In this document: piece after piece, positions 1 to 64,000 of the stretch
Layout of the letters: each line of letters opens with the position of its first letter
Position numbering within the stretch: the first letter of the stretch is position 1
Assembly (NCBI GenBank): GCA_041686095.1
Contig: JAWLEN010000002.1
Location: forward strand, 8,143-72,142
Source of the DNA: Candidatus Aminicenantes bacterium
GTDB taxonomy: Bacteria > Acidobacteriota > Aminicenantia > Aminicenantales > Aminicenantaceae
Length of the DNA stretch: 64,000 nt
Direction: 5' to 3'
Notes under the pieces: model-generated
What the model was told of the DNA's origin: nothing
Databases searched by the model: none
What the model saw: the letters and a program-made list of their open reading frames with translations, nothing else
Translations under genes and position numbers: made by a program

Positions 1-317
1 ATGGATTCTCCCTCCACGTAGAGGAGGACTTGACCCCATCGGCATCTAAAGGTCTCTTGTTTCCCGGGATTGTTTTTGTCAATAGGAGGATGCTGGTGTT
101 CTGGAAAAAGCTGCCATGGAAGGAGGATGATTTCCTTAGCACAGTACCGGTCTGTATTGATATAAGTCACAGCCTGGAGTCCAAGATTTTTAATATCATC
201 AAAACCGCAGTCAGCCACTTCCATGTTTTTTCTTTCTTGTTCTGTTAAAACAATATGAGCTTTTTTGAGTATTTGATAGGCTTCTTCTCTAATTTTTTTG
301 ATTTTTTCTTTTTTCAT
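1..317 (-). CDS. D-lyxose/D-mannose-type cupin sugar isomerase, N-terminal 105 codons (gene runs off the window start)
   Basis: Own minus-strand translation from ATG 317-315: MKKEKIKKIREEAYQILKKAHIVLTEQERKNMEVADCGFDDIKNLGLQAVTYINTDRYCAKEIILLPWQLFPEHQHPPIDKNNPGKQETFRCRWGQVLLYVEGES, open to position 1. Cupin-type PEHxH motif. ATG overlaps the TGA of the upstream kinase (ATGA). Absent from the ORF track because truncated; the 30..248 + ORF is its antisense shadow. Confidence 0.6.
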   Translation of the reverse strand, partial: MKKEKIKKIREEAYQILKKAHIVLTEQERKNMEVADCGFDDIKNLGLQAVTYINTDRYCAKEIILLPWQLFPEHQHPPIDKNNPGKQETFRCRWGQVLLYVEGES

Positions 318-1288
318 TGGATCCTCCTTTTCATGTCCAAGAGCTCTTTTTTCTTCACGGGCTGGATTCCTTCTCTATAAAACTGCATGGTGCCTGCTAA
401 AACAGATAACTCCACAACCTCAGATATATCTTTTCCGTCAGCAAGCCCTGAGGCAGCTAAAGCTGAAACTTGGTCCCCACATCCTGTCTCATCAGGGACT
501 CCTGTATCAAGAAGTTTGGGGCAGGGGATATGAAAGGATTGTTGTTTATTGAAAAAGTAAGCGCCCTTATCCCCATGGGTGATGAGCACATTTTGAATTC
601 CTTTGGATATAAACATATCCGCGGCTTTAGAAGCTGAATCAAAGTCATTTACTTTAATTCCTGTCATGATACGGGCTTCGTGTTCATTGGGTTTGATAAG
701 AAAAATTTTTTCAGAAAGAAGATCCTCGGAAGGATTTTGGATTCCTCCGGGGTCCAGAACTACTTTTATGCCTGAATCATAGGCTTTTTCTATAGAATAA
801 AACACTGTTTCTATGGGTATTTCAAGCGCCAACAGCATGACCTTGTTTTTGGTTTTATTTAAAAAAAGGTCTTGAGCTTCTTTGATATCTCTGGGAGTGA
901 AGTCAGCGTTAGCTCCTGGAAGAACATAAATCTGGTTTTCCCCCTTTTTATTCACCGGGATGAGGGCAACACCTGGGAATTTTTGTCCTGATTCTTCAAA
1001 ACTCAGGACTTTGACATAGGTGGTATCTACTCCTGCTTTTCGAAGGCTGTTTAAAGGGATTTTCCACAGGCCGTAAGGGTCCTGGCTGGTTTTTCCGATC
1101 ATAGCGACTTTTCCTTTTCCCAGGTAGGAAGCAGCCATTTGGGCCATGTTTCGTGCTTTTCCTCCGGGTCCGATTTTAAGTCTTCCCCCTAAAGTGAGCT
1201 CTCCTTGTCCAATGATTTTTTTAACCCCCAAGCCGATTATGTCTGTGTTGAGTCCGCCAGGAACAATAATGAGATGGTGTTCGGTCAT
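314..1288 (-). CDS. PfkB-family carbohydrate kinase (ribokinase-like)
   Basis: 324 aa. N-terminal VPGGLNTDIIG, GGKARNMA and C-terminal DETGCGDQVSALAASG resemble the PfkB signatures (DTxGAGD type). Translationally coupled to the downstream isomerase. Confidence 0.85.
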   Translation of the reverse strand: MTEHHLIIVPGGLNTDIIGLGVKKIIGQGELTLGGRLKIGPGGKARNMAQMAASYLGKGKVAMIGKTSQDPYGLWKIPLNSLRKAGVDTTYVKVLSFEESGQKFPGVALIPVNKKGENQIYVLPGANADFTPRDIKEAQDLFLNKTKNKVMLLALEIPIETVFYSIEKAYDSGIKVVLDPGGIQNPSEDLLSEKIFLIKPNEHEARIMTGIKVNDFDSASKAADMFISKGIQNVLITHGDKGAYFFNKQQSFHIPCPKLLDTGVPDETGCGDQVSALAASGLADGKDISEVVELSVLAGTMQFYREGIQPVKKKELLDMKRRIQ

Positions 1289-1447
1289 TACCTTTAATTA
1301 TCCGCTTGACTGTCCCTGTTGTCAATAAATCTGACAACGGTGAGAAAAACCGGTGAATAAAACAGTGACGTCATACTTGTTTACTTGTTTTTTAATACCA
1401 TATTCCGCAGTTTTAGTGAAAATCTATTTTCATCGTACTATGATACA

Positions 1448-1475
1448 TTGACAGGATGGATTTTGTTCCTATATT
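1448..1475 (+). promoter_or_regulatory. sigma70-like promoter candidate for the YHS-LDH gene
   Basis: TTGACA (1448-1453), 16 nt, TATATT (1470-1475), about 60 nt upstream of ATG 1534. Sequence match only. Confidence 0.4.
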
Positions 1476-1533
1476 CTTAAGTATAGAATTAATAAAGAGG
1501 GACATTATTTAGCAATAAGGAAGGCGCATTGAA

Positions 1534-2631
1534 ATGACAAAAGATCCAGTATGTGGAATGAAAATTGATGAGGAACACAATAAACATAAAGCCCACTATA
1601 AAGGCAAAACTTATTATTTTTGCACACCGAGATGCAAGAATGCCTTTAATAAGAGTCCTGAGAAATATTTGGCAGCTAAGGGGAACAGCTCACTAAGAGA
1701 GAGAAAGGTAGTCATAGTGGGAACGGGAAAAGTAGGCTCTACGTTTGCTTTTAGCTTGATGATCAGTGGTCTGGCAAACAATATAGTCCTGATAGACCGC
1801 AATAAGGAAACAGCTGATGGACACGCAAAAGATTTAAATCATGGTCTTTCTTTTGTCTCCCCTTCAAAAATAAAGGTGGGAGATTATCAGGACTGTCAGG
1901 ATGCAGATATGGTGGTAATCACAGCAGGCGCAGCCCAGAAACCCGGGGAAACAAGAATAGATTTGGTTCGTAAAAATACAGAAATATTCAAAGATTTGAT
2001 TCCACGGATAGTTCAACACAATCCCAGGATCTTGCTCATTGTCTCTAATCCGGTGGATATTTTGACTTATGTGGCTTTACAGATCTCTGAATATCCCATG
2101 AATAGAGTATTTGGCTCCGGAACCATGCTGGATACAGCCCGGTTCAAATCCCTTTTGGGGGAACACTGCAAAGTAGATTCCAGAGATATAAATGCCTATA
2201 TAATCGGAGAACATGGGGACAGTGAAGTACCGGTTTGGAGCATGGTCACTATAGGAGGAATTCCTCTGAACCAATTTTGCTCCCAGTGTCAAAAGCAATG
2301 CTCGGAAAAAGATAAAAAAGACATATTCGAACAGGTGAAAAACGCAGCTTATGAAATCATCGATAAAAAAGGAGCCACTTATTATGCTATATCGTTAGCT
2401 CTGGTCAATATTGTAGGCAGTATTCTAAGAAACGAAAATCATGTCAGCACCGTATCAACACTTCTGGATGATTATTATGGAATCAATGACGTGTGTTTGA
2501 GCATTCCGGTCATTATTAATAATAAAGGGATTTCTGAAGTTGTAAAAATTGAACTCAACAAAAAAGAAGAAAGAGAATTCAAGGCATCTGCAGATATTTT
2601 AAAGCAGATAATCAGTGAAATTGATATTTGA
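1534..2631 (+). CDS. ldh: YHS (TRASH-type metal-binding) domain fused to L-lactate dehydrogenase
   Basis: N-terminus DPVCGMKIDEEHNKHKAHYKGKTYYFCTPRCKNAFNKSPEKY matches the YHS pattern. The rest is LDH: Rossmann VVIVGTGKVGST, substrate loop AGAAQKPGETR (Gln at the LDH/MDH discriminating position), DTARF, catalytic GEHGDSEVPVWS. RBS AAGGAAGG upstream. Confidence 0.85.
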   Translation: MTKDPVCGMKIDEEHNKHKAHYKGKTYYFCTPRCKNAFNKSPEKYLAAKGNSSLRERKVVIVGTGKVGSTFAFSLMISGLANNIVLIDRNKETADGHAKDLNHGLSFVSPSKIKVGDYQDCQDADMVVITAGAAQKPGETRIDLVRKNTEIFKDLIPRIVQHNPRILLIVSNPVDILTYVALQISEYPMNRVFGSGTMLDTARFKSLLGEHCKVDSRDINAYIIGEHGDSEVPVWSMVTIGGIPLNQFCSQCQKQCSEKDKKDIFEQVKNAAYEIIDKKGATYYAISLALVNIVGSILRNENHVSTVSTLLDDYYGINDVCLSIPVIINNKGISEVVKIELNKKEEREFKASADILKQIISEIDI

Positions 2632-2788
2632 ATAAATGCTAGTCCAGGAAAAAATATCCTGACTGGACGGCTTGTTGGCTGTATTTATCATGGATTTTTG
2701 GGAAAATCTGAGAACAGAGAAGAAAGAGTTGGAGAGATAATCAGTTGGTTATAAAAATATAGAAAATATTAAAAGGAGGTTTAAGGAA

Positions 2789-3010
2789 ATGATGTGGGGT
2801 GACCATTGGGTGTTTGGTGGATTCATGTGGATTTTTTGGGTCGCTGTGCTGGTTGGGTTGGTCTTTCTTATCAAGTATCTTGTCCAACAAAGCAGCAAAG
2901 GTGAACCAAGAGTTAAAGAGGATGCTTTGGAAATATTAAAAAAGAGATATGCTAAAGGAGAAATAGATAAAGAGGAGTTTGAACAAAAGAAGAAGGATCT
3001 ACTTTCCTGA
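2789..3010 (+). CDS. small membrane protein with C-terminal SHOCT domain
   Basis: 73 aa. One hydrophobic helix (FMWIFWVAVLVGLVFLI), then ILKKRYAKGEIDKEEFEQKKKDLLS, the typical SHOCT motif. RBS AAAGGAGG upstream. Confidence 0.6.
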   Translation: MMWGDHWVFGGFMWIFWVAVLVGLVFLIKYLVQQSSKGEPRVKEDALEILKKRYAKGEIDKEEFEQKKKDLLS

Positions 3011-3051
3011 TTTGTTTTTTATACTAATCACATACCAAAAAGCCCTTGAAT

Positions 3052-3074
3052 ACTATAGGGGGGTATGCTATAGT
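3052..3074 (+). promoter_or_regulatory. candidate CsoR operator overlapping the csoR promoter
   Basis: Perfect 7-bp inverted repeat ACTATAG (3052-3058) / CTATAGT (3068-3074) around GGGGGTATG. It lies in the spacer and -10 of TTGAAT (3046-3051)-17-TATAGT (3069-3074). A G-tract with GTAT flanked by AT-rich inverted arms resembles described CsoR boxes. Caveat: the predicted start would leave a very short leader before RBS GGAG 3081. Confidence 0.4.
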
Positions 3075-3090
3075 GGGAAAGGAGATAAAA

Positions 3091-3375
3091 ATGAAAGACC
3101 AAAAAACAACACATGAACAAGAATTGGTTCGGCTGAGAAGAATTGAAGGGCAGATTAAGGGAGTTCAGAGGATGATTGAACAGAAAAGATACTGTGTGGA
3201 TATACTGACACAGCTCAATTCAATCGTGGGAGCCATAAAGAGCGTTGAGGAAAATATCCTGGAAAGACATCTTAAGGGTTGTGTTCGTCAGTCTTTCACA
3301 AAGGGAAATAATGAAGACAAGGCAAGAAAAATAGGAGAGGTTATTGAGGTGTTGAAAAAGTTTAGGAGGTACTGA
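3091..3375 (+). CDS. csoR: CsoR-family Cu(I)-sensing transcriptional repressor
   Basis: LVRLRRIEGQIKGVQRMIEQKRYCVDILTQLNSIVGAIKSVEENILERHLKGCV carries the C-H-C ligand pattern (RYC..., H-x4-C). I prefer ATG 3091 (RBS GGAG 7 nt upstream) to the track start at 3046, which overlaps the operator. Confidence 0.8.
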   Translation: MKDQKTTHEQELVRLRRIEGQIKGVQRMIEQKRYCVDILTQLNSIVGAIKSVEENILERHLKGCVRQSFTKGNNEDKARKIGEVIEVLKKFRRY

Positions 3376-3436
3376 GGTGGAAAGGTGTTTAAACAGGGGG
3401 AATATAAGAAAAGGAAAAAAAATTTTACAATGAATC

Positions 3437-3464
3437 TTGACAAAATCGATAGGCACTATATATA
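3437..3464 (+). promoter_or_regulatory. sigma70-like promoter candidate for cusCBA
   Basis: TTGACA (3437-3442), 16 nt, TATATA (3459-3464), about 100 nt upstream of cusC. A small ATAG-GCA-CTAT palindrome overlaps the spacer and shares ACTATA with the csoR box. Weak evidence. Confidence 0.35.
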
Positions 3465-3561
3465 TTCTAGATATACTGAGTTTCGGTGCGGCAAGAGAAA
3501 TAATGGAACAAAGTATTAAATAGGAAATCATGTAGATAAATTAGGAATAAAAGGAAAAAAA

Positions 3562-4869
3562 ATGAAAAAATGTTTGATATGGGTTTTTATAGTTCTTTTA
3601 ACTTTTAGTGGATATCTTTTATCATCTCCGAATGATTTTGTTAATCAGAGCAATTTGTTGAAAGAATGGATCCAAGAAGCATTGGAGAACAATCCTAGGT
3701 TGGAAGCTGCTCATCAACGTGTGCTTTCCACTGAAAAAGTCATTCCTCAAGCCGGTGCTCTCCCTGATCCGCAGCTTAGTTTTGGCCTGTCCAATCTTCC
3801 AGTCAACAGTTTTTCTTTTAATCAAGATCCCATGACAGGCAAGGTGATCGGAATCATGCAGATGTTCCCTTTTCCAGGAAAACTGTCTCTTTCCACAGAT
3901 ATTGCCGAATATGAGGCTGCTGCTGTGAAATATCAGAAAGAAGAGATCCGGAATCAAGTCATTCAAATGGTCAAAAATGCTTATTTTGACTTATATGCTG
4001 TTGATCGAGCCATTGAGACAACTGAAAAAAACAAGGCGTTGATGAAACAGTTTATCCATATGGCAGAAACCAAATACAAGACCGGTTCCGGGCTTCAGCA
4101 GGATGTTCTTCGTGCCCAGGTTGAAATCTCCAAACTGGAAGATGAATTCATCATGTGGAAGCAAAAAAGAATCTCGGTCACTGCTCGGTTGAACGCACTG
4201 TTGAATAGACCCGTTTATACCCGGATTGAAAAGACCTCTCTGGGATTGCTGATCCCGGATGGTCCACAAAAAAGATTTTCTGCTGAAGAAATCGAAAAAA
4301 ACAGGCCGCTGTTAAAGGCCTGGCATCAAAAGATTCAAAAGGCAGAGACAGAAGTTGAACTCGCAGAACGTGATGTTTTGCCTGATTTTATGGTCGGAGC
4401 CAGCTACCGACAGCGCAGTGACCTCGCTGACATGAGGCAGATGACTGATTTTTTTTCAGCCACACTGTCAGTGGATATTCCGCTCTATATGAACCGCAAA
4501 CAAAAGGCAAAAGTAGCAGAAGGAGAGATGGCCTTTAAAGCAGTCAAATCAGAGTATGAAAATATAAAAATCAATGTCTTATCTGAGATAGAAAGCATTC
4601 TGGCTGAGCTGGAGAGAAACCGGAAAAGAGTTGAACTTTATAAAGGAGGATTGCTCATCCAGGCTCAGCAGTCACTTGAGTCAGCTCAGGCAGGTTACAA
4701 AGTGGGAAAAGTTGATTTTTTAACCCTTATCAACAATCGAATGTTGCTTCAGAATTATGAACTGCAGTATTTCTTTGCCGTATCCGATTTTCATAAAAGT
4801 CTGGCAGAATACGAACTGGCTGTGGGCAGAGATGTCATGCAGGCGACAGAATCAAAAGAACCAAATTAA
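3562..4869 (+). CDS. cusC: TolC-family outer-membrane efflux protein (CusC-like)
   Basis: 435 aa with a signal peptide and two OEP-type repeat halves (LKEWIQEALENNPRLEAA..., LLKAWHQKIQKAETEVELAERD...). First gene of a three-gene RND set. Confidence 0.8.
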   Translation: MKKCLIWVFIVLLTFSGYLLSSPNDFVNQSNLLKEWIQEALENNPRLEAAHQRVLSTEKVIPQAGALPDPQLSFGLSNLPVNSFSFNQDPMTGKVIGIMQMFPFPGKLSLSTDIAEYEAAAVKYQKEEIRNQVIQMVKNAYFDLYAVDRAIETTEKNKALMKQFIHMAETKYKTGSGLQQDVLRAQVEISKLEDEFIMWKQKRISVTARLNALLNRPVYTRIEKTSLGLLIPDGPQKRFSAEEIEKNRPLLKAWHQKIQKAETEVELAERDVLPDFMVGASYRQRSDLADMRQMTDFFSATLSVDIPLYMNRKQKAKVAEGEMAFKAVKSEYENIKINVLSEIESILAELERNRKRVELYKGGLLIQAQQSLESAQAGYKVGKVDFLTLINNRMLLQNYELQYFFAVSDFHKSLAEYELAVGRDVMQATESKEPN

Positions 4870-4898
4870 GAAAAGATAATGAGTCACAGGAGAAGAAA

Positions 4899-6353
4899 AT
4901 GAAAGCAAAATTAATCATAATCCTTGTTGTTGGGATTTTCATAGGAGCGACAGCCACTTATTTCATCATCCCGGGTTTGAGGACTTCGGAAAAAATGCCT
5001 GCAGAGGATGTCGAACAGCTCTATTCATCCAAACAAGGCAAGATCCTTTACTGGCGTGCACCAATGGATCCCACAGAAATCTATGATAAGCCGGGAAAAT
5101 CCAAGATGGGTATGGACTTGGTTCCTGTTTATGAAGGTGAAGAGGCAGATGGAGCTGGCAGCATAATCATCGATGGTGTTTTGCAGCAGAATATGAATCT
5201 GCGTGTAGCCAAAGTGGAGCGCCGGGATATCTTTAATGTTATCAGAGCTTACGGTAAGGTGAGTTATGCTGAAGACAGAGAATCGACAGTCCACACCAAA
5301 ATCAGCGGATGGGTCGAGAAATTATACGTGAACAAAACAGGGCAAAAGGTCCAAAAAGGTCAGCCTTTGCTGGAGATCTACTCTCCTGAATTGGTATCCA
5401 CCCAGGAAGAGTACTTATTAGCATTGAAGAATCACCAAAAGTTATCTTCAAGCCCTTATGAAAGTGTGAAAAACAGTGCAGAAAAAATGCTCCTCCTGGC
5501 TAGAGGACGTCTGGAGTACTGGGACATACCTGAATCAGAAATCACAAGAATAAAAGAATCCGGTCAGGCACACCGAACCATTCTTCTGAGGTCTCAAATG
5601 ACAGGAGTTGTCACTCACAAAGCGGTTGTAGAAGGAGACAAAATAAGCCCTGGTATGGATCTTTTCCATATTGCCAACCTGGATAAGATCTGGGTTGAAG
5701 CCTCGGTCTATGAATCAGAGCTTGCTCTTGTTAAAGTCGGACTAAAGGCTGAACTTGCATTGGATCACATCCAGATGGAAAAACGGATAGGAAAGGTTGA
5801 TTTCATCTATCCCTATCTTGATCAGAAGTCAAAGGCCAATACAGTCAGATTGGTGTTTGACAATCATGACCATGTCCTCAAACCGGACATGTATGCCACA
5901 GTCCGGATCTTCAGTCATACAGCAAAAGATGCCCTGGCTGTTCCTTCTGAAGCGGTTATTCATTCCGGAAAGCGTCAAATTGTTTTTGTGAGCCAGGGTG
6001 ATGGAAAGTATGAACCGAGAGAGATAAAAGTCGGGGTTGAATCCGGGGACGGTTATGTCCAGGTTGTCTCTGGTTTGTTTGGTCATGAGGAAGTTGTGGT
6101 TTCTGGACAATTTATGCTGGATTCAGAAAGCAGGACCCGCGAAGCCATCGCCAAGATGCGGGAAACCCGGGCACAAAAAGCAGAGGAAGCAGTTGTGAAA
6201 GAACGGAAAAAAGAGCCCGAGGACCACCAGCATGAAAAATCTGAGATGGATGCGGATCAGCTGTATACATGCCCCATGCATCCTGATTTTCTGACCACAG
6301 ATAAAGACGCCCGTTGTCCGGAATGCGGCATGAAGCTCGAAAAGGTAAAGTGA
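4899..6353 (+). CDS. cusB: RND efflux periplasmic adaptor, CusB-type, with C-terminal Cys-rich metal-binding motif
   Basis: N-terminal KILYWRAPMDPTEIYDKPGKSKMGMDLVPVY resembles the CusB motif (YWYDPM...FDKPGKSPFMDMDLVP). HlyD-like core follows. C-terminal YTCPMHPDFLTTDKDARCPECGMKLEKV is a heavy-metal-binding zinc-ribbon-like motif. Confidence 0.8.
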   Translation: MKAKLIIILVVGIFIGATATYFIIPGLRTSEKMPAEDVEQLYSSKQGKILYWRAPMDPTEIYDKPGKSKMGMDLVPVYEGEEADGAGSIIIDGVLQQNMNLRVAKVERRDIFNVIRAYGKVSYAEDRESTVHTKISGWVEKLYVNKTGQKVQKGQPLLEIYSPELVSTQEEYLLALKNHQKLSSSPYESVKNSAEKMLLLARGRLEYWDIPESEITRIKESGQAHRTILLRSQMTGVVTHKAVVEGDKISPGMDLFHIANLDKIWVEASVYESELALVKVGLKAELALDHIQMEKRIGKVDFIYPYLDQKSKANTVRLVFDNHDHVLKPDMYATVRIFSHTAKDALAVPSEAVIHSGKRQIVFVSQGDGKYEPREIKVGVESGDGYVQVVSGLFGHEEVVVSGQFMLDSESRTREAIAKMRETRAQKAEEAVVKERKKEPEDHQHEKSEMDADQLYTCPMHPDFLTTDKDARCPECGMKLEKVK

Positions 6354-6354
6354 C

Positions 6355-9300
6355 ATGTTGGAAAAAATCATTGAATGGTCTGTGAACAATCGGTTTTTAG
6401 TCACCATTGGGATCATCGCCTTGATCATTGCTGGAGTGGTGTCTATTCAGACAACTCCAGTGGATGCCATACCTGACCTCAGTGATGTCCAGGTGATCAT
6501 TCTTACTGAATATCCGGGTCAGGGACCTAATGTGGTTGAAGACCAGGTGACTTATCCTTTAACCACAGCCATGCTGTCTGTCCCTTACGCCACTGTCGTC
6601 AGAGGGTATTCTTTTTTTGGCTTTTCACTTGTGTACATCCTTTTTAAAGATGGGACTGACCTTTACTGGGCACGGAGCCGTGTTCTGGAGTATTTAAATT
6701 TTGCAGGAAGTCGTCTTCCTCAGGGAGTGACTCCTCAGTTGGGACCGGATGCCACAGGTGTGGGATGGGTGTATGAATATGTCCTGGACGGGGGAGACAA
6801 ATATGACCTCCAGCAGTTGAGATCGATCCAGGATTGGTATTTGCGGTATGAGCTGGCTAGTGTTCCCGGGGTCAGTGAAGTGGCCAGTATTGGGGGTTTT
6901 GTCAAACAGTATCAGGTCGAGGTCGATCCTGTTAAACTGCTGGCTTATAACATCCCTCTACAGAAAGTGAGGACCGCCATAAAGCGAAGCAACAACGATG
7001 TGGGAGGCCGGTTGATCGAAATGGGGGAGACTGAGTTTATGGTCAGAGGATTAGGATACATAAGGAACATTGATGACTTAAGGCAGGTTCCTGTAGGAAT
7101 GGGGCCGAACAATGCCCCTGTTTTTCTTAAGGATATTGCTCGCATCCATCTCGGACCAGAGCTTCGGCGCGGGATTGCAGATTGGAATGGACAAGGGGAG
7201 ACTGTGGGAGGAATTGTGGTGATGCGTTTTGGTGAAAACGCGCTCAAAGTCATTGACGGAGTGAAGAAAAAGCTGGGGGAACTGGAAAAAGGATTACCTG
7301 AGGGCGTGACAGTGAAAACAGCCTATGACCGTTCTTCTTTGATAAAGCGCGCCATTTCCACATTGAGAGAGAAACTGTTCGAAGAAGCCATTGTGGTGGC
7401 TTTGATCATCATTATTTTTCTCTTTCACTTGAGGAGCTCCTTTGTGGCTGTGTTTACGCTTCCTTTGGGAGTTCTGGTCGCGTTCACAGTGATGAGGGCC
7501 CAGGGTCTTAATGCCAATATCATGTCTTTAGGAGGCATTGCTATTGCCATTGGAGCCATGGTGGATGCCGTGGTGGTGATGATCGAGAATGCCCATAAGC
7601 ATATGGAAAAAGAACCTTATAAAAAGGGGAAAGACAGATGGGAGCTCATCATCAAAGCCTCAAAAGAAGTTGGTCCGGCTTTGTTTTATTCCCTGCTCAT
7701 TATAACTATCTCGTTTATCCCTGTTTTTACGCTGCAGCAGCAGGAAGGAAGGCTCTTCCGACCTCTGGCCTTCACAAAAACCTATGCTATGGCAGCCTCT
7801 GCTTTTCTGGCTATTACAGTGGTCCCTGTTTTAATGGGTTTTTTTATTCGTGGAAAGATTAAGCCGGAGAATAAACACCCTCTCAGCCGGATTCTCATCT
7901 ATGCCTATCGTCCGGTCATCCAATTCATCCTCAAACACAAAACAGCAACCATCATTGTCGCATTATTGGTTGTTGTGATCACAATGTTTCCTCTTTCCCG
8001 TCTCGGTTCCGAGTTCATGCCCCCGCTCAATGAAGGAGACCTTCTTTACATGCCCACCACGTTGCCGGGAATTTCAGTCACCAAAGCCAAGGAGCTTCTT
8101 CAGCAGACCGACAAAATCATTGCCGGTTTTCCTGAAGTGGAGTCTGTGTTTGGAAAAATCGGGAGGGCAGAGACAGCCACAGACCCGGCTCCTTTGACCA
8201 TGATTGAAACCACCATCATGCTCAAAGACAAAAAAGACTGGCGGCCCGGGATGAGCATCGAAAAACTCACTGAAGAATTGGACCAAGCAGTCCAGTTTCC
8301 TGGTTTGACCAATGCCTGGACAATGCCCATTAAAACCAGAATTGATATGCTCAGCACAGGAATCAAGACTCCTGTGGGAATCAAGCTGATGGGGCCCGAC
8401 CTGCAGACCCTCAGTGATTTGGGAGAACAGATAGAAGCGGTCATACGTCAGGTTCCGGGCACAGGAAGTGTGATTTCAGAACGAGTCACAGGAGGAAATT
8501 ATATAGACTTTGTGATCCATAGAGAAGCTGCAGCCCGTTACGGATTAACAGTCGGAGATGTCCAAGACATCATCATGTCAGCAGTGGGTGGGATGAATGT
8601 CACCACCACTGTGGAAGGGTTGGAGCGGTATCCAGTGAATGTTCGGTACAGCCGGGAACTGCGTGATGATTTGCCTTCCTTAAAACGTGTTCTGATTCCA
8701 ACACCATCAGGTACTCAAATTCCTCTGGGACAAGTGGCAGATATCCAGATCAATAAGGGACCTGCAGTCATCAAGAGCGAAAATGCCAGAAGAACAGCCT
8801 GGCTTTATGTGGATCTTAAGGATATTGATGTGGGCTCTTATGTGAAGAGAGCCAAAAGGATTGTTGATACAACGATTGAGTTTCCTTCAGGCTACAGCAT
8901 TGTTTGGAGCGGGCAGTATGAATATATGCAGCGTGCACAGAAAAGACTGCAAATGGTTGTCCCAGTGACTCTGCTTATTATTTTCATGTTGTTGTATTTA
9001 AATTTCAGAAACGTCACAGAAAGTCTGATCATCATGCTGTCTCTCCCTTTTGCTCTGGTCGGTGGAATCTGGCTGATATGGATGAGTGGTTATAACATGA
9101 GTGTGGCGGTGGGAGTCGGATTTATTGCACTAGCTGGAGTGGCGGCAGAAACAGGAGTGGTGATGCTTCTTTATGTTGATAATGCTTATAAGGACCGCCT
9201 TATGCGTGGAAAGATGAATTCACGAAAAGATCTTCATGAAGCCATTGTTCATGGAGCTGTGGAAAGAGTTCGCCCCAAGCTCATGACAGTGACCACCACC

Positions 9301-9465
9301 ATTATGGCGCTGCTGCCCATTATGTGGGGTCATGGGACAGGTTCCCAGGTGATGAAGCGGATTGCCGCTCCTATGGTTGGTGGACTGATAACCTCAACCG
9401 TTCTCACTCTTATGGTTATTCCGGCGATTTATTATGTCTGGCGGGGACAGAAACTGTCAAAATAA
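6355..9465 (+). CDS. cusA: CusA/CzcA-family heavy-metal efflux RND permease
   Basis: 1036 aa, 12-TM RND architecture, typical HME N-terminus MLEKIIEWSVNNRFLV. Starts 1 nt after cusB. Confidence 0.85.
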   Translation: MLEKIIEWSVNNRFLVTIGIIALIIAGVVSIQTTPVDAIPDLSDVQVIILTEYPGQGPNVVEDQVTYPLTTAMLSVPYATVVRGYSFFGFSLVYILFKDGTDLYWARSRVLEYLNFAGSRLPQGVTPQLGPDATGVGWVYEYVLDGGDKYDLQQLRSIQDWYLRYELASVPGVSEVASIGGFVKQYQVEVDPVKLLAYNIPLQKVRTAIKRSNNDVGGRLIEMGETEFMVRGLGYIRNIDDLRQVPVGMGPNNAPVFLKDIARIHLGPELRRGIADWNGQGETVGGIVVMRFGENALKVIDGVKKKLGELEKGLPEGVTVKTAYDRSSLIKRAISTLREKLFEEAIVVALIIIIFLFHLRSSFVAVFTLPLGVLVAFTVMRAQGLNANIMSLGGIAIAIGAMVDAVVVMIENAHKHMEKEPYKKGKDRWELIIKASKEVGPALFYSLLIITISFIPVFTLQQQEGRLFRPLAFTKTYAMAASAFLAITVVPVLMGFFIRGKIKPENKHPLSRILIYAYRPVIQFILKHKTATIIVALLVVVITMFPLSRLGSEFMPPLNEGDLLYMPTTLPGISVTKAKELLQQTDKIIAGFPEVESVFGKIGRAETATDPAPLTMIETTIMLKDKKDWRPGMSIEKLTEELDQAVQFPGLTNAWTMPIKTRIDMLSTGIKTPVGIKLMGPDLQTLSDLGEQIEAVIRQVPGTGSVISERVTGGNYIDFVIHREAAARYGLTVGDVQDIIMSAVGGMNVTTTVEGLERYPVNVRYSRELRDDLPSLKRVLIPTPSGTQIPLGQVADIQINKGPAVIKSENARRTAWLYVDLKDIDVGSYVKRAKRIVDTTIEFPSGYSIVWSGQYEYMQRAQKRLQMVVPVTLLIIFMLLYLNFRNVTESLIIMLSLPFALVGGIWLIWMSGYNMSVAVGVGFIALAGVAAETGVVMLLYVDNAYKDRLMRGKMNSRKDLHEAIVHGAVERVRPKLMTVTTTIMALLPIMWGHGTGSQVMKRIAAPMVGGLITSTVLTLMVIPAIYYVWRGQKLSK

Positions 9466-9623
9466 ACAAATAGCCGACTTGAACTTTTGCGATTGTGCCT
9501 CGGGATAGTGTATAATCTCCGCAAGCAAACATTGAAACCAATGGAAGCAGGAGACTGTATGAAATGTTCTAATAAGGCAGCTGATACCCTCAGCATGACA
9601 TAATAAAAAACACGAGGCAGACG

Positions 9624-10520
9624 ATGAAACTAAAAACATGGTTTGCAGAAACGAGACCTCAATTTCTGATTCTTTCTATAGTCCTGATATTTCTGGGGAC
9701 CTGTATTGCCTGGTATGATAATTTTTTCAACGTCTGGCATGCTTTACTTGCCTTTGCCGGGCTGCTGCTGCTTCACATCAGCGTTAATGTTCTGAATGAT
9801 TATTTTGACTACAGAAGCGGCATAGACCTGGAAGTGAAAAGAACCCCTTTTAGCGGGGGGAGCGGTGTCTTACCAGCAAGGTTACTGGCACCTAAAGCTG
9901 TTTTCAGGTTTGGTATGATTTGCTTTCTTCTTTCTGTTCCTATAGGTGTTTATTTTGTTATCACTAAGGGTTGGCTTCTTCTCCCTTTGCTTGTGATAGG
10001 GGCTGTTTGCGTGCTCATTTACACCACCCATTTGACCAAACTGGGCTGGCCGGAGTGGGCTCCTGGTCTTGGCTTGGGGGCTTTGCCTGTATTGGGTGCT
10101 TACTTTGTTCAAAGCGGCCGTTACACTTTACCGGCTGTAATAGCTTCCTTTCCGTCATTTATCCTGGTCCATAACCTCCTGTTTTTAAATGAGTTTCCTG
10201 ATGTGGAGGCAGATAGAAAAGGGGGAAGGAGAACCCTCCCCATTGTGCTGGGAAAAGCCAAAGCCAGCAGAGTTTATTCTGCTTTAACCATACTTGTTTA
10301 TTTATGGATAATTGGCAGTGTCATTGCAGGTGTTATGCCCCTTTTTGCTTTGATAGCCTTGTTAACAATTCCTTTTGCCGTGAAAGCTATTAAGGGGGCT
10401 CTTAATTGTGAGGATGAAGCTAAACTGATTCCTGCTCTTGGGAGTAATGTTTTGGTTGTCTTGCTTACTCAGTTCCTTCTGGGCATTGGCTACCTCATAG
10501 CAGGGTTCCCTTTTATATAA
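9624..10520 (+). CDS. UbiA-family prenyltransferase (MenA-like)
   Basis: 298 aa polytopic membrane protein. First Asp-rich motif NDYFDYRSGID, second NEFPDVEADRKGGRRTLPIVLG. Family call firm; menaquinone assignment is inference. Confidence 0.7.
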   Translation: MKLKTWFAETRPQFLILSIVLIFLGTCIAWYDNFFNVWHALLAFAGLLLLHISVNVLNDYFDYRSGIDLEVKRTPFSGGSGVLPARLLAPKAVFRFGMICFLLSVPIGVYFVITKGWLLLPLLVIGAVCVLIYTTHLTKLGWPEWAPGLGLGALPVLGAYFVQSGRYTLPAVIASFPSFILVHNLLFLNEFPDVEADRKGGRRTLPIVLGKAKASRVYSALTILVYLWIIGSVIAGVMPLFALIALLTIPFAVKAIKGALNCEDEAKLIPALGSNVLVVLLTQFLLGIGYLIAGFPFI

Positions 10521-10543
10521 TTTTATAGTGAAAGTTAAGGTCT

Positions 10544-11740
10544 TTATTTAAATTTATATCCTTTTTTGGTAATAAGCTCAATACAGGCATCTACTGCCTC
10601 TGGATCATAAAGAATCCCTCTATTCTTTTTGATTTCTTCCAGGGTTTTCTTTTTGCCAAGGCCTGACCTGTAAGGTCTGGAGGAGGACATGGCTTCCACT
10701 ACATCAGCTACTGCTAAAACTCTGGCTTCCCTTAATATCTGGCCTTTTTTTAGTCCATTAGGATAGCCTGAACCATCCAATCTTTCATGATGTTGAAGCA
10801 CTATTTCCGCCACAGGCCAGGGGAAGGCAATATTTTTTAATATTTCGTATCCCACTCTGGGGTGTATTTTTACCAACTCAAATTCTGTTTCTGTTAAGTG
10901 AGCGGGTTTGCTGAGTATTTCACTGGGTATAGATATTTTTCCGATATCGTGGATGGGGCCAGCCATACTGATGGCATCAATTTGGTCAGCGGGAAGTTCC
11001 ATTTCTTTAGCAATGGCTCGGGCAAGGTCAGTCACTCTCAGTTGATGTCCTGCTGTGTAAGGATCTCTTTCTTCCACCATTAATTCTATAACTTGAATCG
11101 TTTCTCCCAGAGCACCGCGGAGTTTATTCAGGGTTTTTTTGAGTTCCTTCTCTGATGTTTTCTGTAAAATGCGGTTCCGCAGAGTTACAATACCGTAAGT
11201 TAGATCATCGGCTAATTCATTTAAAAGATCAATTTCTTCGTTATCAAAAGCATCCGGCTCTCTGGTACAGATATTCAATGCTCCAAATGTTTTTCCTTTA
11301 TCCTTTAAGGGAAGAGCGATAGAAGAGGTATAACCTAGTTTTAGTGCTTGTTTTTGCCAGGAAGCATGGCTGGAGTTAGAAGTAATAATTTTCATAAGAG
11401 ATGGTTTCCCGGTTCGAATGGCTTTTCCTGTGGGGTCTTGACCTTGCTTTGTATCCGCCCACGTTATATTCAATGTGTCAAGAGACCCCTCATCACATCC
11501 AGCCTGTGCCACAATTCGAACAGCTTTCTTTTTGTCTTTTTCAGCATAGCCTACCCATGCCAGATGATATCCGCCGATTTTAACTATTATTTGGGATGTC
11601 CTGTCCAATAAATCTTGTTCGTTAGTCGCTGTTACCAGAGCCTTATTGCTTTTAGCCAGGGTTTTGAGTGCTCTTTCTTTGGCTTTTAGACTTTTCTCGA
11701 TTTTTTTGATCTTGTCTTCAAGTGATTTTGTATTTTTCAT
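10544..11740 (-). CDS. GAF-domain HD-GYP phosphodiesterase-type signalling protein
   Basis: N-terminal coiled coil, a GAF-like region, then HD-GYP motifs: HDIGKISIP and HHERLDGSGYPNGL. Confidence 0.8.
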   Translation of the reverse strand: MKNTKSLEDKIKKIEKSLKAKERALKTLAKSNKALVTATNEQDLLDRTSQIIVKIGGYHLAWVGYAEKDKKKAVRIVAQAGCDEGSLDTLNITWADTKQGQDPTGKAIRTGKPSLMKIITSNSSHASWQKQALKLGYTSSIALPLKDKGKTFGALNICTREPDAFDNEEIDLLNELADDLTYGIVTLRNRILQKTSEKELKKTLNKLRGALGETIQVIELMVEERDPYTAGHQLRVTDLARAIAKEMELPADQIDAISMAGPIHDIGKISIPSEILSKPAHLTETEFELVKIHPRVGYEILKNIAFPWPVAEIVLQHHERLDGSGYPNGLKKGQILREARVLAVADVVEAMSSSRPYRSGLGKKKTLEEIKKNRGILYDPEAVDACIELITKKGYKFK

Positions 11741-11782
11741 TCTAGATACACTTCACCTCCCCAGCACTTAGTTGTCAAAGTT

Positions 11783-11811
11783 AATATAAAATTGAATTTT
11801 ATTATTGTCAA
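11783..11811 (-). promoter_or_regulatory. sigma70-like promoter candidate for the HD-GYP gene
   Basis: Minus strand TTGACA (11811-11806), 17 nt, TATATT (11788-11783), about 40 nt upstream of ATG 11740. Confidence 0.4.
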
Positions 11812-12154
11812 GGAAACACAAAAGAGGATAGAAAAACTAAAAAGGGAAATGGTTGCCAAACTGTCAGGAATATTGGGACTGTGAAAAACCACATTTTATT
11901 ATGAATCAAGCTTTTTATAATTCTGGTATTTTTCTGCAGTGCTCATCACTTCAAACTCAAATCTCCTTATGGGACAAAACAGGGATAAACTCAGGAAGAA
12001 AAGCGAACGGGGAAAGATTACAAGCATTCAAGTGAGAGCCTCTAAGTAAACTTGCAGGTCCGAACATTTACCATCATATTGTCATAGAATGAATTGAGAG
12101 GCAGGGTGTTCTCTTTTTTTTTGAAGAAGGAGACACAAGCTGGTGAATAGAAAA

Positions 12155-12229
12155 TGGTGGGCGATGCAGGATTTGAACCTGCGACTTCTACCGTGTGAAG
12201 GTAGCACTCTTCCGCTGAGTTAATCGCCC
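12155..12229 (-). tRNA. tRNA-Val (anticodon CAC), CCA encoded
   Basis: Hand-folded cloverleaf: GGGCGAT/ATCGCCC acceptor, ACTC/GAGT D stem, CTACC-TTCACAC-GGTAG anticodon arm, GCAGG-TTCAAAT-CCTGC T arm, discriminator A + CCA. 75 nt. Confidence 0.9.
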
Positions 12230-12240
12230 AGGTTCTATTA

Positions 12241-12268
12241 ATTTTAGATAAATCCGCTTGCTTGTCAA
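12241..12268 (-). promoter_or_regulatory. sigma70-like promoter candidate for tRNA-Val
   Basis: Minus strand TTGACA (12268-12263), 16 nt, TAAAAT (12246-12241). The tRNA 5' end lies 11 nt downstream. Confidence 0.5.
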
Positions 12269-12278
12269 TCCCTTTGAT

Positions 12279-12310
12279 GGGGACAGTTCTTTTTATATGG
12301 AACTGTCCCC
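12279..12310. other. perfect 11-bp hairpin downstream of trpB2
   Basis: GGGGACAGTTC (12279-12289), 10-nt loop, GAACTGTCCCC (12300-12310). No adjacent U tract on either strand. It lies between the trpB2 stop and the tRNA-Val promoter, so it may act as a terminator or insulator. Confidence 0.35.
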
Positions 12311-12328
12311 TGTGTTTGCCTGTGTTTC

Positions 12329-12365
12329 GGCGGTTCTCAAAAAAGGAGAACCGTCCCTGTTTTTT
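12329..12365 (+). terminator. hairpin plus T-run (terminator-like on the + strand; also just 3' of trpB2 on the - strand)
   Basis: GGCGGTTCTC (12329-12338) pairs with GAGAACCGTC (12346-12355), 10 bp including one G-U. TTTTTT at 12360-12365 lies 4 nt after the stem. Its 3' arm GAACCGTCCCTGT resembles that of the neighbouring hairpin (GAACTGTCCCCTGT). Confidence 0.3.
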
Positions 12366-12385
12366 CCTCGTTTATTCTGGCTTTT

Positions 12386-13660
12386 TTATCGATCGTAAGC
12401 GTTGATGTCCAGAAATCCGTGTCCTGAAAGATTGAACAATATGACTCTTTGCTGGTCCTTTTCTCTGGCTTCTACGGCCTCATCAATGGCAGCGGCTACC
12501 GCGTGTGAGGATTCAGGTGCGGGAAGGATTCCTTCTGTTTTTAGGAACAATTTGGCAGAGTCAAATATTTTGGTCTGCTTGTAGGCTCTGGGTTCAATGA
12601 TTCCTTTTTTCGCCAGATGGCTCACCAGGGGAGCCATGCCGTGGTACCGCAGGCCTCCGGCATGAATAGGAGGCGGGATAAAATCCATGCCCAGAGTGTA
12701 CATGTAGAGAAGGGGAGTCATGCCCACGCTGTCCCCATGATCGTACTTCAAGTTTCCTTGAGTGAGAGTGGGGCAGACTTTGGGTTCGACAGCTATGAAT
12801 TTGATTTCTTTGCTTTCCAAAATCCGTTTTCTGACAAAAGGAAAAGCCAGTCCCGCATAATTGGAACCTCCACCCACACATCCGATAATCGTATCAGGTT
12901 CTGCTCCCAGTTCCTGCATCTGTTTGTCAGCTTCTTGTCCGATCACACTCTGGTGTATCATCACGCTGTCCAGAACAGATCCCAGAGAATATTTGGCTGT
13001 ATCGTCTTTGACAGCCATTTCCACAGCTTCGGAGATGGCGATTCCCAGGCTTCCTGGATGGTCCTTATCTTGAGCGAAAAATTTTCTTCCTGCTTCTGTC
13101 TGATCACTGGGGCTTTCCTGCACGTTCCCTCCGAACATTTCCATCATGATCCGCCGGCCTGGTTTTTGCCTAAAGCTGATTCGAACCATGAAGACTTTGA
13201 CTTCAAGGCCAAAAAGATTTCCGGCATGGGAAAGGGCTGATCCCCACTGACCTGCTCCGGTCTCAGTGGTCAAAGTCTCCACACCTTCTTGAGCCGCCAA
13301 ATAAGCCTGGGCAATAGCGGTATTGCTTTTGTGGCTTCCAGTGGGTCCCACTCCTTCATACTTGTAAAAAATATGAGCGGGTGTGTCCAGATGTTTTTTA
13401 AGCTCAGAAGCATAGACCAGAGGAGTCGGCCTGTACACGGCATAGGCTTCCTGAACTTTTTCTGGAATAGGGATGTATCTTTCCATTGAGCCTTCTTGCT
13501 GAATAAAGCCCATGGGGAATATCGGTGAAAGGTCCTCAGGTTTGAGAGGCTCTTTGGTTTGGGGGTTTAAGGGTGGTTTGGGCAGGTCCTTAAGGTCCGC
13601 CTTTATGTTATAGAATTTTTTGGGAAGAAATTGTTCTTTTCTGGATGCATATCTTTTCAT
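12386..13660 (-). CDS. trpB: TrpB2-type tryptophan synthase beta-like PLP enzyme, stand-alone
   Basis: [19 protein letters not shown]... N-terminal extension typical of TrpB2. PLP lysine motif [15 protein letters not shown], then [10 protein letters not shown] and GGGSNYAG. I prefer ATG 13660 (RBS AGGAG 7 nt upstream) to the TTG at 13666 in the track. Confidence 0.9.
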
Positions 13661-13718
13661 AATCAATCTCCTTTAATAGATCTTGAATCAATGGATTCAA
13701 TAAAGTTAAATTAAATGG

Positions 13719-13772
13719 AAAAAACAAAGGGGTTGGGTGGTGTTGGTTCTAGGCGGAAGGGCCCGCCCACCA
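13719..13772 (-). promoter_or_regulatory. GC-rich stem-loop + U tract in the trpB2 leader (candidate attenuator)
   Basis: Minus strand: GGUGG (13771-13767) pairs with CCACC (13740-13736). Inner GCGG (13766-13763) pairs with CCGC (13756-13753), loop GCCCUU. UUUGUUUUUU at 13728-13719 lies 7 nt after the outer stem. The 5' arm is formed by the two Trp codons of the leader ORF. Confidence 0.45.
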
Positions 13773-13829
13773 GAAAAGAACAGAGAAACTGTGTGATTTT
13801 TGATTTTTTTCAGTCTCTCTTTTAAACAT
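13749..13829 (-). CDS. candidate trp leader peptide (26 codons, tandem Trp)
   Basis: Own translation: ATG 13829 ... MFKRETEKNQKSHSFSVLFWWAGPSA, stop TAG 13751-13749. TGG TGG at 13772-13767. No Shine-Dalgarno. The ATG lies 8 nt after a consensus -10, so the mRNA would be leaderless or nearly so. Too short for the ORF track. Confidence 0.5.
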   Translation of the reverse strand: MFKRETEKNQKSHSFSVLFWWAGPSA

Positions 13830-13837
13830 AGAGAGAG

Positions 13838-13866
13838 ATTATAGAGATTGAACTTCAGCGTGTCAA
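13838..13866 (-). promoter_or_regulatory. consensus sigma70 promoter of the trpB2 leader
   Basis: Minus strand TTGACA (13866-13861), exactly 17 nt, TATAAT (13843-13838). Both hexamers are perfect consensus. Confidence 0.6.
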
Positions 13867-14005
13867 CAATAAATAATAAAAATTTTTAGTTTTTATAAGA
13901 GGGACTATTTCCTGTTTTTCAGGACAATAAGTTCATGAAATAAGATTTTCAGCGCTTCTTTTTCTTAGATTCGAAAGATTGTTCGTGCCTTAAAAATGCG
14001 TTTTA

Positions 14006-14052
14006 TTTTATAATGAAAACATCGCCATTTTTTTATGAATAGTTCAGGTTAA
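14006..14052 (+). repeat. AT-rich intergenic repeat, partial copy (ATCGCCATTTTTTTATGAATAGTTCAGGTTAA)
   Basis: TTTTATAATGAAAACATCGCCATTTTTTTATGAATAGTTCAGGTTAA matches the inner ~45 nt of the 108-bp copies at 31138 and 35748 with a few substitutions. Confidence 0.8.
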
Positions 14053-14141
14053 ATTTTCTTATTGAATATTTTTGTATATTATATATAAAGCCTGCCTCGG
14101 GCGCGCCTGGAAGTCGATAAAAAGGACTGATTTAAAGTCAA

Positions 14142-14603
14142 ATGGATATACATGATCTAGCGATATGCCGAAAGTACCGATTTGTTGAAGGAGAAGGACC
14201 TCTGGATGCAGATGTGATGCTTATAGGTCAGAATCCAGGTAAAGAAGAAGACAGGACCGGAAGACCATTTGTGGGCAGAGCCGGAATCTATCTTAACAAA
14301 GTCCTTAAGAAGAACGGAATCAATAGAGAGGAGATATATATCACCAGTGTGGTGAAATGCAGAACTCCTCATAACCGAAAGCCAAATCAAAAGGAGATTG
14401 AAACCTCTATACCCTACTTGATAGAACAAATAAAAAAAATAGATCCAAAAATTATTGTGCTTATGGGGAAAGTGGCCTGGAACACACCCAGACAGGATGA
14501 CAGAGAATATATAGAGACTTATCATCCTGCAGCAGCTATGAGGTTTCCTAAAATAAGAAAAAAATTTGAGGCTGATTTCAAAAAATTGAGAAAAAAGCTA
14601 TGA
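14142..14603 (+). CDS. short uracil-DNA glycosylase superfamily protein (family 4-like, cluster-less variant)
   Basis: 153 aa. Motif A region DVMLIGQNPGKEEDRTGRPFVGRAGIYLNKVL, then VVKCRTPHNRKP, motif B HPAAAMR. Only two Cys, so the family-4 4Fe-4S ligand set is absent. Confidence 0.7.
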   Translation: MDIHDLAICRKYRFVEGEGPLDADVMLIGQNPGKEEDRTGRPFVGRAGIYLNKVLKKNGINREEIYITSVVKCRTPHNRKPNQKEIETSIPYLIEQIKKIDPKIIVLMGKVAWNTPRQDDREYIETYHPAAAMRFPKIRKKFEADFKKLRKKL

Positions 14604-14642
14604 TAAAGATATATAAAAATATGATTTTGAGGCATTAACTCC

Positions 14643-15674
14643 ATGGAAAAACTGTTCAAAGTTCTAAACAAGACTCAGCCAGTGGCTGTGATTGTTCACA
14701 ATAATCCAGACCCTGATGCCTTAGCCTGTGCATTTGGGCTCCGCACTATTCTGAAAAACAAAGGCTATAAAAAGGTTAAGATCTATTATGACGGTTTAAT
14801 AGGGAGAGCTGAAAATCAAGCTATGATCAAACATTTGAACATCCCTTTATTCAAGACAAAAAATATGACTTCTCCGGAGAGCCGACAATTTATTCTGGTT
14901 GACTGCCAGCCTTTCTCAGGAAATGTGACCCTTCCTCCTAAGGCAAACTGTGTGGGAGCTATTGACCATCATCCAAAACAGAAAAAAACATCCCAGCTTC
15001 CTTTTTTAGATGTTCGACCTGAGTACGGCGCGGGCTCGACTATAATCTTTGAGTATTTTAAATCTCTTGATATGACCATACCTCGGGATACTGCCACGGC
15101 GCTTTTCCATGCTGTGTTTAGTGAAACAGAGGGACTGGGGAGAGAAGGAAGTCCCGCGGATAGAAAAGCTTATCTGGAACTTCTTCCTCTTATAAGCTTC
15201 AGCCAACTGTCTAAAATCCAGTTTCCTGCGTTGTCTAAGGAATTTGCAGCCCGTCTTTCTGATGTTCTGCTCAATACATTCTACTACAAAAACTTCTGTT
15301 GGGTGGTTCTGGATCAACTGCCTTATCCTGATTTTGTGGCTGAGATGGCTGATTTCTTATTGAGAATTAAGAATATATCCTGGTCTTTGTGCGTGGGCAC
15401 TTTTAAGAATCTGGTCTATATCTCTGTTCGCACCTCAAACATTCAGGCTAACGCTTCTGAAATCATCCAAAAAATAATTCCTAGTTTTGGGACATCAGGG
15501 GGTCATGACATGGTTGCCGGGGCTCAAATCAAAATGGACGGCAGAAGAAAAAAAAATATAAGCTCTCTTAAAAAAGATATTGTTAAAAAGATGCTCAAGG
15601 AGCTCAACCACCAAAAGGTGAGAAATGTCTACCGATTGGTGAATGATGAAGAATATCCTCTTTTTGAAAAATAG
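14643..15674 (+). CDS. DHH/DHHA1-family phosphoesterase (NrnA-like)
   Basis: VIVHNNPDPDALACAFGL, AIDHHP (DHH motif), C-terminal GGHDMVAGAQ (DHHA1 GGGH-like). Confidence 0.65.
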   Translation: MEKLFKVLNKTQPVAVIVHNNPDPDALACAFGLRTILKNKGYKKVKIYYDGLIGRAENQAMIKHLNIPLFKTKNMTSPESRQFILVDCQPFSGNVTLPPKANCVGAIDHHPKQKKTSQLPFLDVRPEYGAGSTIIFEYFKSLDMTIPRDTATALFHAVFSETEGLGREGSPADRKAYLELLPLISFSQLSKIQFPALSKEFAARLSDVLLNTFYYKNFCWVVLDQLPYPDFVAEMADFLLRIKNISWSLCVGTFKNLVYISVRTSNIQANASEIIQKIIPSFGTSGGHDMVAGAQIKMDGRRKKNISSLKKDIVKKMLKELNHQKVRNVYRLVNDEEYPLFEK

Positions 15675-15715
15675 TTTCAAGAGGGTAAACAGGGAAAAAT
15701 GATTGGAGGAAAACC

Positions 15716-16843
15716 ATGTTTGGTAAAGGAATTAAATTAATAAAACTCTTTGGTTTTGAGGTCAAGATCGATTTTAGCTGGCTTTTACTGGGACTCCTTA
15801 TCACCTGGACTTTAGCTCAAGGACTGTTTCCCCATTTTTATGAAGGGCTTTCGACAACCACTTATTGGTTGATGGGGGTGGCTGGAGCATTGGGCTTGTT
15901 GGTATCTATAGTTTTCCATGAGCTCTGGCATTCTTTGATTGCCAGAAAGTTTGGTCTGCCAATGAAAGGGATCACTTTATTTATATTCGGTGGAGTGGCA
16001 GAAATGACTGAAGAGCCCCCCAGCCCTAAAGCTGAGTTTTTCATGGCTGTGGCCGGGCCTGTTTCCAGTGTGGTATTGGGATTAGGATTTTTTGGAGTCA
16101 CCTTTTTAGGTGAGTCCATTGGATGGCCCCAGTCAGTCACAGGCGTATTTAACTACTTGGCTATTTTGAACTTAATACTAGCGGGATTCAACCTCATTCC
16201 TGCTTTTCCTTTGGACGGAGGACGAGTGCTTCGCTCTATTTTATGGGGATGGAAGGATGATCTCAGGTGGGCGACTCAGCTCTCTTCTAAGATAGGGGGA
16301 GCGTTTGGTATCGCTCTTATCATTTTTGGAGTGATTGAAGTCATCATGGGAAATTTTATTGGGGGGATATGGATGGCTCTTATTGGAATGTTCATCAGAG
16401 GAGCTTCCCAAACAGCTTACCAACAGATGCTTTTGCGGCGGTCTTTGGAAGGGGAGAAAGTGAGGAGATTCATGAAATCCAATCCAGTCACAGTCTCTTC
16501 TTCCCTCTCTGTTGAGGACTTGGTGGAAGATTACATATACAAACATCACTACAAAATGTACCCAGTAGTGGATGATGAGAAGCTGACCGGATGTGTCACC
16601 ATCAATCAAGTTAAAGAAATCCCCAAAGAGGAGAGAGATCAACATAAGGTGGAAGAACTGGTTCAGTCATGCTCAGAAAAAAACACCATCAGCCCGGATG
16701 AGGATGCCATGGAAGCGCTCTCGACCATGAAGAAAAACCATACCAGCCGGCTCATGGTGGTTGACAATGGTAAATTAGTGGGTGTGATTTCATTAAAGGA
16801 TATGATGGGATTCCTTTCTCTTAAGATTGACTTAGGAGATTAA
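15716..16843 (+). CDS. M50 site-2-protease-family membrane metalloprotease with C-terminal CBS pair
   Basis: HELWHSLIARKFG (HExxH), NLIPAFPLDGGRVL (second M50 motif), and a C-terminal tandem CBS-like region (...VGVISLKDMM). Confidence 0.8.
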   Translation: MFGKGIKLIKLFGFEVKIDFSWLLLGLLITWTLAQGLFPHFYEGLSTTTYWLMGVAGALGLLVSIVFHELWHSLIARKFGLPMKGITLFIFGGVAEMTEEPPSPKAEFFMAVAGPVSSVVLGLGFFGVTFLGESIGWPQSVTGVFNYLAILNLILAGFNLIPAFPLDGGRVLRSILWGWKDDLRWATQLSSKIGGAFGIALIIFGVIEVIMGNFIGGIWMALIGMFIRGASQTAYQQMLLRRSLEGEKVRRFMKSNPVTVSSSLSVEDLVEDYIYKHHYKMYPVVDDEKLTGCVTINQVKEIPKEERDQHKVEELVQSCSEKNTISPDEDAMEALSTMKKNHTSRLMVVDNGKLVGVISLKDMMGFLSLKIDLGD

Positions 16844-16880
16844 CCCATCACAAATAGGCAACCTAAGAGGAGGTAAAATT

Positions 16881-17174
16881 ATGAGGAAAAAAGAAGCTTA
16901 TCAAGAAAAAATGGATGCTCAAATGAAAATATTGAATGCCAAAATAGAAGAGCTTAATGCCAAGGCACAAAAAGCTCAAGCTGAAGCGAAAATCAAATAC
17001 AATAAAAACTTAGAAGATTTAAGGATGAAACGGGATGCTTTAAAATCCAAGCTCCAAGAGATGAAAGGAGCCGGGGAAAAAGCAAGCAAGGAACTCAAAA
17101 CCGGGATTCAAAATGCCCTGGATGATTTAACAACAGCCGTGGACAAAGCTTTTAAAAGAATAAAAGAGGAGTGA
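16881..17174 (+). CDS. hypothetical coiled-coil protein
   Basis: 97 aa, K/E/A-rich heptad-like sequence. Strong RBS (AAGAGGAGG) upstream. No recognisable family. Confidence 0.4.
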   Translation: MRKKEAYQEKMDAQMKILNAKIEELNAKAQKAQAEAKIKYNKNLEDLRMKRDALKSKLQEMKGAGEKASKELKTGIQNALDDLTTAVDKAFKRIKEE

Positions 17175-17271
17175 CACCACTAAAAGTATTGAAATAAAGT
17201 AAGAATCCTTTGATTATTAAGCCTCTTAAGGCATCTGTTTTTTCATATAAGAAGGGGAATTGATATGGGCT

Positions 17272-18345
17272 TCAGAGCCATTTCTTTTTTTTGAAATAGG
17301 TGACCATGACAAGAGCCACCAGAGCCATAATACCCAGGACTGCAAAATAACCAAACGGCCATTTAAGTTCGGGCATGAATTCAAAGTTCATGCCGTATAT
17401 TCCAGCGATAAAGGTCAAAGGGATGAATATGGTTGCAATGATAGTGAGGACTTTCATGACCTCGTTCATGCGGTTGCTGATGGTGGATAGATAGGTATCG
17501 TGCATGCTTAAAATCATTTCCCTATATGTTTCAATGGTATCGATCACATGAATGGTGTGGTCGTAGACGTCCCGAAAAAAACGGAGAGTTTCTTTTTGGA
17601 TAAGAGGAGATTCCAGCCTTTCCACACTGCTGGTCATTTCTCTCAAAGGCCAAACAGATTTGCGAAGCAGTATCATTTCTCTTTTCAGGTCATGAATTTG
17701 ATGCATTGTTTTTTCATCTGTGGTACCTGCCAGAGAGTCCTCGATGTTTTCCACTTTGTCTCCTAGTTTTTCCAGAATCAAAAAGTAATGATCCACTATA
17801 ATATCTGTAATCGAATAGGCCAGGTAATCAGAGCCGCTTTTACGGATAAGGCCTTTCCCGCTGCTGATTCTATCCCTTATCGGATTGAACAGATCTTCCT
17901 CTTTTTCCTGAAAAGACAGAACATAATTTTCACCCAGTATCAGACTGACCTGTTCTTCCGTAACTTTATCTTGTTTGTTGTCATAGAAAAGCATTTTCAA
18001 AACAATAAAAATGTAATCATCAAATTCTTCCACTTTGGGACGCTGTCTTGGATTCATAATATCTTCCATGGTTAAGGGGTGCAGACCAAAATCTTTTCCT
18101 AATTTTTTTATGATTTCAGCTTCGTGAATTCCATCAATATTGATCCATGTCACTGTAGGTTTGTTTTTAAAAGAACAACATTCCTCAATTCGGCTGATTT
18201 CCTTTTTTATGACGTTCTCTGCATCGTAATCAATAAGTGTTATCTTTATTTTTTCTTTTTTTCTATCTCCCATGTAAACAGGAGTCCCTGGAGGAAGGCC
18301 GATTTTGTGTTTAAATCCTTTGGTCAATCTAAATATTTTTTTCAC
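17272..18345 (-). CDS. corA: CorA magnesium/cobalt transporter
   Basis: 357 aa with a C-terminal two-TM region carrying YGMNFEFMPEL (GMN motif). GTG start with RBS GGAGGG 6 nt upstream. Confidence 0.9.
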   Translation of the reverse strand: MKKIFRLTKGFKHKIGLPPGTPVYMGDRKKEKIKITLIDYDAENVIKKEISRIEECCSFKNKPTVTWINIDGIHEAEIIKKLGKDFGLHPLTMEDIMNPRQRPKVEEFDDYIFIVLKMLFYDNKQDKVTEEQVSLILGENYVLSFQEKEEDLFNPIRDRISSGKGLIRKSGSDYLAYSITDIIVDHYFLILEKLGDKVENIEDSLAGTTDEKTMHQIHDLKREMILLRKSVWPLREMTSSVERLESPLIQKETLRFFRDVYDHTIHVIDTIETYREMILSMHDTYLSTISNRMNEVMKVLTIIATIFIPLTFIAGIYGMNFEFMPELKWPFGYFAVLGIMALVALVMVTYFKKKKWL

Positions 18346-18411
18346 TTTTCCCTCCTTTCATCAACCATCGCTATTCAATTAAAGGCTGATGTGTTCAATA
18401 TAACAGAAACA

Positions 18412-18423
18412 ATGAATAATCCA
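18412..18423 (+). repeat. instance of the over-represented ATGAATAATCCA motif
   Basis: ATGAATAATCCA in the corA / UPF0316 intergenic region. Same 12-mer as 21109-21120 and reverse complement of 21063-21074. Confidence 0.6.
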
Positions 18424-18543
18424 AATTAAAAAAACACACCCTTTAGACGATTTAAAGTATTTTTTTTAGGTATTTGTTTTTTTATAATAACATGTGTATT
18501 TTATATAAAGTTCATTTTCTTGGAAGGAGAAATATTAAGAGCG

Positions 18544-19140
18544 ATGGAAGCAATCATAAGCACAGAACTTTTTAAGTGGGTGATACTCCCTATTCTTATA
18601 TTTTTATCACGAATATTTGATGTTTCCCTAGGCACCCTGCGAATTGTTTTTGTATCCAGAAGACTTAAATACCTGGCTCCTGTTATTGGTTTTTTTGAGG
18701 TCATTGTATGGCTGTTGGCAATAAATACAATTATTACCCACTTAAGTAATGCTGTGGGGTATTTAGCCTATGGGCTGGGATTTGCTGCTGGGACTTTTAT
18801 TGGAATCTGCATAGAAGAGAAACTGGCTGTTGGCAATGCTGTCTTACGGGTTATCACTAGGATGAAAGCGCCTGAACTGATAAAGGAGTTGAGAGAAAAA
18901 GGATATCCTGTGACTAAAGTCGACGCACAGGGAAAACAAGGAGAAGTCTGTATTCTTTTTATGGTCATTCGAAGGTGCGATTATGATGAAGTCATCTCCA
19001 TATTGAGAAAGCACAATCCTAAAGCCTTTTATACTCTTGAAGATGTCAGAGTAGTCAGTAAAAAAGGATTTCCCTTTGGTAGAGGACCGAGGATCAACAG
19101 ACACTACGGTCCTTTTAGGTTTTTTAGAAAAGGGAAATAA
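18544..19140 (+). CDS. UPF0316/DUF2179-family membrane protein
   Basis: N-terminal TM helices (WVILPILIFLSRIFDVSLGTLRIVFVSRR) and a C-terminal DUF2179-like soluble domain. ATG 18544 preferred over the TTG at 18520. Confidence 0.6.
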   Translation: MEAIISTELFKWVILPILIFLSRIFDVSLGTLRIVFVSRRLKYLAPVIGFFEVIVWLLAINTIITHLSNAVGYLAYGLGFAAGTFIGICIEEKLAVGNAVLRVITRMKAPELIKELREKGYPVTKVDAQGKQGEVCILFMVIRRCDYDEVISILRKHNPKAFYTLEDVRVVSKKGFPFGRGPRINRHYGPFRFFRKGK

Positions 19141-19203
19141 GCAAAGTGAGATTGAGACTTTGATTGACAATATTTATTTTTCGATTTATAAATAAGGAAG
19201 ATA

Positions 19204-20142
19204 ATGGCCATTCGAAGGTGTCCTTACTGCAAAGCAATCATTGAAGATGATGGTGAATACTGTTCTAATTGTGGAACAAGACTTATATTTCCGGAAGACG
19301 AGGAAATAGAAGAGGAAATTCCTGGAGAAAAAATAGTGGATGAAGAGGAAGAGGATAAAAAAGAAGAAGACTTTGAACAAGAAAAAATTGAAGAAGAGGA
19401 AGAAGAGGAAGAAGAGCTTGAAGCAGAAAAGATAGAGGAAGAAAAGTCAGTAAAGGAAACCAAAGGTCTTCCTGAAGAAAAATTAACAGACGAAGAGATT
19501 AAGGCTGAAATAGAAGAGGGGAAGCAGCCTTCCTTAAAAACAGAGGACCTGCGGAATGCCCTTGATTCTTCGGAAAAAGAAAAAAAGGAAATAGAATCCT
19601 TTCTTGATTCTTTAAAAAAAGAACGCCAGGATATTAAAGACAGAATAGAAGAAGTCGAGGGGGAACTTCCTCCATGGGCAGAAACTATAAAGGAAGAAGA
19701 AAAGCAGGAAAAAACAGAAAAAGAAGAGGAAGAATCCGAACAGAAGTTTTTTGAAGACCTGGAAGCAGTGGATGAGGAGGAAGAGGAGGAAATGGCCGAA
19801 GAACCAGAAGTTGAAACAGATGAACAAACAGAGCTTCCCTTTTACAAAGATAAAGAGGCAAAAGCAAAAAAAAAGAAAATAAAGCTCTATAAAAAGCCTT
19901 CTATAAAAATTTCGGATTGGGTAAAGTCTCGGATATTTGATGTGCTTTTTATTGGAGGATTATGGTTTATCACTTTATGGATTGCTTCCTATCTGACTTC
20001 AGTGACTGTATTTCAGCTTATTTCCGGTTCTGTTTTTGCTGTGGCGGCCTTTTTTATCATTCTGCTTTCTGTTTATTTCTTTTTCTTTTTCTTTTTTCTT
20101 GGAGAAACCATCGGGGACTATGTATTTCCCAAACAAAACTAA
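19204..20142 (+). CDS. zinc-ribbon / poly-acidic / C-terminal membrane (RDD-like) protein, unknown function
   Basis: N-terminal CPYCKAIIEDDGEYCSNCG zinc ribbon. About 200 aa of E/K-rich low complexity encoded by GAA/GAG runs. Two or three C-terminal TM helices ending in an FFFFFFF tract. Confidence 0.5.
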   Translation: MAIRRCPYCKAIIEDDGEYCSNCGTRLIFPEDEEIEEEIPGEKIVDEEEEDKKEEDFEQEKIEEEEEEEEELEAEKIEEEKSVKETKGLPEEKLTDEEIKAEIEEGKQPSLKTEDLRNALDSSEKEKKEIESFLDSLKKERQDIKDRIEEVEGELPPWAETIKEEEKQEKTEKEEEESEQKFFEDLEAVDEEEEEEMAEEPEVETDEQTELPFYKDKEAKAKKKKIKLYKKPSIKISDWVKSRIFDVLFIGGLWFITLWIASYLTSVTVFQLISGSVFAVAAFFIILLSVYFFFFFFFLGETIGDYVFPKQN

Positions 20143-20160
20143 CCTGAACTATTCATAAAA
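20141..20160 (-). repeat. AT-rich repeat motif instance (reverse orientation)
   Basis: AACCTGAACTATTCATAAAA is the reverse complement of TTTTATGAATAGTTCAGGTT. Its first bases overlap the TAA stop (20140-20142) of the preceding gene. Confidence 0.7.
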
Positions 20161-20183
20161 TATGTATGCATTTTTATACAATA

Positions 20184-20276
20184 CTGTGATACATATGAAG
20201 TATTATATTTATTAAGAGGAGAGGGCAGGGGATGAGGAATCCCCTGTGAGGGCGGAGCGGGCATGGTTCCTCTTTA
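20184..20276 (+). repeat. GC-rich structured repeat, truncated copy C (leader + first ~60 nt of core)
   Basis: CTGTGATACATATGAAGTATTATATTTATTAAGAGGAGAGGGCAGGGGATGAGGAATCCCCTGTGAGGGCGGAGCGGGCATGGTTCCTCTTTA matches copy B positions 57327-57420 with 5 hand-counted mismatches. It ends where the full copies continue GAGGGGAGCG. Confidence 0.85.
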
Positions 20277-20308
20277 TTTTGATAAATGTTTCATTTCAGC
20301 AGGATAGG

Positions 20309-21052
20309 TTATAATTTAAAAGTTTCGCCAAGAAATTTTTGCTTGGCTTTTTTGTCTGAGGCTATGGTTTCAGGAGTTCCTTCCACCAAAATATTTCCGT
20401 TGTCTATGACATAAGCATAGTCAGTGATTTTTAATGTGTCCCTTACATTATGGTCAGATAAAAGAATTCCAATGCCTTTGTCTTTTAAATTTTTGAGTAT
20501 TCTTTGAAGTTCAATAATGGTCAGAGGATCTATTCCTGTGAAAGGTTCATCTAGAAGAAGGAATTTGGGATTGAGCGCCAAAGAGCGAGAGATTTCGAGC
20601 TTTCTTCTTTCACCTCCGGACAGACTGTGAGCTGATTGCTTGGCCAGTGAAAGGAGTCCCATTTCAGAGAGAAGATTTCTGGTTATTTTCTCTTGTTCGT
20701 CTTTATCATAGTCTTTAAGTTCAAGAATCATTTTCAAGTTATTCTCAACACTGGTTTTCATGAATACTGAATTTTCTTGAGGAAGATAAATGATTCCCTT
20801 TTCTGACCTTTGAGTAGTGGAAAGATGAGATATGTCTTCATCGTCTAGATAAATATTTCCTTTATCTGGTGCAGTCAGTCCTGTTACCATGCGGAAGGTA
20901 GTGGTTTTTCCCGCTCCGTTTCTTCCCAGGAGTCCTGCAATAAAGCTGGATTTGACTTTGATGTGTACATCTTTAACCACTGGACGCTGGTTAAAGCTTT
21001 TTCTTAGATTTTCAGCTCTTAACGTTGACATTTTGTGTGTTTTATTATTCAT
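20309..21052 (-). CDS. lptB: LPS export ABC transporter ATP-binding protein LptB
   Basis: Walker A GRNGAGKTT, LptB-type IIYLPQENSVFMKTSVENNL, signature LSGGERRKLEI, Walker B LLLDEPF. Confidence 0.85.
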   Translation of the reverse strand: MNNKTHKMSTLRAENLRKSFNQRPVVKDVHIKVKSSFIAGLLGRNGAGKTTTFRMVTGLTAPDKGNIYLDDEDISHLSTTQRSEKGIIYLPQENSVFMKTSVENNLKMILELKDYDKDEQEKITRNLLSEMGLLSLAKQSAHSLSGGERRKLEISRSLALNPKFLLLDEPFTGIDPLTIIELQRILKNLKDKGIGILLSDHNVRDTLKITDYAYVIDNGNILVEGTPETIASDKKAKQKFLGETFKL

Positions 21053-21062
21053 TTTAAGTACT

Positions 21063-21120
21063 TGGATTATTCATGAAAAATGGCGATATTGTGAATATGA
21101 CAAATACCATGAATAATCCA
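21063..21120. repeat. 58-bp element bounded by perfect 12-bp inverted repeats, filling the lptB / DUF1848 intergenic gap
   Basis: TGGATTATTCAT (21063-21074) ... ATGAATAATCCA (21109-21120). The interior GAAAAATGGCGATATT is homologous to the ATCGCCATTTTT part of the AT-rich repeat family. The intergenic gap is only 67 bp. Confidence 0.7.
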
Positions 21121-22016
21121 TGAGTAATACTAGAACCACACCCATTGGGTGTCAAGTTATTATGAAGAAAGTTATAAGTGCCTCAAGAAGGAGTGATTTG
21201 GTTGCCTTTTTTACTCCGTGGTTGAGTCAAAGTTTACACAATGAATCAGCTTTGGTCTATGGTCCTTTAGGTCATAAATATTCAGTCAACTTAAGTCCTG
21301 AAAGAGTTCATACTATAGTGTTTTGGTCAAAAGATTTTTCAAATATGATAGGCGACAAGAATCACCTACTAAAAAACATAAAAAAGTATGATCAAATTTA
21401 TCTTCATTTCACTATAACTGGCCTGGGAGGGACTTTTATTGAAAGAAAAGCTCCTTTTCCCCATGAAGCCATAAAACAGTTTGATGAATTGATAAAAATC
21501 GCAGGAAGTCCCAATCGGATTTCAGTAAGATTTGATCCCGTGATATTTTGGAAAGATAAAGGAGGACAACACAGCAATACCCAATTTTTTGAAAGATTAG
21601 CTCCTGAAGTGAGTTCAAGAGGAATCAAGGATGTGAGATTCAGCTTTGTCCAGTGGTATGGGAAAGCCAAAAAAAGAGCTCTCAAACATAATTTTCAGTA
21701 TATCGATCCTCCGAAAGAGGAAAAAATAGAGACAGCTCAATATTTAGCGGAAATCGCCCGGAAATGGGGAATAAATCTTTATTCTTGCAGTCAAGATTTT
21801 TTAACTGTTATAGAGGGGATTCAACCTTCTGCCTGTATAGACGGTTCTCTTTTACAAAGGCTTCATCCCAATAATGAACCCGTATCTCTCAAAAAGGATA
21901 AGAGTCAGAGAAAAGAATGCCGGTGTACAGAGTCCATTGATATAGGGAGCTATAAGCAGAGTTGTCCTCATGCTTGTTTATACTGCTATGCCAACCCCTC
22001 TTTGGGTGATTCATAA
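21120..22016 (+). CDS. DUF1848-family protein
   Basis: VISASRRSDLVAFFTPWL near the N-terminus and a C-terminal Cys cluster (CRCTESIDIGSYKQSCPHACLYCYAN), as I recall for DUF1848. The true start may be ATG 21162 (MKKVISASRR). Confidence 0.6.
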   Translation: MSNTRTTPIGCQVIMKKVISASRRSDLVAFFTPWLSQSLHNESALVYGPLGHKYSVNLSPERVHTIVFWSKDFSNMIGDKNHLLKNIKKYDQIYLHFTITGLGGTFIERKAPFPHEAIKQFDELIKIAGSPNRISVRFDPVIFWKDKGGQHSNTQFFERLAPEVSSRGIKDVRFSFVQWYGKAKKRALKHNFQYIDPPKEEKIETAQYLAEIARKWGINLYSCSQDFLTVIEGIQPSACIDGSLLQRLHPNNEPVSLKKDKSQRKECRCTESIDIGSYKQSCPHACLYCYANPSLGDS

Positions 22017-22082
22017 AATCTTCAATGTCGCTACAGCCACACCTGAATTTCTTTGGGCCTGTGTTTAGTGTTTATTTTGAGT

Positions 22083-22595
22083 TTATGTATGGATTGGGGT
22101 GCCTTCGAGATGGAGAAGGTATTTTTTCAGATCGAGTCCGGCTCTAAATCCTCCTAAAGAACCGTCAGTTTTTATGACTCTATGGCAGGGTACAGCAATA
22201 AGAAATGGATTTTTTCCCAAAGCGTTGCCCACACTCCGGTATCCTTTGTGATTTATTTTCTGGGCTATTGATTTATATGTTTCAACGCAGCCAAAGGGAA
22301 TTTTTTGTGTGATATCCCAGATTTTTCTCTGAAAAGGAGTTCCTGCTGAAAAATCAAGCTTAAGAGAAGAGAAATCAACAGGTTTACCCTCGAAATATCG
22401 TCTGAATAATTCAGTCTCAAGCTTAAACTCTTGTTCAGAGAAAGTTAAGGAGATATTTGATTTTTTATATTGATCCACAAGAGGCTTTATAGAGTTATGA
22501 TTTTCGCTATATTGTATCTTTTGAAGACCTTTTTGATTCTTTATGAGAAAAAGACATCCTTTTTTAAAGGAAATCCGGGCTAAATGCCATGGCAT
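22083..22595 (-). CDS. ogt: methylated-DNA--protein-cysteine methyltransferase (Ogt/MGMT)
   Basis: C-terminal IPFGCVETYKSIA...NPFLIAVPCHRVI contains the PCHR active-site motif. Confidence 0.8.
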   Translation of the reverse strand: MPWHLARISFKKGCLFLIKNQKGLQKIQYSENHNSIKPLVDQYKKSNISLTFSEQEFKLETELFRRYFEGKPVDFSSLKLDFSAGTPFQRKIWDITQKIPFGCVETYKSIAQKINHKGYRSVGNALGKNPFLIAVPCHRVIKTDGSLGGFRAGLDLKKYLLHLEGTPIHT

Positions 22596-22597
22596 TT

Positions 22598-23350
22598 TTA
22601 TACCCCGAGGGATAGCCTGTCAGCAAGAGAATGAGGCAAACCTGCTTTTTTGATTTTATCCTGAGCTTTTTTTATATCATATTTCATCCGATAAAAAGTT
22701 ACCTTATTTTCATCAGACTCGTAAATGGCACAGGCAGCCATGTTGTTTCGGTCTCTAGGCTGTCCCACTGAACCTGGATTGATGAGGTACTGGATGTTTT
22801 TTTTCATGGCCACTTCCTTGATTTTTCCGGACATATAAGTTCCTTTGACTAAATTGTTTTCTAGAGAATAAACAAAAGGAAGATGAGTGTGTCCAAAAAA
22901 AGTAACCGGAGTTTCCAAATAAGCAAAGGCTTCAGCTGCATCCATCTCTCCGAATATATAGTAATCTTCGTCAAAAGGGGCTCCATGGCAAATGGTGATA
23001 TTCTTATGAACATTAAGAGGTCCTTTTTTCAGCTGACAGAGAAAATCCATGTTTCCATCAGTAAGGTTTTCCCTGGTCCATATTATGGCTGCAGCAGCAA
23101 CTGAATTGAAACCTTCCAGAGAATCAATATTAGCCACGGCTTTGTCATGATTTCCTCTGATAGTAGAGATTGACTTTATGGCTCGAATTTTATTGATGAC
23201 ATCATCAGGATTGGCACCATAACCCACTAAATCTCCCAAAAAAATAAAGTGATTGATGCTTTTTTCCTCAGCAAATCCAAGAACAGAATTCAGTGCTTCT
23301 AGATTTCCGTGGATATCAGTGAATATTAAATAGCGCATTTCAGTGCTCAC
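22598..23350 (-). CDS. calcineurin-like metallophosphoesterase
   Basis: FTDIHGN, FLGDLVGYG, RGNHD, GHTH motifs in canonical order. Confidence 0.8.
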   Translation of the reverse strand: MSTEMRYLIFTDIHGNLEALNSVLGFAEEKSINHFIFLGDLVGYGANPDDVINKIRAIKSISTIRGNHDKAVANIDSLEGFNSVAAAAIIWTRENLTDGNMDFLCQLKKGPLNVHKNITICHGAPFDEDYYIFGEMDAAEAFAYLETPVTFFGHTHLPFVYSLENNLVKGTYMSGKIKEVAMKKNIQYLINPGSVGQPRDRNNMAACAIYESDENKVTFYRMKYDIKKAQDKIKKAGLPHSLADRLSLGV

Positions 23351-24224
23351 TAAATAAACTATTATACAGATTATGAGCTTTGTAGGAACTTCTAACTAAA
23401 GGTCCTGATTCGACCTGCTTGAATCCCATATTCAGAGCTTTGTTTTTCAAATCCTTGAATTCGTGTGGAGTGTAGTATTTTTTCACCGGAGAATTTGAGC
23501 TGGTTGCTTGAAGATACTGTCCTACAGTCAATAAATCACAGGAAACGTTTCTCAGGTCTTTAAGTGTCTGCATGATTTGCGAATAATTTTCTCCGAGCCC
23601 CACCATTATTCCAGATTTAGTAAAAGCTCCCATTTTTTTGGCTTCCTTCAGTACCTGAAGAGAACGTAAGTAATTTTGGGGTACTCTGTTGATGGAAGAG
23701 TAGAGGTCGCGGGGAACTTCCAGGTTATGGTTGATGACAGAAGGTCTGCTTTGAATCACTGTTTTTAAGGCCTCTATGCTGCCTTTAAAATCTGGAATGA
23801 GAACTTCTACTTTTATCCCCGGAGAGTTATCCTTAACTGTTTTGACTGTTTCAGCAAAAAAAGAAGCCCCTCCGTCTTGGAGGTCGTCTCGTGTGACAGA
23901 GGTGATCACTGCGTATTTAAGCTCCATACATTCAACAGCTTCAGCTATTCTTTCAGGCTCATCTGGGGAAAGTTCCTTGGGATTCCCTGATTTGACTGCG
24001 CAGAAACTGCAGTTCCTAGTGCAAACATCTCCCATGATTAAAAAGGTTGCGGTCTTTTTTGACCAGCATTCATAGATATTAGGGCATTTGGCACTCTGAC
24101 AAATGGTATAGATTTCTTTTTTTCTTAATAAGCCGGAAACTTTAAAAAAGTTATTATGGGTGGGGAGTTTGACCTTCAACCACGAAGGTTTATGTGTTCT
24201 TACTTCTTTTTCTGAGGCTTCCAC
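23340..24224 (-). CDS. lipA: lipoyl synthase
   Basis: Auxiliary cluster CQSAKCPNIYEC, radical-SAM CTRNCSFCAV, C-terminal RSSY. Confidence 0.9.
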   Translation of the reverse strand: MEASEKEVRTHKPSWLKVKLPTHNNFFKVSGLLRKKEIYTICQSAKCPNIYECWSKKTATFLIMGDVCTRNCSFCAVKSGNPKELSPDEPERIAEAVECMELKYAVITSVTRDDLQDGGASFFAETVKTVKDNSPGIKVEVLIPDFKGSIEALKTVIQSRPSVINHNLEVPRDLYSSINRVPQNYLRSLQVLKEAKKMGAFTKSGIMVGLGENYSQIMQTLKDLRNVSCDLLTVGQYLQATSSNSPVKKYYTPHEFKDLKNKALNMGFKQVESGPLVRSSYKAHNLYNSLFSEH

Positions 24225-24284
24225 TTATTTTTTTCGCTGATATGAATTGATTGGGAGGAGAAACCTTGGATAGTATCGGAGGAA

Positions 24285-24494
24285 TTAATAATAATTGTTC
24301 TGCCGGTCTCTTCTCAAGCGTCTTCTCATCCTCTTTCTTGCTTGAGCATCCTTCAGCCTTCTTTTCTCACCCGGTTTAATGTACACAGAATGCTTTTTTA
24401 TTTCTTTAATGATTGATTCTTGCTGTACTTTTCGTTTGAATCTTCTCAAAGCAGCTTCGATGTTTTCGCCTTCGTCAACGACTACAAATGCCAA
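24285..24494 (-). CDS. rpsU: 30S ribosomal protein S21
   Basis: ...VVVDEGENIEAALRRFKRKVQQESIIKEIKKHSVYIKPGEKRR... The track's GTG at 24503 sits inside the SD (AAGGAGGTG). TTG at 24494, 8 nt after GGAGG, gives MAFVVVDEGE..., which fits S21 N-termini. Confidence 0.85.
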   Translation of the reverse strand: MAFVVVDEGENIEAALRRFKRKVQQESIIKEIKKHSVYIKPGEKRRLKDAQARKRMRRRLRRDRQNNYY

Positions 24495-24584
24495 TAATTT
24501 CACCTCCTTATCTCAAGGTACAAAATTTATAACTTATTTATGTTTTAATGTCAACCCTGACAGAAATTTGGTCTGGTTCATATT

Positions 24585-24613
24585 TTGACAACCTCAGTTT
24601 CCTGTGTTATAAG
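24585..24613 (+). promoter_or_regulatory. sigma70-like promoter candidate for the TonB-dependent-type receptor
   Basis: TTGACA (24585-24590), 17 nt, TATAAG (24608-24613), 50 nt upstream of ATG 24664. Confidence 0.45.
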
Positions 24614-24663
24614 TTTTATCAGCATAATACAGAGGGAATCGGAGCTTTTGCTGAACAGTAAAG

Positions 24664-27474
24664 ATGAATAAAACAAAATTATTCATTATCTTTTCAATTT
24701 TATTTTTAGTGAATTCAGTTTTTTCAAGTGAGACCGGAGAGATCAAAGGCTATGTTCAAGACAAGGATGGGAGTGGACTTTCTAGAGTAGAAATTTCTAT
24801 TGAAGGAAAAAGCCTTCAGGGGATGAGAACAGTTTTTTCTTCTTCTGAAGGAGAATTCAGGTTTCCTCTCCTTCCTATTGGGGAATATACCTTGAGTTTT
24901 TATCGGGAAGGGTTTGCACCTCATGTTCAAGAAAATGTTATGGTTCGATTGGGGAGAGTCACAGATATAAGAGTGACCATGGAAGCCTCAAAATTGGAAG
25001 AAGAAGTCACAGTCACTGCATCGGCCCCTTTAATCGACAAGACTTCTGCTGATACCAGTTATTATTTAAACAGCATCAATCTTGAAAAATTACCAGGACA
25101 GAATAGAACTGTTGTGGATGCTGTTAAGTTCACTCCTGGTGCCACTGGAGTGAGAATGAATACTAGGAAAGGGACTTCAGATGAAGGGCAGCCCAGCTTT
25201 CGCGGAGAAGGACAGGAGGGAAACAATTGGATCGTGGACGGACTTTGTATCAGCGGAGTTAGGTTAAGAAACTCAGGGATCCGCCTTAATTTTGATTCTT
25301 TAGAAGAGATCCAGGTGATTTCTGATCCGTTTAGTCCGGAATATGGCTCGGCCTACGGGGGGATCATAAACATGGTGACCAAAACAGGAAGCAATGACCT
25401 GTCAGGGGAGTTCTCTCTTGTGTTTATGGATAAAAATCTTCAGTCCCAGCGTATGGATCAGCTTTCCGTGATCAGTCAGCCTGATTATTTCTCTGACTAC
25501 AATTGGTATTTCAATATGGGAGGGCCCATTATTAAAGATAAATTGTGGTTTTTTGTTTCTGACAATGTATTCACTGATTTTGCCCAAACCAGCGACGCCT
25601 CCATTGATTATTTATTTGTTCCCGGAGGAGAGAAAAAGACAAACGCAAATAGCTTGTTTGCTAAATTCACTTATGCTTTTAACTCCAGTCATAATCTTTC
25701 AGCCACAGCTGTGTATCAAAAAAGTCTAGGTCAAAAAGGGGGGATAGGAATTCCTGAACTATTTGAAAAAAAAGATTTCACTGATTATATACTGCGTATC
25801 AATTATAAAGGGATAATGAATTCCACTACTTTGGTGGAAGCTGGCTTGGGATATATAGACAGGGACCAACTGAATCGTCCTGTAGATGATGATTTAGGTC
25901 CCTCCATGTATTATATTCAAGACCTGGGACGGAATATCAACAATTCTTATGGAAGAGTTACCGATAATCAAAATAGAGTTGATTTCAGCTCGAAATTGAC
26001 AAAATACTTTGACACAGAGACTTTTGGTAACCATGAAATAAACATTGGATTTGAATATTATTATTTTTCATCTAAATTCAATGTTGATTTTACTGGGAAG
26101 GATGAAGATATTTTTCCTGGGAATGATTTTGAAAGTGGAACCAAGTATTATTTCAGTTCCTGGAGGGAAAACCAACGCACTCCTACATTTTTTTATGAAT
26201 ACGGAGTGTTTGATTTTATCAATTCTTCAAGAGGAATGGGGTTATATTTCAATGACAAGGTGACATGGGATAGGGTGTCTTTTATGGTTGGTGTCCGAAG
26301 CCAAACTCAGATGTGCTTGGATGACAAGGGAAAAGAATTGTTTTCTTGGGGGATCAGTGATTTTCTATCTCCCCGCTTGACTTTGGCTTTTGATATAACA
26401 GGAAACAGTAAAAATATCATCAAATTAGGATGGGGGAGATTCGCGGATGTCATAACCACTATGCCTCTGGGGCTTTTGAATTCAGGGGCGGGATTGACAT
26501 TCAGGACATACAGATGGCAGGGGATGATGAATCCAAATTCAGACGAGTTGCACAATCCCCTAAATTGGGTTTTTGAAAATGAGCAGAAGTCTCAGCCTTT
26601 TGAGATCGCATCCGGCATAAAGCCAAATTTTCTTAACCGCACCCTAGTGGAGTTTGACAGAAAGATTGGAAAGAATTGGGCTTTCACAGCTCGTTATGTA
26701 AGGTCAAAAGCAGATGATTTATTAGAGGTCTTGGCTGTTTTTGATCCAGAGGAACAGTATAAGTTTTTGTTTGATAATTTTGAGCATAAAAAAAGGGATT
26801 ATTCGGGATTGGAATTTGAGCTGAACGGAAGAATAGGTTCCAATTTTTTTCTTAATGCTTCTTACAGTCATTCTTCAGCAAAAGGAACCAATCCCGGCCA
26901 GTCAGAAACAGGTTCCTGGTCTCAGGAAGAGGGAAGCACCAATTATTTGGGTTTGTTTGGAAATCATATTTACATTCCTGATCTTCCCGGATTAGAAGAA
27001 ATCAAAGTTTATTATGACTGGGCTTTAGGCGGTTTGGGAGGAAGAGGCATAGGGGATGAGGGTTGGTATGGAAAGCTTCCTTATTCTGTTGACCATAACT
27101 TCAAGCTTTTGATGGTCTTTATGGCTCCTTATGGAATCAATGTGTCCACAGCTTTTGAATGGATCTCGGGTTATTACTGGGAAAAATTAGGTTATGTTCC
27201 TTATTTTGGAGGATATTATTCATTTCCTGAGACCAGAGGCACCCGAAAAACACCGGCTCATCATTACTTAGATTTGGGAATAGAAAAGGAGATTGACTTC
27301 AGAAATTTAGCTCTTTCTCTTCCAATCTCTTCTGTATTAAGATTGGATGTTTTGAATGTATTGAACAGTCAGTCTCCCTTGTCCTATGTGAAGGAAGACA
27401 TCTCCATCTTTGGTGAGATTTGGGGAAGGCAGCAGCCCCGTCAAGCAAGAGTTACCTTTAAAATCAAGTGGTAA
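24664..27474 (+). CDS. large outer-membrane TonB-dependent-receptor-like protein with N-terminal carboxypeptidase-regulatory-like domain
   Basis: 936 aa. Signal peptide, then CarboxypepD_reg-like GEIKGYVQDKDGSGLSRVEISIEG...EGEFRFPLLPIGEYTLSF. A plug-like region and long beta-rich barrel follow, ending in an aromatic residue (KIKW). Confidence 0.7.
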   Translation: MNKTKLFIIFSILFLVNSVFSSETGEIKGYVQDKDGSGLSRVEISIEGKSLQGMRTVFSSSEGEFRFPLLPIGEYTLSFYREGFAPHVQENVMVRLGRVTDIRVTMEASKLEEEVTVTASAPLIDKTSADTSYYLNSINLEKLPGQNRTVVDAVKFTPGATGVRMNTRKGTSDEGQPSFRGEGQEGNNWIVDGLCISGVRLRNSGIRLNFDSLEEIQVISDPFSPEYGSAYGGIINMVTKTGSNDLSGEFSLVFMDKNLQSQRMDQLSVISQPDYFSDYNWYFNMGGPIIKDKLWFFVSDNVFTDFAQTSDASIDYLFVPGGEKKTNANSLFAKFTYAFNSSHNLSATAVYQKSLGQKGGIGIPELFEKKDFTDYILRINYKGIMNSTTLVEAGLGYIDRDQLNRPVDDDLGPSMYYIQDLGRNINNSYGRVTDNQNRVDFSSKLTKYFDTETFGNHEINIGFEYYYFSSKFNVDFTGKDEDIFPGNDFESGTKYYFSSWRENQRTPTFFYEYGVFDFINSSRGMGLYFNDKVTWDRVSFMVGVRSQTQMCLDDKGKELFSWGISDFLSPRLTLAFDITGNSKNIIKLGWGRFADVITTMPLGLLNSGAGLTFRTYRWQGMMNPNSDELHNPLNWVFENEQKSQPFEIASGIKPNFLNRTLVEFDRKIGKNWAFTARYVRSKADDLLEVLAVFDPEEQYKFLFDNFEHKKRDYSGLEFELNGRIGSNFFLNASYSHSSAKGTNPGQSETGSWSQEEGSTNYLGLFGNHIYIPDLPGLEEIKVYYDWALGGLGGRGIGDEGWYGKLPYSVDHNFKLLMVFMAPYGINVSTAFEWISGYYWEKLGYVPYFGGYYSFPETRGTRKTPAHHYLDLGIEKEIDFRNLALSLPISSVLRLDVLNVLNSQSPLSYVKEDISIFGEIWGRQQPRQARVTFKIKW

Positions 27475-27482
27475 ATGTCCGC

Positions 27483-29843
27483 TTACACTTTAGCCTGTTC
27501 TGTTCTGGAGATTATTTCATTCTGAAGTTCTTCATTTAAGTCACAGAAATAATCGCTGTACCCAGCCACTCTGACAATCAAATTTTTGTATTCTTCGGGA
27601 TTTATTTGAGCTCTGCGAAGTGTGTCAGCAGACACCACATTGATCTGAATGTGATGGGCGTCCATGCTGAAATAGGAACGGATCAGCTGCATCAGTTTGT
27701 CTATTCCTTCATCATCGAAAAGCTGGGGATTAAACTTTTGATTGAGTAGAGTTCCTCCTGTTTTTGCATGGTCGATTTTAGAGGCTGATTTCAGCACAGC
27801 AGTGGGGCCTTGAATGTCAGCTCCTTGAGTGGGAGATATGCCTTCTGAAAGAGGAGCCGAAGCTTTTCTCCCATTAGGGGTGGCTCCAGTGACTCTCCCA
27901 AAATATATATGAACTGTAGTGGGCAGGAGGTTAATCCTGTACTGCCCTCCTTTTGTATTGGGTCTTCCATTAACTGCCTGATAATAGATGTCAAAAATAA
28001 TTTTTAAATTTTCATCAGCATAGTCATCATCATTTCCGTATTTGGGAGTTTTATTTATTAATCTCTGCCTAAGATTTTCTTGTTGTTTAAAGTTATTTCT
28101 CAGTGCTTGAAGGAGTTTTTTCATAGAGATAATTTTTTTATCAAAAACATTGTATTTAAGCGAGGTCATGCAGTCGGTCATGGTTCCAAGTCCCACTCCC
28201 TGAATATAGGTTGTGTTATACCTGGCTCCTCCTTCATGATAATCTTTCCCGTTTTTTATGCAGTCGCTGATGAGAATAGAAAGAAAGGGCGCTGGAATGT
28301 ATTCTGCGTAAAGCCTTTCTATGATATTATTGCCTTCTATTTTTATGTCTATAAAATGTTTCAACTGCTTTCCGAAGGCGTTGACTAGTTCCTGAAAGTC
28401 TGTAAAATCCGATGGGTCTCCGGTTTCAAGCCCGATTTTTTTCCCAGTTCTTGGATCAAAGCCATTATTCAATGTGATTTCAAGAACTTTAGGCATATTA
28501 AAATAGCCTGTGAGGGTGTAATTTTCCTTTCCAAAGGCCCCAGTCTCCACACATCCACTGGCGCCTCCGTCTCTAGCATCTTCTATTGATTTCCCCTGTC
28601 TCAAGAGTTCCTGTATGATGACATCTGTGTTGAATACAGAAGGCTGGCCAAAACCTGTTTTTATGATTTTTAGAGCTTTGTTAAGAAAGCTGTCAGGACC
28701 TTTTTTGCTTATCTGGACCATTGAGCTTGGCTGGAGGATCCGCATCTCTTCGATAACATCCAGAATAAGGTATGACAGTTCGTTCACTCCATCTGTTCCA
28801 TCAGTTTTAACTCCTCCAATATTGATAAGAGCAAAATCAGTATAGGTTCCACTTTCTTCGGCGGTCACTCCTACTTTGGGAGGAGCGGGTTGATTGTTGA
28901 ATTTGATCCAGAAAGCTTCCAAAAGTTCTTTGGCGTCTTCTTTTGTCAGAGATTTTTCATCTATTTGTTTTTTATAAAAGGGATAAAGATGCTGGTCTAA
29001 TCTCCCTGGATTAAAAGAATCCCATCCGTTCAATTCAGTTATCACTCCCAAGTGAACAAACCAGTAATGCTGCAGGGCTTCCCAGAAATTACGAGGAGCA
29101 TGGGCAGGGACATGAGAGCAGATTTCAGAAATCTTTTGGAGCTCCTTTTTTCTCTGCTTGTCGGTCTCTTTTTTGGCCATTTTTTTTGCTTTTTCCGAAT
29201 AACGTTTTGCAAGGATCATTAGCCCATCTGCTGCAATGGCCATGGCTCTAAGTTCTTGTTTTTTATAAAACGCTTCAGGGTCATTTAACAAATCAAGCTG
29301 ACCCAAGCTTTTCTGGATGTCATTCTTAAAGTCAACAAATCCTTTTTTATAGATTTTATCATCTAAAACCGTATGTCCGGGTGCACGTTGTTCCATGAAC
29401 TCAGTGAATACCCCTGCCTCATAAGCGTCTTTCCATTGTTCAGAAACCTCATTGAATATTCTCTCTCTTATAGACTGACCTCTCCAGAAAGGAATGATTT
29501 CTTTTTTATACAAGGTCTTCACTTCTGGACTCACTGAATAGGAAGTTTTTTTTCTTGAATTCAGGATATCAAGGTCTTTTAAACTGTGTGTGTTTATTTC
29601 CGGATAAGTGGGGGTGGCTCTTGGAGAGGGACCTCTTTCTCCGACTATAAGCTCTCCTTCATTAATATTTATTTTTTTGTTTTCCAAGATGTACTTAAAA
29701 GCAAGGGCTCTTTTAACAGGAATGGAAACTTTTTTGGCTTTAGGGCTTTTATAGAATTGGGTCAGAAGTAGGGCCCTCTCTGTGGATATAAATGGTTTTG
29801 TGTTGACACTTTGTTCTCTGAGTTTTTTTATTCTGTTGTTCAT
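27483..29843 (-). CDS. glycyl-radical enzyme, PFL2/glycerol-dehydratase-type (substrate unknown)
   Basis: 786 aa. Glycyl radical motif VRVAGYSDYF near the C-terminus. Single-Cys thiyl loop GGASGCVETG (Cys-x-Glu, dehydratase/lyase type, not the PflB CC pair). Confidence 0.9.
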   Translation of the reverse strand: MNNRIKKLREQSVNTKPFISTERALLLTQFYKSPKAKKVSIPVKRALAFKYILENKKININEGELIVGERGPSPRATPTYPEINTHSLKDLDILNSRKKTSYSVSPEVKTLYKKEIIPFWRGQSIRERIFNEVSEQWKDAYEAGVFTEFMEQRAPGHTVLDDKIYKKGFVDFKNDIQKSLGQLDLLNDPEAFYKKQELRAMAIAADGLMILAKRYSEKAKKMAKKETDKQRKKELQKISEICSHVPAHAPRNFWEALQHYWFVHLGVITELNGWDSFNPGRLDQHLYPFYKKQIDEKSLTKEDAKELLEAFWIKFNNQPAPPKVGVTAEESGTYTDFALINIGGVKTDGTDGVNELSYLILDVIEEMRILQPSSMVQISKKGPDSFLNKALKIIKTGFGQPSVFNTDVIIQELLRQGKSIEDARDGGASGCVETGAFGKENYTLTGYFNMPKVLEITLNNGFDPRTGKKIGLETGDPSDFTDFQELVNAFGKQLKHFIDIKIEGNNIIERLYAEYIPAPFLSILISDCIKNGKDYHEGGARYNTTYIQGVGLGTMTDCMTSLKYNVFDKKIISMKKLLQALRNNFKQQENLRQRLINKTPKYGNDDDYADENLKIIFDIYYQAVNGRPNTKGGQYRINLLPTTVHIYFGRVTGATPNGRKASAPLSEGISPTQGADIQGPTAVLKSASKIDHAKTGGTLLNQKFNPQLFDDEGIDKLMQLIRSYFSMDAHHIQINVVSADTLRRAQINPEEYKNLIVRVAGYSDYFCDLNEELQNEIISRTEQAKV

Positions 29844-29844
29844 T

Positions 29845-30744
29845 TCATCCCCCGATTTTCACAGAAAAACCGAATTTTTCATATATTTTCTGTAAATTTT
29901 TTATTTTAATTTCTGGAACAGGCTGTATATTTTTTGTTTTTCTTTTTAGATTGAGATATTTTTGATTTCCAGCTTTATGATAGGGAAGAAGGTTTATAAT
30001 ATTGATTCCCGGTATGCTTCTTAAAAAACGGGCTGTTTTTTGGGCGTTTTCATTAGAATCATTGACCTCAGGGATCAAGGGAATCCTGATGTTAATTTTT
30101 TTACCTGATTTCCCCAGTTTTTTTAAGTTGTCGAGTATTAATTGATTGCTGGCACCCGTTGTTTCGATGTGCTTTTCTTCATCCATCATTTTCAGGTCAT
30201 AAAGAAAAAGGTCGACTTTATCCATAATTTTTTCAAAATTTTCAAAGGATGTGTATCCGCAGGTATCAACCACAGTGTGTATGTCTTGACGGCAACATCT
30301 TTCCAGCGCAGAGTCTAGGAATTCAACCTGCACTAAAGGCTCTCCTCCTGAAAAAGTGACTCCTCCCTTTGAGTTTTTATAAAAGATTTGGTCTTTTTCG
30401 ATTTCTTTCAATAATTCATCCGCACTTATTCGACGTCCTATGACTTTTAAAGCTGTGGTGGGGCAAGCTTCAGCGCATTCACCCGATAATTTGCATTTAT
30501 TTTTATTGATGGCAATCCCTGTGTTATCCTTGGTTATAGCCTGGTAAGGGCAGGCAGCTATACAGTCAGTGCAGTCATCAAGGCATTTTTCCGGATTATA
30601 AAATATTTCTTTTTCCAAAGACTGACCTTCTGGATTATGACACCACCAGCAGTGTAAGGGACATCCTTTTAAAAAAACAGTGGTGCGTATGCCCGGCCCA
30701 TCATGGATGGCATATTTTTTGATATCGAAAATAATTCCCTTCAT
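29845..30744 (-). CDS. glycyl-radical enzyme activating enzyme (radical SAM)
   Basis: N-terminal CPLHCWWCHNPE (CxxxCxxC), a ferredoxin-like insert with two further Cys clusters (CTDCIAACP, CKLSGECAEACP), and GVTFSGGEP. Ends 1 nt before the GRE start. Confidence 0.9.
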   Translation of the reverse strand: MKGIIFDIKKYAIHDGPGIRTTVFLKGCPLHCWWCHNPEGQSLEKEIFYNPEKCLDDCTDCIAACPYQAITKDNTGIAINKNKCKLSGECAEACPTTALKVIGRRISADELLKEIEKDQIFYKNSKGGVTFSGGEPLVQVEFLDSALERCCRQDIHTVVDTCGYTSFENFEKIMDKVDLFLYDLKMMDEEKHIETTGASNQLILDNLKKLGKSGKKINIRIPLIPEVNDSNENAQKTARFLRSIPGINIINLLPYHKAGNQKYLNLKRKTKNIQPVPEIKIKNLQKIYEKFGFSVKIGG

Positions 30745-30938
30745 TATTTATGCCCTAAATATTTAATATCAGGAAGCTGTTTTCAAGACATTTTTATCTA
30801 AACATCTGTTATGTAATATATCACATATCAGAAAAAGGGTCAATTTAAAAAAACTTAGACTTCCCTTTGACAATAAATTTCTTCATGTGATATATAGACA
30901 GAAATAACATAAATGAAATATTTGACAGGAGAGATAAA

Positions 30939-31139
30939 ATGACGACTAAAGAAGAGACCTGCGAACAGCTTATCGAAAGTCTTGAAGATGCCATAGAGAG
31001 CCTGGAAAGAGGGAGGGATGAATGCACTCTCGAGGATTGGGATATATTTTCTCCTGAAGACTTAGAGGAGATTATTGAACAGTTAAGAGAGATCGTAGTA
31101 AAACTGGAACAGCAGCTGTCATCTTTTGAGGAAACTTAA
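30939..31139 (+). CDS. small acidic helical protein, unknown function
   Basis: 66 aa, E/D-rich. Good RBS (AGGAGA 7 nt upstream of the ATG). Its stop codon lies inside the first bases of the 108-bp repeat. Coding status uncertain. Confidence 0.4.
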   Translation: MTTKEETCEQLIESLEDAIESLERGRDECTLEDWDIFSPEDLEEIIEQLREIVVKLEQQLSSFEET

Positions 31140-31245
31140 CAGGAAAATAGTTCCAATCGTCATTTTTGAAAAAAACCTTGTATATCGCTGAAAATAAATT
31201 GATAATAAAAACATCGCCATTTTTTTATGAATAGGTCAGGTTAAT
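31138..31245 (+). repeat. AT-rich 108-bp repeat, left copy of an inverted pair
   Basis: AACAGGAAAATAGTTCCAATCGTCATTTTTGAAAAAAACCTTGTATATCGCTGAAAATAAATTGATAATAAAAACATCGCCATTTTTTTATGAATAGGTCAGGTTAAT. It differs from the reverse complement of 35748-35854 by one A indel and one substitution (hand alignment). Confidence 0.9.
31178..31206 (+). promoter_or_regulatory. promoter-like sequence inside the repeat, facing the histidine kinase gene
   Basis: TTGTAT (31178-31183), 17 nt, GATAAT (31201-31206), about 80 nt upstream of ATG 31285. Confidence 0.35.
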
Positions 31246-31284
31246 CATATTTCACCTCCTAAATGAAAATACCAAAGGAAACAA

Positions 31285-33261
31285 ATGAAAAAGAAAAAAA
31301 GCCACAAAGTATTTATCCCCGAAGACGCGGAAGAACTAAAGAGTAAAGTCGCTGATTTGGAGAGATTAAAGAAAAAGCAGGAATCAATATATAAAATTTC
31401 TGAAGCTGTTCATTCGGCAAAAAGCCTGGGGGAGCTTTACAGAAAAATCCATGAGATCATAGCTAAATTAATGCCAGCCAAAGATAATTTTTACATTGCT
31501 CTTTATGATAAAGAGGCTGGGTCATTAAGTTTTCCTTATTTTGTAGATCAAGAGGAAAAACCTCCTTCCCCTCAGAAATTAGGGAGAGGATTGACGGAAT
31601 ATGTATTAAGAACAGGGAAAGCACTTCTGGCTCCCCAGCCTGTGTTTGAAGAACTGGAAAAAAAGGGAGAAGTTGTTTCGGTTGGTCCTCCTTCTGAGGA
31701 CTGGCTTGGGATTCCTCTTAAGATAAAAAATAATACAATTGGAGTGCTGGTGGTTCAGAGTTATAAAAAGGGATTTAGGTACACAGAAGAGGATAAAGAT
31801 ATTCTTAATTTTGTTTCTGAGCAGGTCGCTACAGCAGTAAGCAGAAAAAAAGCTGAAGAAGAACTTTCAGAGAGGAATGCACTTTTCCGACTGGTAGTGA
31901 ATAACTCTCCCTCGGGTATATTCACCATAGATGATCATTTTAAACTAACTTATTTGAATGAAAGGACTGCGGAGATTGTTGGATATAAAAAGGAAAAGGT
32001 CGTTGGAAAGGATTTCAGATTTTTTTTAGATCAAGGATCAAAAAGATTAGTCACAGAAAGATACCAAAAAAGGCAGAGGGGAGAGGAGGTGCCTCCCCGA
32101 TACGAATTCAAGGTGATAAGGAAAGATGGGAAAAAAAGAATAGTGGAGGTGGTTTCTGGTGTATTTAAGACTTATTCAGGACAAGTACAGACTGTTGTCC
32201 ACATCAGGGATATCACTGAGCACAGAAATATGGAGCAGAAGCTGAAAGAGTCTGAGGCAAGATATAAAAATCTGGTTGAAAAAGCACGAATAGCTATATT
32301 GATCGATGATAAAGATGGAAATTTTAAATATTTTAATGACCGGCTGTGTGAGATATTTGGGTATCAAAGAAAAGAACTTGAGAAGGAGAATATACTGACT
32401 TTAGTTCATCCAGATGACCGGGAAAAAGTCATAAATCTGCACAAGAGTAGAGTGGCTGGTAAAAAAGTCAAAGGCAGTTATGAGTTTAAGGGAATAAAAA
32501 AAGACGGGGCCACAATTTTTGGTGAAGTAGATGCCATGGTATTGAAAAAGGAGGGCCAAATCATTGGAACCCGCTCTTATATCCGGGATATCACAGAAAG
32601 CAAAAAAGATAAACAGAGAATTGAACGTTCCCTGGGAGAAAAAGAGGTTCTTTTACGCGAGATCCATCATAGAGTGAAAAACAATATGCAGGTGATCTCG
32701 AGCCTGCTGACCCTTCAATCAAAGGATATTGAGGAGGAGAGGGTTCTGAATATATTCAAAGAAAGCCGCCGAAGAATTAAGACTATGGCTATGGTTCATG
32801 AGAAATTATATGGATCTGAAGACCTCTCCAAAGTTGATTTTTCAAAATACATAAGCAGCTTGACTCAGTATCTTTTTCAGTCTTTTGGGATTGATCCTGA
32901 GAAAATTATTTTAAAAAAAGATATGGAGGAAATATTTTTTGATATAAATACAGCTATTCCCTTGGGGCTTTTGGTGAATGAATTGATATCCAATTCTTTA
33001 AAACACGGATTTCCAGAGAATCGAGAAGGAGAGGTCAGGATATCTATGGCTCGAACAGATAAAAATAAAATAAAGCTTGAAGTCAGTGATAATGGAGTGG
33101 GAGTTAAAAATGAGCTCATGTTAAATAAACCCAGCTCTTTTGGGCTGCAGTTAGTCAAGATGCTTACAGAGCAGCTTCACGGAGACATGAAAGTCGAAAT
33201 GAACGAGAAAACCTCTTTTATTATCACATTTAAAGAATTAGAATATTCTTCAAAAATATAA
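31285..33261 (+). CDS. GAF-PAS-PAS sensor histidine kinase (HisKA_2 type)
   Basis: N-terminal GAF-like region, two PAS-like repeats (...IRDITEHRNME..., ...IRDITESKKD...), phospho-acceptor HHRVKNNMQVISSLLTLQS, HATPase_c (NELISNSLKHGF, DNGVG, FGLQLV). Confidence 0.8.
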   Translation: MKKKKSHKVFIPEDAEELKSKVADLERLKKKQESIYKISEAVHSAKSLGELYRKIHEIIAKLMPAKDNFYIALYDKEAGSLSFPYFVDQEEKPPSPQKLGRGLTEYVLRTGKALLAPQPVFEELEKKGEVVSVGPPSEDWLGIPLKIKNNTIGVLVVQSYKKGFRYTEEDKDILNFVSEQVATAVSRKKAEEELSERNALFRLVVNNSPSGIFTIDDHFKLTYLNERTAEIVGYKKEKVVGKDFRFFLDQGSKRLVTERYQKRQRGEEVPPRYEFKVIRKDGKKRIVEVVSGVFKTYSGQVQTVVHIRDITEHRNMEQKLKESEARYKNLVEKARIAILIDDKDGNFKYFNDRLCEIFGYQRKELEKENILTLVHPDDREKVINLHKSRVAGKKVKGSYEFKGIKKDGATIFGEVDAMVLKKEGQIIGTRSYIRDITESKKDKQRIERSLGEKEVLLREIHHRVKNNMQVISSLLTLQSKDIEEERVLNIFKESRRRIKTMAMVHEKLYGSEDLSKVDFSKYISSLTQYLFQSFGIDPEKIILKKDMEEIFFDINTAIPLGLLVNELISNSLKHGFPENREGEVRISMARTDKNKIKLEVSDNGVGVKNELMLNKPSSFGLQLVKMLTEQLHGDMKVEMNEKTSFIITFKELEYSSKI

Positions 33262-33374
33262 GATTTTCGGTCACTCCTTTTTTTTCTTCAAGCAAGTCAG
33301 ACTCAAAGGTTTTATTTTACAAATGTTTTGACTGTGATAAAATGTTGACTCTATCTTTTTATTAAAAATTTTTC

Positions 33375-33386
33375 TGGATTATTCAG
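33375..33386 (-). repeat. instance of the TGGATTATTCA motif abutting a start codon
   Basis: CTGGATTATTCAGAAT immediately precedes ATG 33390 of the MinD-like gene. It shares the 11-mer TGGATTATTCA with 21063-21073. Confidence 0.5.
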
Positions 33387-33389
33387 AAT

Positions 33390-34352
33390 ATGGGCACAGA
33401 AAAAGCAAAAACAAATCCGGTCATATCTGTTCGGCAGGACTCACAGAGAACCATATGGGCTGTAGGAGGTGGAAAAGGGGGAACGGGAAAAAGTTTTGTG
33501 AGCGCCAATCTGGCCGTATGCCTTTCAAAAAGAAATAAAGAGGTTACATTGATTGATGCTGATTTAGGAGGGGCCAATCTTCATACTTTTCTTGGGTTGA
33601 AGAAAAGTGATTTAGATATAGGAGATTTTTTTACTAAAAAGGTGCCCACCCTTAAGGAGGTGGCTGTCCCCACTCCTTTTAATAAGTTAAGCCTGGTTAA
33701 AGGTTCTGATAATCTGCTTTTCACAGCTAATTTGAATTATTTTAAAAAATTGAAGTTAATAAGACATATAAAGACGTTTGACTCTGATGTCATCATTATC
33801 GATATTGGTACAGGTTCGAATTATAATTCAATAGACTTTTTTCTTCTTTCAAGCCCGGGAGTCTTGGTTATCAACCCAGAACCCACATCTATTGAGAATG
33901 CTTATTACTTTTTAAAGTCATGTATTATAAGGCTGCTGAAATTGTACATTGACCATTATCAGATCCAGGACTTGATTAAAAAAGTGACTGAGCAGATAAA
34001 GGAAAATTCTAGGTCGGTGTATAGTTTTCTTAGTGAGGTTATCTCTCAAGATAAGTATTATGCAGACCTGCTGTATCGGGCCCTGAAAAAATTCAAACCA
34101 AGCCTTATCATTAATAAGGCAAGACATGAAAAAGATTTTATGCTTGGAGAGTCCATTTCTAATGTAGTTCAAAAAATTCTGGTGATAGACTTAGATTATC
34201 TGGGAGCTATCCCATTTAATGAGATGGTTCATGATAGTGTAAAAAATTTAACTCCCTTTATTAATGAATATCAAGATTCGGATGTTGGAAAAGCCTTAGT
34301 TTCCATTGCTTCTAAACTCATTGAGAAAGATAAAGATGAAAGAAAGAGATAG
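33390..34352 (+). CDS. MinD/ParA-family P-loop ATPase
   Basis: Deviant Walker A VGGGKGGTGKSFVSANLA, Walker B-like VIIIDIG, C-terminal YLGAIPFNEMVHDSVKNLTPF typical of the MinD/FlhG clade. Confidence 0.75.
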   Translation: MGTEKAKTNPVISVRQDSQRTIWAVGGGKGGTGKSFVSANLAVCLSKRNKEVTLIDADLGGANLHTFLGLKKSDLDIGDFFTKKVPTLKEVAVPTPFNKLSLVKGSDNLLFTANLNYFKKLKLIRHIKTFDSDVIIIDIGTGSNYNSIDFFLLSSPGVLVINPEPTSIENAYYFLKSCIIRLLKLYIDHYQIQDLIKKVTEQIKENSRSVYSFLSEVISQDKYYADLLYRALKKFKPSLIINKARHEKDFMLGESISNVVQKILVIDLDYLGAIPFNEMVHDSVKNLTPFINEYQDSDVGKALVSIASKLIEKDKDERKR

Positions 34353-34713
34353 TGTGGATCTCTATAAAATCATGAATGTTAGCCAGAGTGCTTCCCAGCA
34401 GGATATAGAGAGGGCTTATAAAATAGCTCAAAGTTCTTATAAAAAAAATTCGTTGGCTCATTACACTCTGATGGATGAAGATCAGAGAAAAAAAATTCTA
34501 GAAAGGATTGAGAAGGCTTATAGAATTCTTAGTGATCCAGGGAAAAGAAGAGAGTATGACTGGAGTAAATCCAAAAATAAATCTGAAGTTTATCATAATG
34601 CCTATTTTAGGAGCACTACAGAAAAATTGTTCATTGAGGATGGAGACAGAACCCTTGTCAAAGTTATGAAAAATATAAGAAAGATTTTTTCTTCAGGAAG
34701 TCAAAAAAAGTGA
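34336..34713 (+). CDS. J-like domain protein lacking the HPD tripeptide
   Basis: DLYKIMNVSQSASQQDIERAYKIAQSSYKKNS...ILERIEKAYRILSDPGKRREYD follows the J-domain helix I-III pattern, but the HPD position reads KKNSLAH. Overlaps the 3' end of the ATPase gene. ATG 34336 preferred over 34306. Confidence 0.6.
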   Translation: MKERDSVDLYKIMNVSQSASQQDIERAYKIAQSSYKKNSLAHYTLMDEDQRKKILERIEKAYRILSDPGKRREYDWSKSKNKSEVYHNAYFRSTTEKLFIEDGDRTLVKVMKNIRKIFSSGSQKK

Positions 34714-34784
34714 CCCGTGAAGGAATTGAACCTTCAACCTGCTGATTAAGAGTCAGCTGCTCTGCCTAATTGAGCTAACGGGTC
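34711..34784 (-). tRNA. tRNA-Lys (anticodon CTT), no encoded CCA
   Basis: Hand-folded: GACCCGT/ACGGGTC acceptor, GCTC/GAGC D stem, GCTGA-CTCTTAA-TCAGC anticodon arm, GAAGG-TTCAATT-CCTTC T arm. 74 nt. Its last 3 nt are the complement of the TGA stop of the J-like gene. Confidence 0.9.
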
Positions 34785-34798
34785 ACCAAGGCTTAAAT

Positions 34799-34827
34799 AG
34801 TTTAATTAAGTCCCTATTTATTGTCAA
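34799..34827 (-). promoter_or_regulatory. sigma70-like promoter candidate for tRNA-Lys
   Basis: Minus strand TTGACA (34827-34822), 17 nt, TAAACT (34804-34799). The tRNA 5' end lies 14 nt downstream. Confidence 0.45.
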
Positions 34828-34982
34828 ATTTTTGATGAGGACTGCCCTATTTAAGTTCCATCATGCCATGAAGACCTAAGATTTAGTTGGGGGTAATTCA
34901 GGTTAGATTAAATTATATGTTGAATTTAAGACTTATTTTTGTTATTTTACTTGCTGATATATCGAACAGGAGATTTTAATAA

Positions 34983-35204
34983 TTGGATTCTTACAAAGAT
35001 TTAGATAGTAAGTATAAGTTTATCTTGCTCGTTTCAAAAAGGGCGAGGCAGCTTTTAAAAGGCGCTAAACCAAAAATAAAATCCAAATCTAAGAGCCTCA
35101 TTCGTATTGCCCAAGAAGAGATTCAAAGGGGAGCGGTTGATTTTAGGGTTTTGGATGAAGTTGAAAGAGGAGAGAAGAAGGAACAAAAGTCAGAGGATCA
35201 ATAA
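34983..35204 (+). CDS. rpoZ: DNA-directed RNA polymerase subunit omega
   Basis: SKYKFILLVSKRARQLLKG and IAQEEIQRGAV match the RpoZ pattern (NRFxLVxxAAKRARQ ... ALxEIxxG). TTG start. Confidence 0.75.
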   Translation: MDSYKDLDSKYKFILLVSKRARQLLKGAKPKIKSKSKSLIRIAQEEIQRGAVDFRVLDEVERGEKKEQKSEDQ

Positions 35205-35214
35205 AACAAATCGT

Positions 35215-35736
35215 CTAATTTTTTTTTCGGGTATCTATTTCTTTGATGAGAGTTATGTAATCAGTCTTTATAAAGTCTTTTTTTGAGAATCCCATTTTTT
35301 TTATGAACTTCACAATATCTTCTCTTTCTCCTTCAAGCTCTATAAATGTTCCTGCTTTCGTTTCATCTAAAAATATTTTCAGATTTTTTGCTCGAAACTC
35401 AGTTCTGTATTTCTGATAGGTAAAAATTTGCTTGAGACCGAGTGAAGACAATATTTTTTTCAGCTGCTTTTTGTTCTTCACCTCAGTTTCATATTCATTT
35501 CTTATTTTGAATTTCCTGGATTTTTGTAATTCCCCTTTATAAGTCAGGATGCTTTTTTTGCCTAATGACCGGAGTCTTAAAGCTTGATTTCTTTTTGTGA
35601 GTTTTTTCTCAGAAAAGTCATAAAGGATATTTTCTTCAAAATATCTTGGTTTGTATAGATCGGCACCTGAAGAAAGAAGCTTTTCCTGTGTTTTTTTTAA
35701 ATCATGCATTCTGATTTTAACTTCTATTTCCAGCAT
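35215..35736 (-). CDS. CYTH-domain protein (class IV adenylate cyclase / triphosphatase family)
   Basis: N-terminal MLEIEVKIRM contains the ExExK CYTH signature. 173 aa, the typical CyaB-like size. Confidence 0.7.
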   Translation of the reverse strand: MLEIEVKIRMHDLKKTQEKLLSSGADLYKPRYFEENILYDFSEKKLTKRNQALRLRSLGKKSILTYKGELQKSRKFKIRNEYETEVKNKKQLKKILSSLGLKQIFTYQKYRTEFRAKNLKIFLDETKAGTFIELEGEREDIVKFIKKMGFSKKDFIKTDYITLIKEIDTRKKN

Positions 35737-35747
35737 TATTAATCTTA

Positions 35748-35854
35748 ATTAACCTGACCTATTCATAAAAAAATGGCGATGTTTTTATTATCAATTTATT
35801 TTCAGCGATATACAATGTTTTTTCAAAAATGACGATTGGAACTATTTTCCTGTT
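35748..35854 (-). repeat. AT-rich repeat, right copy of the inverted pair (107 bp)
   Basis: Its reverse complement is identical to 31138-31245 except A6 vs A7 and CA vs CC in ...TTTTTGAAAAAA(A)C(A/C)TTGTAT... Confidence 0.9.
35787..35815 (-). promoter_or_regulatory. promoter-like sequence inside the repeat, facing the CYTH gene
   Basis: Minus strand TTGTAT (35815-35810), 17 nt, GATAAT (35792-35787), about 50 nt upstream of ATG 35736. Confidence 0.35.
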
Positions 35855-35994
35855 TAGGTACTTTATTTTAATCGCCATTTTTTTACCATTGAGGCGAGCC
35901 GATCTCACTGCATCTGCTTCGTTACAGGGTATTTGTAGTGAAGGACCACGACTTCATACCCTGTGCCTTGCATCTGCAGCAACCTCGACTCGTG

Positions 35995-36078
35995 AATAAT
36001 CCAGGTTATTCATCAAATATATATACATTTTTTCCACATTCAACATTCATAAAAAACGTCATATTAACCTGGATTATT
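35995..36078. repeat. 84-bp element bounded by perfect 13-bp inverted repeats AATAATCCAGGTT / AACCTGGATTATT
   Basis: Left arm 35995-36007, right arm 36066-36078. The right arm overlaps the last codons and stop of the polyprenyl synthase gene. The left arm is part of the palindrome TGAATAATCCAGGTTATTCA. Confidence 0.65.
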
Positions 36079-37168
36079 TGTTCCGGTGGAGAATATAGTC
36101 TGAGATTCGGATTAAGCTTTCTCGATAATCGGATTCGGGAAAATCATTTAATATGTTGCGTGCCAAAGTTGAAAATTCACTTGCCTTTTGGAAAGTATAG
36201 TCCAGCGCGCCATTGGATTTGACAATATCTATAATATTTTTAAGAGAGTATTTACTGAAATTTTTCTGATTAAAGAGTTTGGAAATGCGGTCCCGGTTTT
36301 CATGACCGTCATTGTTAAAAGTATAAATGAGAGGAAGGGTTATGCGGCCTTCTTTTAGGTCAGAAAGGATAGGTTTTCCTAATGAATCAGGATTTCCAGA
36401 ATAGTCTAATAAGTCATCAATTAACTGAAAGCTCATTCCAAAATAGGTTCCAAATTTTCTCAATAGTGTTATATGTTTTTCCTTTGCGTGGGCTATCCTT
36501 CCTCCGATTTGAGAACAAGCTGAAAAGAGGGAAGCTGTTTTTTTATCCAGAATGTCTAAATAGTCTTCTTCGGTGATGGAGAGATCTCCGCTTAGATAAT
36601 ATTCATTCATTTCACCCTCTATCATTTTTGTGGAAGCCTGCAATAGGGTTTTTGTTATTTCTAGGCTCTCTGTATTTAAAGAAGTCCCTATGGTGTTTAT
36701 ATATAAATAGTCCCCGAGGAGAACTGTGATGTTGGGACCCCACCGGGTGTGAACAGTTTCTTTTCCCCTTCTTTTATCAGAGCCATCGATGATGTCATCA
36801 TGAATAAGGCTGGCGGTATGAATCATTTCTACAAGAGTTCCCATAAGGATATGATCGGTTCCCGTGTAGTTGCAGAGTTTAGCGCAAAGAGTTAAGATGG
36901 CAGGACGAATTTTTTTCCCAGATTTTTTGAAAAGATACTTGCTGATTTCTTTGACCAGAGGATTGGGAGAGTCAGTAAATCCTTTTATTTTGTTTTCTAT
37001 TTCGTTGAGATCATTTTTTATGGCTGAATAAAGATTTTCTAAAGAGGGGTCCTTTTTGATTTGTTTTTTGATGTATTTTTGGTCTAACTTTAACATATCA
37101 TATTCCAGAAGGATATGATTCCTTTTATGTGCGGATTGTATATTAACATCAAAAAATTTATATTTCAA
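36074..37168 (-). CDS. polyprenyl diphosphate synthase (long-chain, trans)
   Basis: First Asp-rich motif LIHDDIIDGSDKRRG, second FQLIDDLLDY. The start may be an internal Met (MLKLDQ...), because the track start overlaps tatD by 11 nt. Confidence 0.85.
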   Translation of the reverse strand: MKYKFFDVNIQSAHKRNHILLEYDMLKLDQKYIKKQIKKDPSLENLYSAIKNDLNEIENKIKGFTDSPNPLVKEISKYLFKKSGKKIRPAILTLCAKLCNYTGTDHILMGTLVEMIHTASLIHDDIIDGSDKRRGKETVHTRWGPNITVLLGDYLYINTIGTSLNTESLEITKTLLQASTKMIEGEMNEYYLSGDLSITEEDYLDILDKKTASLFSACSQIGGRIAHAKEKHITLLRKFGTYFGMSFQLIDDLLDYSGNPDSLGKPILSDLKEGRITLPLIYTFNNDGHENRDRISKLFNQKNFSKYSLKNIIDIVKSNGALDYTFQKASEFSTLARNILNDFPESDYRESLIRISDYILHRNK

Positions 37169-37967
37169 ATTTTAAAAAACAACTAAAATTTTCACACATT
37201 CTTTCCGCGAATGTTTCATAAGGAATTTTTTTGAGTTCTGCAAGAATTTTTGCAGTCTCAATAACAAAACAAGGTTCATTTCTTTTAAATTTCTTCCTGT
37301 AAGGGACAGGAGTTAAAAAAGGAGCGTCTGTCTCTACCAGGAGTTTGTTGATCGGGATTTCTTTAGCGATTTCTCTTAAGTCATGAGCTTTGGGGTAAGT
37401 TATGATTCCGGAAAAGGAGATATAAAATCCTTGGGTGATCATTTTTTTTGCAAATTCAAGGTTTTCAGTAAAACAATGCATTATTCCGCCGTGAGTGAAA
37501 TTTTGTTTTTTTAATATATCAAGAACATCAGACGCAGCTGAACGGCTGTGAATGATAACCGGAAGTCCAAGCTCCCGGGCCAAAGAGAGCTGTTTTTTGA
37601 ACACTTGTTTTTGTTTAGAGGGAGGAGAGTAATTATAATAAAAGTCAAGACCTATCTCTCCCACGGCAATGATTTGACCTTTTTCAGCCATATCTTTTAT
37701 TTTGTTTTCAAGGTTTTGATGAAAGAGTTTAGCATTATGGGGGTGAATCCCTGCCGCAGCTAATATATGGTTGTATTTTTTTAATAAACTGCGAGTGTTT
37801 TTTACATTTTTTTCATCTGATATCTCAGTGGGGCATAAGATTGACTTTATACCAGCGTCAGAAGCCCGTTTCACAACCTCATCTCTATCTTTATCAAAAT
37901 CCTCTGCGTTTAAGTGAGCATGGGAGTCGATTATATGAATCATGTTTTTATATCTTATGGATAGCAC
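37158..37967 (-). CDS. tatD: TatD-family metal-dependent hydrolase
   Basis: IDSHAHL near the N-terminus, GEIGLDFYY, IHSR, ETDAPFL. The start is probably ATG 37943 (MIHIIDSHAHL). Confidence 0.85.
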   Translation of the reverse strand: MLSIRYKNMIHIIDSHAHLNAEDFDKDRDEVVKRASDAGIKSILCPTEISDEKNVKNTRSLLKKYNHILAAAGIHPHNAKLFHQNLENKIKDMAEKGQIIAVGEIGLDFYYNYSPPSKQKQVFKKQLSLARELGLPVIIHSRSAASDVLDILKKQNFTHGGIMHCFTENLEFAKKMITQGFYISFSGIITYPKAHDLREIAKEIPINKLLVETDAPFLTPVPYRKKFKRNEPCFVIETAKILAELKKIPYETFAERMCENFSCFLKFEI

Positions 37968-38068
37968 TCATTGATTTTTTTAGCAAACCAGGAGTAATGA
38001 AAATATCAGTCAAAGGCCTCTTTTAAAAAAGCAGGCCTTTTTTTATTTTATTAGGGTGTTTTTTCTTT

Positions 38069-39835
38069 TTATTTAAATTTTTCTCTTAACAGTCTCAGTG
38101 GAATGGGGCCATAGCTGAGAATTTCCTGTAAAAATTCCTTTCTGCTGTAAGTATCCCCTTTGATTTTTTTGTAATTTTCTTCCATATCCAGTATGGCCTG
38201 ATATCCAACATAAGGGTAGGCAGCTTCTAAAGGCATCAAAACAATTCTCTCCCAATTTATCTCTGCCTCCATTTTGGATTGAAATCCCATTCTAGTCATG
38301 TAATTCACTGCTTGTTCTTTGGTCATGCCGCCTTGGTGGATTTGCAGGTCGAGCATGAAATCGATGGCAGCTTTCAGCTTCATCTTTAACTGATGGAGAC
38401 GAACTCTGAGGTCATAATTATTTATTCCGGACAAAGCCATCATTTCTTCAACAAAAAGAGGCCATCCACTAATAAGCGCTCTGTTTGGGTATAATTTTTG
38501 GGGTAAGGATGCATTTTCAAGAGATAAATATGCTGGAACAAAGGTTCCCGGATATATATTTCGGGCTGTATAGAAGGGAAGAATAAAGTCATTGTATTCT
38601 TCCAAAACAGCTTGTATTTCTTCTTCACTAGATTCCTCATCAAAAGGCGCAATCTGAAGGGTGTATTGGTTTGAGCTGTCATATAAAGCAGGCCTGACCA
38701 ACCTAAACCGATTTCCTGTTTGGTAGATTTTAGGCATCTCTTCAATATTCAATTCTGCTTCCGGCAGGTTGTCCAGGAGTTCTTTTTCTTGTATGAATGT
38801 TTTAACTTCTTGTTGAGAAGTTTTTAAGGCTTCCATGAAATTATCTTTTGTGGGGTGAAAGATTTTTAGTTTATCCAGAACATGAGAAATTATGACATTT
38901 CGAACCTGTTCTTCTGTTAGATTAGATGGAGGTTTTTCCACGTTGAATTTTGGATCCATGATTTTGTAAAACGACAGACAGATCAACGCCATTTCTCTTT
39001 GTATGTTGATTATATCGACTTTAGCTTTTTCTCCTATCTGTTGAAGAGGAGAGAGATTCTGGAAACTCATTCTTGCCATTTTGACATGGGCTTGGAGCAG
39101 GCGGAAATTACCAGTGGATTTAGGAAGAAGTTCATCCTTTAAATAGGATTGATATTCCTGTAAAGCAGGGATAACATCAGCCAGTTTTTTCTGAAGATCA
39201 GATTTTTGAGAATCAGGAGCTTCCTGAATAAGCTGCGGCATTTCGTTTTGATAAAAATTCATAATGGCAGGAAATTGGTCAATGGCTGTTTCTGTGGAGA
39301 GTTGAGAAGGAGTTTTCAAGTCCTTCATGGCGTTTTTGAGAAATTTAGGGAGATCGTTGAGTCTTTTAACTGCATTTTTGGCTCTGTCCTCTGGATTGCC
39401 AAAATCCCCTGTCATCAAGGATCTGACACAGTTAAATATAATTTTGTTATAAAATAACGGGTCATACTCCCAGGGAAGGAGACTCTCATGTTGTTGCAGT
39501 TCTAAAGAAAGGCCGTCTACGATCATGGCATGATCTATTTTTACTTCAGGACTTAATTTATCTTTATCAATTTCAACCACAAAATCCTTATTAAATTCAT
39601 CCAGTTTCTCATACTGTTTTGTTACATTCCGGCTGGAAAAATCTTCAAGTTTATCATCGTAATCATGAAAGCCAGCAAGTGTTGCCTGGGTAGGATAAAA
39701 CTTCCATAGAGTATCAAGATAATCTTCTAAAGTTTTTCTAAAGTTTTCATCTTCTTTGGTGTCTTGAGCTATAATGACTCCAGCGCTGGCTAATGAAAAG
39801 GCAAGGATAAATAGAACTGTAAAAATCTTTTTCAT
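38069..39835 (-). CDS. DUF885-family secreted protein
   Basis: Signal peptide, then LDTLWKFYPTQATLAGFHDYDDKLEDFS, which matches my recollection of the DUF885 N-terminal pattern. About 590 aa, typical for the family. Recollection only. Confidence 0.55.
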   Translation of the reverse strand: MKKIFTVLFILAFSLASAGVIIAQDTKEDENFRKTLEDYLDTLWKFYPTQATLAGFHDYDDKLEDFSSRNVTKQYEKLDEFNKDFVVEIDKDKLSPEVKIDHAMIVDGLSLELQQHESLLPWEYDPLFYNKIIFNCVRSLMTGDFGNPEDRAKNAVKRLNDLPKFLKNAMKDLKTPSQLSTETAIDQFPAIMNFYQNEMPQLIQEAPDSQKSDLQKKLADVIPALQEYQSYLKDELLPKSTGNFRLLQAHVKMARMSFQNLSPLQQIGEKAKVDIINIQREMALICLSFYKIMDPKFNVEKPPSNLTEEQVRNVIISHVLDKLKIFHPTKDNFMEALKTSQQEVKTFIQEKELLDNLPEAELNIEEMPKIYQTGNRFRLVRPALYDSSNQYTLQIAPFDEESSEEEIQAVLEEYNDFILPFYTARNIYPGTFVPAYLSLENASLPQKLYPNRALISGWPLFVEEMMALSGINNYDLRVRLHQLKMKLKAAIDFMLDLQIHQGGMTKEQAVNYMTRMGFQSKMEAEINWERIVLMPLEAAYPYVGYQAILDMEENYKKIKGDTYSRKEFLQEILSYGPIPLRLLREKFK

Positions 39836-39943
39836 TTGTTCCTCCTCTATTTATTTGGGCTTTTTTCCATATTATTAATTGAATCCTAATCCTATCATAA
39901 AAATATGACTAAATAAAGATTAATGATTCAGTCATCAGAGCAG

Positions 39944-40945
39944 CTACCATCTCATTAAAGCTGAGGCCCAGGTATAACCTGAACCAAAAGCAGTCAGGGC
40001 AATAATATCTCCTTTTTTTATCCGGCCGTTCTTGACGGATTCATCCAATGCTATGGGTATGGAGGCAGCAGTGGTGTTTCCAAATCGATCAATATTCCTT
40101 ATCACTTTATGAACCGGGATTTTCAGTTTTTTAGCTACCATAAGGCTAATTCTATCATTTGCCTGATGAGGTATCAGATGATCCACATCATCGATAGTCA
40201 TGTGATTGTAATCCAGAGCAGCCCAAACCGCTTTAGGCATATTTTCAACAGCATTGACAAACACATGCTTTCCTTCCATTTTAGGATAGCATCTTTTTTT
40301 ATCTATCATATCATATGAAAAAGTGGGCTTGTCTTTGGGGCTTGGAGTTTCCATCCATAATTTTGAAAAATATTCTCCATTTGAAAACAAATGAGTGGAG
40401 AGGATCCCACTTTCTTTTTCTTTTTCCACTCCCTCAATGACAACAGCGGCTCCTCCATCTCCAAACAGAACAGCTAGATGCCTTCCCTCATCAGAATAGT
40501 CCAGATTCGTGGACTGCACTTCAGCGGCCACTAAAAGTATTTTTCTATACATTCCGGATTTTATGTATTGATCTGCCACAGATAGAGCATATAAGAATCC
40601 GCTGCATTGATTTCTAACATCTAAAGCTCCGATATTTTTAAGCCCTAATTTAGATTGGACCAATACTCCAATACCTGGAAAATAATGGTCAGGAGATAGC
40701 GTGGCAGCAATGATGAAATCGATTTCATTCTTTTTGATTCCAGAGTCTTGGATAGCTTTTTTCGCGGCTTCATAAGCTAGATCTGAAGAACCCACACCAG
40801 GTTGGACATAATGTCTTTCTCTAATCCCGGTCCTTTTGCGAATCCATTCATCAGAAGTATTCATTTCCTTTTCAAGGTCGAAGTTTGTCACTGTAAGCGG
40901 AGGAATGAAATGTCCTGTTCCCGTGATTTTGGATATCAAGCTCAT
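39944..40945 (-). CDS. fabH: beta-ketoacyl-ACP synthase III
   Basis: ITGTGHFIPP, active-site NQCSGFLYAL (Cys), IPHQAN (His), GNTTAASIP (Asn). ATG 40945 (MSLISKITGTG) preferred over the track start 41002, which adds a low-complexity extension. Confidence 0.85.
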   Translation of the reverse strand: MSLISKITGTGHFIPPLTVTNFDLEKEMNTSDEWIRKRTGIRERHYVQPGVGSSDLAYEAAKKAIQDSGIKKNEIDFIIAATLSPDHYFPGIGVLVQSKLGLKNIGALDVRNQCSGFLYALSVADQYIKSGMYRKILLVAAEVQSTNLDYSDEGRHLAVLFGDGGAAVVIEGVEKEKESGILSTHLFSNGEYFSKLWMETPSPKDKPTFSYDMIDKKRCYPKMEGKHVFVNAVENMPKAVWAALDYNHMTIDDVDHLIPHQANDRISLMVAKKLKIPVHKVIRNIDRFGNTTAASIPIALDESVKNGRIKKGDIIALTAFGSGYTWASALMRW

Positions 40946-41078
40946 TTTATTTTTGTGGATTATAATAAATAAAAATAAAAAAATAAAGATAAAATTTTTC
41001 AAAAATGCAAATTTTTTGATTAACTTGATTTGAATTAAATTTGGTTGTTAATTATTATAAGTATAAGGGATTTAAAGA

Positions 41079-41549
41079 ATGAGAAAATTGACAGTGAGCA
41101 TTTTCTTAGTTTGTTTAGCCTTTACATTTCTATCTGCTGAAAAATATGATCTATTGAGCATCGAAGTGAACATAAAACCCAAAAGGCTTTCCAGGGAACA
41201 AGAAGGTAATATTGAATTAAAATTCACAGTAAAACAAGGAATAGCTATAAGCTCTCAGCCTTCCTTTATCATTGAAATCGAACCTTCGGAGACATTGGCT
41301 TTTTCCAAAGATTTTTTCACGGCTTCAGATCTTGATATAAAAGTCATTGAGAAGGATGAAAAAAAATATCTGGACTTTTCCGATCCGGTTAGGGTGCCTT
41401 TTACGGTCAAACCAGAAGCAGAAAGAGGCAACCACATCATTAAGGGAACGGTAAAGTATTTTGCCTGTTCTTTGGAGGAAGGTTGGTGTCTTAAGGATAA
41501 AAAAGAGTTTTCTGCAACATTTTACACATCCAAAAGAAATCCTGATTGA
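41079..41549 (+). CDS. secreted protein, possibly DsbD N-terminal-domain-like
   Basis: Signal peptide. C-terminal IKGTVKYFACSLEEGWCLKDKKEFSATF resembles the ...YQxCxxxxCxxP...F end of DsbD-alpha-type domains. Weak. Confidence 0.35.
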   Translation: MRKLTVSIFLVCLAFTFLSAEKYDLLSIEVNIKPKRLSREQEGNIELKFTVKQGIAISSQPSFIIEIEPSETLAFSKDFFTASDLDIKVIEKDEKKYLDFSDPVRVPFTVKPEAERGNHIIKGTVKYFACSLEEGWCLKDKKEFSATFYTSKRNPD

Positions 41550-41551
41550 TT

Positions 41552-42526
41552 TTAGAGCCAGTTTTTTTCTTTATACCAATGGACAGTTTCTTTGACCGCC
41601 TCCTCTAAAGTGTATTCAGTTTTAAATCCCAGTTCTTTTTTGGCTTTAGAGGTATCAGTTATCCATCCTTCCTGGTTCATCTCTATGAGTTTATCTTGAT
41701 TTAAGATAGTTGGATTTTTACTGATCCTTGCACCCAGCTCAGAGAGGCCTGTTATCAAACGCAGAAATAGATAGGGAGGATTTATTTTCAAAGGTTTTTT
41801 CCCTAACGTTTTGGCGATAGTCATTCCAAACTCATCCCAACTGTATGGTTTTGAATCAGCGATATGAAATATTTCTCCACTTTTCACCTCTTTTTGCATG
41901 CAGAGATATAGAGCCCGAACTAAGTCTTTAACATAGCAAAGACTCATCAAACCTGCTTTGGAATCTAAAGAGGGAAGCAGGCCTTTATTTATTATCTTAA
42001 AGTAGGGAAGAAAATCCCTGTCTCTGGGCCCAAAAACAGGTCCTACTCTAACAATGACTACAGGAAATTTGTCCTTATAATGAAGAGCTTCGATTTCTCC
42101 CAGTCGTTTGCTTTTTCCGTAAGGAGTCACACAAAAAGGCTCACTGTTTTCTGTCACTATTTGACCGATGCTGCAGGGTCCGGCTGCAGCCAGGCTGCTT
42201 AAGCAAACCACTTTTTTAGGATTTGCATTTCCAGAATCCAGCTTATGGAAAAGGCTTGCTGTTCCTTTCTGGTTTACGGTATAATAATTTTCAGATTTGA
42301 GTGCTTTACTGAGACCTGCAATATGAATCAAGTAATCTAGGTCTGAAGGGAGAGGAGGAAGAGAAAACAGATTTCCTTCAACAAAAGTTATGTTGCGTCC
42401 TTTGAGCCATTTCGATTTATTGAGGTTACGGGTGAGAGCATAGATGTGGATATTTTTGAATTTTAAGAGGAAATCAACAAAGTGACTCCCGATAAAACCA
42501 GTCCCTCCCGTAATGAAAACTTTCAT
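41552..42526 (-). CDS. NAD-dependent epimerase/dehydratase-family (extended SDR) protein
   Basis: MKVFITGGTGFIGSH Rossmann motif and YGKSKRLGE (YxxxK). Confidence 0.8.
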   Translation of the reverse strand: MKVFITGGTGFIGSHFVDFLLKFKNIHIYALTRNLNKSKWLKGRNITFVEGNLFSLPPLPSDLDYLIHIAGLSKALKSENYYTVNQKGTASLFHKLDSGNANPKKVVCLSSLAAAGPCSIGQIVTENSEPFCVTPYGKSKRLGEIEALHYKDKFPVVIVRVGPVFGPRDRDFLPYFKIINKGLLPSLDSKAGLMSLCYVKDLVRALYLCMQKEVKSGEIFHIADSKPYSWDEFGMTIAKTLGKKPLKINPPYLFLRLITGLSELGARISKNPTILNQDKLIEMNQEGWITDTSKAKKELGFKTEYTLEEAVKETVHWYKEKNWL

Positions 42527-42617
42527 GATAGAAATTGTAAGGAAATATATTTATAAGGTCAAATTATCTAAAAAGTGATTTCACTCAGGTTTAATCATTA
42601 ATTAAGAGGAGGCAGGA

Positions 42618-43799
42618 GTGAGTTTGTTTGATAAATGCTATAAGTTTACAAGGGCTGAAGAAGCTCAGCAGATGGGGATATATCCCTATTTTACTCCCAT
42701 TCAGCAAGTCAATGGAAACAAAGTCAAAATCGATGGAAAAGATGTGATTATGGTTGGTTCTAATAATTATTTAGGTCTTATCGATCACCCAAAAGTCATG
42801 GAGGCAGCCAAAAAGGCTGTTGATAAATATGGAGTGGCTACTTGTGGGTCAAGATTCTTAAATGGGACTCTTGATATTCATGTTGAATTAGAAGAAAGGC
42901 TGAGCCAATTCATGAAAAAGGAGTCTGCACTGGCTTTCAGCACTGGATTCCAGACGAATCAGGGAATCATTTCAACTTTGGTGCAGAAAGATGAAGCTAT
43001 TATTTCAGATGAAATGGTTCATGCGAGTATCATAGATGCCTGCCGCCTTTCTTATGGAACGGTTTATAAATTCAAACATAATGATATGGATGATTTAGAG
43101 AAGGTTCTTTCTTCTTTGAGTAAGGAATTGGGAAAATTAATCGTGGTGGATGGAGTATTCAGCATGGAAGGTGATCTAGCTGATCTTCCTGGAATTGTCA
43201 AATTAGCCAAAAAACATAAGGCCAAAATAATGGTGGATGACGCTCATGGAATCGGTGTTATGGGGGAGCATGGAAGAGGAACCTGTGAACATTTTGGAGT
43301 TGAAGAAGATATTGATATCATAATGGGGACTTTCAGCAAATCTTTTGCTTCTTTAGGAGGATTTGTAGCCGGAGAGAAGAAGGTTATTTCTTACATAAAA
43401 CATTTTGCCCGTTCACTGATATTTAGTGCCAGCATCACTCCTGCTTCAGTAGCAACAGTCATTGCCAATCTTGATATAATTGAAAGTGAGCCTGAAAGAA
43501 GAGTGAGATTATGGGAGATAACAAAAAAAATGAGGGATGGTTTTCAGTCCATGGGGTATGAAACAGGCCCCACTCAAAGTGCTGTGATTCCTGTAATGAT
43601 CGGGGATGATGAGAAAGCTTTTATGCTCTGGAAGATATTAAGGGAAAAGGGCATATTTACAAATCCGGTTATTTTTCCTGCTGTTCCAAAGGGTCATGCG
43701 CTCATAAGAACAAGTTATTCTGCAACCCACACTGAAGAAGAAATGGATACAGTTCTTAAATTGTTTGAAGAATGTGGAAAAGGGCTTGGAATCATATAA
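42618..43799 (+). CDS. alpha-oxoamine synthase, serine-palmitoyltransferase-like
   Basis: PLP class II fold: SNNYLGL, CGSRFLNGT, STGFQTNQGIISTL, DDAHGIG, PLP-Lys motif GTFSKSFASLGGFVAG. Several of these strings are closer to my recollection of Sphingomonas SPT (SRMLNGT, ANLGIISTL, GTFSKSVGTVGGFV) than to KBL or BioF. Confidence 0.75.
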   Translation: MSLFDKCYKFTRAEEAQQMGIYPYFTPIQQVNGNKVKIDGKDVIMVGSNNYLGLIDHPKVMEAAKKAVDKYGVATCGSRFLNGTLDIHVELEERLSQFMKKESALAFSTGFQTNQGIISTLVQKDEAIISDEMVHASIIDACRLSYGTVYKFKHNDMDDLEKVLSSLSKELGKLIVVDGVFSMEGDLADLPGIVKLAKKHKAKIMVDDAHGIGVMGEHGRGTCEHFGVEEDIDIIMGTFSKSFASLGGFVAGEKKVISYIKHFARSLIFSASITPASVATVIANLDIIESEPERRVRLWEITKKMRDGFQSMGYETGPTQSAVIPVMIGDDEKAFMLWKILREKGIFTNPVIFPAVPKGHALIRTSYSATHTEEEMDTVLKLFEECGKGLGII

Positions 43800-43880
43800 T
43801 GTGTTTATTTGAAACGAAAGAAAGGAATTATTTGTTTAATACTTTAGATACACTTAGATTTAAATAATCCAGGAGAAAGA

Positions 43881-45698
43881 ATGAGAGAAATATCTATCAG
43901 ATTTGTTTTGATTGTTTTAATATTAAGCTTTTTTTCTTATTCCAGTTTGAATGGTCAATCTTCTTTTTTTCCTATCAATCAGATAAAGGAAGGAATGAAG
44001 GGAACGGGAAAAACCGCATTCAAAGGAAAGAAAGTAGAGGAGTTTGGGGTTGAGATATTGGGAATTTTGGAAAACGATCCTAGTGTTGGGCCAAAAAGAA
44101 ATATCATTTTAGCCAAATTAACCGGGGGTAATTTGGAAAAAACTGGAGTTGTTCAGGGCATGAGCGGTAGTCCCATCTATTTGCAGGGGAAATTGGCTGG
44201 GGCTGTGGCCTACAGTTTCCCTTTCTCTACAGAAGCTATTGCAGGAATAACCCCTATTGAAGAGATGATGGAGATAAAAAATTCAAAGGAAACACCCTCC
44301 ACTTATTCTCCCCCCATTCCCATAAAAAAACATCTCAGTCTGGAAGAGCTTTCTGAAATGCATGAAAAGTTTAATGTTCTCAATACCAATGTGTTTTATA
44401 TGGGAAAAAGCCTTGAGCCCATGAAGATCCCTCTTATGTTCAGCGGTTTTTCGAAAAAAGCTTTTGAGAAGTCAAAACATTTCTTTTCGAACATTGGTTT
44501 TAATCCAATGCAGGTGGGATCTAGAGAACAGGCTGAAAGTAAGACAAATTTCTCGGATATTAATTTAAAAGAAGGAGACCCTCTTGGTGTTCAGATGATA
44601 TCTGGGGATTTAAGCTTAGCTGCCACAGGTACCACCACTTTTGTGGACGGTCAAAATGTTTTGGCCTTTGGCCATCCTATGTATAATTTGGGGCCTGTCA
44701 GTTATGCCATGACCCAAGCTGATGTCATCACCGTAGTTCCCAGTCTTAACACCTCTATGAAGCTTACCTCTACGGGTGCGGTGATAGGAAGCTTCTCTCA
44801 GGACCGGTCTTCTGGAGTCTATGGAGAGCTTGGGAAAACGCCGGATCTTATACCTGTCAATATAGAATTATTCGATTCCGGTAAAAAATCTAAGGATATT
44901 CACTTGGAAGTCGTAGAGAATAAAATTTTAACAGCCTCTTTATTGAATGTCGCGGTCCTCAGCATCATGTCTGCTGAAGAAAGGTCCATAGGAGATCTTA
45001 CTGTTGAGTTAGAGGGGGTTGTTTTTCTTGAAAATGGAATGAGTATTCATATGGAAGATTTTTTTTCAGGAAATTTTGATACTTCTGTAAACAATGCTTC
45101 AAATTTAGTGGCTGCTATAACTTATTTTTTAACTAACAATGAGTTCAAAGAATTGGGAATCCACCGCATTGACCTGAGACTCAATTCCTCAGAAGAAATA
45201 AAAATTTCTTATCTTGAAAAAGTATGGCTGGATAAATATGATGTTTCACCCGGAGAAAGAATTCAAATTAAGATTTATTCCCGTAATTTCAGAGGAGACA
45301 GTGTGTTAGAAGAGGGAGGAATCATAGCCCCAAATTTACCCTCTGGTTCTAAATTTTATCTTTTTGTTGGAGACACAGCTTCTATGGGACAGCTGGAAAG
45401 AAGCCTTTATCATACTGCGACTTTTATGCCCCGCAGTCTTTATCAGTTGATTAGGATTTTAAGCAATCAGAGAAAAAATAACCGCATTTATTTAAAGATC
45501 CTTGCAGACAAACCCGGTCTTTTCTTAAAAGGGGAAGAACTGCCCAATCTTCCTCCCAGCATGAAATCAATGTTCTCATCTCCACGTGTGGCGACTTCTG
45601 TACCCACAGAGATCAGCAAGTCTACATTAAGTAATTTTCAGATCCCAGTTCCATTTGTATTTCAAGGGGCAGCCTTGATTCCCATAAAGATTAAATAA
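43881..45698 (+). CDS. secreted protein with SpoIVB-type (S55) peptidase-like N-terminal region
   Basis: Signal peptide. [29 protein letters not shown] parallels SpoIVB ...[27 protein letters not shown]. I could not place the catalytic His with confidence. Confidence 0.5.
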   Translation: [605 protein letters not shown]

Positions 45699-45723
45699 AT
45701 TTTATATTAATTGGATGATTCAT

Positions 45724-45737
45724 ATGAATAGTTCAGG
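45724..45737 (+). repeat. AT-rich repeat motif instance (ATGAATAGTTCAGG)
   Basis: Embedded in GATTCATATGAATAGTTCAGG (ATTCATATGAAT is a perfect palindrome), 22 nt upstream of ATG 45759. Confidence 0.6.
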
Positions 45738-45758
45738 AAAATTGAGAGAGAGAAAAAA

Positions 45759-47906
45759 ATGAAAAGAGATCTGTTTATAATAATTTTTGGTTTATTGTTT
45801 GTTGTTCAAGGAGTGTATTCTGCCACTCCTCAGAAATGGACATTGGAGTCATTTGATGATTTTATTAAGGGAAAATTTGAAGGTATAACTGTTTCTTCAG
45901 ATGGAAGGCTAACTCTTTCCCCGGTTGAAGAGGAGCTGAAGACTCCCCCTGAAGAGTTTTATCTGTCCATGCTGGTCACCTCAGGAAAGATTGTTTATAT
46001 AGGTACAGGTCACAAAGGAGCTGTTTATCGCATTGCAGCCAGTGGCGAACCAGAGCTTTATTTCAAGGCACCAGAAATGGATGTCTACTGCCTTGCCATG
46101 GGGCCTGATGGAAGTTTGTATGCAGGGACTTCTCCCAATGGAAAAATCTATAAAATAACTGAAAAGGGAAAAGGAAATGAGTTTTTCAATCCTCATGAGA
46201 AATACATCTGGGACTTAATGTTCACTGATGAGGGATCTCTATTGGCTGCAGTGGGAGAGGATGGAGGGATTTATGAGGTTACGCCTAATGGAGAGGGGGT
46301 TAAGATTTTTGATTCTGAAGAAAATCATATCCTCTGTATGAAGCGTATTTCTGATGAGAGTTTTATCGCAGGAAGCGGTGGCGCTGGGTTGCTCTATAAT
46401 ATTTCTAAAGAAAATAAAGCATCAGTGATGTTTGAGTCCCCATACGAAGAGGTGAGATCCATTGCCGTTGATGATGAGGGAAATATTTATATAGGAGCCG
46501 GAGGGAAAGTCAAAAAATCTGGAGATAATGATCTTCCTTCAGCTTTATCCACCCAAGCCACAGATGTATCTATTACAGTTAGTTCCTCTGAAGCAGGAGC
46601 CCAAAAAATAACCACATCGGATGAAGACCAGCCCTCCGCTCTTTATAAAATTAAAGTGGATGGAAAAGTTAAGCAGGTTTGGAAATCTGATAAGGACATG
46701 ATTTATTCTCTCTGCTGGGATGATTCAAAGAAAAGGATCGTTTTTGGAACGGGGAGAAGAGGAAGGCTGTATACATCAGATAAAAATGAGGAAATATCTC
46801 TTTTATTTCAAAAAGATTCTGAACAGGTTTATACTCTTTTTCCCTTTGAAAAGGAAATATACACTCTTTCCAATAATCCTTCAGAAGCAAGCGTGATTCA
46901 ACCTGAACAAAGATATAATGGAGAATACACAAGCCGGGTTTATGATACCAAATTGATGTCTTCCTGGGGTAGTATTGAATGGAGAGGAGATCTCCCTTCA
47001 GGCACAGTCATCCAGCTCCAAACGCGAACCGGAAATTCAAGTCAGCCTTCTTCAACTTGGAGCAACTGGTCTCCTCCTTATAAGAAAGAGAACGGAGAAC
47101 AGATTTTGAATCCGGATGCTCGTTATCTTCAGTTTAAAATTTTGTTCAAAACCAATTCAGGAAATGTTTCTCCTTCTGTTCAAAAGGTTATTATTTTTTT
47201 CATGCAGCATAATAAGGCTCCGTCTATAGAAAAAATAAGCATGCTACCTCCCAATACGGTTTTTATAGAACCTCCCAGTGGAGAAGAACAGATATGGGGT
47301 TTAGATGCTGATTCTATTGAGGACAAAAACAGCAAGAAATCATTTGCCGGGGCCAAGCAGGTCCAAAGAAAGGGATATCAGACTTTTATCTGGCAAGCAG
47401 CTGATCCAAATAACGATACTTTGGTTTATTCCATATACATAAAAAAGACTGAGGATGAAAATTGGCGGATTCTCAAAGATAAATGGACAGAAGAAATATT
47501 TACCTTTGATACATTATCACTGCCTGATGGAGAATATTTAATAAAAGTCAAAGCATCTGATATTCCGTCCAATCCTCAAGAAAGATGTTTGGAAAATGAA
47601 AAAATCAGCCTGTCTTTCATCATAGATAATTCCATCCCCTCTATTAATGATTTTCAGGCAGTCCGTTCGGGAAGTAAACTAAAAGTCCGATTTACGGTTC
47701 GGGATGAATACTCAAGGATAAAAAAGGTGCGCTTTTTTATCAGAGAGTTAGGATGGAAAATTATTTTTCCTAAGGATGGAATATGCGATTCTACTCAGGA
47801 GATGTTTGATTTTTCTGTAGACCTTCCTGAAAATTTTGATGATATGATCACAGTTAAAGCTGTGGATGAACAGGGAAATGTAGGGGTGGCTCGGACTTCG
47901 TTTTAA
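45759..47906 (+). CDS. secreted hypothetical protein, probable beta-propeller plus Ig-like C-terminal domains
   Basis: 715 aa. Signal peptide and repeated ...G.IY.../...DG.LYAGT... blade-like units in the first ~400 aa. No family recognised. Confidence 0.4.
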   Translation: MKRDLFIIIFGLLFVVQGVYSATPQKWTLESFDDFIKGKFEGITVSSDGRLTLSPVEEELKTPPEEFYLSMLVTSGKIVYIGTGHKGAVYRIAASGEPELYFKAPEMDVYCLAMGPDGSLYAGTSPNGKIYKITEKGKGNEFFNPHEKYIWDLMFTDEGSLLAAVGEDGGIYEVTPNGEGVKIFDSEENHILCMKRISDESFIAGSGGAGLLYNISKENKASVMFESPYEEVRSIAVDDEGNIYIGAGGKVKKSGDNDLPSALSTQATDVSITVSSSEAGAQKITTSDEDQPSALYKIKVDGKVKQVWKSDKDMIYSLCWDDSKKRIVFGTGRRGRLYTSDKNEEISLLFQKDSEQVYTLFPFEKEIYTLSNNPSEASVIQPEQRYNGEYTSRVYDTKLMSSWGSIEWRGDLPSGTVIQLQTRTGNSSQPSSTWSNWSPPYKKENGEQILNPDARYLQFKILFKTNSGNVSPSVQKVIIFFMQHNKAPSIEKISMLPPNTVFIEPPSGEEQIWGLDADSIEDKNSKKSFAGAKQVQRKGYQTFIWQAADPNNDTLVYSIYIKKTEDENWRILKDKWTEEIFTFDTLSLPDGEYLIKVKASDIPSNPQERCLENEKISLSFIIDNSIPSINDFQAVRSGSKLKVRFTVRDEYSRIKKVRFFIRELGWKIIFPKDGICDSTQEMFDFSVDLPENFDDMITVKAVDEQGNVGVARTSF

Positions 47907-47949
47907 TTGGCTCCTTGGTTTCTCTTGAGATTCATTCAGGATAAGAAAT

Positions 47950-48618
47950 TTGAAAATGGATCATATTTTAGAAAAGATTTCATTTTGTGTGGAAAGAGGA
48001 AAAGTTAGTGCTGAATCAAGATATCCTCCTGAACTGAGAGGCCAGGAAGGGGCTGATGAACTGACTAGAAAGGCGCTTGATGGGAACATCCCTCCTAGAA
48101 AGATTTTGACTTCTGGACTCATATCAGGAATGCAGAAGGTAGGGGAAAAGTTTAAGAGAAATGAAATTTATCTTCCTGATGTTTTGGTTGCAGCTAAAGC
48201 TATGACCGCAGCCATGGGCCATTTAAAACCTTATTTTATATCTGGAGATGTCCAGCATAAGGGAAGGATTATAATGGGGACGGTTTCCGGAGATCTGCAT
48301 GATATCGGAAAAAAGATTGTTGCTATGTTTTTAGAAGGAAGCGGATGGGAAGTGATTGATTGTGGAGTTGATGTCTCTCCCCAGGATTTTATAAAAGCTA
48401 TAAACCAAAATAAACCCCTTGCAGTCGGGATGAGTGCTTTACTCACCACCACCATGGTTAATATGGAAAGAACTGTCAAAGCCATTAAATCAAAATTTCC
48501 CGAGGTAAAAGTCTTAGTGGGGGGAGCTCCGGTTACTGATGCATTTGCTCAAAGAATCGGTGCAGATATGACTTCAGCTCATCCTCAGGAAGCTGTTGAT
48601 TATCTAGAAAATCAATGA
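47950..48618 (+). CDS. cobalamin-binding corrinoid protein (MtbC/MtaC-like)
   Basis: N-terminal helical cap, then GTVSGDLHDIGKKIVAMFLEGSGWEVIDCG (DxHxxG B12 motif) and SALLTTTM. The start may be ATG 47956. Confidence 0.8.
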   Translation: MKMDHILEKISFCVERGKVSAESRYPPELRGQEGADELTRKALDGNIPPRKILTSGLISGMQKVGEKFKRNEIYLPDVLVAAKAMTAAMGHLKPYFISGDVQHKGRIIMGTVSGDLHDIGKKIVAMFLEGSGWEVIDCGVDVSPQDFIKAINQNKPLAVGMSALLTTTMVNMERTVKAIKSKFPEVKVLVGGAPVTDAFAQRIGADMTSAHPQEAVDYLENQ

Positions 48619-48656
48619 TTCGAATGATCTGTGTTTTTTTAATTTTAGTGCTTTTG

Positions 48657-49982
48657 TCACCACTGTCTGGCTTTTTCTGGCTGCATTTTTGAAAGGTTCA
48701 GTCCCCTCTCGTAAGCTCCAATGATATAGAGACAAATATCCCTAAGAGAAGAAGGATGATGCAGGGCTTCAGATAAGGACTGCTCTCCCACACTCCAAAC
48801 GCCACCTCCTCTGATGATCACGATTTTGTAGTCGTGTAAGAGGCGGATCAGAGCTTCCCATTTAAAGCTTGGAGGCAGAATGGGGATTACAAGATAGAAA
48901 AAGCTTCCTTCTGCATCAATAGGGACTACCCTGTTTATGGGTTTTTTTTGTCCTGGGGGGATAAAATAAGAAACAGCTTCAGATTCAGGAATATAACAGT
49001 GGATAACTGTTTGAAAGTCAGTATTTTTATATATCTGTTGGTGGATCGTCATCTCCCTGTCTGGTTCTTTTTTCTCCAAAGAGAGAGGAATTTCCTCAAT
49101 GGGACCTCTGATCTCTCTGGGTATGGAAGCTTTAGGAGCGTAGAGCATCCTGTCCACTCCCCGGATAGACATAGATCCTGTGAAAAAAGGAGAAAGATTA
49201 GATTCAAATATTCTGGCTGCGGTTTTTTTGAATTCTTCACTGATCTCCTTTTCACCTTGAATTTCTCTTGTTTTTTCCCGCTCTTGAGTATATTTTTTGA
49301 GAGGATAAGGAAAATATTTTGAAGGGGATTTTGTGATCTCTTTTCTTAATTTCTGGATATCAATATTAAGTTTATTTGCTAAACGGGCGATATAACCTGA
49401 GTTATTGGCTATGCACACATTGAAAAGGGTTTCTTTCAACGTGCTTCCTTTAGCAAAGATTCCATGTCCCTGAAGCACTGTGGTTTTATGATGAGCCAGT
49501 CTTTTTGGTATGATTTTTGCCATTTCAGGAGATCCGACCGGCACTTCCACCCAGTCTACTGGAATACTGCCGTTAAGATGATAGAATCCCAATACATCAA
49601 TGGGAATAAAAGGAGAGGGTTTATTGGGTTTTTCTTCCTCATCAAAAGTCATGATGGTGAGCTCTTTAGTGTGGGCATGAATGACTGCACGTACTCCAGG
49701 GAGGGAAAGGATTTTTGCGTGTATATCTGTTTCTGATGAAGCTTTATAATAACCGAAATCTGTTTCTGAAGGGGAAAGAAAACAGATCTGACTTGGATCC
49801 AGATCTCCTTTTTGAGAGCCGGCAGCTGTGATCACAATTTTTTCATTGCCTTGGTCGTCTTCCCAAAGTGTGGAAATATTTCCGCTGTGGCTGTCTTCTA
49901 AATCTTTATCCAGCAGGATACGTCCGATGGTTTGAAAAAGATGGATTAGCTTTTTATCAGCTTTCCATTGATCAGAGGTCAT
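48657..49982 (-). CDS. tandem class II aldolase/adducin-domain protein (second domain degenerate)
   Basis: Domain 1 has the metal ligands VIHAHT and QGHGIFAKG. Domain 2 aligns (VIHCYIPE, IIRGGGVWSVG) but lacks the equivalent His residues. Confidence 0.7.
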   Translation of the reverse strand: MTSDQWKADKKLIHLFQTIGRILLDKDLEDSHSGNISTLWEDDQGNEKIVITAAGSQKGDLDPSQICFLSPSETDFGYYKASSETDIHAKILSLPGVRAVIHAHTKELTIMTFDEEEKPNKPSPFIPIDVLGFYHLNGSIPVDWVEVPVGSPEMAKIIPKRLAHHKTTVLQGHGIFAKGSTLKETLFNVCIANNSGYIARLANKLNIDIQKLRKEITKSPSKYFPYPLKKYTQEREKTREIQGEKEISEEFKKTAARIFESNLSPFFTGSMSIRGVDRMLYAPKASIPREIRGPIEEIPLSLEKKEPDREMTIHQQIYKNTDFQTVIHCYIPESEAVSYFIPPGQKKPINRVVPIDAEGSFFYLVIPILPPSFKWEALIRLLHDYKIVIIRGGGVWSVGEQSLSEALHHPSSLRDICLYIIGAYERGLNLSKMQPEKARQW

Positions 49983-49983
49983 T

Positions 49984-51813
49984 TTATATTCCTTCCAATC
50001 CTATGGTTTCAAGTGTTTTTTTGGAAGGGATTCCTTCTGGAACACTCCATCTTCGGGCTTTGTAATAGTCTTCTCTCATTTGGGTTTGAAATTTATTTGA
50101 AAGAACTGTTTTTTTTCCTTGAACCGTTATAGACTGTGAGCTGAAACGCTGGGGAAGAGAGTCGTCTGAATATTTCAGTCCAGCTCTGAGATTAAACACT
50201 CTTTCCAGAGCAGCGACTCTGTTAGCCATTTTTTCAAATTCTGCTGAAGAATATTCATATCCTGTGACCCCGCTCAGCATCCGGGACCAGGGTTCTGTGG
50301 AGAAAGCAAATCCTGTGAACCGGCACACTCCTAAAGAGTCTTGAATGATTCCAAGGTTCTGCATATTTCTTATGGCGATAGGGGATTGAAGCTGGCTGAA
50401 TCTAGGTATTTCTTTGGTTCCGCCGAAAAAAGCCAGAGAAACAGCATACCCGCCCCTGAGGTGACAGGCTCCAGTAGGAGAAGTCATATACCCAAGAGCT
50501 TGAGTGAAAGAAGCTCTGGGATCATAGGCAGGGATTTCTAATTTTTTCACGCTCATGGAGAGAGAAGGGTGATTGAAGAGTTCTGCAAACCTGTAAGAGC
50601 CTTCTGATATTTGATCACCGATTCCTTTTCTGTACGCTACAAGTTGGGTGACTTGTTCCAGCATTTCTGCCCTGCCAAATGAAAATTTGATGCCGTTGGT
50701 ATCTTGGGTGCTTATCAAACCTTTTTCAAACAGTTCCATAACACAGGCGGTGGTACCCCCCATACTTATGGTGTCCAATCCCAGTTCATTGCAAGAGTAA
50801 TTGGCTTTGGTTATTGATTTTAAGTCATAAACTTCGCATTGAGGTCCCAGCATAACCAGGGTTTCATATTCAGGTCCTTCTCCGCTTTGTCCATTAACAG
50901 AGGTATGGCGCTGGCAAGCAATGGGACATCCAAAACAAGCACCAGCTCTTCGGAGTAAATTTTTCTTTATTCTTTCTCCTGATATTTCATCGATTTTATG
51001 ATCTGAGTGAATATTATCCTGAAAATTATTATGAGGGAGCATTTCCATAACATTAATGAGTTTAAAAAGTCCGGATGTGCCCAACTCTTTCAGGAGTCTT
51101 TTGGTGATGGGGGAGGCTTTCATGATATATTCTGCCTGTTCTTTTCCAGCTTTGAATATTTCTTTTTTCTCTATGGATGTTTTTTCATTCCCTGAGACAC
51201 AAATGGCCTTGAGATTCTTGCTTCCAAATACAGCTCCAGGTCCTCCTCTTCCATAAGCTCTATTTTTATCATTCATCACAGAGGAGAACTTCACCAGATT
51301 TTCTCCGGCTGGGCCAATGCAAAGAATGTGGTTTTTTTTGGAGTTCTTTTTTAGAATGTCTGTGGTTTTATGCACATCATATCCCCATATCTTTTCAGCA
51401 GATTCAAATCTGACGGATTCTGGACTGATATGTAGGGTCACAGGTTTTTTGGCCTTTCCTTTAATAAGCACAGCATCATATCCGGCGGATTTCATATAGC
51501 GGGCCCAGGTTCCTCCGCAGTTTGAACTTCCTATAAATCCGGTCAAAGGCGACTTAAACACCATATGACCTCTTGTGGCAGTGGGAGCAGATGTGCCTAT
51601 GAGTGGAGACGAAGCTATGACTATGATATTCTCAGGACTGAGTGGATCACAGGAGGGATTGACTGCATCAAAAAAAATCCGAGTCGCCAGAGCTCTGCCT
51701 CCAATATAATCTTGGAGCAGAGATTTATTTAGTTTCCGGAGGCGGGACTTTGAAAGAGTCAGATCTATTTCAAGAAGTTTTTTATGAACTCCCCCTCCTT
51801 TAAATTCATCCAT
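49984..51813 (-). CDS. aldehyde:ferredoxin oxidoreductase (tungstopterin AOR family)
   Basis: 609 aa. AOR N-domain, Cys ligands ACFGCPIAC, and the pterin motif QDSLGVCRF (DxxGxC). Confidence 0.9.
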   Translation of the reverse strand: MDEFKGGGVHKKLLEIDLTLSKSRLRKLNKSLLQDYIGGRALATRIFFDAVNPSCDPLSPENIIVIASSPLIGTSAPTATRGHMVFKSPLTGFIGSSNCGGTWARYMKSAGYDAVLIKGKAKKPVTLHISPESVRFESAEKIWGYDVHKTTDILKKNSKKNHILCIGPAGENLVKFSSVMNDKNRAYGRGGPGAVFGSKNLKAICVSGNEKTSIEKKEIFKAGKEQAEYIMKASPITKRLLKELGTSGLFKLINVMEMLPHNNFQDNIHSDHKIDEISGERIKKNLLRRAGACFGCPIACQRHTSVNGQSGEGPEYETLVMLGPQCEVYDLKSITKANYSCNELGLDTISMGGTTACVMELFEKGLISTQDTNGIKFSFGRAEMLEQVTQLVAYRKGIGDQISEGSYRFAELFNHPSLSMSVKKLEIPAYDPRASFTQALGYMTSPTGACHLRGGYAVSLAFFGGTKEIPRFSQLQSPIAIRNMQNLGIIQDSLGVCRFTGFAFSTEPWSRMLSGVTGYEYSSAEFEKMANRVAALERVFNLRAGLKYSDDSLPQRFSSQSITVQGKKTVLSNKFQTQMREDYYKARRWSVPEGIPSKKTLETIGLEGI

Positions 51814-51814
51814 T

Positions 51815-52378
51815 TTATTTTTTGATCCGCTCCAAATATTTATCTTCTCGAGTATCTATGCGCAGGATATCTCCTTTTTTAATGAATTGAGGGACATTTA
51901 TGGTGATTCCTGTTTCTAAAGTGGCTGGCTTACTGCTTGCTGTCTGGGTGGCTCCTTTGAGATAAGGTTCTGTTTTGGTGACTTTGAGGTCAACAGTCAT
52001 AGGTGGATTGACTCCCACTGGATTTCCTTCGTACATTTCTACAGAAAACACCACGTTGGGAATCAGATAATTGATGGCATCTCCAAGAATTTCTTCAGAA
52101 AGCCTAATCTGCTCATAATTCTCAGTATTCATGAATACATAAAGGTTGTTTTCTTTATAGAGATATTCCATCTCTATTTCTTCTAAATAAGCCTGTTCCA
52201 CTTTGTCTTTTGATCGGAATCTATGTTCATGAAGGGTTTGATCTTTGAGCTTTCTGAGTTTGGTCTGCATCAAAGCCTGTCCTTTTCCAGGTGTGACGTG
52301 GGATGTTTCCAACACTAAATAGAGTTCACCATTGATTTCTATGACCATGCCTTTTCTGATTTGAGTTGCGTTAATCAT
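51815..52378 (-). CDS. efp: translation elongation factor P
   Basis: QIRKGMVIEINGELYLVLETSHVTPGKGQALMQTKLRKL with the conserved loop Lys (PGKGQA). 187 aa. Confidence 0.95.
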   Translation of the reverse strand: MINATQIRKGMVIEINGELYLVLETSHVTPGKGQALMQTKLRKLKDQTLHEHRFRSKDKVEQAYLEEIEMEYLYKENNLYVFMNTENYEQIRLSEEILGDAINYLIPNVVFSVEMYEGNPVGVNPPMTVDLKVTKTEPYLKGATQTASSKPATLETGITINVPQFIKKGDILRIDTREDKYLERIKK

Positions 52379-53454
52379 TTGTTCTTATGGATTTTTATCC
52401 CGTTATCCACATGCACAATATAAGCCTTGGCTCCTGATTTTTCCAGTTTATTGGCTACTTTTTCTGCCCTGTCAGGAGCATAAGCGAAAATGCATCCACC
52501 CTCTCCGGATCCGTTTATTTTAGCTCCCAGGGCTCCTTCATCAAGAGCCGTCTTTATCATTTTATCTATTTTTGGAGATGAAATCTGTAAATAGTTTCTG
52601 ATGACCTCCTGCTGCTGGGTAAGGAGGGTTCCGAATTTTTTATGATCAAATATTTTTTCTTTAAATAGAATTTCTCCCTGGGCGGTGATGTCTCGAGTCA
52701 TGAGAGTGCCTTTTAAAAGTCTTTTTTCAATTTCAGGGAGTTTTTCAATTTCTTCTTTTATTTGTGAAGAAAGAGGACTTTGAAGACCAAAGTTGTTTAT
52801 TTTTGTTTTTACGTGTGAAACAGCTTTCATGACATTGGATTTTATAAATCCTATAGTTCCGGTGGTGTCTTTTCGGATAAGTGAATCAGCAAGAACAAAT
52901 TTTTTCAAAGGGCTTTTAAATTGAGTGACTTTTAGTTTTTTCCCAAAGTGTATACAGATGACCTGACCGAGAGATGATGAATAATGGTCCATCTTCCCTC
53001 CAGGTTCCTTAAATTCAGCCACTTCTGATTGAAAAGCCAGTTCAGCGATTTGTTTGGGATGGACCGATCTTTTTTCTCGGGCTGCTTTTAAAAGAAATCC
53101 GATCCAGGCCACCACCAATGCTGAAGAACTGGCAGTGCCTGAATTAATGGGAATAGCGCCCTGAACCCGGGCTTCCCATCCAGAGTGAGGAGTGATGTTT
53201 TTTCTTAGCAGGATATTCATTGCACTCTTTAAGTAATCCCTTTCTTTAATGTAGGACAGCTCTTCTCCTAAAGGAAATTCATCTTTTTCTCCAATATCAG
53301 GAAGGTCTAGTTTGATCTTTTTATCAGGAATAGCATTTCCTGTTATTGATATTCTTAGGTTTATGGCTCCAGCTATAATGGGGAGGCCAAAATAGTCTTG
53401 ATGTTCTCCCAGCAGACACAATCTCCCTGGAGCCGATACCTTTAGTTTCTCCAT
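52375..53454 (-). CDS. GHMP-family sugar kinase (galactokinase-like)
   Basis: APGRLCLLGEHQDYFGLPIIAGAINL (galactokinase-type GEHxDY) and GHMP motif PINSGTASSSALVVA. 4-nt overlap with efp. Confidence 0.75.
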   Translation of the reverse strand: MEKLKVSAPGRLCLLGEHQDYFGLPIIAGAINLRISITGNAIPDKKIKLDLPDIGEKDEFPLGEELSYIKERDYLKSAMNILLRKNITPHSGWEARVQGAIPINSGTASSSALVVAWIGFLLKAAREKRSVHPKQIAELAFQSEVAEFKEPGGKMDHYSSSLGQVICIHFGKKLKVTQFKSPLKKFVLADSLIRKDTTGTIGFIKSNVMKAVSHVKTKINNFGLQSPLSSQIKEEIEKLPEIEKRLLKGTLMTRDITAQGEILFKEKIFDHKKFGTLLTQQQEVIRNYLQISSPKIDKMIKTALDEGALGAKINGSGEGGCIFAYAPDRAEKVANKLEKSGAKAYIVHVDNGIKIHKNK

Positions 53455-53468
53455 TTCTATTGTTTCTT

Positions 53469-53496
53469 ATTATCTAAAGTATAAGAATCGTGTCAA
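53469..53496 (-). promoter_or_regulatory. sigma70-like promoter candidate for the GHMP-efp-AOR-aldolase operon
   Basis: Minus strand TTGACA (53496-53491), 16 nt, GATAAT (53474-53469), 14 nt upstream of ATG 53454. Confidence 0.45.
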
Positions 53497-53572
53497 ATTG
53501 TTTTGACCTTTGCGTTTCAATTTAATTTATTTTTTTATCTTGAAAATTTGAAGGTATGGCTGAAGCGATATT

Positions 53573-53764
53573 AAAGGAAGCCTTTCCAAAACCGTGATAC
53601 ATGTGAAGTATAATGTTTAATAAGGGGAGAGGGCGAGGGATGAGGAATCCCCTGTGAGGGCGGAGCGGGCAGGGTTCCTCTTTAGAGGGGAGCGAAGCCC
53701 GAACCGGGAGGGAGATTCCACGCTGGGGAATCGAGCGGGTGACGAATCCCTTGCCCTTCCCCTT
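53573..53764 (+). repeat. GC-rich structured repeat, full copy A (candidate multi-copy ncRNA)
   Basis: ~50-nt AT-rich leader (...CCAAAACCGTGATACATGTGAAGTATAATGTTTAATAA) and a 139-nt GC-rich core (53624-53762). About 95% identical to 57308-57499 by hand count. The core ends GGGGAGAGGGCGAGGGAT / ATCCCTTGCCCTTCCCC pair over 17 bp with one bulged A. Confidence 0.85.
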
Positions 53765-53870
53765 CAAAAATCTGAAGGGAGCACAAGCCAAATCTGATTT
53801 TCAAATCCTTTTCTTGCAGAGCGTTTGGTTTGAGTCTATCATATATAATCTGATGGAATGAGGAGGCCGG

Positions 53871-54680
53871 ATGAAAGAACTTTGTTTTTTAGGAACGGGA
53901 GGTTCTCTTCCATGGAAAGACAGAAGCAATGCTTCTTTGGTTTTGAATATAGAAAATGATTTATTACTTATAGACTGCCCCGGGGATGCCTTTGGCAAGA
54001 TAAAAAAATTAGATTTGGATCCTCGAAATATCTATTCTATATTTGTCACCCATACCCATCCAGATCATATTTATGGTCTTCCTGCCCTTATCCACAGTTT
54101 GATGTTAGTAGAAATGTCAATTCTCCTCTACGGCTCTGGAGAAACTATCAAGTTTTGCAAACAATTACTGGACCTTTTCAATCTATTAGACAAGAAGATA
54201 AAATGCCGGGTTCGATTCAAGAAGGTTTATCCGGATCAATTTTTTGAAATACACCGTTTTCTCCGGGCTTGCTCCATAAAAACACCGCATACATCATCAT
54301 CACTGGGTATTTGTTTTGATTTTGGAGATGAGCAATTAAGACTTATTTACTCTGGAGATACGCCGGTGTATCTGCCTCTTTTTAAAAATAGTGGAAGTCC
54401 GGATATACTTATCCATGACTGCAGTGCTCCCTCCCGTTATTTTAAGAAGTATCCTTCTCTTTCAAAGATGCACACCAGTTCCCTTGATTTGGGGAAAATA
54501 GCCCAGCAAGCAGGAGTCAGATTCTTGATTCCCATACATTTTTTTGGTGAGCTGGACTATTCATTAGATGAGATTGAAAAAGAAATAAGAAAAAATTACA
54601 AAAACCGGCTGATGATCCCTAAAGATCTGGATAAGATAGAGATCTCCAAATCTTTATTATCAATAGATGTTGAAGCTTGA
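53871..54680 (+). CDS. MBL-fold metallo-hydrolase (RNase Z-like)
   Basis: FLGTGGS, LIDCPG, and VTHTHPDHIYGLP (HxHxDH). Confidence 0.75.
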   Translation: MKELCFLGTGGSLPWKDRSNASLVLNIENDLLLIDCPGDAFGKIKKLDLDPRNIYSIFVTHTHPDHIYGLPALIHSLMLVEMSILLYGSGETIKFCKQLLDLFNLLDKKIKCRVRFKKVYPDQFFEIHRFLRACSIKTPHTSSSLGICFDFGDEQLRLIYSGDTPVYLPLFKNSGSPDILIHDCSAPSRYFKKYPSLSKMHTSSLDLGKIAQQAGVRFLIPIHFFGELDYSLDEIEKEIRKNYKNRLMIPKDLDKIEISKSLLSIDVEA

Positions 54681-56326
54681 AAAATGATTCTCAAAGGATT
54701 GAGATGATGAAAGAAATATCAGACAAAAAAGCAGATCTCATTCTTAAAAATGGTCGATTTTGGACTGTTGATCCAGCCCATCCAAATGCTGAGGCAGTGG
54801 CTGTTCACAAAGGCCGGATTCTGGAAATTGGCTCCTGGGGACAAGTCAAACATTTTACGGATCAAAAAACCCAGTTCATTGATTTGGAGGGAGCTTTTGT
54901 GCTTCCTGGCTTTACTGACAGTCATACTCATTTTTTGGAGGGCGGGCTCAGTCTTTCTTCCATTAACTTAAGGAATGTTAGCAGCAAAGAAGAGTTTGTA
55001 AAAAAGATAAAGAAAGAAGCTGATGAGTTGGGAAAAAGAACATGGATAACAGGCGGAGAGTGGGATCATCAACAGTTTGATTCAAAACAGCTGCCAAAAA
55101 AAGAGTGGATTGATGGGATCACTCCAGAAAATCCAGTTTGTGTGAGCCGGAAAGATATGCACATGGTCTTTGCAAATAGCCTGGCATTAAAATTAGCTGG
55201 GATCAGCAAGCACACCTCTGATCCAGAAGGGGGTGAAGTAATGAAAGATCCTAAAACAGGAGAGCCCACTGGAGTACTGACAGATGCTGCTGTGGATTTG
55301 GTTCTGAAAAAGATTCCAGAGCCAGGATCTGAAGAAAAGATCAGGGCAGCCAAGAAAGCAATCGAGTTCGCCCATAAAAAAGGAGTGACATCTGTCCATG
55401 AAATGGGGCCCATCCATAATCTGGAGGTCTACGAAGAGCTTTATAAGCGACAGGAATTGGATCTTCGCATCTGTCTGTATCCGCCTATTTCTATCATAGA
55501 TCATTGGCCTGAATCTCAATTAAAAAGGAAGGAGAAGAAGAATTTTTACAAGATGGGAGGACTGAAAGGATTTGTGGATGGTTCATTGGGCTCATCCACG
55601 GCCTTGTTTTTTGAACCCTACACAGATAATGCAGACAAGAAAGGCCTATTGGCATCGGATATGTTTCCTGAAGGAAAAATGGAGGAGAGAATCCAGAAGG
55701 CGGATAAGGAGGGTCTCCAGGTGGCTGTTCATGCCATTGGTAATAAAGCCAACCACATCATTTTAAACATATTTGAAAATGTAATGAAATCAGGTCAAAA
55801 AAGAGACCGCAGATGGAGGATAGAGCATGCCCAGCACCTTATTTTTGAAGACATAGTTCGGATGGGAGAATTGGAGGTATTGGCTTCAGTCCAGCCATAT
55901 CATTTGATTGATGATGGGCAGTGGGCAGAGAAAAGAATTGGTTCATCCCGGGTTCGTTATTCCTATCCTTATAGATCCTTACTGGAGAACAAGGTTAAAC
56001 TGGTTTTTGGATCTGATTGGACTGTAGCCCCTCTAGATCCACTCTCAGGAATTTTTTCTGCTGTGACAAGAAGCACTTTGGACGGTAAAAACACTCAAGG
56101 ATGGGTGCCCGAAGAAAAAATTTCTGTTCTGGAAGCGCTTAAAGGATGCACTATAAATCCGGCTTTTGCTGAATTTTCTGAAAACATCAAAGGATCCCTA
56201 AAAAAAGGCAAGCTGGCAGACATGGTGGTGCTTAATAAAAACCTTTTGAATATAGATCCTTTTGAAATAAGGGATACCCAGATTTTAATGACCCTGTTTA
56301 ATGGAAGGATTGTGTATAAAAAATGA
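54677..56326 (+). CDS. amidohydrolase-family protein (YtcJ / amidohydrolase 3-like)
   Basis: LPGFTDSHTHFLEGG (HxH), AVHAIGNKA, EHAQH, FGSDWTVAP. 4-nt overlaps on both sides. Confidence 0.8.
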   Translation: MKNDSQRIEMMKEISDKKADLILKNGRFWTVDPAHPNAEAVAVHKGRILEIGSWGQVKHFTDQKTQFIDLEGAFVLPGFTDSHTHFLEGGLSLSSINLRNVSSKEEFVKKIKKEADELGKRTWITGGEWDHQQFDSKQLPKKEWIDGITPENPVCVSRKDMHMVFANSLALKLAGISKHTSDPEGGEVMKDPKTGEPTGVLTDAAVDLVLKKIPEPGSEEKIRAAKKAIEFAHKKGVTSVHEMGPIHNLEVYEELYKRQELDLRICLYPPISIIDHWPESQLKRKEKKNFYKMGGLKGFVDGSLGSSTALFFEPYTDNADKKGLLASDMFPEGKMEERIQKADKEGLQVAVHAIGNKANHIILNIFENVMKSGQKRDRRWRIEHAQHLIFEDIVRMGELEVLASVQPYHLIDDGQWAEKRIGSSRVRYSYPYRSLLENKVKLVFGSDWTVAPLDPLSGIFSAVTRSTLDGKNTQGWVPEEKISVLEALKGCTINPAFAEFSENIKGSLKKGKLADMVVLNKNLLNIDPFEIRDTQILMTLFNGRIVYKK

Positions 56327-57306
56327 TTTACCTATATTTTGCTGCTTTGGTGATATCCTTAATAGTGCTTTTTAAGTGCGCTGATTTTTTCATTGAAGGT
56401 TCTGTAGGCGTAGCTCATATTTTTAGCATACCTAAGTTAGTGGTGGGAATTGTTTTTATGGGACTTGCCACCACAGCGCCTGAGTTGGCGGTTTCGGTCC
56501 AGGCTGCATTTCTGGGGCATCCTGAAATATCTTTAGGAAATGCCATTGGCTCTGTTATAGCTGATGATGGAATTGCCATGGCTTTAGCAGGCATTGTGGC
56601 TTCTACGGCTATTATTGTCAACTGCCGTGTTCTGAGAATCATAGGCTTTTTTCTCCTGGGCGTTGATTTTTTTGCTTATTTATTAGTCATGAATGGAGAA
56701 GTAAGCCGTATCGAAGGAATGGCCTTATTAGGCCTTTTAGTTTTTTATTTTTTGCTCATTATTTTTATGCATAAGAGAAAAAAAGGATTCCTTCCTTCTT
56801 CTGAAGAACAGTTGGCCAAAGAGGAACATTATTCTGATGAGAACAGAAGCCGGAGGATTAGAAAATATATATTTTACTTTATAGGTGGAGTCATAGGAGT
56901 TGTGTTGACCAGCCGGGTTATTATATGGTCAGCTGTCCATATATCCCATTATTTTTCTATTTCAGAAACAGTAATTGGCCTTACTGTGATTGCTATTGGA
57001 ACCTCTCTTCCTGAAATCAGCACAGCCGTGACAGCTGCTGTAAAGGGGGAAGGAGATATTGCTATAGGCAATATATTAGGAGCAGATGTGTTGAATATAT
57101 TATGGATTATTGGGATGTCTGCAGTGGTCAGGCCTATTAATGTGGAAGTCGAAGTGATTCGATTCACCTTTCCCTATATGATACTTATCGTCACTGTTAT
57201 GCTGGTTTCTATGAGGATAGGGTGTCGGTTTGGAAGATTAAAAGGAATCATTCTTCTATTCTTCTATATCATTTATTTTATTTGGACTCTGAAATTTTTC
57301 CTTTAA
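56323..57306 (+). CDS. Ca2+/cation antiporter (CaCA, YrbG-like)
   Basis: Two alpha-repeat motifs, GNAIGSVIADDG and GNILGADVLNILW. About 10 TM helices. Confidence 0.8.
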   Translation: MIYLYFAALVISLIVLFKCADFFIEGSVGVAHIFSIPKLVVGIVFMGLATTAPELAVSVQAAFLGHPEISLGNAIGSVIADDGIAMALAGIVASTAIIVNCRVLRIIGFFLLGVDFFAYLLVMNGEVSRIEGMALLGLLVFYFLLIIFMHKRKKGFLPSSEEQLAKEEHYSDENRSRRIRKYIFYFIGGVIGVVLTSRVIIWSAVHISHYFSISETVIGLTVIAIGTSLPEISTAVTAAVKGEGDIAIGNILGADVLNILWIIGMSAVVRPINVEVEVIRFTFPYMILIVTVMLVSMRIGCRFGRLKGIILLFFYIIYFIWTLKFFL

Positions 57307-57307
57307 G

Positions 57308-57499
57308 AAAGGAAGAATTCCCAAAACCGTGATACAGGTGAAGTATTATGTTTATTAAGGGGAGAGGGCAGGGGATGAGGAATCCCCTGTGAGGGCGGAG
57401 CGGGCATGGTTCCTCTTTAGAGGGGAGCGAAGCCCGAACCGGGAGAGAGATTCCACGCTGGGGAATCGAGCGGGTGACGAATCCCTTGCCCTTCCCCTT
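57308..57499 (+). repeat. GC-rich structured repeat, full copy B (candidate multi-copy ncRNA)
   Basis: Starts 2 nt after the antiporter stop. Core 57359-57497 (139 nt) differs from copy A at 4 positions. Same 17-bp closing helix. Confidence 0.85.
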
Positions 57500-57573
57500 A
57501 TATGTCAAATAAAATCTACCACGGTATTAGAAATGATTCCTTTAAGAATATTTTATTTGATAGAATAAAAAAA

Positions 57574-57601
57574 TTGACTTAAAATATTTATTTGATAAGA
57601 T
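57574..57601 (+). promoter_or_regulatory. sigma70-like promoter candidate for the ald-like/nuoEFG-like operon
   Basis: TTGACT (57574-57579), 16 nt, TAAGAT (57596-57601), 27 nt upstream of ATG 57629. Confidence 0.45.
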
Positions 57602-57628
57602 GACTTGTTATCGATGGAGGAGGACTTC

Positions 57629-58741
57629 ATGAACATTGGAGTCATAAATGAAAGCTCGAAAATAGAGAACAGAGCCGGTTTGTCTCCAAGCGGCGTTTCT
57701 TTCCTGGTAGAAAAAGGACATCAAGTATTTATACAGGCAGGCGCTGGGTTTAAAGCTGGTTACTCTAATGAAGATTTTGTTTCTTTAGGGGCTCATATTG
57801 TTTTCACTAAAGAAGAAGTTTTTGGGCGTTCTGATGTGGTGCTTAATATCTCTCCTCTAGACCAGGAGGAATGTGCTCTGGTTAGGGAAAATCAGATTCT
57901 GTTTGGCTTTCATCATCTTGCTGTAGCAAAAAAAGACATTATTGAGGGACTTATCAAGAAGAATGTCACTATGATAGGCTATGAGATAGTGAAAGACGGG
58001 GAAGAAGACCTCCCTTTTATAAGCAGCCTTAGTGAGATAGCAGGACAGATGTGTCATGTTATCTCAGGGCATTACCTGCAGTCTTGTTATGGAGGAAGGG
58101 GCTTGATTATTGGAGGAGTGGTCAGTGTCCCTCCAGCTACAGCTGTGATTGTTGGAAGCACCTTATTGGCAAGAAGTGCCATCAAAGCTATGATTGGGGC
58201 AGGGGCGCACACCATAGCCTTAGGTCGGTACATAGATAAGCTCAAAGAACTGGAAGAGATGACTCAAGGAAGATTGGTAACTCTGATGGCCAGTAATTAC
58301 AATCTGGAGAGAATGGTTGAGATAGCTGATATTCTTATCGGAGCTGTCCTGCGTCCAGGAGAAAGGGCTCCTGTTATGATCACCAGGGAAATGATCAAAA
58401 AAATGAAAAAGGGATCAATCATCATTGATTTGTCTATTGACCAAGGTGGCTGTATTGAGACCAGTCGTCCCACCAGTTTGGAACACCCCACATTTATGGA
58501 AGAAGGAGTGATCCATTATTGTGTGCCAAATATCACTTCTTCTGTCAGCCGGACTTCAACTAAAGTTCTTTCAAATCTAGTGGTTCCGTATCTTCTGCAA
58601 ATCGGAGAATATGGAATCAACGAAACTTTGAAAAGGAATCAAGCGCTGCGCTGTGGAGTGTATATTTATAAGAAAAATATGGTAAAAAAGAACATCGCAG
58701 AAAGATTTAATTTGCCGTTCAAAAAATTGGATCTTGATTGA
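57629..58741 (+). CDS. alanine-dehydrogenase-family protein with degenerate NAD and catalytic motifs
   Basis: Collinear with Ald (MNIGV..ENRAG.., IDQGGCIETSRPTS..HPTF, HYCVPN). The GxGxxG site reads VGSTLLA, the following acidic residue (VLD in M. tuberculosis Ald) reads ALG, and the KVKEP catalytic-Lys region reads LNISPL. ATG 57629 has RBS GGAGGAGG. Confidence 0.7.
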   Translation: MNIGVINESSKIENRAGLSPSGVSFLVEKGHQVFIQAGAGFKAGYSNEDFVSLGAHIVFTKEEVFGRSDVVLNISPLDQEECALVRENQILFGFHHLAVAKKDIIEGLIKKNVTMIGYEIVKDGEEDLPFISSLSEIAGQMCHVISGHYLQSCYGGRGLIIGGVVSVPPATAVIVGSTLLARSAIKAMIGAGAHTIALGRYIDKLKELEEMTQGRLVTLMASNYNLERMVEIADILIGAVLRPGERAPVMITREMIKKMKKGSIIIDLSIDQGGCIETSRPTSLEHPTFMEEGVIHYCVPNITSSVSRTSTKVLSNLVVPYLLQIGEYGINETLKRNQALRCGVYIYKKNMVKKNIAERFNLPFKKLDLD

Positions 58742-59237
58742 TAAAAAGAAAAACAAAATAGAAGTGGAGAAGATTTTAAAAAAGTTCAATCCTGAAAGAA
58801 AAGAACTCATTCACATCCTCCATAAAGTCCAAGCAGAGGAGGGGTTTATTTCTCCGGAAGCGATTTCTGAGATATCAAAATACCTCAGCATATCAGAGGG
58901 AGAAGTCTATGGTGTCTTGACTTTTTATAATGCCTTCACTCTAGAACCTAAAGGAAAGCATACCATCACCATTTGCATGGGAACAGCATGTCATGTTCGA
59001 GGCGCCCCAGCTGTACTGGATGAGTTTTCCCGACTGCTGGATATTTCACCCGGTCAGACCACAGAAAACAAGAATTTTACTTTGGAAACAGTAAACTGTG
59101 TGGGAGCTTGCGCTTTGGGGCCTATAGTCATTACAGATGGAGATTACCATGGACATGCCACTGCCAGAGATGCCAAAAAAATACTCCATCATTTGAAAGA
59201 GGAAAAAGATAAGAATAAGGATAATGAAAAAAGCTGA
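58734..59237 (+). CDS. NuoE/HydC-like thioredoxin-fold [2Fe-2S] subunit
   Basis: ICMGTACHVRGA ... VNCVGACALGPIV (four-Cys NuoE pattern). Non-ATG start (TTG 58734 or GTG about 58764) overlaps the ald-like stop. Confidence 0.8.
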   Translation: MIDKKKNKIEVEKILKKFNPERKELIHILHKVQAEEGFISPEAISEISKYLSISEGEVYGVLTFYNAFTLEPKGKHTITICMGTACHVRGAPAVLDEFSRLLDISPGQTTENKNFTLETVNCVGACALGPIVITDGDYHGHATARDAKKILHHLKEEKDKNKDNEKS

Positions 59238-61137
59238 CCCAAAAAAATTAGAAGAATTAAGAACCCGGATCATTGATTCCAGAGATGAAAACAAAACCTG
59301 TATCACTATTTGTGGTGGAACTGGGTGTCACGCTTATGGATGTGAAAAGATTGCTCAGAATTTTAAGGATGAGATAAAGAAGCAGAATCTTGAGAAAAAA
59401 ATAGATATTAGAGTCACGGGTTGCCACGGTTTTTGTGAACGGGGACCTATTGTCGTGATGCAGCCAGATGGGATATTTTATCAGCGAGTCAAAAATGAGG
59501 ATATTAAAGAAATCATCTCTAAAACAGCTCTGAATAAAGAAGTGATACCTCGACTTCTTTATAAAGACCCTCAAACAGATGAAATCATTGAAAAAGAAAA
59601 AGAAGTTGCTTTTTATAAAAAGCAGAAACGGATTATATTCGGAAGAAACGGTTTTATAGATCCCACTAACATAGAAGACTATATAGCCCTGGATGGATAT
59701 AAAGCAATCAGCCAAGCATTGTTTGAAATGGAACCTAAGGAAATTATTTCTGAGGTCAAAAAATCCGGGCTGAGAGGAAGAGGAGGTGGAGGTTTTCTTA
59801 CAGGAAAAAAATGGGAGATCTGCAGCAGACAAGATTCTCCTGAAAAATATGTCATATGCAATGCTGATGAGGGCGACCCTGGAGCTTACATGGACCGAAG
59901 TTTATTGGAAGGCAATCCTCACAGCATTATTGAAGGCATGATCATGGGTGCTTATGCTATCGGGGCTCATGAGGGATACATTTATGTCCGGTTGGAGTAT
60001 CCCTTAGCGGTTAAGAATATCACTTTGGCTCTTGAAAAGGCTAGAGAATATGGATTTTTGGGAAAATCTATTTTAAGCTCTGATTTTGATTTTGATATCC
60101 ATGTATTCAAGGGAGCCGGCGCTTTTGTTTCTGGGGAGGAAACTTCTTTAATGGCTTCTATTGAAGGCCGCCGGGCTTTCCCCAGTCAGCGGCCTCCTTA
60201 TCCTGCGGAGAAAGGATTATGGGGAAAACCCACCAATATCAATAATGTGGAGACCTGGGCCAATATCCCTTTGATTATTGAAAAAGGAGCGGATTGGTAT
60301 AACCATATAGGGACAGAGACCAGCAAAGGAACTAAGATTTTCTCCCTCGTGGGAAAGATAAACAATACAGGTTTGGTTGAGGTTCCCATGGGAATGACTT
60401 TAAGAGAAATCATATATGATATAGGGGGGGGGATCAAAGATGGGAAAAAGTTCAAAGCAGTTCAAACCGGAGGTCCATCCGGGGGATGTATTCCTGCAGA
60501 TATGCTGGATCAACCCATTGATTTTGACACCTTGACCCGAGCGGGATCCATAATGGGTTCCGGGGGTATGATTGTGATGGATGAGGATACCTGCATGGTG
60601 GATGTGGCCAGATATTTCTTAAAATTCACCCAAGAAGAGTCATGTGGAAAGTGTGTTCCCTGCCGCATTGGGACCAGAAAGATGGTGGATATTTTGACCC
60701 GTATCACGGAGGGAAGAGGGGAAAAAGAAGATATAAAAAGACTCAAGGAATTAGCTGAGACAGTAAAAAATGGCTCACTCTGTGGGCTGGGGCAGACAGC
60801 TCCCAATCCTGTATTAACCACGCTCCGCTATTTTATGGATGAATACAAGGCTCACATTGAACAAAAAAGCTGTCCTGCTCTATCCTGCAAGAACTTAATC
60901 GTTTATTATATTGATCCTGATAAATGTGTGGGATGTTTGCTGTGCAAAAAGAACTGCCCTGTGGATGCCATAAGCGGAGAAAGAAAAGAAGTCCATGTCA
61001 TTGATCAAGATCTCTGCATCAAATGCGGCGCCTGTTTGGATGTTTGCCCTTCTAAGGTCAGTGCGGTGTCTAAACACACCGGAAAAGAAAAGCAGAAGAT
61101 TTTAGAAGAGCACAACAAGAAAAAGACAAAAAAATGA
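59224..61137 (+). CDS. NuoF/HydB-like FMN- and NAD(H)-binding subunit with extra Fe-S domains
   Basis: N-terminal 2Fe-2S-like domain (CGGTGCHAYGC...GCHGFCERGP), GLRGRGGGGFLTGKKW (FMN/NADH site), SCGKCVPCR (N3 cluster), C-terminal 2x[4Fe-4S] CVGCLLCKKNCP / CIKCGACLDVCP. Confidence 0.9.
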   Translation: MKKADPKKLEELRTRIIDSRDENKTCITICGGTGCHAYGCEKIAQNFKDEIKKQNLEKKIDIRVTGCHGFCERGPIVVMQPDGIFYQRVKNEDIKEIISKTALNKEVIPRLLYKDPQTDEIIEKEKEVAFYKKQKRIIFGRNGFIDPTNIEDYIALDGYKAISQALFEMEPKEIISEVKKSGLRGRGGGGFLTGKKWEICSRQDSPEKYVICNADEGDPGAYMDRSLLEGNPHSIIEGMIMGAYAIGAHEGYIYVRLEYPLAVKNITLALEKAREYGFLGKSILSSDFDFDIHVFKGAGAFVSGEETSLMASIEGRRAFPSQRPPYPAEKGLWGKPTNINNVETWANIPLIIEKGADWYNHIGTETSKGTKIFSLVGKINNTGLVEVPMGMTLREIIYDIGGGIKDGKKFKAVQTGGPSGGCIPADMLDQPIDFDTLTRAGSIMGSGGMIVMDEDTCMVDVARYFLKFTQEESCGKCVPCRIGTRKMVDILTRITEGRGEKEDIKRLKELAETVKNGSLCGLGQTAPNPVLTTLRYFMDEYKAHIEQKSCPALSCKNLIVYYIDPDKCVGCLLCKKNCPVDAISGERKEVHVIDQDLCIKCGACLDVCPSKVSAVSKHTGKEKQKILEEHNKKKTKK

Positions 61138-63659
61138 AAATAAATATAGACGGCAAAGATATTGAAACCAAAGAAAGAAAAACAATACTGGAATTAGCCA
61201 GAGAAAATGACATCTATATCCCTTCTTTATGCCATAATAAAGGTCTTGAGCCGTTTTCTGGATGCCGGCTTTGCATTGTCAAAATCAGCGGTATGAAAGG
61301 TTATATTCCCTCTTGCAGCACGTATGCTGAGGCGGGGATGAAAGTCCAAACACAGACTCCAGACATCATAAAGCTCAGGAAGAATATACTGGAATTAATC
61401 CTGACTGAACATCCCAATGCCTGTCTGATCTGTGATGAAAAAGATGAATGCGATGAGCATAAAGCCACCTTAAGAAAAGTGGATGAAGTCACGGGATGTG
61501 TTCTCTGTCCTAATAATGGACGGTGTGAACTTCAGAAAGTGGTCGAGGAAATAGGTCTGGAGAAAATAAAATTCCCTTCAGTTTATCGAAATTTTGAAAT
61601 CAGGAAAGATGATCCTTTTTTTGACAGGAATTATAATTTGTGCATACTCTGCGGTCGCTGTGTGAGGGTCTGTCGGGAAGTAAGGGGACTTTCTGTCATT
61701 TCTTTTATAAGAAGAGGAGCCAATACTGTGATAGGAACGAGTTTAGGGAAATCTCTTCTTGATTCAGATTGTCAGTTTTGTGGGGCTTGTGTGGATGTTT
61801 GTCCCACAGGAGCTCTTACAGAAAGGGCCATCAAGTATGACAGTCCTCCAGATGAGAAAAGAGAATCGATTTGTCCCTTATGCAGTATAGGGTGCGGAAT
61901 GGAGTTCAATTTTTTCAGGAATAAATTTTTAGGAGTGGATGTGGATGACTCAAGTCCTGTCAACCAAGGGCAGGCTTGTGTGCGAGGCCGTTTTGCTCTG
62001 AGAGATGTGATGCAGAGCGAAAGCAGGATTCACAATCCTTTGATAAGAAGAAACCACCGGTTAGAAGAGACGACCTGGGATGAGGCGCTTGAATATGCCT
62101 CAAAAAAGCTTAAAAAATATAACCCTAACCAGGTAGCGGTGATGACTTCACCCCAGATGTCTTGTGAGGATATCTTTGTATTCAATAAGTTTGCCAAAAA
62201 AGTACTGCAAACAAAACTTACCTATGGAAATGGGAAGAACTCACCATTTTCTATTGTTTCTGATACAATTCGCCAGCACGGAATTTCTATCCCCCTCGTT
62301 TACAAGCTTGATGACCTATCTGACCTGGACAAAATATTTCTAGTAGGCGGAAATATAATGGAATCCAACCCTGTTGTTTGGGCAAAGATTCTTAAAGCAT
62401 TAAACAAAGGAGCTGATTTTATAGTCACTGGGTTTATGGAATCAGCTATGGACCGATATGCTTCAAAGAAACTAAGGATAAAACCAGGGAGCGAGCCCTT
62501 TTTTCTGGCTTTTCTTTCAAAAAAGATCATTGGAAAGAGAGGAGACAAGGAATTTTTTTCAATAAATGGATTTGAAGAGTTTAAAGAATCCCTGGATTCT
62601 CTTTCTTGGGATCAGTTAAAACAAAAAACAGGGATTAGTTTCGATGAAGTGGAGGAGACTGTAGATATTGTTACAGACAGCCATAAATTAGGATTTATTT
62701 TTCCTCCTCAATTTTCTTCCACTCATAGGGGCAGAGCCCTTGTTGAGGCTCTCTTGAACTTAGCTTTTCTCATCAACGCCCGAATTTTCCCCCTAAGTGC
62801 AGAAGGTAATGACCGCGGGTGGCATTCCATCAATAAGCATTTTTTTGAAAGGACAAGCAGTTATGCAGACCTGCTGAATCAAGTCAAGAAAGGGCAATAC
62901 AAAGCTTTATATACTGCCTCCCCAATGAGTTTGCCTGATGATTTGGGCCTTGAATTTTTAATCATCCAGGACAGTTTTAAGGGAAAGAATATGGATAAAG
63001 CAGATCTAGTGCTTCCTGCTGCTGTTTTATCAGAAACAGATGGATCCATGGTCAATACTGAAGGCCGGATTCAAAGACTAAAAAGCCCCTTGAATACCCA
63101 AGGCGAAGCCAAACCAGACTGGAGAATCATAACTGAAATAGCTCAAAAAATGGGCTCAAAAGATTTCAATTACATCACAACCCACGATATTAGGAAGGAA
63201 ACAGGGAAGGAAATACCAGCTTTTAAACATATTGCTGAGATAGATTCAGAAAAAAGAAAAGAAATTTTTCTGAATAAAGTTTCTGAATACAGCAAAAGAT
63301 TTATTCCTTTCAAGTCTGTAAAAGGATTAGAGAAAACAAGTCAAGGATATCCTCTCCGGTTAAAACTGGAAGCCAATCTTGATCACTATAGAAACAGCAC
63401 AATGAGCAATGAAATCACAGAGTTTGGAATGTTCCGGAATATTGAATGGATAAAAATAAATAAAAATGAAGCTGAAAAATATGAATTAAAAGATGGGGAT
63501 TCTGTGGTTTTGGAGTCACAAATGGGGAGATTTTCAGGAACCATTCACATCACAGAATCCATTCCAGAAGGAATGGTGACAGCCTATTATACAACTCATA
63601 GGCATGAAGATAGGGCCGCTTGGGATCTGATACCTGTAAAGATTGAGAGAGGAAAGTAA
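61134..63659 (+). CDS. NuoG-like Fe-S subunit with molybdopterin-oxidoreductase-fold domain lacking a Cys/Sec-His active site
   Basis: 2Fe-2S C-x10-C-x2-C-x13-C (CHNKGLEPFSGCRLC...C), CILCGRCVRVC, CQFCGACVDVCP, Mo-domain cluster CPLCSIGCG. Where formate dehydrogenases carry (C/U)H, the sequence reads GNGKNSPFS. Confidence 0.8.
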   Translation: MKINIDGKDIETKERKTILELARENDIYIPSLCHNKGLEPFSGCRLCIVKISGMKGYIPSCSTYAEAGMKVQTQTPDIIKLRKNILELILTEHPNACLICDEKDECDEHKATLRKVDEVTGCVLCPNNGRCELQKVVEEIGLEKIKFPSVYRNFEIRKDDPFFDRNYNLCILCGRCVRVCREVRGLSVISFIRRGANTVIGTSLGKSLLDSDCQFCGACVDVCPTGALTERAIKYDSPPDEKRESICPLCSIGCGMEFNFFRNKFLGVDVDDSSPVNQGQACVRGRFALRDVMQSESRIHNPLIRRNHRLEETTWDEALEYASKKLKKYNPNQVAVMTSPQMSCEDIFVFNKFAKKVLQTKLTYGNGKNSPFSIVSDTIRQHGISIPLVYKLDDLSDLDKIFLVGGNIMESNPVVWAKILKALNKGADFIVTGFMESAMDRYASKKLRIKPGSEPFFLAFLSKKIIGKRGDKEFFSINGFEEFKESLDSLSWDQLKQKTGISFDEVEETVDIVTDSHKLGFIFPPQFSSTHRGRALVEALLNLAFLINARIFPLSAEGNDRGWHSINKHFFERTSSYADLLNQVKKGQYKALYTASPMSLPDDLGLEFLIIQDSFKGKNMDKADLVLPAAVLSETDGSMVNTEGRIQRLKSPLNTQGEAKPDWRIITEIAQKMGSKDFNYITTHDIRKETGKEIPAFKHIAEIDSEKRKEIFLNKVSEYSKRFIPFKSVKGLEKTSQGYPLRLKLEANLDHYRNSTMSNEITEFGMFRNIEWIKINKNEAEKYELKDGDSVVLESQMGRFSGTIHITESIPEGMVTAYYTTHRHEDRAAWDLIPVKIERGK

Positions 63660-64000
63660 TGGCTAAAATTTTAGATAGGAAAAGGCTGGTGCCCAATATT
63701 CATATGATTGAAATATCAGCTCCGGATATTGTTAAAAAATGCAAACCCGGTCAGTTTGTTATTCTCATGGCTGATGAAAAAGGAGAGAGGATCCCTTTAT
63801 CACTGGCTGATTGGGACAAGAAAAAGGAATCCATAACTTGTGTGTTTATGGTTGTGGGAACCTCTACACATAAACTTGCCAGACTCCAGACTGGAGATGA
63901 GATTCCAGTTTGTGTGGGGCCTTTAGGAAAACCAGCTAAAATCGATAAATTTGGAACTGTTCTTTGTGCGGCGGGCTGCTATGGAATAGGAGCTATTTAC
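63659..64000 (+). CDS. NfnA / PyrK-like FAD-NAD(P)-binding ferredoxin reductase subunit, N-terminal 114 codons (runs off window end)
   Basis: Own translation from ATG 63659 (TAATG overlap with the previous stop): MAKILDRKRLVPNIHMIEISAPDIVKKCKPGQFVILMADEKGERIPLSLADWDKKKESITCVFMVVGTSTHKLARLQTGDEIPVCVGPLGKPAKIDKFGTVLCAAGCYGIGAIY. The pattern is that of NfnA/sulfide dehydrogenase beta (GERIPLT.AD, GPLG.P). Not in the ORF track. Confidence 0.75.
   Translation, partial: MAKILDRKRLVPNIHMIEISAPDIVKKCKPGQFVILMADEKGERIPLSLADWDKKKESITCVFMVVGTSTHKLARLQTGDEIPVCVGPLGKPAKIDKFGTVLCAAGCYGIGAIY

Follow-up and report, generated by a model that had tools for sequence, protein, structure and literature searches.

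A conserved, probably leaderless tryptophan-codon leader upstream of trpB2 in Aminicenantes: a candidate ribosome-read attenuator

The stand-alone trpB2 gene in a Candidatus Aminicenantes contig is preceded by a short open reading frame (ORF) with tandem tryptophan codons, which is retained upstream of trpB2 in related genomes and, judging from the pattern of its conservation, very probably encodes a Trp-sensing leader peptide. The best model for its action is translational attenuation, in which a ribosome reading the leader would sense charged tRNA-Trp and thereby control trpB2 and, in other members of the family, trpE operons; we put the probability of this reading at roughly 0.55. Classical attenuation through an intrinsic terminator is not supported. 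A literature survey yielded no account of a Trp leader in front of trpB2, nor of one in Aminicenantes.

All features described here lie on the minus strand of the window, the whole 64-kb stretch of DNA that was analyzed. The -35 hexamer TTGACA (13866-13861) and the -10 hexamer TATAAT (13843-13838), separated by a 17-nt spacer, form a 12/12 promoter match, the top-scoring one in a 3-kb scan. The 8-nt stretch CTCTCTCT connects TATAAT with the ATG at 13829, which opens the leader ORF, MFKRETEKNQKSHSFSVLFWWAGPSA, consisting of 26 codons and the stop TAG (13751-13749). No Shine-Dalgarno (SD) sequence precedes this ORF, and the spacing from the -10 box, from which the transcription start was deduced, implies a leaderless or near-leaderless mRNA. 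The tandem UGG UGG codons, the proposed stall site, occupy positions 13772-13767, and a U run, UUUGUUUUUU, follows at 13728-13719. A preliminary description of this DNA had reported the promoter, the mini-ORF, the Trp codons and the U tract, and each was found in its place. In the window, there is a single copy of the 21-nt Trp-hairpin motif, compared to 0.03 copies expected by chance.

The trpB2 gene itself (12386-13660) encodes a TrpB-like PLP enzyme of 424 amino acids (NF009057, 669 bits; TIGR01415, 621 bits), with a ribosome-binding site (RBS) that consists of the SD sequence AAGGAG (13673-13668) and the ATG at 13660-13658. Directly 5' of the SD, a small hairpin, UUGAAUC-CAUU-GAUUCAA (13683-13700), is kept in the clade of the window, and another hairpin takes its place in locus L006. 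No homologs of trpE, trpG, trpD or trpC were detected in the 64-kb window and the neighbors of trpB2 are unrelated, in agreement with the initial portrayal of a lone gene. A programmed frameshift at hungry UGG codons that would join the leader to trpB2 was considered and rejected: both shifted frames meet stops before the gene.

For comparison, we used about 56 genomes with trpB2 of the Aminicenantes type, whose TrpB2 proteins are 65-90% identical to that of the window. The leader ORF is in frame in 54 of the 56 (the exceptions include one GTG start and one probable assembly frameshift), has a median length of 27 codons and ends with the C-terminal pattern WWA-x-x-x-A(x)-stop. Each in-frame leader contains two to four Trp residues, which amount to 9.4% of all residues and are clustered in all relatives, as WW, WxW, WWW or WNWW; additional in-frame W codons have been gained upstream (WxWW, WNWW, WLRAWWW), and the stop lies 12-27 nt past the cluster. 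TTGACA-like -35 elements are found in relatives as well. A -10 hexamer is located 5-10 nt before the leader start in 44 of the 56 relatives; together with the missing SD, this agrees with the original suggestion of a leaderless or near-leaderless ORF. The start keeps its position by the -10 box and shares one frame with the W codons and stop, despite many indels and a full turnover of the first hairpin region (P1, see below), and apart from the W residues the peptide is unconserved between clades. Six loci from WOR-3 retain the layout, in which a probably leaderless ORF with W codons is followed by a hairpin, of a different sequence, and the stop; beyond the Trp residues, nothing in the peptide is conserved between the two phyla. 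Because it recurs in some 60 independent genomes, the leader is far beyond chance. Conservation of a Trp-containing mini-ORF upstream of orthologous trpB2 genes, a test that the preliminary description had named, thus turned out in favor of the leader.

The full leader is predicted to fold with an energy of -37.7 kcal/mol, more stable than shuffled sequences (z -2.3). The minimum free energy (MFE) fold contains P1, a 10-bp stem within the ORF formed by AGAGAGACUG (13820-13811) and CAGUUUCUCU (13791-13782), which had gone unmentioned in the earlier account. Equivalent stems with different sequences are present in other clades (GGACAGC/GCUGUCC, AAGAAGC/GCUUCUU, GAGAGAGAAG/CUUCUCUCUC), and across the relatives the mean duplex z of the P1 arms is -1.48 (p 7e-7). 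The 3' arm of P1 and the following linker, GUUCUUUUC, make up a pyrimidine tract (13773-13791) immediately 5' of the Trp codons, the candidate anti-RBS strand; the composition of the 24 nt before WW across the relatives is C 37%, U 37% and A 5%. The second hairpin, P2 (13772-13744), has a core of GGGCGG (13768-13763, G63-G68) paired with CCGCCU (13756-13751, U51-C56) around the loop GCCCUU, and an outer helix of UGGU (13772-13769) with ACCA (13747-13744); the leader stop UAG (13751-13749) is partly in the P2 stem and partly in a bulge. The UGG bases thus form the 5' strand of P2, which confirms the proposed overlap of a hairpin with the Trp codons, but folding prefers the UGGU/ACCA outer helix to the GGUGG/CCACC pairing originally put forward. 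By exact pattern, GGGCGG-N6-CCGCCC adjoins the Trp codons in 48 loci, with an invariant stem and a free loop. Since the residues encoded in the loop vary freely (G/V/D/A, P/F/L/S) above the fixed stem, P2 appears to be a feature of the RNA.

The genomic distribution of the leader ties it to tryptophan. In four contigs (L199, L201, L204 and L206), this leader stands in front of a trpE-trpGD-trpC operon, and one of these loci, L204, originates from the same MAG as the trpB2 leader locus L028. In a metagenome motif scan, 44 matches were located before trpB2 and one before trpE; one more match (L179) is leader-like, on a contig that ends before the downstream gene, and the remaining ones, which make up most of the matches, are chance occurrences inside unrelated genes, for example, those for PemK toxins and ABC ATPases. 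The element is specific to trpB2 and trpE operons, so that the link to Trp genes drawn in the preliminary description holds. Upstream of two trpB2 orthologs of Chloroflexi (L059 and L062), there is instead a T-box whose specifier is UGG (E 1e-16 and 1e-12). The T-box indicates that uncharged tRNA-Trp turns these orthologs on, and this sets the logic to be expected of the leader.

Under the translational attenuation model, transcription would start at or within a few nucleotides of the leader AUG, such that the ribosome would initiate without an SD, translate 19 codons through P1 and then meet the UGG UGG codons in the 5' strand of P2, steps that the sequence and the comparison support. When Trp-tRNA is plentiful, the ribosome would pass, stop at the UAG inside P2 and depart, upon which P1 and P2 would refold; the trpB2 RBS would be paired with the pyrimidine strand plus first UGG, with the U-rich spacer or with both, and little TrpB2 would be made. 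The untranslated C-rich, G-poor spacer may also allow Rho termination in this state, and Rho acting on this spacer possibly adds to translational attenuation. When Trp-tRNA is scarce, the ribosome would wait with UGG in the A site. Occupying roughly 30 nt, it would cover the P2 5' arm as well as the pyrimidine strand, the RBS would be free and trpB2 would be translated. P1 and the RBS would compete for one pyrimidine strand. Masking of the RBS assigns no necessary role to the invariant P2 stem, nor to the C-rich tract and U run that are conserved in the trpE leaders, too.

The pairing energy between the RBS and the W codons with the 34 nt before them falls on the strong side of the genomic background, below its 5th percentile in 30% of the loci and below the 10th percentile in 45% (binomial p 1e-9, a value that, like the other statistics, ignores the shared ancestry of the loci), and the pairing of the pyrimidine tract and the first UGG with the RBS is the only long-range one above background. 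In the trpE leader of L204, it extends over 23 bp (-31.3 kcal/mol), covering both the SD and the AUG; other duplexes comprise 15 bp in L023, 11 bp in L014 and CCUUUUCUGG with CCAGAAAAGG in L030, and L013 also pairs. Where the RBS differs between loci, the leader differs in a matching way. In the window, the corresponding pairing is weak and does not exceed the background (-8.2 kcal/mol, percentile 0.42-0.47), with UCUUUUC (13779-13773) complementary to GAAAAGA (13658-13652). The unpaired probability of the trpB2 SD is 0.10 in the full leader of the window, where the main predicted partner of the SD in the thermodynamic ensemble is the U run (P 0.86); in the relatives, the median is 0.27 compared to 0.33 in 203 control genes (p 0.0035). 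Simulated masking by the footprint of a stalled ribosome raises SD accessibility from 0.10 to 0.19 in the window and, on average, from 0.26 to 0.34 in the relatives, with a gain greater than 0.2 in 13 of 54. That the output of the leader is chiefly RBS masking has nearly even odds for the family as a whole and lower odds for the clade of the window itself. A role for the 5' arm of P1, either as an SD mimic or as an anti-antisequestor that pairs with the spacer, was rejected for want of enrichment (z -0.05, median percentile 0.56).

The region past the leader stop may allow another output. In the window, the stop is followed by a C-rich, G-poor, rut-like tract, AGAACCAACACCACCCAACCCC (13729-13748), and then by the U run; the first 45 nt past the stop contain 33% C and 2% G in the window and, on average, 34% C and 11% G in the relatives, with G down to 0-5% in the AT-rich members, the window included. 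A U run is found 15-25 nt past the stop in 44 of the 56 relatives and also in the trpE leaders. As a general anti-SD element, the post-stop tract was rejected, its duplex energies being equal to those of mononucleotide shuffles and the genomic background (median percentile 0.52), although it is still the predicted SD partner in 27 of the 56 ensembles, among them that of the window. The C-rich untranslated spacer could instead load Rho, with transcripts ending before or early in trpB2 unless a stalled ribosome disrupts the process or trpB2 translation starts; the spacer may act jointly with the pyrimidine tract across P2, in the manner of rutA-boxB-rutB of lambda tR1. Such Rho-dependent attenuation would agree with the base composition, with the fixed distance at which the tract and U run follow the stop, in trpE as in trpB2 leaders, and with their lack of specific complementarity to anything tested, and was proposed by Seliverstov et al. 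for the terminator-less mycobacterial cys leaders (PMC1262725). However, a ribosome stalled at UGG leaves the C-rich tract uncovered, and melting of P2 would bare more C-rich RNA and hence increase termination under starvation, opposite to the T-box logic of the orthologs. No alternative structure hiding the C-rich tract was found, and the spacer is only 45-50 nt long in the shortest members. We consider Rho-dependent attenuation unlikely as the main mechanism.

With a rather low probability, P2, the C-rich tract at a fixed distance and the U run might jointly constitute an undescribed ribosome-gated platform, that is, a non-canonical or Rho-assisted terminator in which one hairpin strand consists of the sensed codons, or else P2 might be a hairpin read by a trans-acting factor; such a device would be common to a phylum-wide Trp regulon and would act with, or instead of, RBS masking.

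Attenuation of the enterobacterial trpL type, the logic invoked in the preliminary description, survives in part: the conserved, probably leaderless Trp ORF with an overlapping hairpin stands, and the terminator and antiterminator are unsupported. In this scheme, P2, lengthened by the Trp codons and a distal CCACC-like box and followed by the U run, would be an intrinsic terminator, and a stalled ribosome would block its 5' arm, causing read-through. A CCACC box does lie 1-3 nt before C-U-R-UUUUU in the nearest relatives (L001, L003-L005 and L036), C-rich sequence directly 5' of the U run is common in the family, and a canonical hairpin at another place in the window (12329-12365) is followed by the same CCUGUUUUUU tail; moreover, with the ribosome itself able to block the stem, an antiterminator is not logically needed. 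Yet, an intrinsic-terminator scan identified no site in the leader, and the best stem ends a median of 8 nt before the U run across 44 relatives (within 3 nt in only 10 of the 44; 7-15 nt in the window). In these relatives, the fold that spans the W codons and the U run gains nothing in energy over folds with a shuffled spacer (z +0.17). When forced, the compound stem is no more than marginally stable, reaching -11.2 kcal/mol in the clade of the window, compared to -13.6 for the MFE fold, and it is absent in the window. In GC-rich clades, the U run is placed in a hairpin loop or missing, and a ribosome that has not stalled but sits at the stop would likewise lie over the stem by the time RNA polymerase gets to the U run, only 18-25 nt on. 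The leader has no match to the Rfam Trp-leader family (RF00513), either at the gathering threshold or at E up to 10. A search for mutually exclusive folds, one of the checks initially proposed, yielded no antiterminator alternative, with no partner found for the 3' arm of P2, the spacer or the would-be terminator arm; these results agree with two of the reservations voiced at the outset, an odd distance from stem to U tract and the lack of a convincing antiterminator. Overall, terminator-type attenuation is improbable.

Least probable is that the ORF is incidental, the leader being an untranslated structured RNA (a riboswitch or a tRNA-binding leader, in which UGG contacts the tRNA-Trp anticodon or NCCA end) or the mini-ORF encoding a functional small hydrophobic protein: P1 and P2 are conserved, the P2 stem is nucleotide-invariant like those of ligand- or factor-binding RNAs and UGG complements the tRNA 3' CCA end that T-boxes use, but the position of the start codon and its frame with the W codons and stop are retained through indels, in-frame W codons accumulate upstream, no Rfam family matches and a small protein is unlikely because the peptide beyond the W residues is unconserved between clades.

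Read as a translational attenuator, the leader most resembles the leaderless Cys short ORFs (sORFs) of mycobacteria, for which RBS masking has been demonstrated experimentally (Canestrari et al. 2020, bioRxiv 10.1101/834739). Common to both are a first cistron that is a short ORF, probably leaderless in the present case, with the regulatory codons clustered near its 3' end, a device shared by several loci of one pathway (a 'ribulon'), the lack of an intrinsic terminator and, in many of the relatives but not above background in the window, pairing of the region of the stalled ribosome with the next RBS. The leader would work like these actinobacterial elements without being a member of their group: it is found in Aminicenantes and WOR-3, it would sense Trp, with two to four UGG codons in place of the Cys run, these codons are themselves part of P2, a local GC hairpin with an invariant stem, and the pairing with the RBS falls mainly to the pyrimidine strand beside them. 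The conserved C-rich spacer with its U run has no counterpart in the mycobacterial sORFs.

With enterobacterial trpL (RF00513) and the actinobacterial trp attenuators (PMC1262725), the leader shares a short ORF with tandem UGG codons, an adjoining hairpin, trp genes downstream and, under the model, the sensing of charged tRNA-Trp through ribosome position. Unlike trpL, it has no leader SD, no terminator abutting a U tract, no antiterminator and no covariance-model match, and its only strong hairpin holds the Trp codons in the 5' arm and has the stop inside it or right behind it. As in ermC and cat, a ribosome stalled in a short leader ORF is proposed to remodel pairing and free the downstream SD; there, the stall depends on a drug and the nascent peptide, whereas a hungry codon would cause it here, and P1 has a 5' arm that lacks complementarity to the spacer, so that a four-segment relay was not detected. 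The Trp T-box (RF00230), present on the Chloroflexi trpB2 orthologs, responds to the same signal, charged versus uncharged tRNA-Trp, but binds tRNA directly, without translation; it is analogous rather than homologous to the leader, and no covariance-model match to RF00230 was found in the window. The tnaC-tnaA system likewise combines a short Trp-containing leader peptide with a stop directly followed by a C-rich untranslated region; however, tnaC, an arrest peptide that senses free Trp, mediates induction of a catabolic operon at high Trp, with a conserved W12-D16-P24 spacing, a stall at the stop codon and Rho, whereas the genes downstream here are biosynthetic and the peptide is unconserved apart from the W residues.

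If the model is correct, no RNA-level regulatory device will have been described before this leader in WOR-3 or in the uncultured phylum Aminicenantes, and the leader would extend the principle of the leaderless sensory short ORF, so far demonstrated for cysteine in mycobacteria only, to tryptophan and to distant phyla, which suggests that ribosome-read switches are widespread among unannotated short ORFs. The roughly 60 natural variants, including compensatory leader-RBS pairs, would provide material on how stalling is converted to expression without a classical terminator. Because the leader is shared with trpE and the Chloroflexi orthologs are under a Trp T-box, the stand-alone TrpB2 would appear to be part of the Trp-starvation response, which supports the indole-salvage role that has been proposed for TrpB2, as cited in PMC2700814.

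All elements that the preliminary description had placed upstream of trpB2, namely promoter, short ORF, UGG UGG, hairpin and U run, are present on the minus strand of the window. The promoter, a 12/12 match and the top hit of a 3-kb scan, consists of TTGACA (13866-13861) and TATAAT (13843-13838) separated by 17 nt; between TATAAT and the ATG at 13829 there are eight pyrimidines and no Shine-Dalgarno (SD) sequence. The leader ORF, MFKRETEKNQKSHSFSVLFWWAGPSA, extends over 26 codons to a UAG at 13751-13749 and includes the tandem Trp codons UGG UGG (13772-13767), which are overlapped by the GC hairpin, denoted P2. By folding, the P2 core is GGGCGG, a 6-nt loop and CCGCCU, extended by UGGU:ACCA, which places both Trp codons in the 5' strand and the stop codon in a bulge. 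A 10-bp stem within the ORF (P1; 13820-13811 with 13791-13782), absent from the preliminary description, is also predicted; the folding energy of the leader is -37.7 kcal/mol (z -2.3). The U run, UUUGUUUUUU (13728-13719), is followed by the trpB2 SD (13673-13668) and ATG (13660).

The trpB2 product is a TrpB-like PLP enzyme (NF009057, 669 bits; TIGR01415, 621 bits). Its gene is flanked by unrelated genes, and tblastn across the 64-kb window detected no trpE, trpGD or trpC, which bears out the earlier view of a stand-alone trpB2 without nearby trp genes. Between the trpB2 stop (12386) and a tRNA-Val gene, two GC-rich hairpins (12279-12365) have U-rich tails, UGUGUUUG and CCUGUUUUUU, on the plus strand only and were read as plus-strand terminators; read on the trpB2 strand, both follow an A run and no U tract comes after them. 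A sigma-70-type promoter (11/12; TTGACA, 16 nt, TAAAAT; 12241-12268, minus strand) lies directly upstream of tRNA-Val(CAC) (12155-12229, minus strand), which is thus served by a separate promoter, downstream of trpB2.

Searching the TrpB2 protein against one genome per species gave 80 loci, the nearest relatives being Aminicenantes MAGs with 87-90% identity; 56 loci (TrpB2 identity 65-90%) were compared. The same upstream anatomy recurs across these 56 loci, though the bulk of the region is unalignable, and the Trp-containing mini-ORF on which the preliminary reading depended is conserved upstream of orthologous trpB2. The promoter is present, and under a strict rule the ATG lies 5-10 nt past a -10-like hexamer in 44 of the 56 loci. 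The ORF has a median length of 27 codons and 2-4 Trp codons (Trp makes up 9.4% of residues), ends in the pattern [F/L/W]-W-W-A-x-x-x-A-(x)-stop, and has its stop codon 12-27 nt downstream of the Trp cluster; the motif UGGUGGGCGG-N6-CCGCC is exact in 48 loci. The hairpin loop specifies freely varying residues (G/V/D/A, P/F/L/S) but the stem is fixed, which indicates that the constraint acts on the RNA rather than on the peptide. Within Aminicenantes, the P2 stem GGGCGG/CCGCCC (P2 spans 13744-13772 in the window) shows no covariation despite total turnover of the leader around it. Stem P1 is found again in relatives, formed by unrelated sequences (GGACAGC/GCUGUCC, AAGAAGC/GCUUCUU, GAGAGAGAAG/CUUCUCUCUC and GACGCGGA/UCCGCGUG), and pairing between the two halves of the ORF upstream of the Trp codons is stronger than in shuffled sequences (mean z -1.48, p 7e-7).

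Several loci depart from this pattern. Of the two exceptions among the 56, L015 and L011, the former has a GTG start. In the clade of L012 and L014, about 19 nt separate the -10 box from the ATG and the ORF is extended to 34-37 codons (with FWSFWW), so the leaderless arrangement is not universal in the family. The near-identical leaders L020 and L022 differ in the first tandem Trp codon (TGG to TGC; GWWAG versus GCWAG), one Trp codon remaining beside the hairpin. In L011, the leader ORF about 144 nt before trpB2 does not share the reading frame of the W codons, owing to a one-base difference between the P1 arms, beside a C-run in a long-read assembly. Its sister L049 is in frame, and the shift in L011 is probably a homopolymer assembly error rather than the mark of a pseudo-leader.

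The connection to tryptophan extends to other phyla and to trpE. Six WOR-3 loci (L053-L057, L073) contain promoter, leaderless ORF, WxW or WW, hairpin and stop in the same order, with a W-rich mini-ORF (e.g. MLHFQHHTCLAWFWHGG) about 60-170 nt upstream of trpB2; their hairpin, GCAUGGGGG...CCCCCAUGC, differs from P2 and holds the stop codon in its loop. Also conserved in WOR-3 is an ACCUnCCUU box, which is located 6-30 nt before the W codons and is complementary to the SD AAGGAGGU. Two Chloroflexi orthologues carry, instead of the leader ORF, a T-box whose specifier is UGG (Trp) (L062, 2605-2901; L059, 2654-2927) scoring 80 and 65 bits (E 1e-16, 1e-12), below the Rfam gathering score of 93; uncharged tRNA-Trp would therefore be expected to raise the expression of this TrpB2 subfamily. 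A metagenome scan with TCTGGTGGGCGG-N6-CCGCCC returned at least 120 matches; among the matches listed, at least 44 are leaders before trpB2 and at least one (L199) precedes a trpE-trpGD-trpC operon, another (L179) is a leader-like match cut short by the contig end, and the remainder fall inside unrelated genes, such as those for PemK toxins and ABC ATPases. PemK/MazF-type toxin genes (L083, L093, L107, L116, L123, L145, L170 and others) encode IWWADLPAP at the N terminus, and the DNA of this stretch is identical to the 24-nt leader motif, which makes these genes a recurrent false positive for motif searches. Among six homologues of the L199 TrpE, the leader also precedes trpE in L201, L204 and L206. 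At the L205 locus, the ORF directly before trpE, aroC (chorismate synthase), ends ...RRWAASRP-stop across the hairpin, and so resembles the upstream gene with what is left of a leader joined to its end; this hairpin (about 1420-1445) is GGGCGG-CUU-CCCGCCC, followed by AUAAAUAUUUUCC, 57 nt before trpE. We put the probability that the element is a Trp-tRNA-sensing leader peptide, as first proposed, at roughly 85-90%; the transcription start, translation of the ORF, stalling and the Trp response are predictions from sequence.

As to the output, the pyrimidine-rich strand immediately 5' of the Trp codons (the pre-Trp strand; C 37%, U 37%, A 5%), together with the first UGG, is predicted to pair with the ribosome-binding site (RBS) of the downstream gene, the sole long-range pairing above background. 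Compared with 400 random windows drawn from each locus, this pairing ranks under the 5th percentile in 30% of loci and under the 10th in 45% (binomial p about 1e-9, with no correction for phylogeny). The trpE leader L204 forms a 23-bp duplex (-31.3 kcal/mol) over SD, spacer and AUG; L023 pairs GUCGUGUCCUUCUGG with CCAGGAGGAUAC...GAC (15 bp), L030 CCUUUUCUGG with CCAGAAAAGG, L014 AUCCUUCUGGU with AUCAGGAGGAU, and L048 sets CUGUCCU against an unusual SD, AGGACAG. Differing RBSs are matched by differing leader sequences across two downstream genes. Pairing of the trpB2 SDs slightly exceeds that in 203 control genes (unpaired 0.27 versus 0.33, p 0.0035). A ribosome waiting at UGG would cover about 15 nt on its 5' side, including the pre-Trp strand, and would relieve RBS masking, with P2 nested directly beside the closing helix. 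Family-wide, we give this output close to an even chance, and less in the clade of the window. In the window itself, the duplex of leader and RBS is weak (-8.2 kcal/mol, percentile 0.42), and blocking the stall footprint lifts SD accessibility only from 0.10 to 0.19; candidate contacts there are those of UCUUUUC (13779-13773) with GAAAAGA (13658-13652, trpB2 codons 2-3) and of the U run with the RBS. RBS masking accounts neither for the nucleotide-invariant P2 stem within Aminicenantes nor for the conserved spacer.

This spacer, a C-rich tract and U run whose distance from the stop is constant in trpB2 and trpE leaders alike, belongs to the core of the element by virtue of its conservation in both. 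The 45 nt after the stop average 34% C and 11% G (33% and 2% in the window), and a U run lies 15-25 nt past the stop in 44 of the 56 loci and also in trpE leaders. In thermodynamic ensembles, the purine-rich RBS has the U run as its partner in 27 of the 56 loci (P 0.86 in the window); spacer-RBS complementarity is at the genomic background (median percentile 0.52). The spacer resembles a Rho loading site, and Rho acting on it is the main rival of RBS masking or an addition to it. However, a ribosome stalled at UGG would leave the spacer bare, and melting of P2 would expose more C-rich RNA, so that Rho would act with the wrong sign unless secondary, on untranslated message; we regard its involvement as unlikely. 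The trpL-type terminator/antiterminator device, the part of the preliminary reading that did not stand, is less probable still, given that Rfam, a terminator scan and folding lend it no support and that, by the time RNA polymerase arrives at the U run 18-25 nt further on, a ribosome at the stop codon would not yet have cleared the stem. The window yielded no Rfam match for a Trp leader, and the terminator scan found no intrinsic terminator in the leader. A U run is present in 44 relatives; in these, the best stem starting at or after the Trp codons ends a median of 8 nt before it (within 3 nt in only 10), with no energy gain over shuffled spacers (z +0.17), and no antiterminator partner for the P2 3' arm or spacer partner for the P1 5' arm was found. 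In the window's clade, a CCACC box beside C-U-R-UUUUU can pair with GGUGG; the compound stem reaches only -11.2 kcal/mol, versus an MFE of -13.6, and is absent in the window.

For the mycobacterial leaderless polycysteine short ORFs, an RBS pairing mechanism has been demonstrated by compensatory mutagenesis (bioRxiv 10.1101/834739). The element, with RBS masking as its output, would work alike; however, amino acid, phyla and local hairpin all differ, and it is therefore not a member of that family. No description of it was found in Rfam 15 or in the literature searched. Within a single MAG (GCA_026393895.1), the leader is found before trpE (L204) and before trpB2 (L028), and its presence before both genes points to a small Trp regulon.

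Follow-up and report, generated by a model that had tools for sequence, protein, structure and literature searches.

A mobile GC-rich element of Aminicenantes with a conserved structured core: MITE transposition, in-place inversions and a candidate small-RNA cargo

MITEs, non-autonomous DNA transposons, are usually regarded as junk, and their effects on neighbouring genes as incidental. Families with a structured or transcribed body include Correia of Neisseria, ERIC/IRU of enterobacteria, RUP and BOX of pneumococci, and bcr1 of Bacillus. The element studied here resembles bacterial MITEs in being small, non-coding and intergenic, in its terminal inverted repeats (TIRs), target duplication and many copies, in the long hairpin of the whole unit, and in internal promoter-like boxes. 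It differs from them in a multi-branch cargo of 139 nt with 63-66% G+C in a genome of 40% G+C, in that this cargo is more conserved than the inverted repeats and occurs in at least two unrelated frames, in the apparent strand-specific conservation of its structure, and in a long variant with an extra 155-nt domain. It has no sequence similarity to any of the families named above or to the QMITEs of Coxiella, also MITEs with a structured or transcribed body (PMC5896051; for a general review, see PMC3184786).

GC-rich extragenic palindromes, hairpin doublets and a mosaic arrangement with short modules in either orientation are shared with REP, BIME and REPIN sequences. REPs are simple 20-40 nt hairpins mobilised by RAYT without target duplication, whereas here we observe 9-bp duplications of the DDE type, 25-bp terminal repeats and a branched 104-nt interior. 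Invertons (fimS, Mpi-controlled promoters of Bacteroides, flgB/cwpV of C. difficile) are likewise short segments between conserved inverted repeats, occur in both orientations and have dispersed homologous copies, but our element has no linked recombinase, no evidence of both states within a population, and no recognisable promoter in the flipped segment. Chloroplast hairpin-loop micro-inversions and quasi-palindrome template switching also produce recurrent loop flips with break points in stems; those loops are usually of few to tens of nt and functionless, while here a conserved 104-nt module is flipped.

In this element the signals needed for transposition vary more than the interior, whose substitutions look like those of a transcript that is folded and read from one strand. 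Confirmation would make it a clear example, in bacteria, of MITEs that spread a structured RNA gene and raise its copy number. To our knowledge, Aminicenantes are a lineage of phylum level without cultured members, in which small RNAs have not been described; no description of the element was found in the literature.

The element in the window and its transposition

The window, that is, the whole analysed stretch of 64,000 nt, has about 40% G+C and contains two full copies of the element, A (53573-53764) and B (57308-57499), which share 95% of their 192 nt, as well as copy C, a 5' fragment at about 20179-20276 (Table 1). All three lie where the initial annotation of this DNA had placed them, and are on the + strand. 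A 57-nt piece of the core has two matches in the window at ≤3 mismatches and none in 100 shuffles. The core of copy A is 66% G+C, so the description of a GC-rich core in AT-rich surroundings was correct. Rfam 15 identifies only two tRNAs in the window; the window tRNAs have 49-54% G+C, which suggests a mesophilic host, and the GC-rich core is then not due to thermophily.

Table 1. Positions of element parts and related features (window coordinates, unless a locus is named)
Feature	Position	Strand	Details
Copy A leader	53576-53623	+	left TIR 53576-53600; TATAAT -10-like box 53609-53614
Copy A 139-nt core	53624-53762	+	arms 53624-53641 and 53746-53762; inner part 53642-53745
Copy A right flank	53765-53808	+	second MITE-type frame end (AAAATCTGAAGGGAGCACAAGCC..CTGATTT), not the family right TIR
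Copy B, whole element	57311-57540	+	230 bp
Copy B left target-site duplication	57302-57310		TTTAAGAAA, matches TTTAAGAAT at 57541-57549
Copy B leader	57311-57358	+	25-bp left TIR GGAAGAATTCCCAAAACCGTGATAC; TATTAT -10-like box; GTTTATTAA
Copy B 139-nt core	57359-57497	+	arms 57359-57376 and 57481-57497; inner part 57377-57480
Copy B trailer	57498-57540	+	degenerate right TIR at end ...CCACGGTATTAGAAATGATTCC; 86% match to family trailer
Copy B right target-site duplication	57541-57549		TTTAAGAAT
Copy C (5' fragment)	20165-20276	+	degenerate leader to 20215; first 61 core nt 20216-20276
L010 target duplication			TTTAGATGT / TTTAGATGT
L007 target duplication			TTACTGCAA / TTACTGCAG
L016 target duplication			TGTTCTTAT / TGCTCTTAT
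L033 target duplication			ATGCGTTTT / ATCCGTTTT
L019 target duplication			right CTTTGAGTC; left copy one base offset
Second-frame core carrier, L052	3202-3339		
Second-frame core carrier, L054	3991-4127		
Second-frame core carriers, L014/L021			
Second-frame core carrier, L053			
Second-frame end, window	53765-53808		
Long-form locus, L003	6195-6340		
Long-form loci, L025	1-80; 1990-2069		
Outward promoter-like site, window	57486-57515	+	
Outward promoter-like site, L019	5589-5560	-	
Outward promoter-like site, L050	4221-4250	+	

The limits of the repeat unit given in the initial annotation proved too narrow: copy B extends 3' past the core to 57540, the AT-rich leader starts with a TIR whose partner lies 3' of the core, and the unit is bracketed by 9-bp direct repeats, all of which had been missed. 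In the alignment of copies the leader opens with GGAAGCATTTCCAAAACCGTGATAC, and the reverse complement ends the unit after a 43-nt trailer; the two pair in at least 15 copies. TIRs with leader and trailer (frame 1) are present in 20 or more copies, and the full unit is 230-245 bp. Nine-bp direct repeats, 8/9 or 9/9 identical, are found at both ends of six copies, including copy B (Table 1). In the whole-element fold of copy B the leader pairs with the trailer (-101.6 kcal/mol, z = -6.15).

Moreover, the copy B site is empty in two relatives, L045 and L049, which have the same gene order and a spacer of 87-93 bp between the Na/Ca-exchanger and AlaDH genes, with a single target of the TTTAAGGAA type. 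The AlaDH of L045 is 93% identical to that of the window, and its spacer aligns as ...GAAATTTTTGG-TTTAAGGAA-CGATT..., with one target and no element. The native AlaDH promoter lies downstream of the copy B insertion and is intact. The TIRs, the target duplication and the empty site in relatives thus identify copy B as a MITE insertion, and transposition of a MITE as the origin of the copies is settled. A transposase encoded elsewhere would insert the element, and the resulting 8-9 bp target duplication is seen directly.

The ncRNA family proposed in the initial annotation, a vertically inherited multi-copy gene with its own promoter and no mobility, agrees with the -10-like box and the structured core. 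It is contradicted by the TIRs, the target duplications, the empty copy B site and the insertions at unrelated loci in different lineages, and we consider it very improbable. The multi-copy and non-coding character of the repeat stands, as apparently does selection on its + strand structure (see below); the ordinary chromosomal gene family does not.

No transposase-bearing element with matching inverted repeats was found in the ~400 kb of DNA examined or in viral contigs. A search for solo inverted repeats beside a transposase gave decayed mini-copies only. L025 had been considered as a composite element, and is really two separate copies around ordinary genes; the large ORF by the long variant of L003 resembles glycosyl hydrolase genes and is neither a transposase nor a reverse transcriptase.

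Copy A is a chimera of a frame-1 leader, the core and an end of the second frame type. Copy C is truncated in the apical hairpin and adjoins the end of another repeat at 20140-20160 (+). The latter belongs to a second repeat family, with ends TTAACCTGAACTATTCATAAAAAAATGGCGATG..., also observed in the window at 14007-14052 (-), 31199-31244 (-) and 35749-35804 (+). In L046 and L049 members of this family occupy both intergenic spacers that hold copies A and B in the window, so these spacers are insertion hot spots.

Conservation, fold and strand asymmetry of the core

On average, two of the ten full copies compared differ by 12.4% in the leader, 12.2% in the trailer, 3-6% in the arms and 4.0% in the 104-nt interior (about 5% once the 20 nt fixed by the search pattern are discounted). 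The ends of the element thus vary approximately three times as much as its core. Between lineages, identity at orthologous site A is 92-96% in the core, compared to 84-92% in the leader and 79-85% in the flanking genes. The native intergenic DNA between the GHMP-kinase and MBL genes (53455-53575 and 53809-53870) is 88-92% identical, while the flanking genes are only 79% identical.

The core is also found without the frame-1 leader and trailer. The same 139-nt core is borne by another frame of the MITE type, which has AAATTCAGGTGTGGCT(G/T)A(A/T)GC at its ends, e.g., in the prfA-prmC spacer (L052, L054), and cores with still other flanks are seen in L005/L050, L013 and L036. One core is thus common to at least two unrelated MITE frames. 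The second frame also exists without the core, e.g., at L025 270-470. At three loci (L003 and two in L025) the core has a long form of 290 nt, in which the P7 loop is swapped for an extra 155 nt, the added part being GC-rich and folding well; the whole long form folds at -141.7 kcal/mol (z = -6.05), and its search against Rfam, permissive threshold included, gave nothing credible. The hairpins of this extra domain show their own G-U-compatible differences between copies.

Folded as + strand RNA, the core reaches -79.2 kcal/mol (z = -5.8), and its - strand, -60.4 kcal/mol (z = -3.0). With Rfam 15, the element has no match at the gathering score in the window or related loci, and only noise at E up to 10, in line with the initial annotation, which did not recognise it as a familiar RNA class. 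In the consensus fold, helix P1 (columns 1-18 with 123-138), formed by the arms, is followed by tandem G-A/A-G pairs, a short P2 (AUCC/GGGU), a small hairpin (CCU-GUGA-GGG), a long arm (CGG/CCG, CGGGC/GCCCG and CCUC-UUUA-GAGG), a purine-rich single strand, and hairpin P7 (GAUUCC...GGAAUC). Two of the four helices proposed earlier recur here: the 17-bp closing helix with a bulged A, which is real and has 17-18 bp with one bulged purine, and GAUUCC/GGAAUC, with two covarying pairs. GAGGAA/UUCCUC is broken by substitutions at columns 19 and 52, and the place of CCCG-AAC-CGGG is taken by CGGGC/GCCCG plus CGG/CCG. Against the covariance model, the core of copy B scores 170.5 bits.

Standard pairs make up 97.6% of cells in an alignment of 28 distinct sequences, a somewhat inflated agreement, as this alignment was fitted to the model. 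Seven pairs are changed on both sides, a number reached by 1 of 500 shuffles, and so are 19 cells, reached by none of the 500; when the partners are slid as a control, the counts do not exceed 4 pairs and 5 cells. Four of the covarying pairs are in P1 (1-138, 3-136, 8-133, 13-128), one is in the CGG/CCG helix (39-82), and two are in P7 (94-106, 96-104). An independent MAFFT alignment of 21 sequences has 98.0% of cells paired and three covarying pairs; on the - strand, only 87.7% of cells in these helices pair. The initial annotation had named random helix-disrupting substitutions as the mark of a DNA-level repeat or MITE. A MITE is indeed the origin of the copies, while the substitutions follow the opposite pattern.

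Read on the + strand, 19 polymorphic pairs alternate between Watson-Crick and G-U, and five, between Watson-Crick and A-C, the latter corresponding to G-U on the opposite strand; two of these five occur in L038, where the arms are swapped by an inversion. On a strand-blind expectation, both transition outcomes in a G-C or A-U pair are equally likely. Unpaired columns have no such bias (five A>G and one C>T vs. four G>A and two T>C).

The orientation of the core is random relative to neighbouring genes and replication, with 13 cores in the same direction as the downstream gene and eight in the opposite one, and nine vs. 16 relative to the local GC skew. Hence neither host read-through nor the replication strand can define the + strand, and strand identity most simply comes from a signal inside the element. 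The compensatory and strand-specific G-U changes, together with the core conservation and the random orientation, point to selection of the secondary structure on a + strand transcript, and so favour an RNA product. Two other roles considered were rejected: a link to the replication strand, on the GC skew, and a cis-acting UTR or terminator as the general role, given the mixed orientation (five tandem-sense, five tandem-antisense, six divergent and two convergent cases).

We therefore weigh a MITE that carries a structured + strand small RNA as its cargo, a reading we hold with moderate confidence, against accounts at the DNA level. The repeat might be purely selfish DNA that makes no RNA, with a core that is just a stable filler of palindromic or cruciform shape, conserved through recent amplification and gene conversion among copies. 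The MITE hallmarks and the presence of decayed and internally deleted copies fit this account. The family is also young, with 96% mean column identity, so the covariation derives from few events, which weakens the case for RNA as well. P7 alleles recur across different loci, and three alleles occur at one orthologous locus, suggesting gene conversion, which could account for part of the conservation. Moreover, the GNRA-type loop (GUGA) is lost in divergent copies, and G-T is the best-tolerated mismatch in DNA hairpins too. However, a selfish repeat does not predict the 19:5 G-U excess on the + strand alongside balanced changes at unpaired sites, the compensatory changes in the internal, non-terminal helices P4 and P7, or a core threefold more conserved than the transposase-bound inverted repeats, and it leaves one core in unrelated frames unexplained. 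We give it a modest probability, well short of even.

Alternatively, the core could be a mobile ssDNA hairpin of the REPIN or IS200/IS605 kind, with an HUH/Y1 enzyme recognising the folded + strand and the frames being mere landing sites. Such mobility agrees with cores that are frameless or placed in at least two frames without a target duplication of their own, with the strand-specific conservation of hairpins and tolerance of G-T, and with the high sequence conservation. However, the core has no GC-skew orientation bias, unlike transposons tied to the lagging-strand template, no conserved target tetranucleotide or common motif flanks the arms, and 9-bp duplications accompany the frame-1 copies. 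A multi-branch interior whose internal helices covary exceeds the known needs of such transposases, and an unsystematic look through ~440 kb of DNA revealed no RAYT- or TnpA-like gene. This explanation is unlikely.

In-place inversions and predicted transcription

Three loci have the interior of the core reversed in place. Window site A has its orthologue in L038, with 82.6% identity over 3.8 kb that extends through the element flanks. Between GGGAT and ATCCC, the 104 nt of the L038 interior are exactly reverse-complemented, while lineage-specific arm variants remain with the flanks. In the prfA-prmC spacer, L054, from the window's species, and L052 share flanks and differ from each other by a flip of this kind. 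In L022 the core is reversed relative to its own leader and trailer. Hence at least three independent inversions of the 104-bp interior have occurred, two of them at orthologous loci.

These flips could be programmed, the element being a family of invertons in which a recombinase turns the 104-bp interior between the 17-18 bp arms and toggles an orientation-dependent signal, which could be sense vs. antisense RNA from the leader. Break points lie exactly at the inner arm ends in all three flips, the arms are conserved in all copies, and both orientations are seen at site A (L038 vs. the window and L018) as well as in the prfA-prmC spacer, all in line with a switch. Yet opposite states are observed only between lineages with 15-25% difference in the flanks, the three 99.9%-identical genomes (window, L041, L042) share orientation at both window loci, at least 22 of ~25 frame-1 copies are in one orientation, and no recombinase gene is linked. 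Loop flips between short inverted repeats are also generally known to arise without dedicated enzymes, as in chloroplast hairpin inversions and template switching. Programmed inversion is, in our estimate, quite unlikely. As no event is seen within a population, near-identical genomes agree and frame-1 orientation is nearly uniform, we attribute the flips to recombination or template switching that occasionally takes place between the arms, and regard them as a by-product, not a switch. For work on inversion between repeats of 17 bp, they offer a natural system.

The candidate strand signal in frame-1 copies, and the sole one inside the element, is the -10-like hexamer, which precedes the core by 9 nt. 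Its A2, A5 and T6 do not vary among 19 distinct leaders, unlike adjacent positions. The TATAAT box described earlier is thus present, but the promoter claimed for it consists of no more than the hexamer. No -35 hexamer is found 16-18 nt from the box, and the leader fails a sigma-70 scan that native promoters nearby pass. The core is followed by no canonical terminator, the consensus arm helix being succeeded by UUAUCUGU. The lack of a full promoter or terminator counts against a cargo RNA and suits a selfish repeat. Copies in other frames are without this leader, so a common promoter cannot account for all copies, and the inverted copies (L038, L022, L054 vs. L052) would yield antisense RNA, yet their cores are still intact.

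With these reservations, the cargo-RNA reading would work as follows. The core, as conserved cargo, is most likely transcribed from the + strand, with a start ~7-9 nt after the -10-like box that travels in the leader. The product would be an RNA of ~140 nt, with its ends clamped by the P1 arm helix, tandem G-A pairs next to it, and a junction with three hairpin arms. Judging from the substitution pattern, selection would maintain this fold. We would tentatively take it for a stable small RNA that binds protein or acts in regulation, for which the MITE would supply gene dosage and spread. Placed between inverted arms, the interior would occasionally flip through recombination or template switching, as is indeed observed.

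A more far-reaching version is that the core (139 nt; 290 nt in the long form) represents a new structured RNA class, mobile in at least two MITE frames, with expression toggled by inversion; such an RNA might act as a ribozyme, as a decoy or by binding protein. We regard this as speculative and unlikely; if true, it would make a dispersed, phase-variable small-RNA system in Aminicenantes.

Weak outward promoter-like sites, composed of TTGCCC in the arm and an AT-rich box in the leader or trailer (9/12 matches), are observed in some copies (Table 1). They were rejected as real promoters, as their frequency is at the chance level.

Distribution among genomes

The element is present in dozens of copies in several Aminicenantes lineages. 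The window itself is 99.9% identical to MAGs GCA_051746085.1 and GCA_046483545.1, and homologues of its alanine dehydrogenase are assigned to Candidatus Aminicenantes in their source records. A search with a 20-nt core pattern identified 11 copies in the fragmented Acidobacteriota MAG SMAG_U9192 and 22 real matches in JGI metagenomes; six further matches, in high-GC DNA, are due to chance. In all, one fragmented MAG has at least 12 copies. No matches were obtained when the whole element was compared by BLAST with collections of plasmids and phages, or when viral contigs were scanned twice by pattern. An origin from rRNA was rejected, as 16S and 23S of a carrier genome gave chance matches of 8-10 nt only.

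A single copy, L006, also detected by the core pattern, is labelled outside Acidobacteriota, being located in a 3.6-kb contig binned as Cloacimonadia (JBNGDW010000123.1). Its locus is orthologous to that of L033 (86% identical over 1 kb), an Aminicenantes-like contig, and therefore mis-binning seems more likely than inter-phylum transfer. Another orthologous pair differs in the extent of the element: the copy is whole in L028 (4893-5031), while in L009 (2078-2188) it ends after GAACCGG and is followed by unrelated AT-rich DNA, reflecting either a deletion or another insertion.

ORFs of 50-98 aa overlie the element in the window (53522-53791 and 57278-57508, both on the - strand) and elsewhere (P0121-P0134), and are annotated as hypothetical proteins. 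A coding function of the element was rejected, since no reading frame is conserved. The ORFs are artefacts, because the frame shifts from copy to copy and one subfamily has a 1-nt deletion. A search of a protein collection with the translated element found 14 such spurious proteins on additional copies, every one of them from an Aminicenantes or Acidobacteriota MAG; in practice, public MAG annotations thus place spurious "hypothetical proteins" over the element.

Follow-up and report, generated by a model that had tools for sequence, protein, structure and literature searches.

Several families of short, dispersed repeats in bacteria resemble in part the element described here. The Correia elements of Neisseria (CREE/NEMIS) are non-autonomous DNA transposons (MITEs) of 100-230 bp with terminal inverted repeats (TIRs), present in at least about a hundred copies per ~2-Mb genome; they insert beside genes, carry promoter-like boxes in their arms, and their transcripts fold into long hairpins. 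The ERIC/IRU sequences of Enterobacteriaceae and Vibrio are intergenic imperfect palindromes of ~130 nt, found in many copies and in either orientation, and their unusually good conservation across genera has been read as a sign of constraint on the RNA. BOX elements of Streptococcus pneumoniae and the BIME/RIME repeats are mosaics whose modules are recombined in both orientations. REP sequences are palindromes of 20-40 nt that flank their own RAYT gene and make no target duplication, and the corresponding REPINs form long-lived populations of hairpin repeats with strand-specific folding. Finally, HEARO (the IscB omega RNA), which is represented in Rfam, is a structured RNA-like motif with many copies and a link to mobile DNA.

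Here we describe an element from Candidatus Aminicenantes, present in a stretch of 64,000 nucleotides (the window), that shares features with each of these systems. It is like the Correia elements in its MITE size, TIRs, copy number, gene-adjacent insertion and promoter-like arm boxes. Correia elements, however, duplicate TA on insertion, belong to one genus and have an interior without a conserved multi-branched fold, whereas here the target duplication is 9 bp and the interior is conserved order-wide, in shells with different termini. With ERIC/IRU it has in common many copies, either orientation and conservation across genera, but ERIC/IRU is one long hairpin without sequence similarity to the present module, which is a multi-helix junction with near-invariant loops, inside clear TIRs and 9-bp target duplications and with an empty site to compare. 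The use of one module with different flanking modules, in both orientations and with chimeras, recalls BOX and BIME/RIME; these have no sequence relation to the module, BOX modules are shorter, and no 9-bp target duplication or TIR shell is known for BOX. Long-lived hairpin-repeat populations with strand-specific folding are shared with REPINs, although here TIRs and target duplications are present and the RAYT-like genes of the genome keep company with other repeats. Unlike HEARO, the module has no Rfam match and no partner protein gene beside the copies examined, and its closing helix leaves no free guide segment.

Copy B is a complete 230-bp MITE on the plus strand of the window (57311-57540), composed of a left arm, a structured module and a right arm. 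It follows a CaCA-type antiporter gene (ORF 56323-57306) and precedes an ald-like gene. A previous sequence-only reading had placed it just after the antiporter stop, which is correct (TAA at 57304-57306), and had described a structured core with a leader; the core stands as described, but the unit is longer, having inverted termini and a target duplication. The left TIR, GGAAGAATTCCCAAAACCGTGATA (57311-57334, plus strand; family consensus GKAAGCMTTTCYAAAACCGTGATA), and the right TIR (57517-57540, minus strand, where it reads GGAATCATTTCTAATACCGTGGTA) were located by a TIR pattern search, in which the TIR-to-TIR span is 226 nt. Between them lie the AT-rich inner left arm with its -10-like box (57335-57358, plus strand), the structured module (57359-57497, plus strand; matched by our covariance model R1 over 57358-57500 with 121.7 bits) and the AT-rich inner right arm TTATATGTCAAATAAAATC (57498-57516, plus strand), which is conserved 3' of most full copies. 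The target duplication, TTTAAGAA(A/T), occurs as TTTAAGAAA at 57302-57310 and as TTTAAGAAT at 57541-57549, the two agreeing at 8/9 positions. Copy B stands right after the stop codon because the duplicated target contains the stop. In L031, the locus of a relative with a 98%-identical ald-like protein, the site is empty: it reads cctttaagaatat with the target in single copy (context ...tttttcctttaagaatatttta... / ...ctgaaatttttcctttaagaatattttatttgatag...), and sets the insertion boundaries to within about 1 nt. The element is also absent from this locus in relatives at 86-89% identity. Copy B is a recent transposition into 57310/57311, at the antiporter stop codon. The promoter-like site before the ald-like gene, TTGACT-16-TAAGAT, is not part of the element, and the empty site has it too.

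The element belongs to a large family. A BLAST search against the genome assembly (2.68 Mb, 203 contigs, 40.6% GC, 91% complete) gave 146 matches, comprising 43 with leader and core, 55 with core only and 48 fragments, many of the last at contig ends. A core-only query found 98 near-complete cores, far from the two full copies and one fragment previously counted. The TIR pattern had 105 matches, among which were 35 inverted pairs 100-230 nt apart; 31 of these span about 215-233 bp, and the remaining 4 are short forms of about 127 bp without the module interior. Element sizes range from 126 to 233 bp and none holds a transposase gene. Direct repeats of 9 bp flank these 35 elements, perfect in 8, matching at 8/9 positions in 11 and at 7/9 in 5, so that 24 reach at least 7/9 identity, against a mean of 0.8 when left and right flanks were shuffled among elements. 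Mismatches affect about 10% of sites (21 of 216) even in the well-preserved duplications. With TIRs, a target duplication of fixed length, a precise empty site and a small size in many copies without a transposase, copy B is a non-autonomous DNA transposon, or MITE, of ~230 bp with 24-bp TIRs and a 9-bp target duplication. An autonomous parent insertion sequence would show as a transposase enclosed by a pair of TIRs; among pairs 300-6000 bp apart in this assembly (91% complete, 203 contigs) there was none. The only pair in that range, 362 bp apart on contig C60, is far too short for one, and unpaired TIRs run into further repeats or contig ends. About 100 copies, many of them at contig ends, fragment the assembly. 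Since copies occupy promoter-side intergenic DNA, they also matter for annotation and for the reading of regulatory regions in Aminicenantes.

The short elements (for example C2:17212-17299, C143:14130-14256, C146:11651-11778 and C48:21418-21543) have the same termini and the arms of the closing helix P1, shut by a GAGG-type loop, but no module interior. A direct repeat, GAATCCC, borders the missing segment, and these elements may be deletion derivatives or unoccupied shells.

Two further copies lie in the window, both on the plus strand. Copy A (53573-53764; module 53624-53762, 117.7 bits with R1) has a left arm and module like those of copy B, while its right flank comes from another repeat family (..GGGAGCACAAGCC..). 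This makes it a chimera within an older shell, its left arm being of F1 and its right end of F2/F3 type, as defined below. Copy C (20165-20275) keeps the left arm and ~60 nt from the start of the module, and breaks off within the P3 hairpin. Set side by side, 53573-53764 and 57308-57499 show ten differences between copies A and B, six of them in the 51-nt AT-rich leader and four in the 139-nt GC-rich core, in agreement with the core count given before.

Comparison of divergent copies from other genera yielded the structure of the module, which has a closing helix and three inner helices (P1, P2/P2a, P3 and P4). P1 is a long closing helix of variable sequence, often with tandem G.A pairs; in copy B it joins 57360-57376 to 57481-57497. 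P2, which includes a tandem G.A, follows at 57379-57384 with 57473-57478, and P2a (57385-57386 with 57441-57442) is a helix of 2-3 bp that encloses P3. P3 itself is formed by a 4-bp stem, a large internal loop with GAGCGGGCAYGG on one side and AGCGA on the other, and a hairpin; its outer stem in copy B is 57394-57396 with 57432-57434, and its hairpin 57410-57416 with 57419-57425. P4 is a hairpin with the loop CUCGCUGGG. In copy B its top pairs 57449-57454 with 57462-57466 around the loop ACGCUGG, and its lower half is unpaired in the lineage of this genome. The P3 hairpin and P4 vary in sequence and length across families, while three near-invariant stretches, GAGCGGGCAYGG, GAGCGA and CUCGCUGGG, stay. 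In other genera this interior is kept and the closing helix is wholly replaced, for example GAAUGAUUCAGG... in one genus against GGGGAGAGGGCAAGGG... in the present genome. A pseudoknot between CUCGCU of the P4 loop and AGCGAG/AGCGAA was considered and rejected, as by inspection the observed variants do not co-vary.

Compensatory changes on one strand maintain the helices, and the covariation is strong. In an alignment of 72 sequences made from sequence only with MAFFT, 80.3% of cells can pair and both sides change at 37 of 47 pairs; none of 500 shuffles reaches these values, and the covariation score, 0.263, falls to 0.15 or less when the partners are slid. The alignment guided by R1 gives 88.8% of cells paired, double changes at 38 of 47 pairs and a covariation score of 0.341, compared with 0.122 in shuffles and 0.093 or less with slid partners, and again 0 of 500 shuffles reaches any measure; this alignment was fitted to the structure, which makes the MAFFT result the fairer test. 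The copies share ancestry, and the covariation and pair counts therefore overstate the number of independent events.

The closing helix had first drawn attention through a pair of adjacent substitutions between copies A and B, read as a swap that preserves pairing on the plus strand alone. The model-guided alignment confirms the pairs themselves: A57370-U57487 followed by G57371.U57486 in copy B, and G53635.U53752 followed by A53636-U53751 in copy A, with an identical 3' arm (CCCUUGCCC) opposite in both. It was the interpretation as one swap that did not hold. Most copies read GGGCAAGGG (CAAGGG) here, the family consensus, while B has GGGCAGGGG and A has GGGCGAGGG; what looked like a swap is therefore two independent A-to-G transitions, both of which leave a G.U pair and were tolerated for that reason. 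Among 90 distinct copies, the column 5' of the G-run (the one with copy B's G.U) shows A-U in 50, U-A in 15, U.G in 7, G.U in 2, U.U in 12 and A.A in 3, so that the closing helix also has unpaired states among genomic copies.

Evidence for the plus strand as the constrained one, as the sequence-only reading had proposed, comes from the whole family. Counted over 73 distinct sequences of several genera, the helices contain 210 G.U cells against 67 A.C cells, together with 187 G.A/A.G cells. Within this genome, G.U accounts for 92 minority states in 23 columns and A.C for 30 in 9 columns, 19 of the 30 in one column. Transitions away from the consensus in paired columns favour those that make G.U (C>T, A>G; 132) over those that make A.C (G>A, T>C; 79), and the ratio is reversed in unpaired columns (100 vs 151), which ties the bias to pairing and not to a general mutation bias. 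The direction of the asymmetry is consistent in every comparison, though the copies share ancestry and the events are not independent. In predicted folding the plus strand of the copy B module, at -78.3 kcal/mol (z = -5.5), is far more stable than the minus strand, at -58.4 kcal/mol (z = -2.6). Mismatches lean towards G.U and G.A, combinations that pair on the plus strand alone. Together with the common tandem G-A pairs, the excess of G.U supports single-stranded folding of the plus strand. G.T and G.A are also tolerated in single-stranded DNA, and the asymmetry is no proof of RNA.

The greater conservation of the core than of the leader, seen previously in two copies, extends across the genome. 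In 24 F1 composites nucleotide diversity is 0.174 in the TIRs, 0.15-0.165 in the inner arms and 0.036 in the module, which is about 4.5-fold less diverged than the arms around it. Judged by the ~10% of mismatched sites in even the well-preserved target duplications, the module also evolves more slowly than neutral flanks. Its low diversity could be due to selection on the fold, to gene conversion between modules or to a recent spread of the module into older shells. A conserved interior in variable transposon shells is the reverse of what is expected of a plain DNA transposon.

These shells are of at least two families. F1 shells have GKAAGCMTTTCYAAAACCGTGATA-type termini and hold the core in both orientations relative to their arms (30 one way, at least 5 the other), and F2/F3 shells have the termini GAAATTCAGGTGTGGCT... 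and ...GGAGCACAAGCC. Module haplotypes correlate with shell type and are nonetheless mixed, 12 of 47 F1 copies carrying the variant typical of F2/F3, which indicates recombination between copies. Such exchange, visible in chimeric shells and mixed haplotypes, would help to keep the copies alike. In a strain with 99% identity across the neighbouring 530 bp of coding DNA, the site orthologous to copy A is occupied by an F3-type shell that is inverted and holds a different cargo; a third cargo is found there in another species of the genus. More broadly, the intergenic region upstream of 53871 (53549-53575 and 53765-53803 in the window; loci L165-L168) holds an F3-type shell with termini GAAATTCAGGTGTGGCT in several species of the genus, with a different cargo in each.

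R1 finds the module in 96 of 151 sampled genomes of the order to which this genome belongs, one of uncultured Aminicenantes, spread over 7 of 9 families and usually in many copies, in a survey that scored only 20 candidates per genome. It was found in none of 150 genomes from the rest of the Acidobacteriota with the same model, under filtering that loses weak matches. Five single-contig genomes have 3 to 17 copies each, and the roughly 100 copies of the present genome are an expansion. At gathering thresholds, Rfam 15 returned only two tRNAs for the whole window; with E up to 10, the best match to the element was SIB_RNA, a non-significant 17 bits against a gathering score of 56 (E = 0.49), and divergent and long variants of the module gave no match. 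A literature search on Aminicenantes repeats, MITEs, non-coding RNA and the invariant strings found no relevant description. As far as could be found, the ~140-base module is undescribed. Six pattern matches in IMG/VR raised a link to phages, and none was confirmed by the covariance model.

We consider it somewhat better than an even bet that copy B is a recent MITE whose order-conserved folded module of ~140 nt would work as a folded single strand, most likely RNA, serving the element family or the host generally and not the adjacent genes. That RNA would come from read-through or from the -10-like box of the left arm, ~9 nt 5' of the module (TATTAT in copy B, TATAAT in most copies); among the other genera examined, no consistent promoter-like box was seen upstream of the module. 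Should the module act as RNA, this widespread lineage of sediments and the subsurface would have an abundant RNA family that annotation has missed, and the module would be a clear example of an RNA element that spreads by means of MITEs.

The strongest competitor is a palindromic MITE that acts at the DNA level only, its fold being a cruciform or single-stranded DNA hairpin used in replication or transposition (e.g. in joining the termini), or a by-product of the concerted evolution of inverted repeats. We regard this as possible, at well below an even chance. The classical TIRs, target duplications and empty site speak for it, the module occurs in either orientation with respect to genes and to its own arms, and recombination between copies is evidenced. 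It is also in keeping with the sigma-70 scan, which called no full promoter at the element or its inner left arm; the sole promoter-like match touching the element (57486-57515, 9/12) starts in the 3' arm of P1 and is directed away from the module. Nor was a terminator-like site called at copy A or copy B. Against it, a cut-and-paste element of DDE type depends on conserved termini and not on a conserved interior, and the diversities here run the other way (termini 0.17, interior 0.036). Across families P1 is wholly replaced while the three-way junction of the interior and the near-invariant loops persist, and symmetric or double-stranded processes do not predict G.U over A.C (210:67) or G.A over C.T. 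Furthermore, the folding strand is mostly antisense to the neighbouring genes; if genes mostly follow replication, it would lie on the leading-strand template, which would rarely be single-stranded.

Returning to the RNA reading, a narrower version of it can be put forward tentatively, and we think it rather doubtful. The interior of ~100 nt (P2-P4 with GAGCGGGCAYGG, GAGCGA and CUCGCUGGG) might be a new class of functional RNA, for instance a protein-binding RNA or a small ribozyme, that needs only some closing helix and persists in MITE shells of different transposon families, with selection acting on the RNA and not on the DNA transposon. An extended form of the module, ~310 nt in length, occurs in genomes of two different families (L054 in G009, about 1290-1610 on the minus strand; L147 in G226, 1495-1840). 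It carries a second conserved GC-rich segment within P4 (GAUUUGUG..CACAAAUC, GGGG.UUCCAA.GGGG...CCCUUUGGUCGCAG, GAGAAGGGGAGGCAGGGAG) and has no Rfam match; a second module in P4 would fit a larger, modular RNA.

That the family consists of stand-alone small-RNA genes or type I antitoxin-like RNAs, merely repetitive in appearance, seems unlikely. The -10-like box of most full copies and the non-significant resemblance to SIB_RNA point in this direction, but TIRs, target duplications and the empty site identify the spreading unit as a transposon, 55 of the 98 near-complete cores have no leader, and no terminator was called. Minus-strand open reading frames of 76 and 89 aa lie over copies A and B. 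A coding role was rejected for these, since they cross covarying helices of a dispersed, non-coding intergenic repeat whose indels are not multiples of three.

Very unlikely, in our view, is a locus-specific RNA at copy B, acting as a stabiliser of the antiporter 3'-UTR or as an insulator before the ald-like operon, the role suggested previously. Copy B does lie directly 3' of the stop, in sense, as a very stable structure closed by a hairpin. However, in L031 the empty site is intact and is followed by the same promoter-like boxes, the relatives at 86-89% identity also do without the element, and the target duplication containing the stop explains the position. The wider family tells the same story. 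All copies are intergenic. By crude ORF-based gene calls, 27 in this genome lie between divergent genes, 11 between convergent genes, and 19 and 10 between co-directional genes with the module antisense and sense, respectively; the corresponding numbers for AT-rich loci of relatives are 12, 2, 15 and 5. Pooled, antisense outnumbers sense by 34:15 (p about 0.01 by a normal approximation, the copies not being independent), and the sense-tandem arrangement of copy B is that of a minority (15/49). A 3'-UTR element should be sense and the module is mostly antisense, so a stabilising or terminating role is not supported, and the calls at copies A and B include no terminator-like site. The antisense bias would fit counter-selection of the folding strand inside operon transcripts: sense insertions between co-transcribed genes appear to be selected against, as a strongly folding plus-strand transcript would cause. 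This removes a false lead, the element being no regulator of the antiporter or ald-like genes.

The least probable reading, a REP/REPIN mobilised by a RAYT (Y1 HUH) protein, an IS200/IS605-type non-autonomous element (PATE) or a guide-RNA relic, could draw on one-strand folding, many copies and the two Y1_Tnp (RAYT-like) genes of the genome, but both genes are flanked by repeats other than the module (inverted AATTGGGGACGGTTTA; short tandem repeats), TIRs and 9-bp target duplications are present that HUH-mobilised elements lack, the TnpB domain PF07282 has no match in the genome, and the copies in five low-copy complete genomes adjoin mutually unrelated genes with no conserved neighbour (response regulator, TolC-like, BNR-repeat protein and FabD, named by eye from translations), which leaves the element outside both the REP/REPIN-RAYT and the IS200/IS605/TnpB/IscB groups.

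The two Y1 genes have repeats of their own. At C191:5057-5392 (L173, ORF 1177-1869 on the minus strand) a 230-aa Y1/HUH transposase-like gene lies within an inverted 16-nt repeat, AATTGGGGACGGTTTA / TAAACCGTCCCCAATT, and gene and repeat could together form a REP-RAYT pair of their own, with no relation to the module. At C46:6328-6633 (L174, ORF 1087-1845 on the minus strand) a 252-aa Y1-like gene has tandem GGAATTTTGCAGCTTGG on one side and tandem GATAAGCTGG-type units on the other.

Some minor observations concern other repeats and motifs. In the complete genome G027 (L140, L144, L157 and L163), several modules are preceded, ~25-30 nt beyond their 5' end, by a short copy of the near-invariant motif, (C)GAGCGGGC(A)(U)G, which may reflect partial duplication. 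The window holds another repeat family (TTTTTTTATGAATAG.TCAGGTTAA) at 14007-14052, 31199-31244 and 35759-35804. In a related genus (G014), a similar motif, TGAATGATTCAGG, replaces the GC-rich arms as the closing helix of the module.
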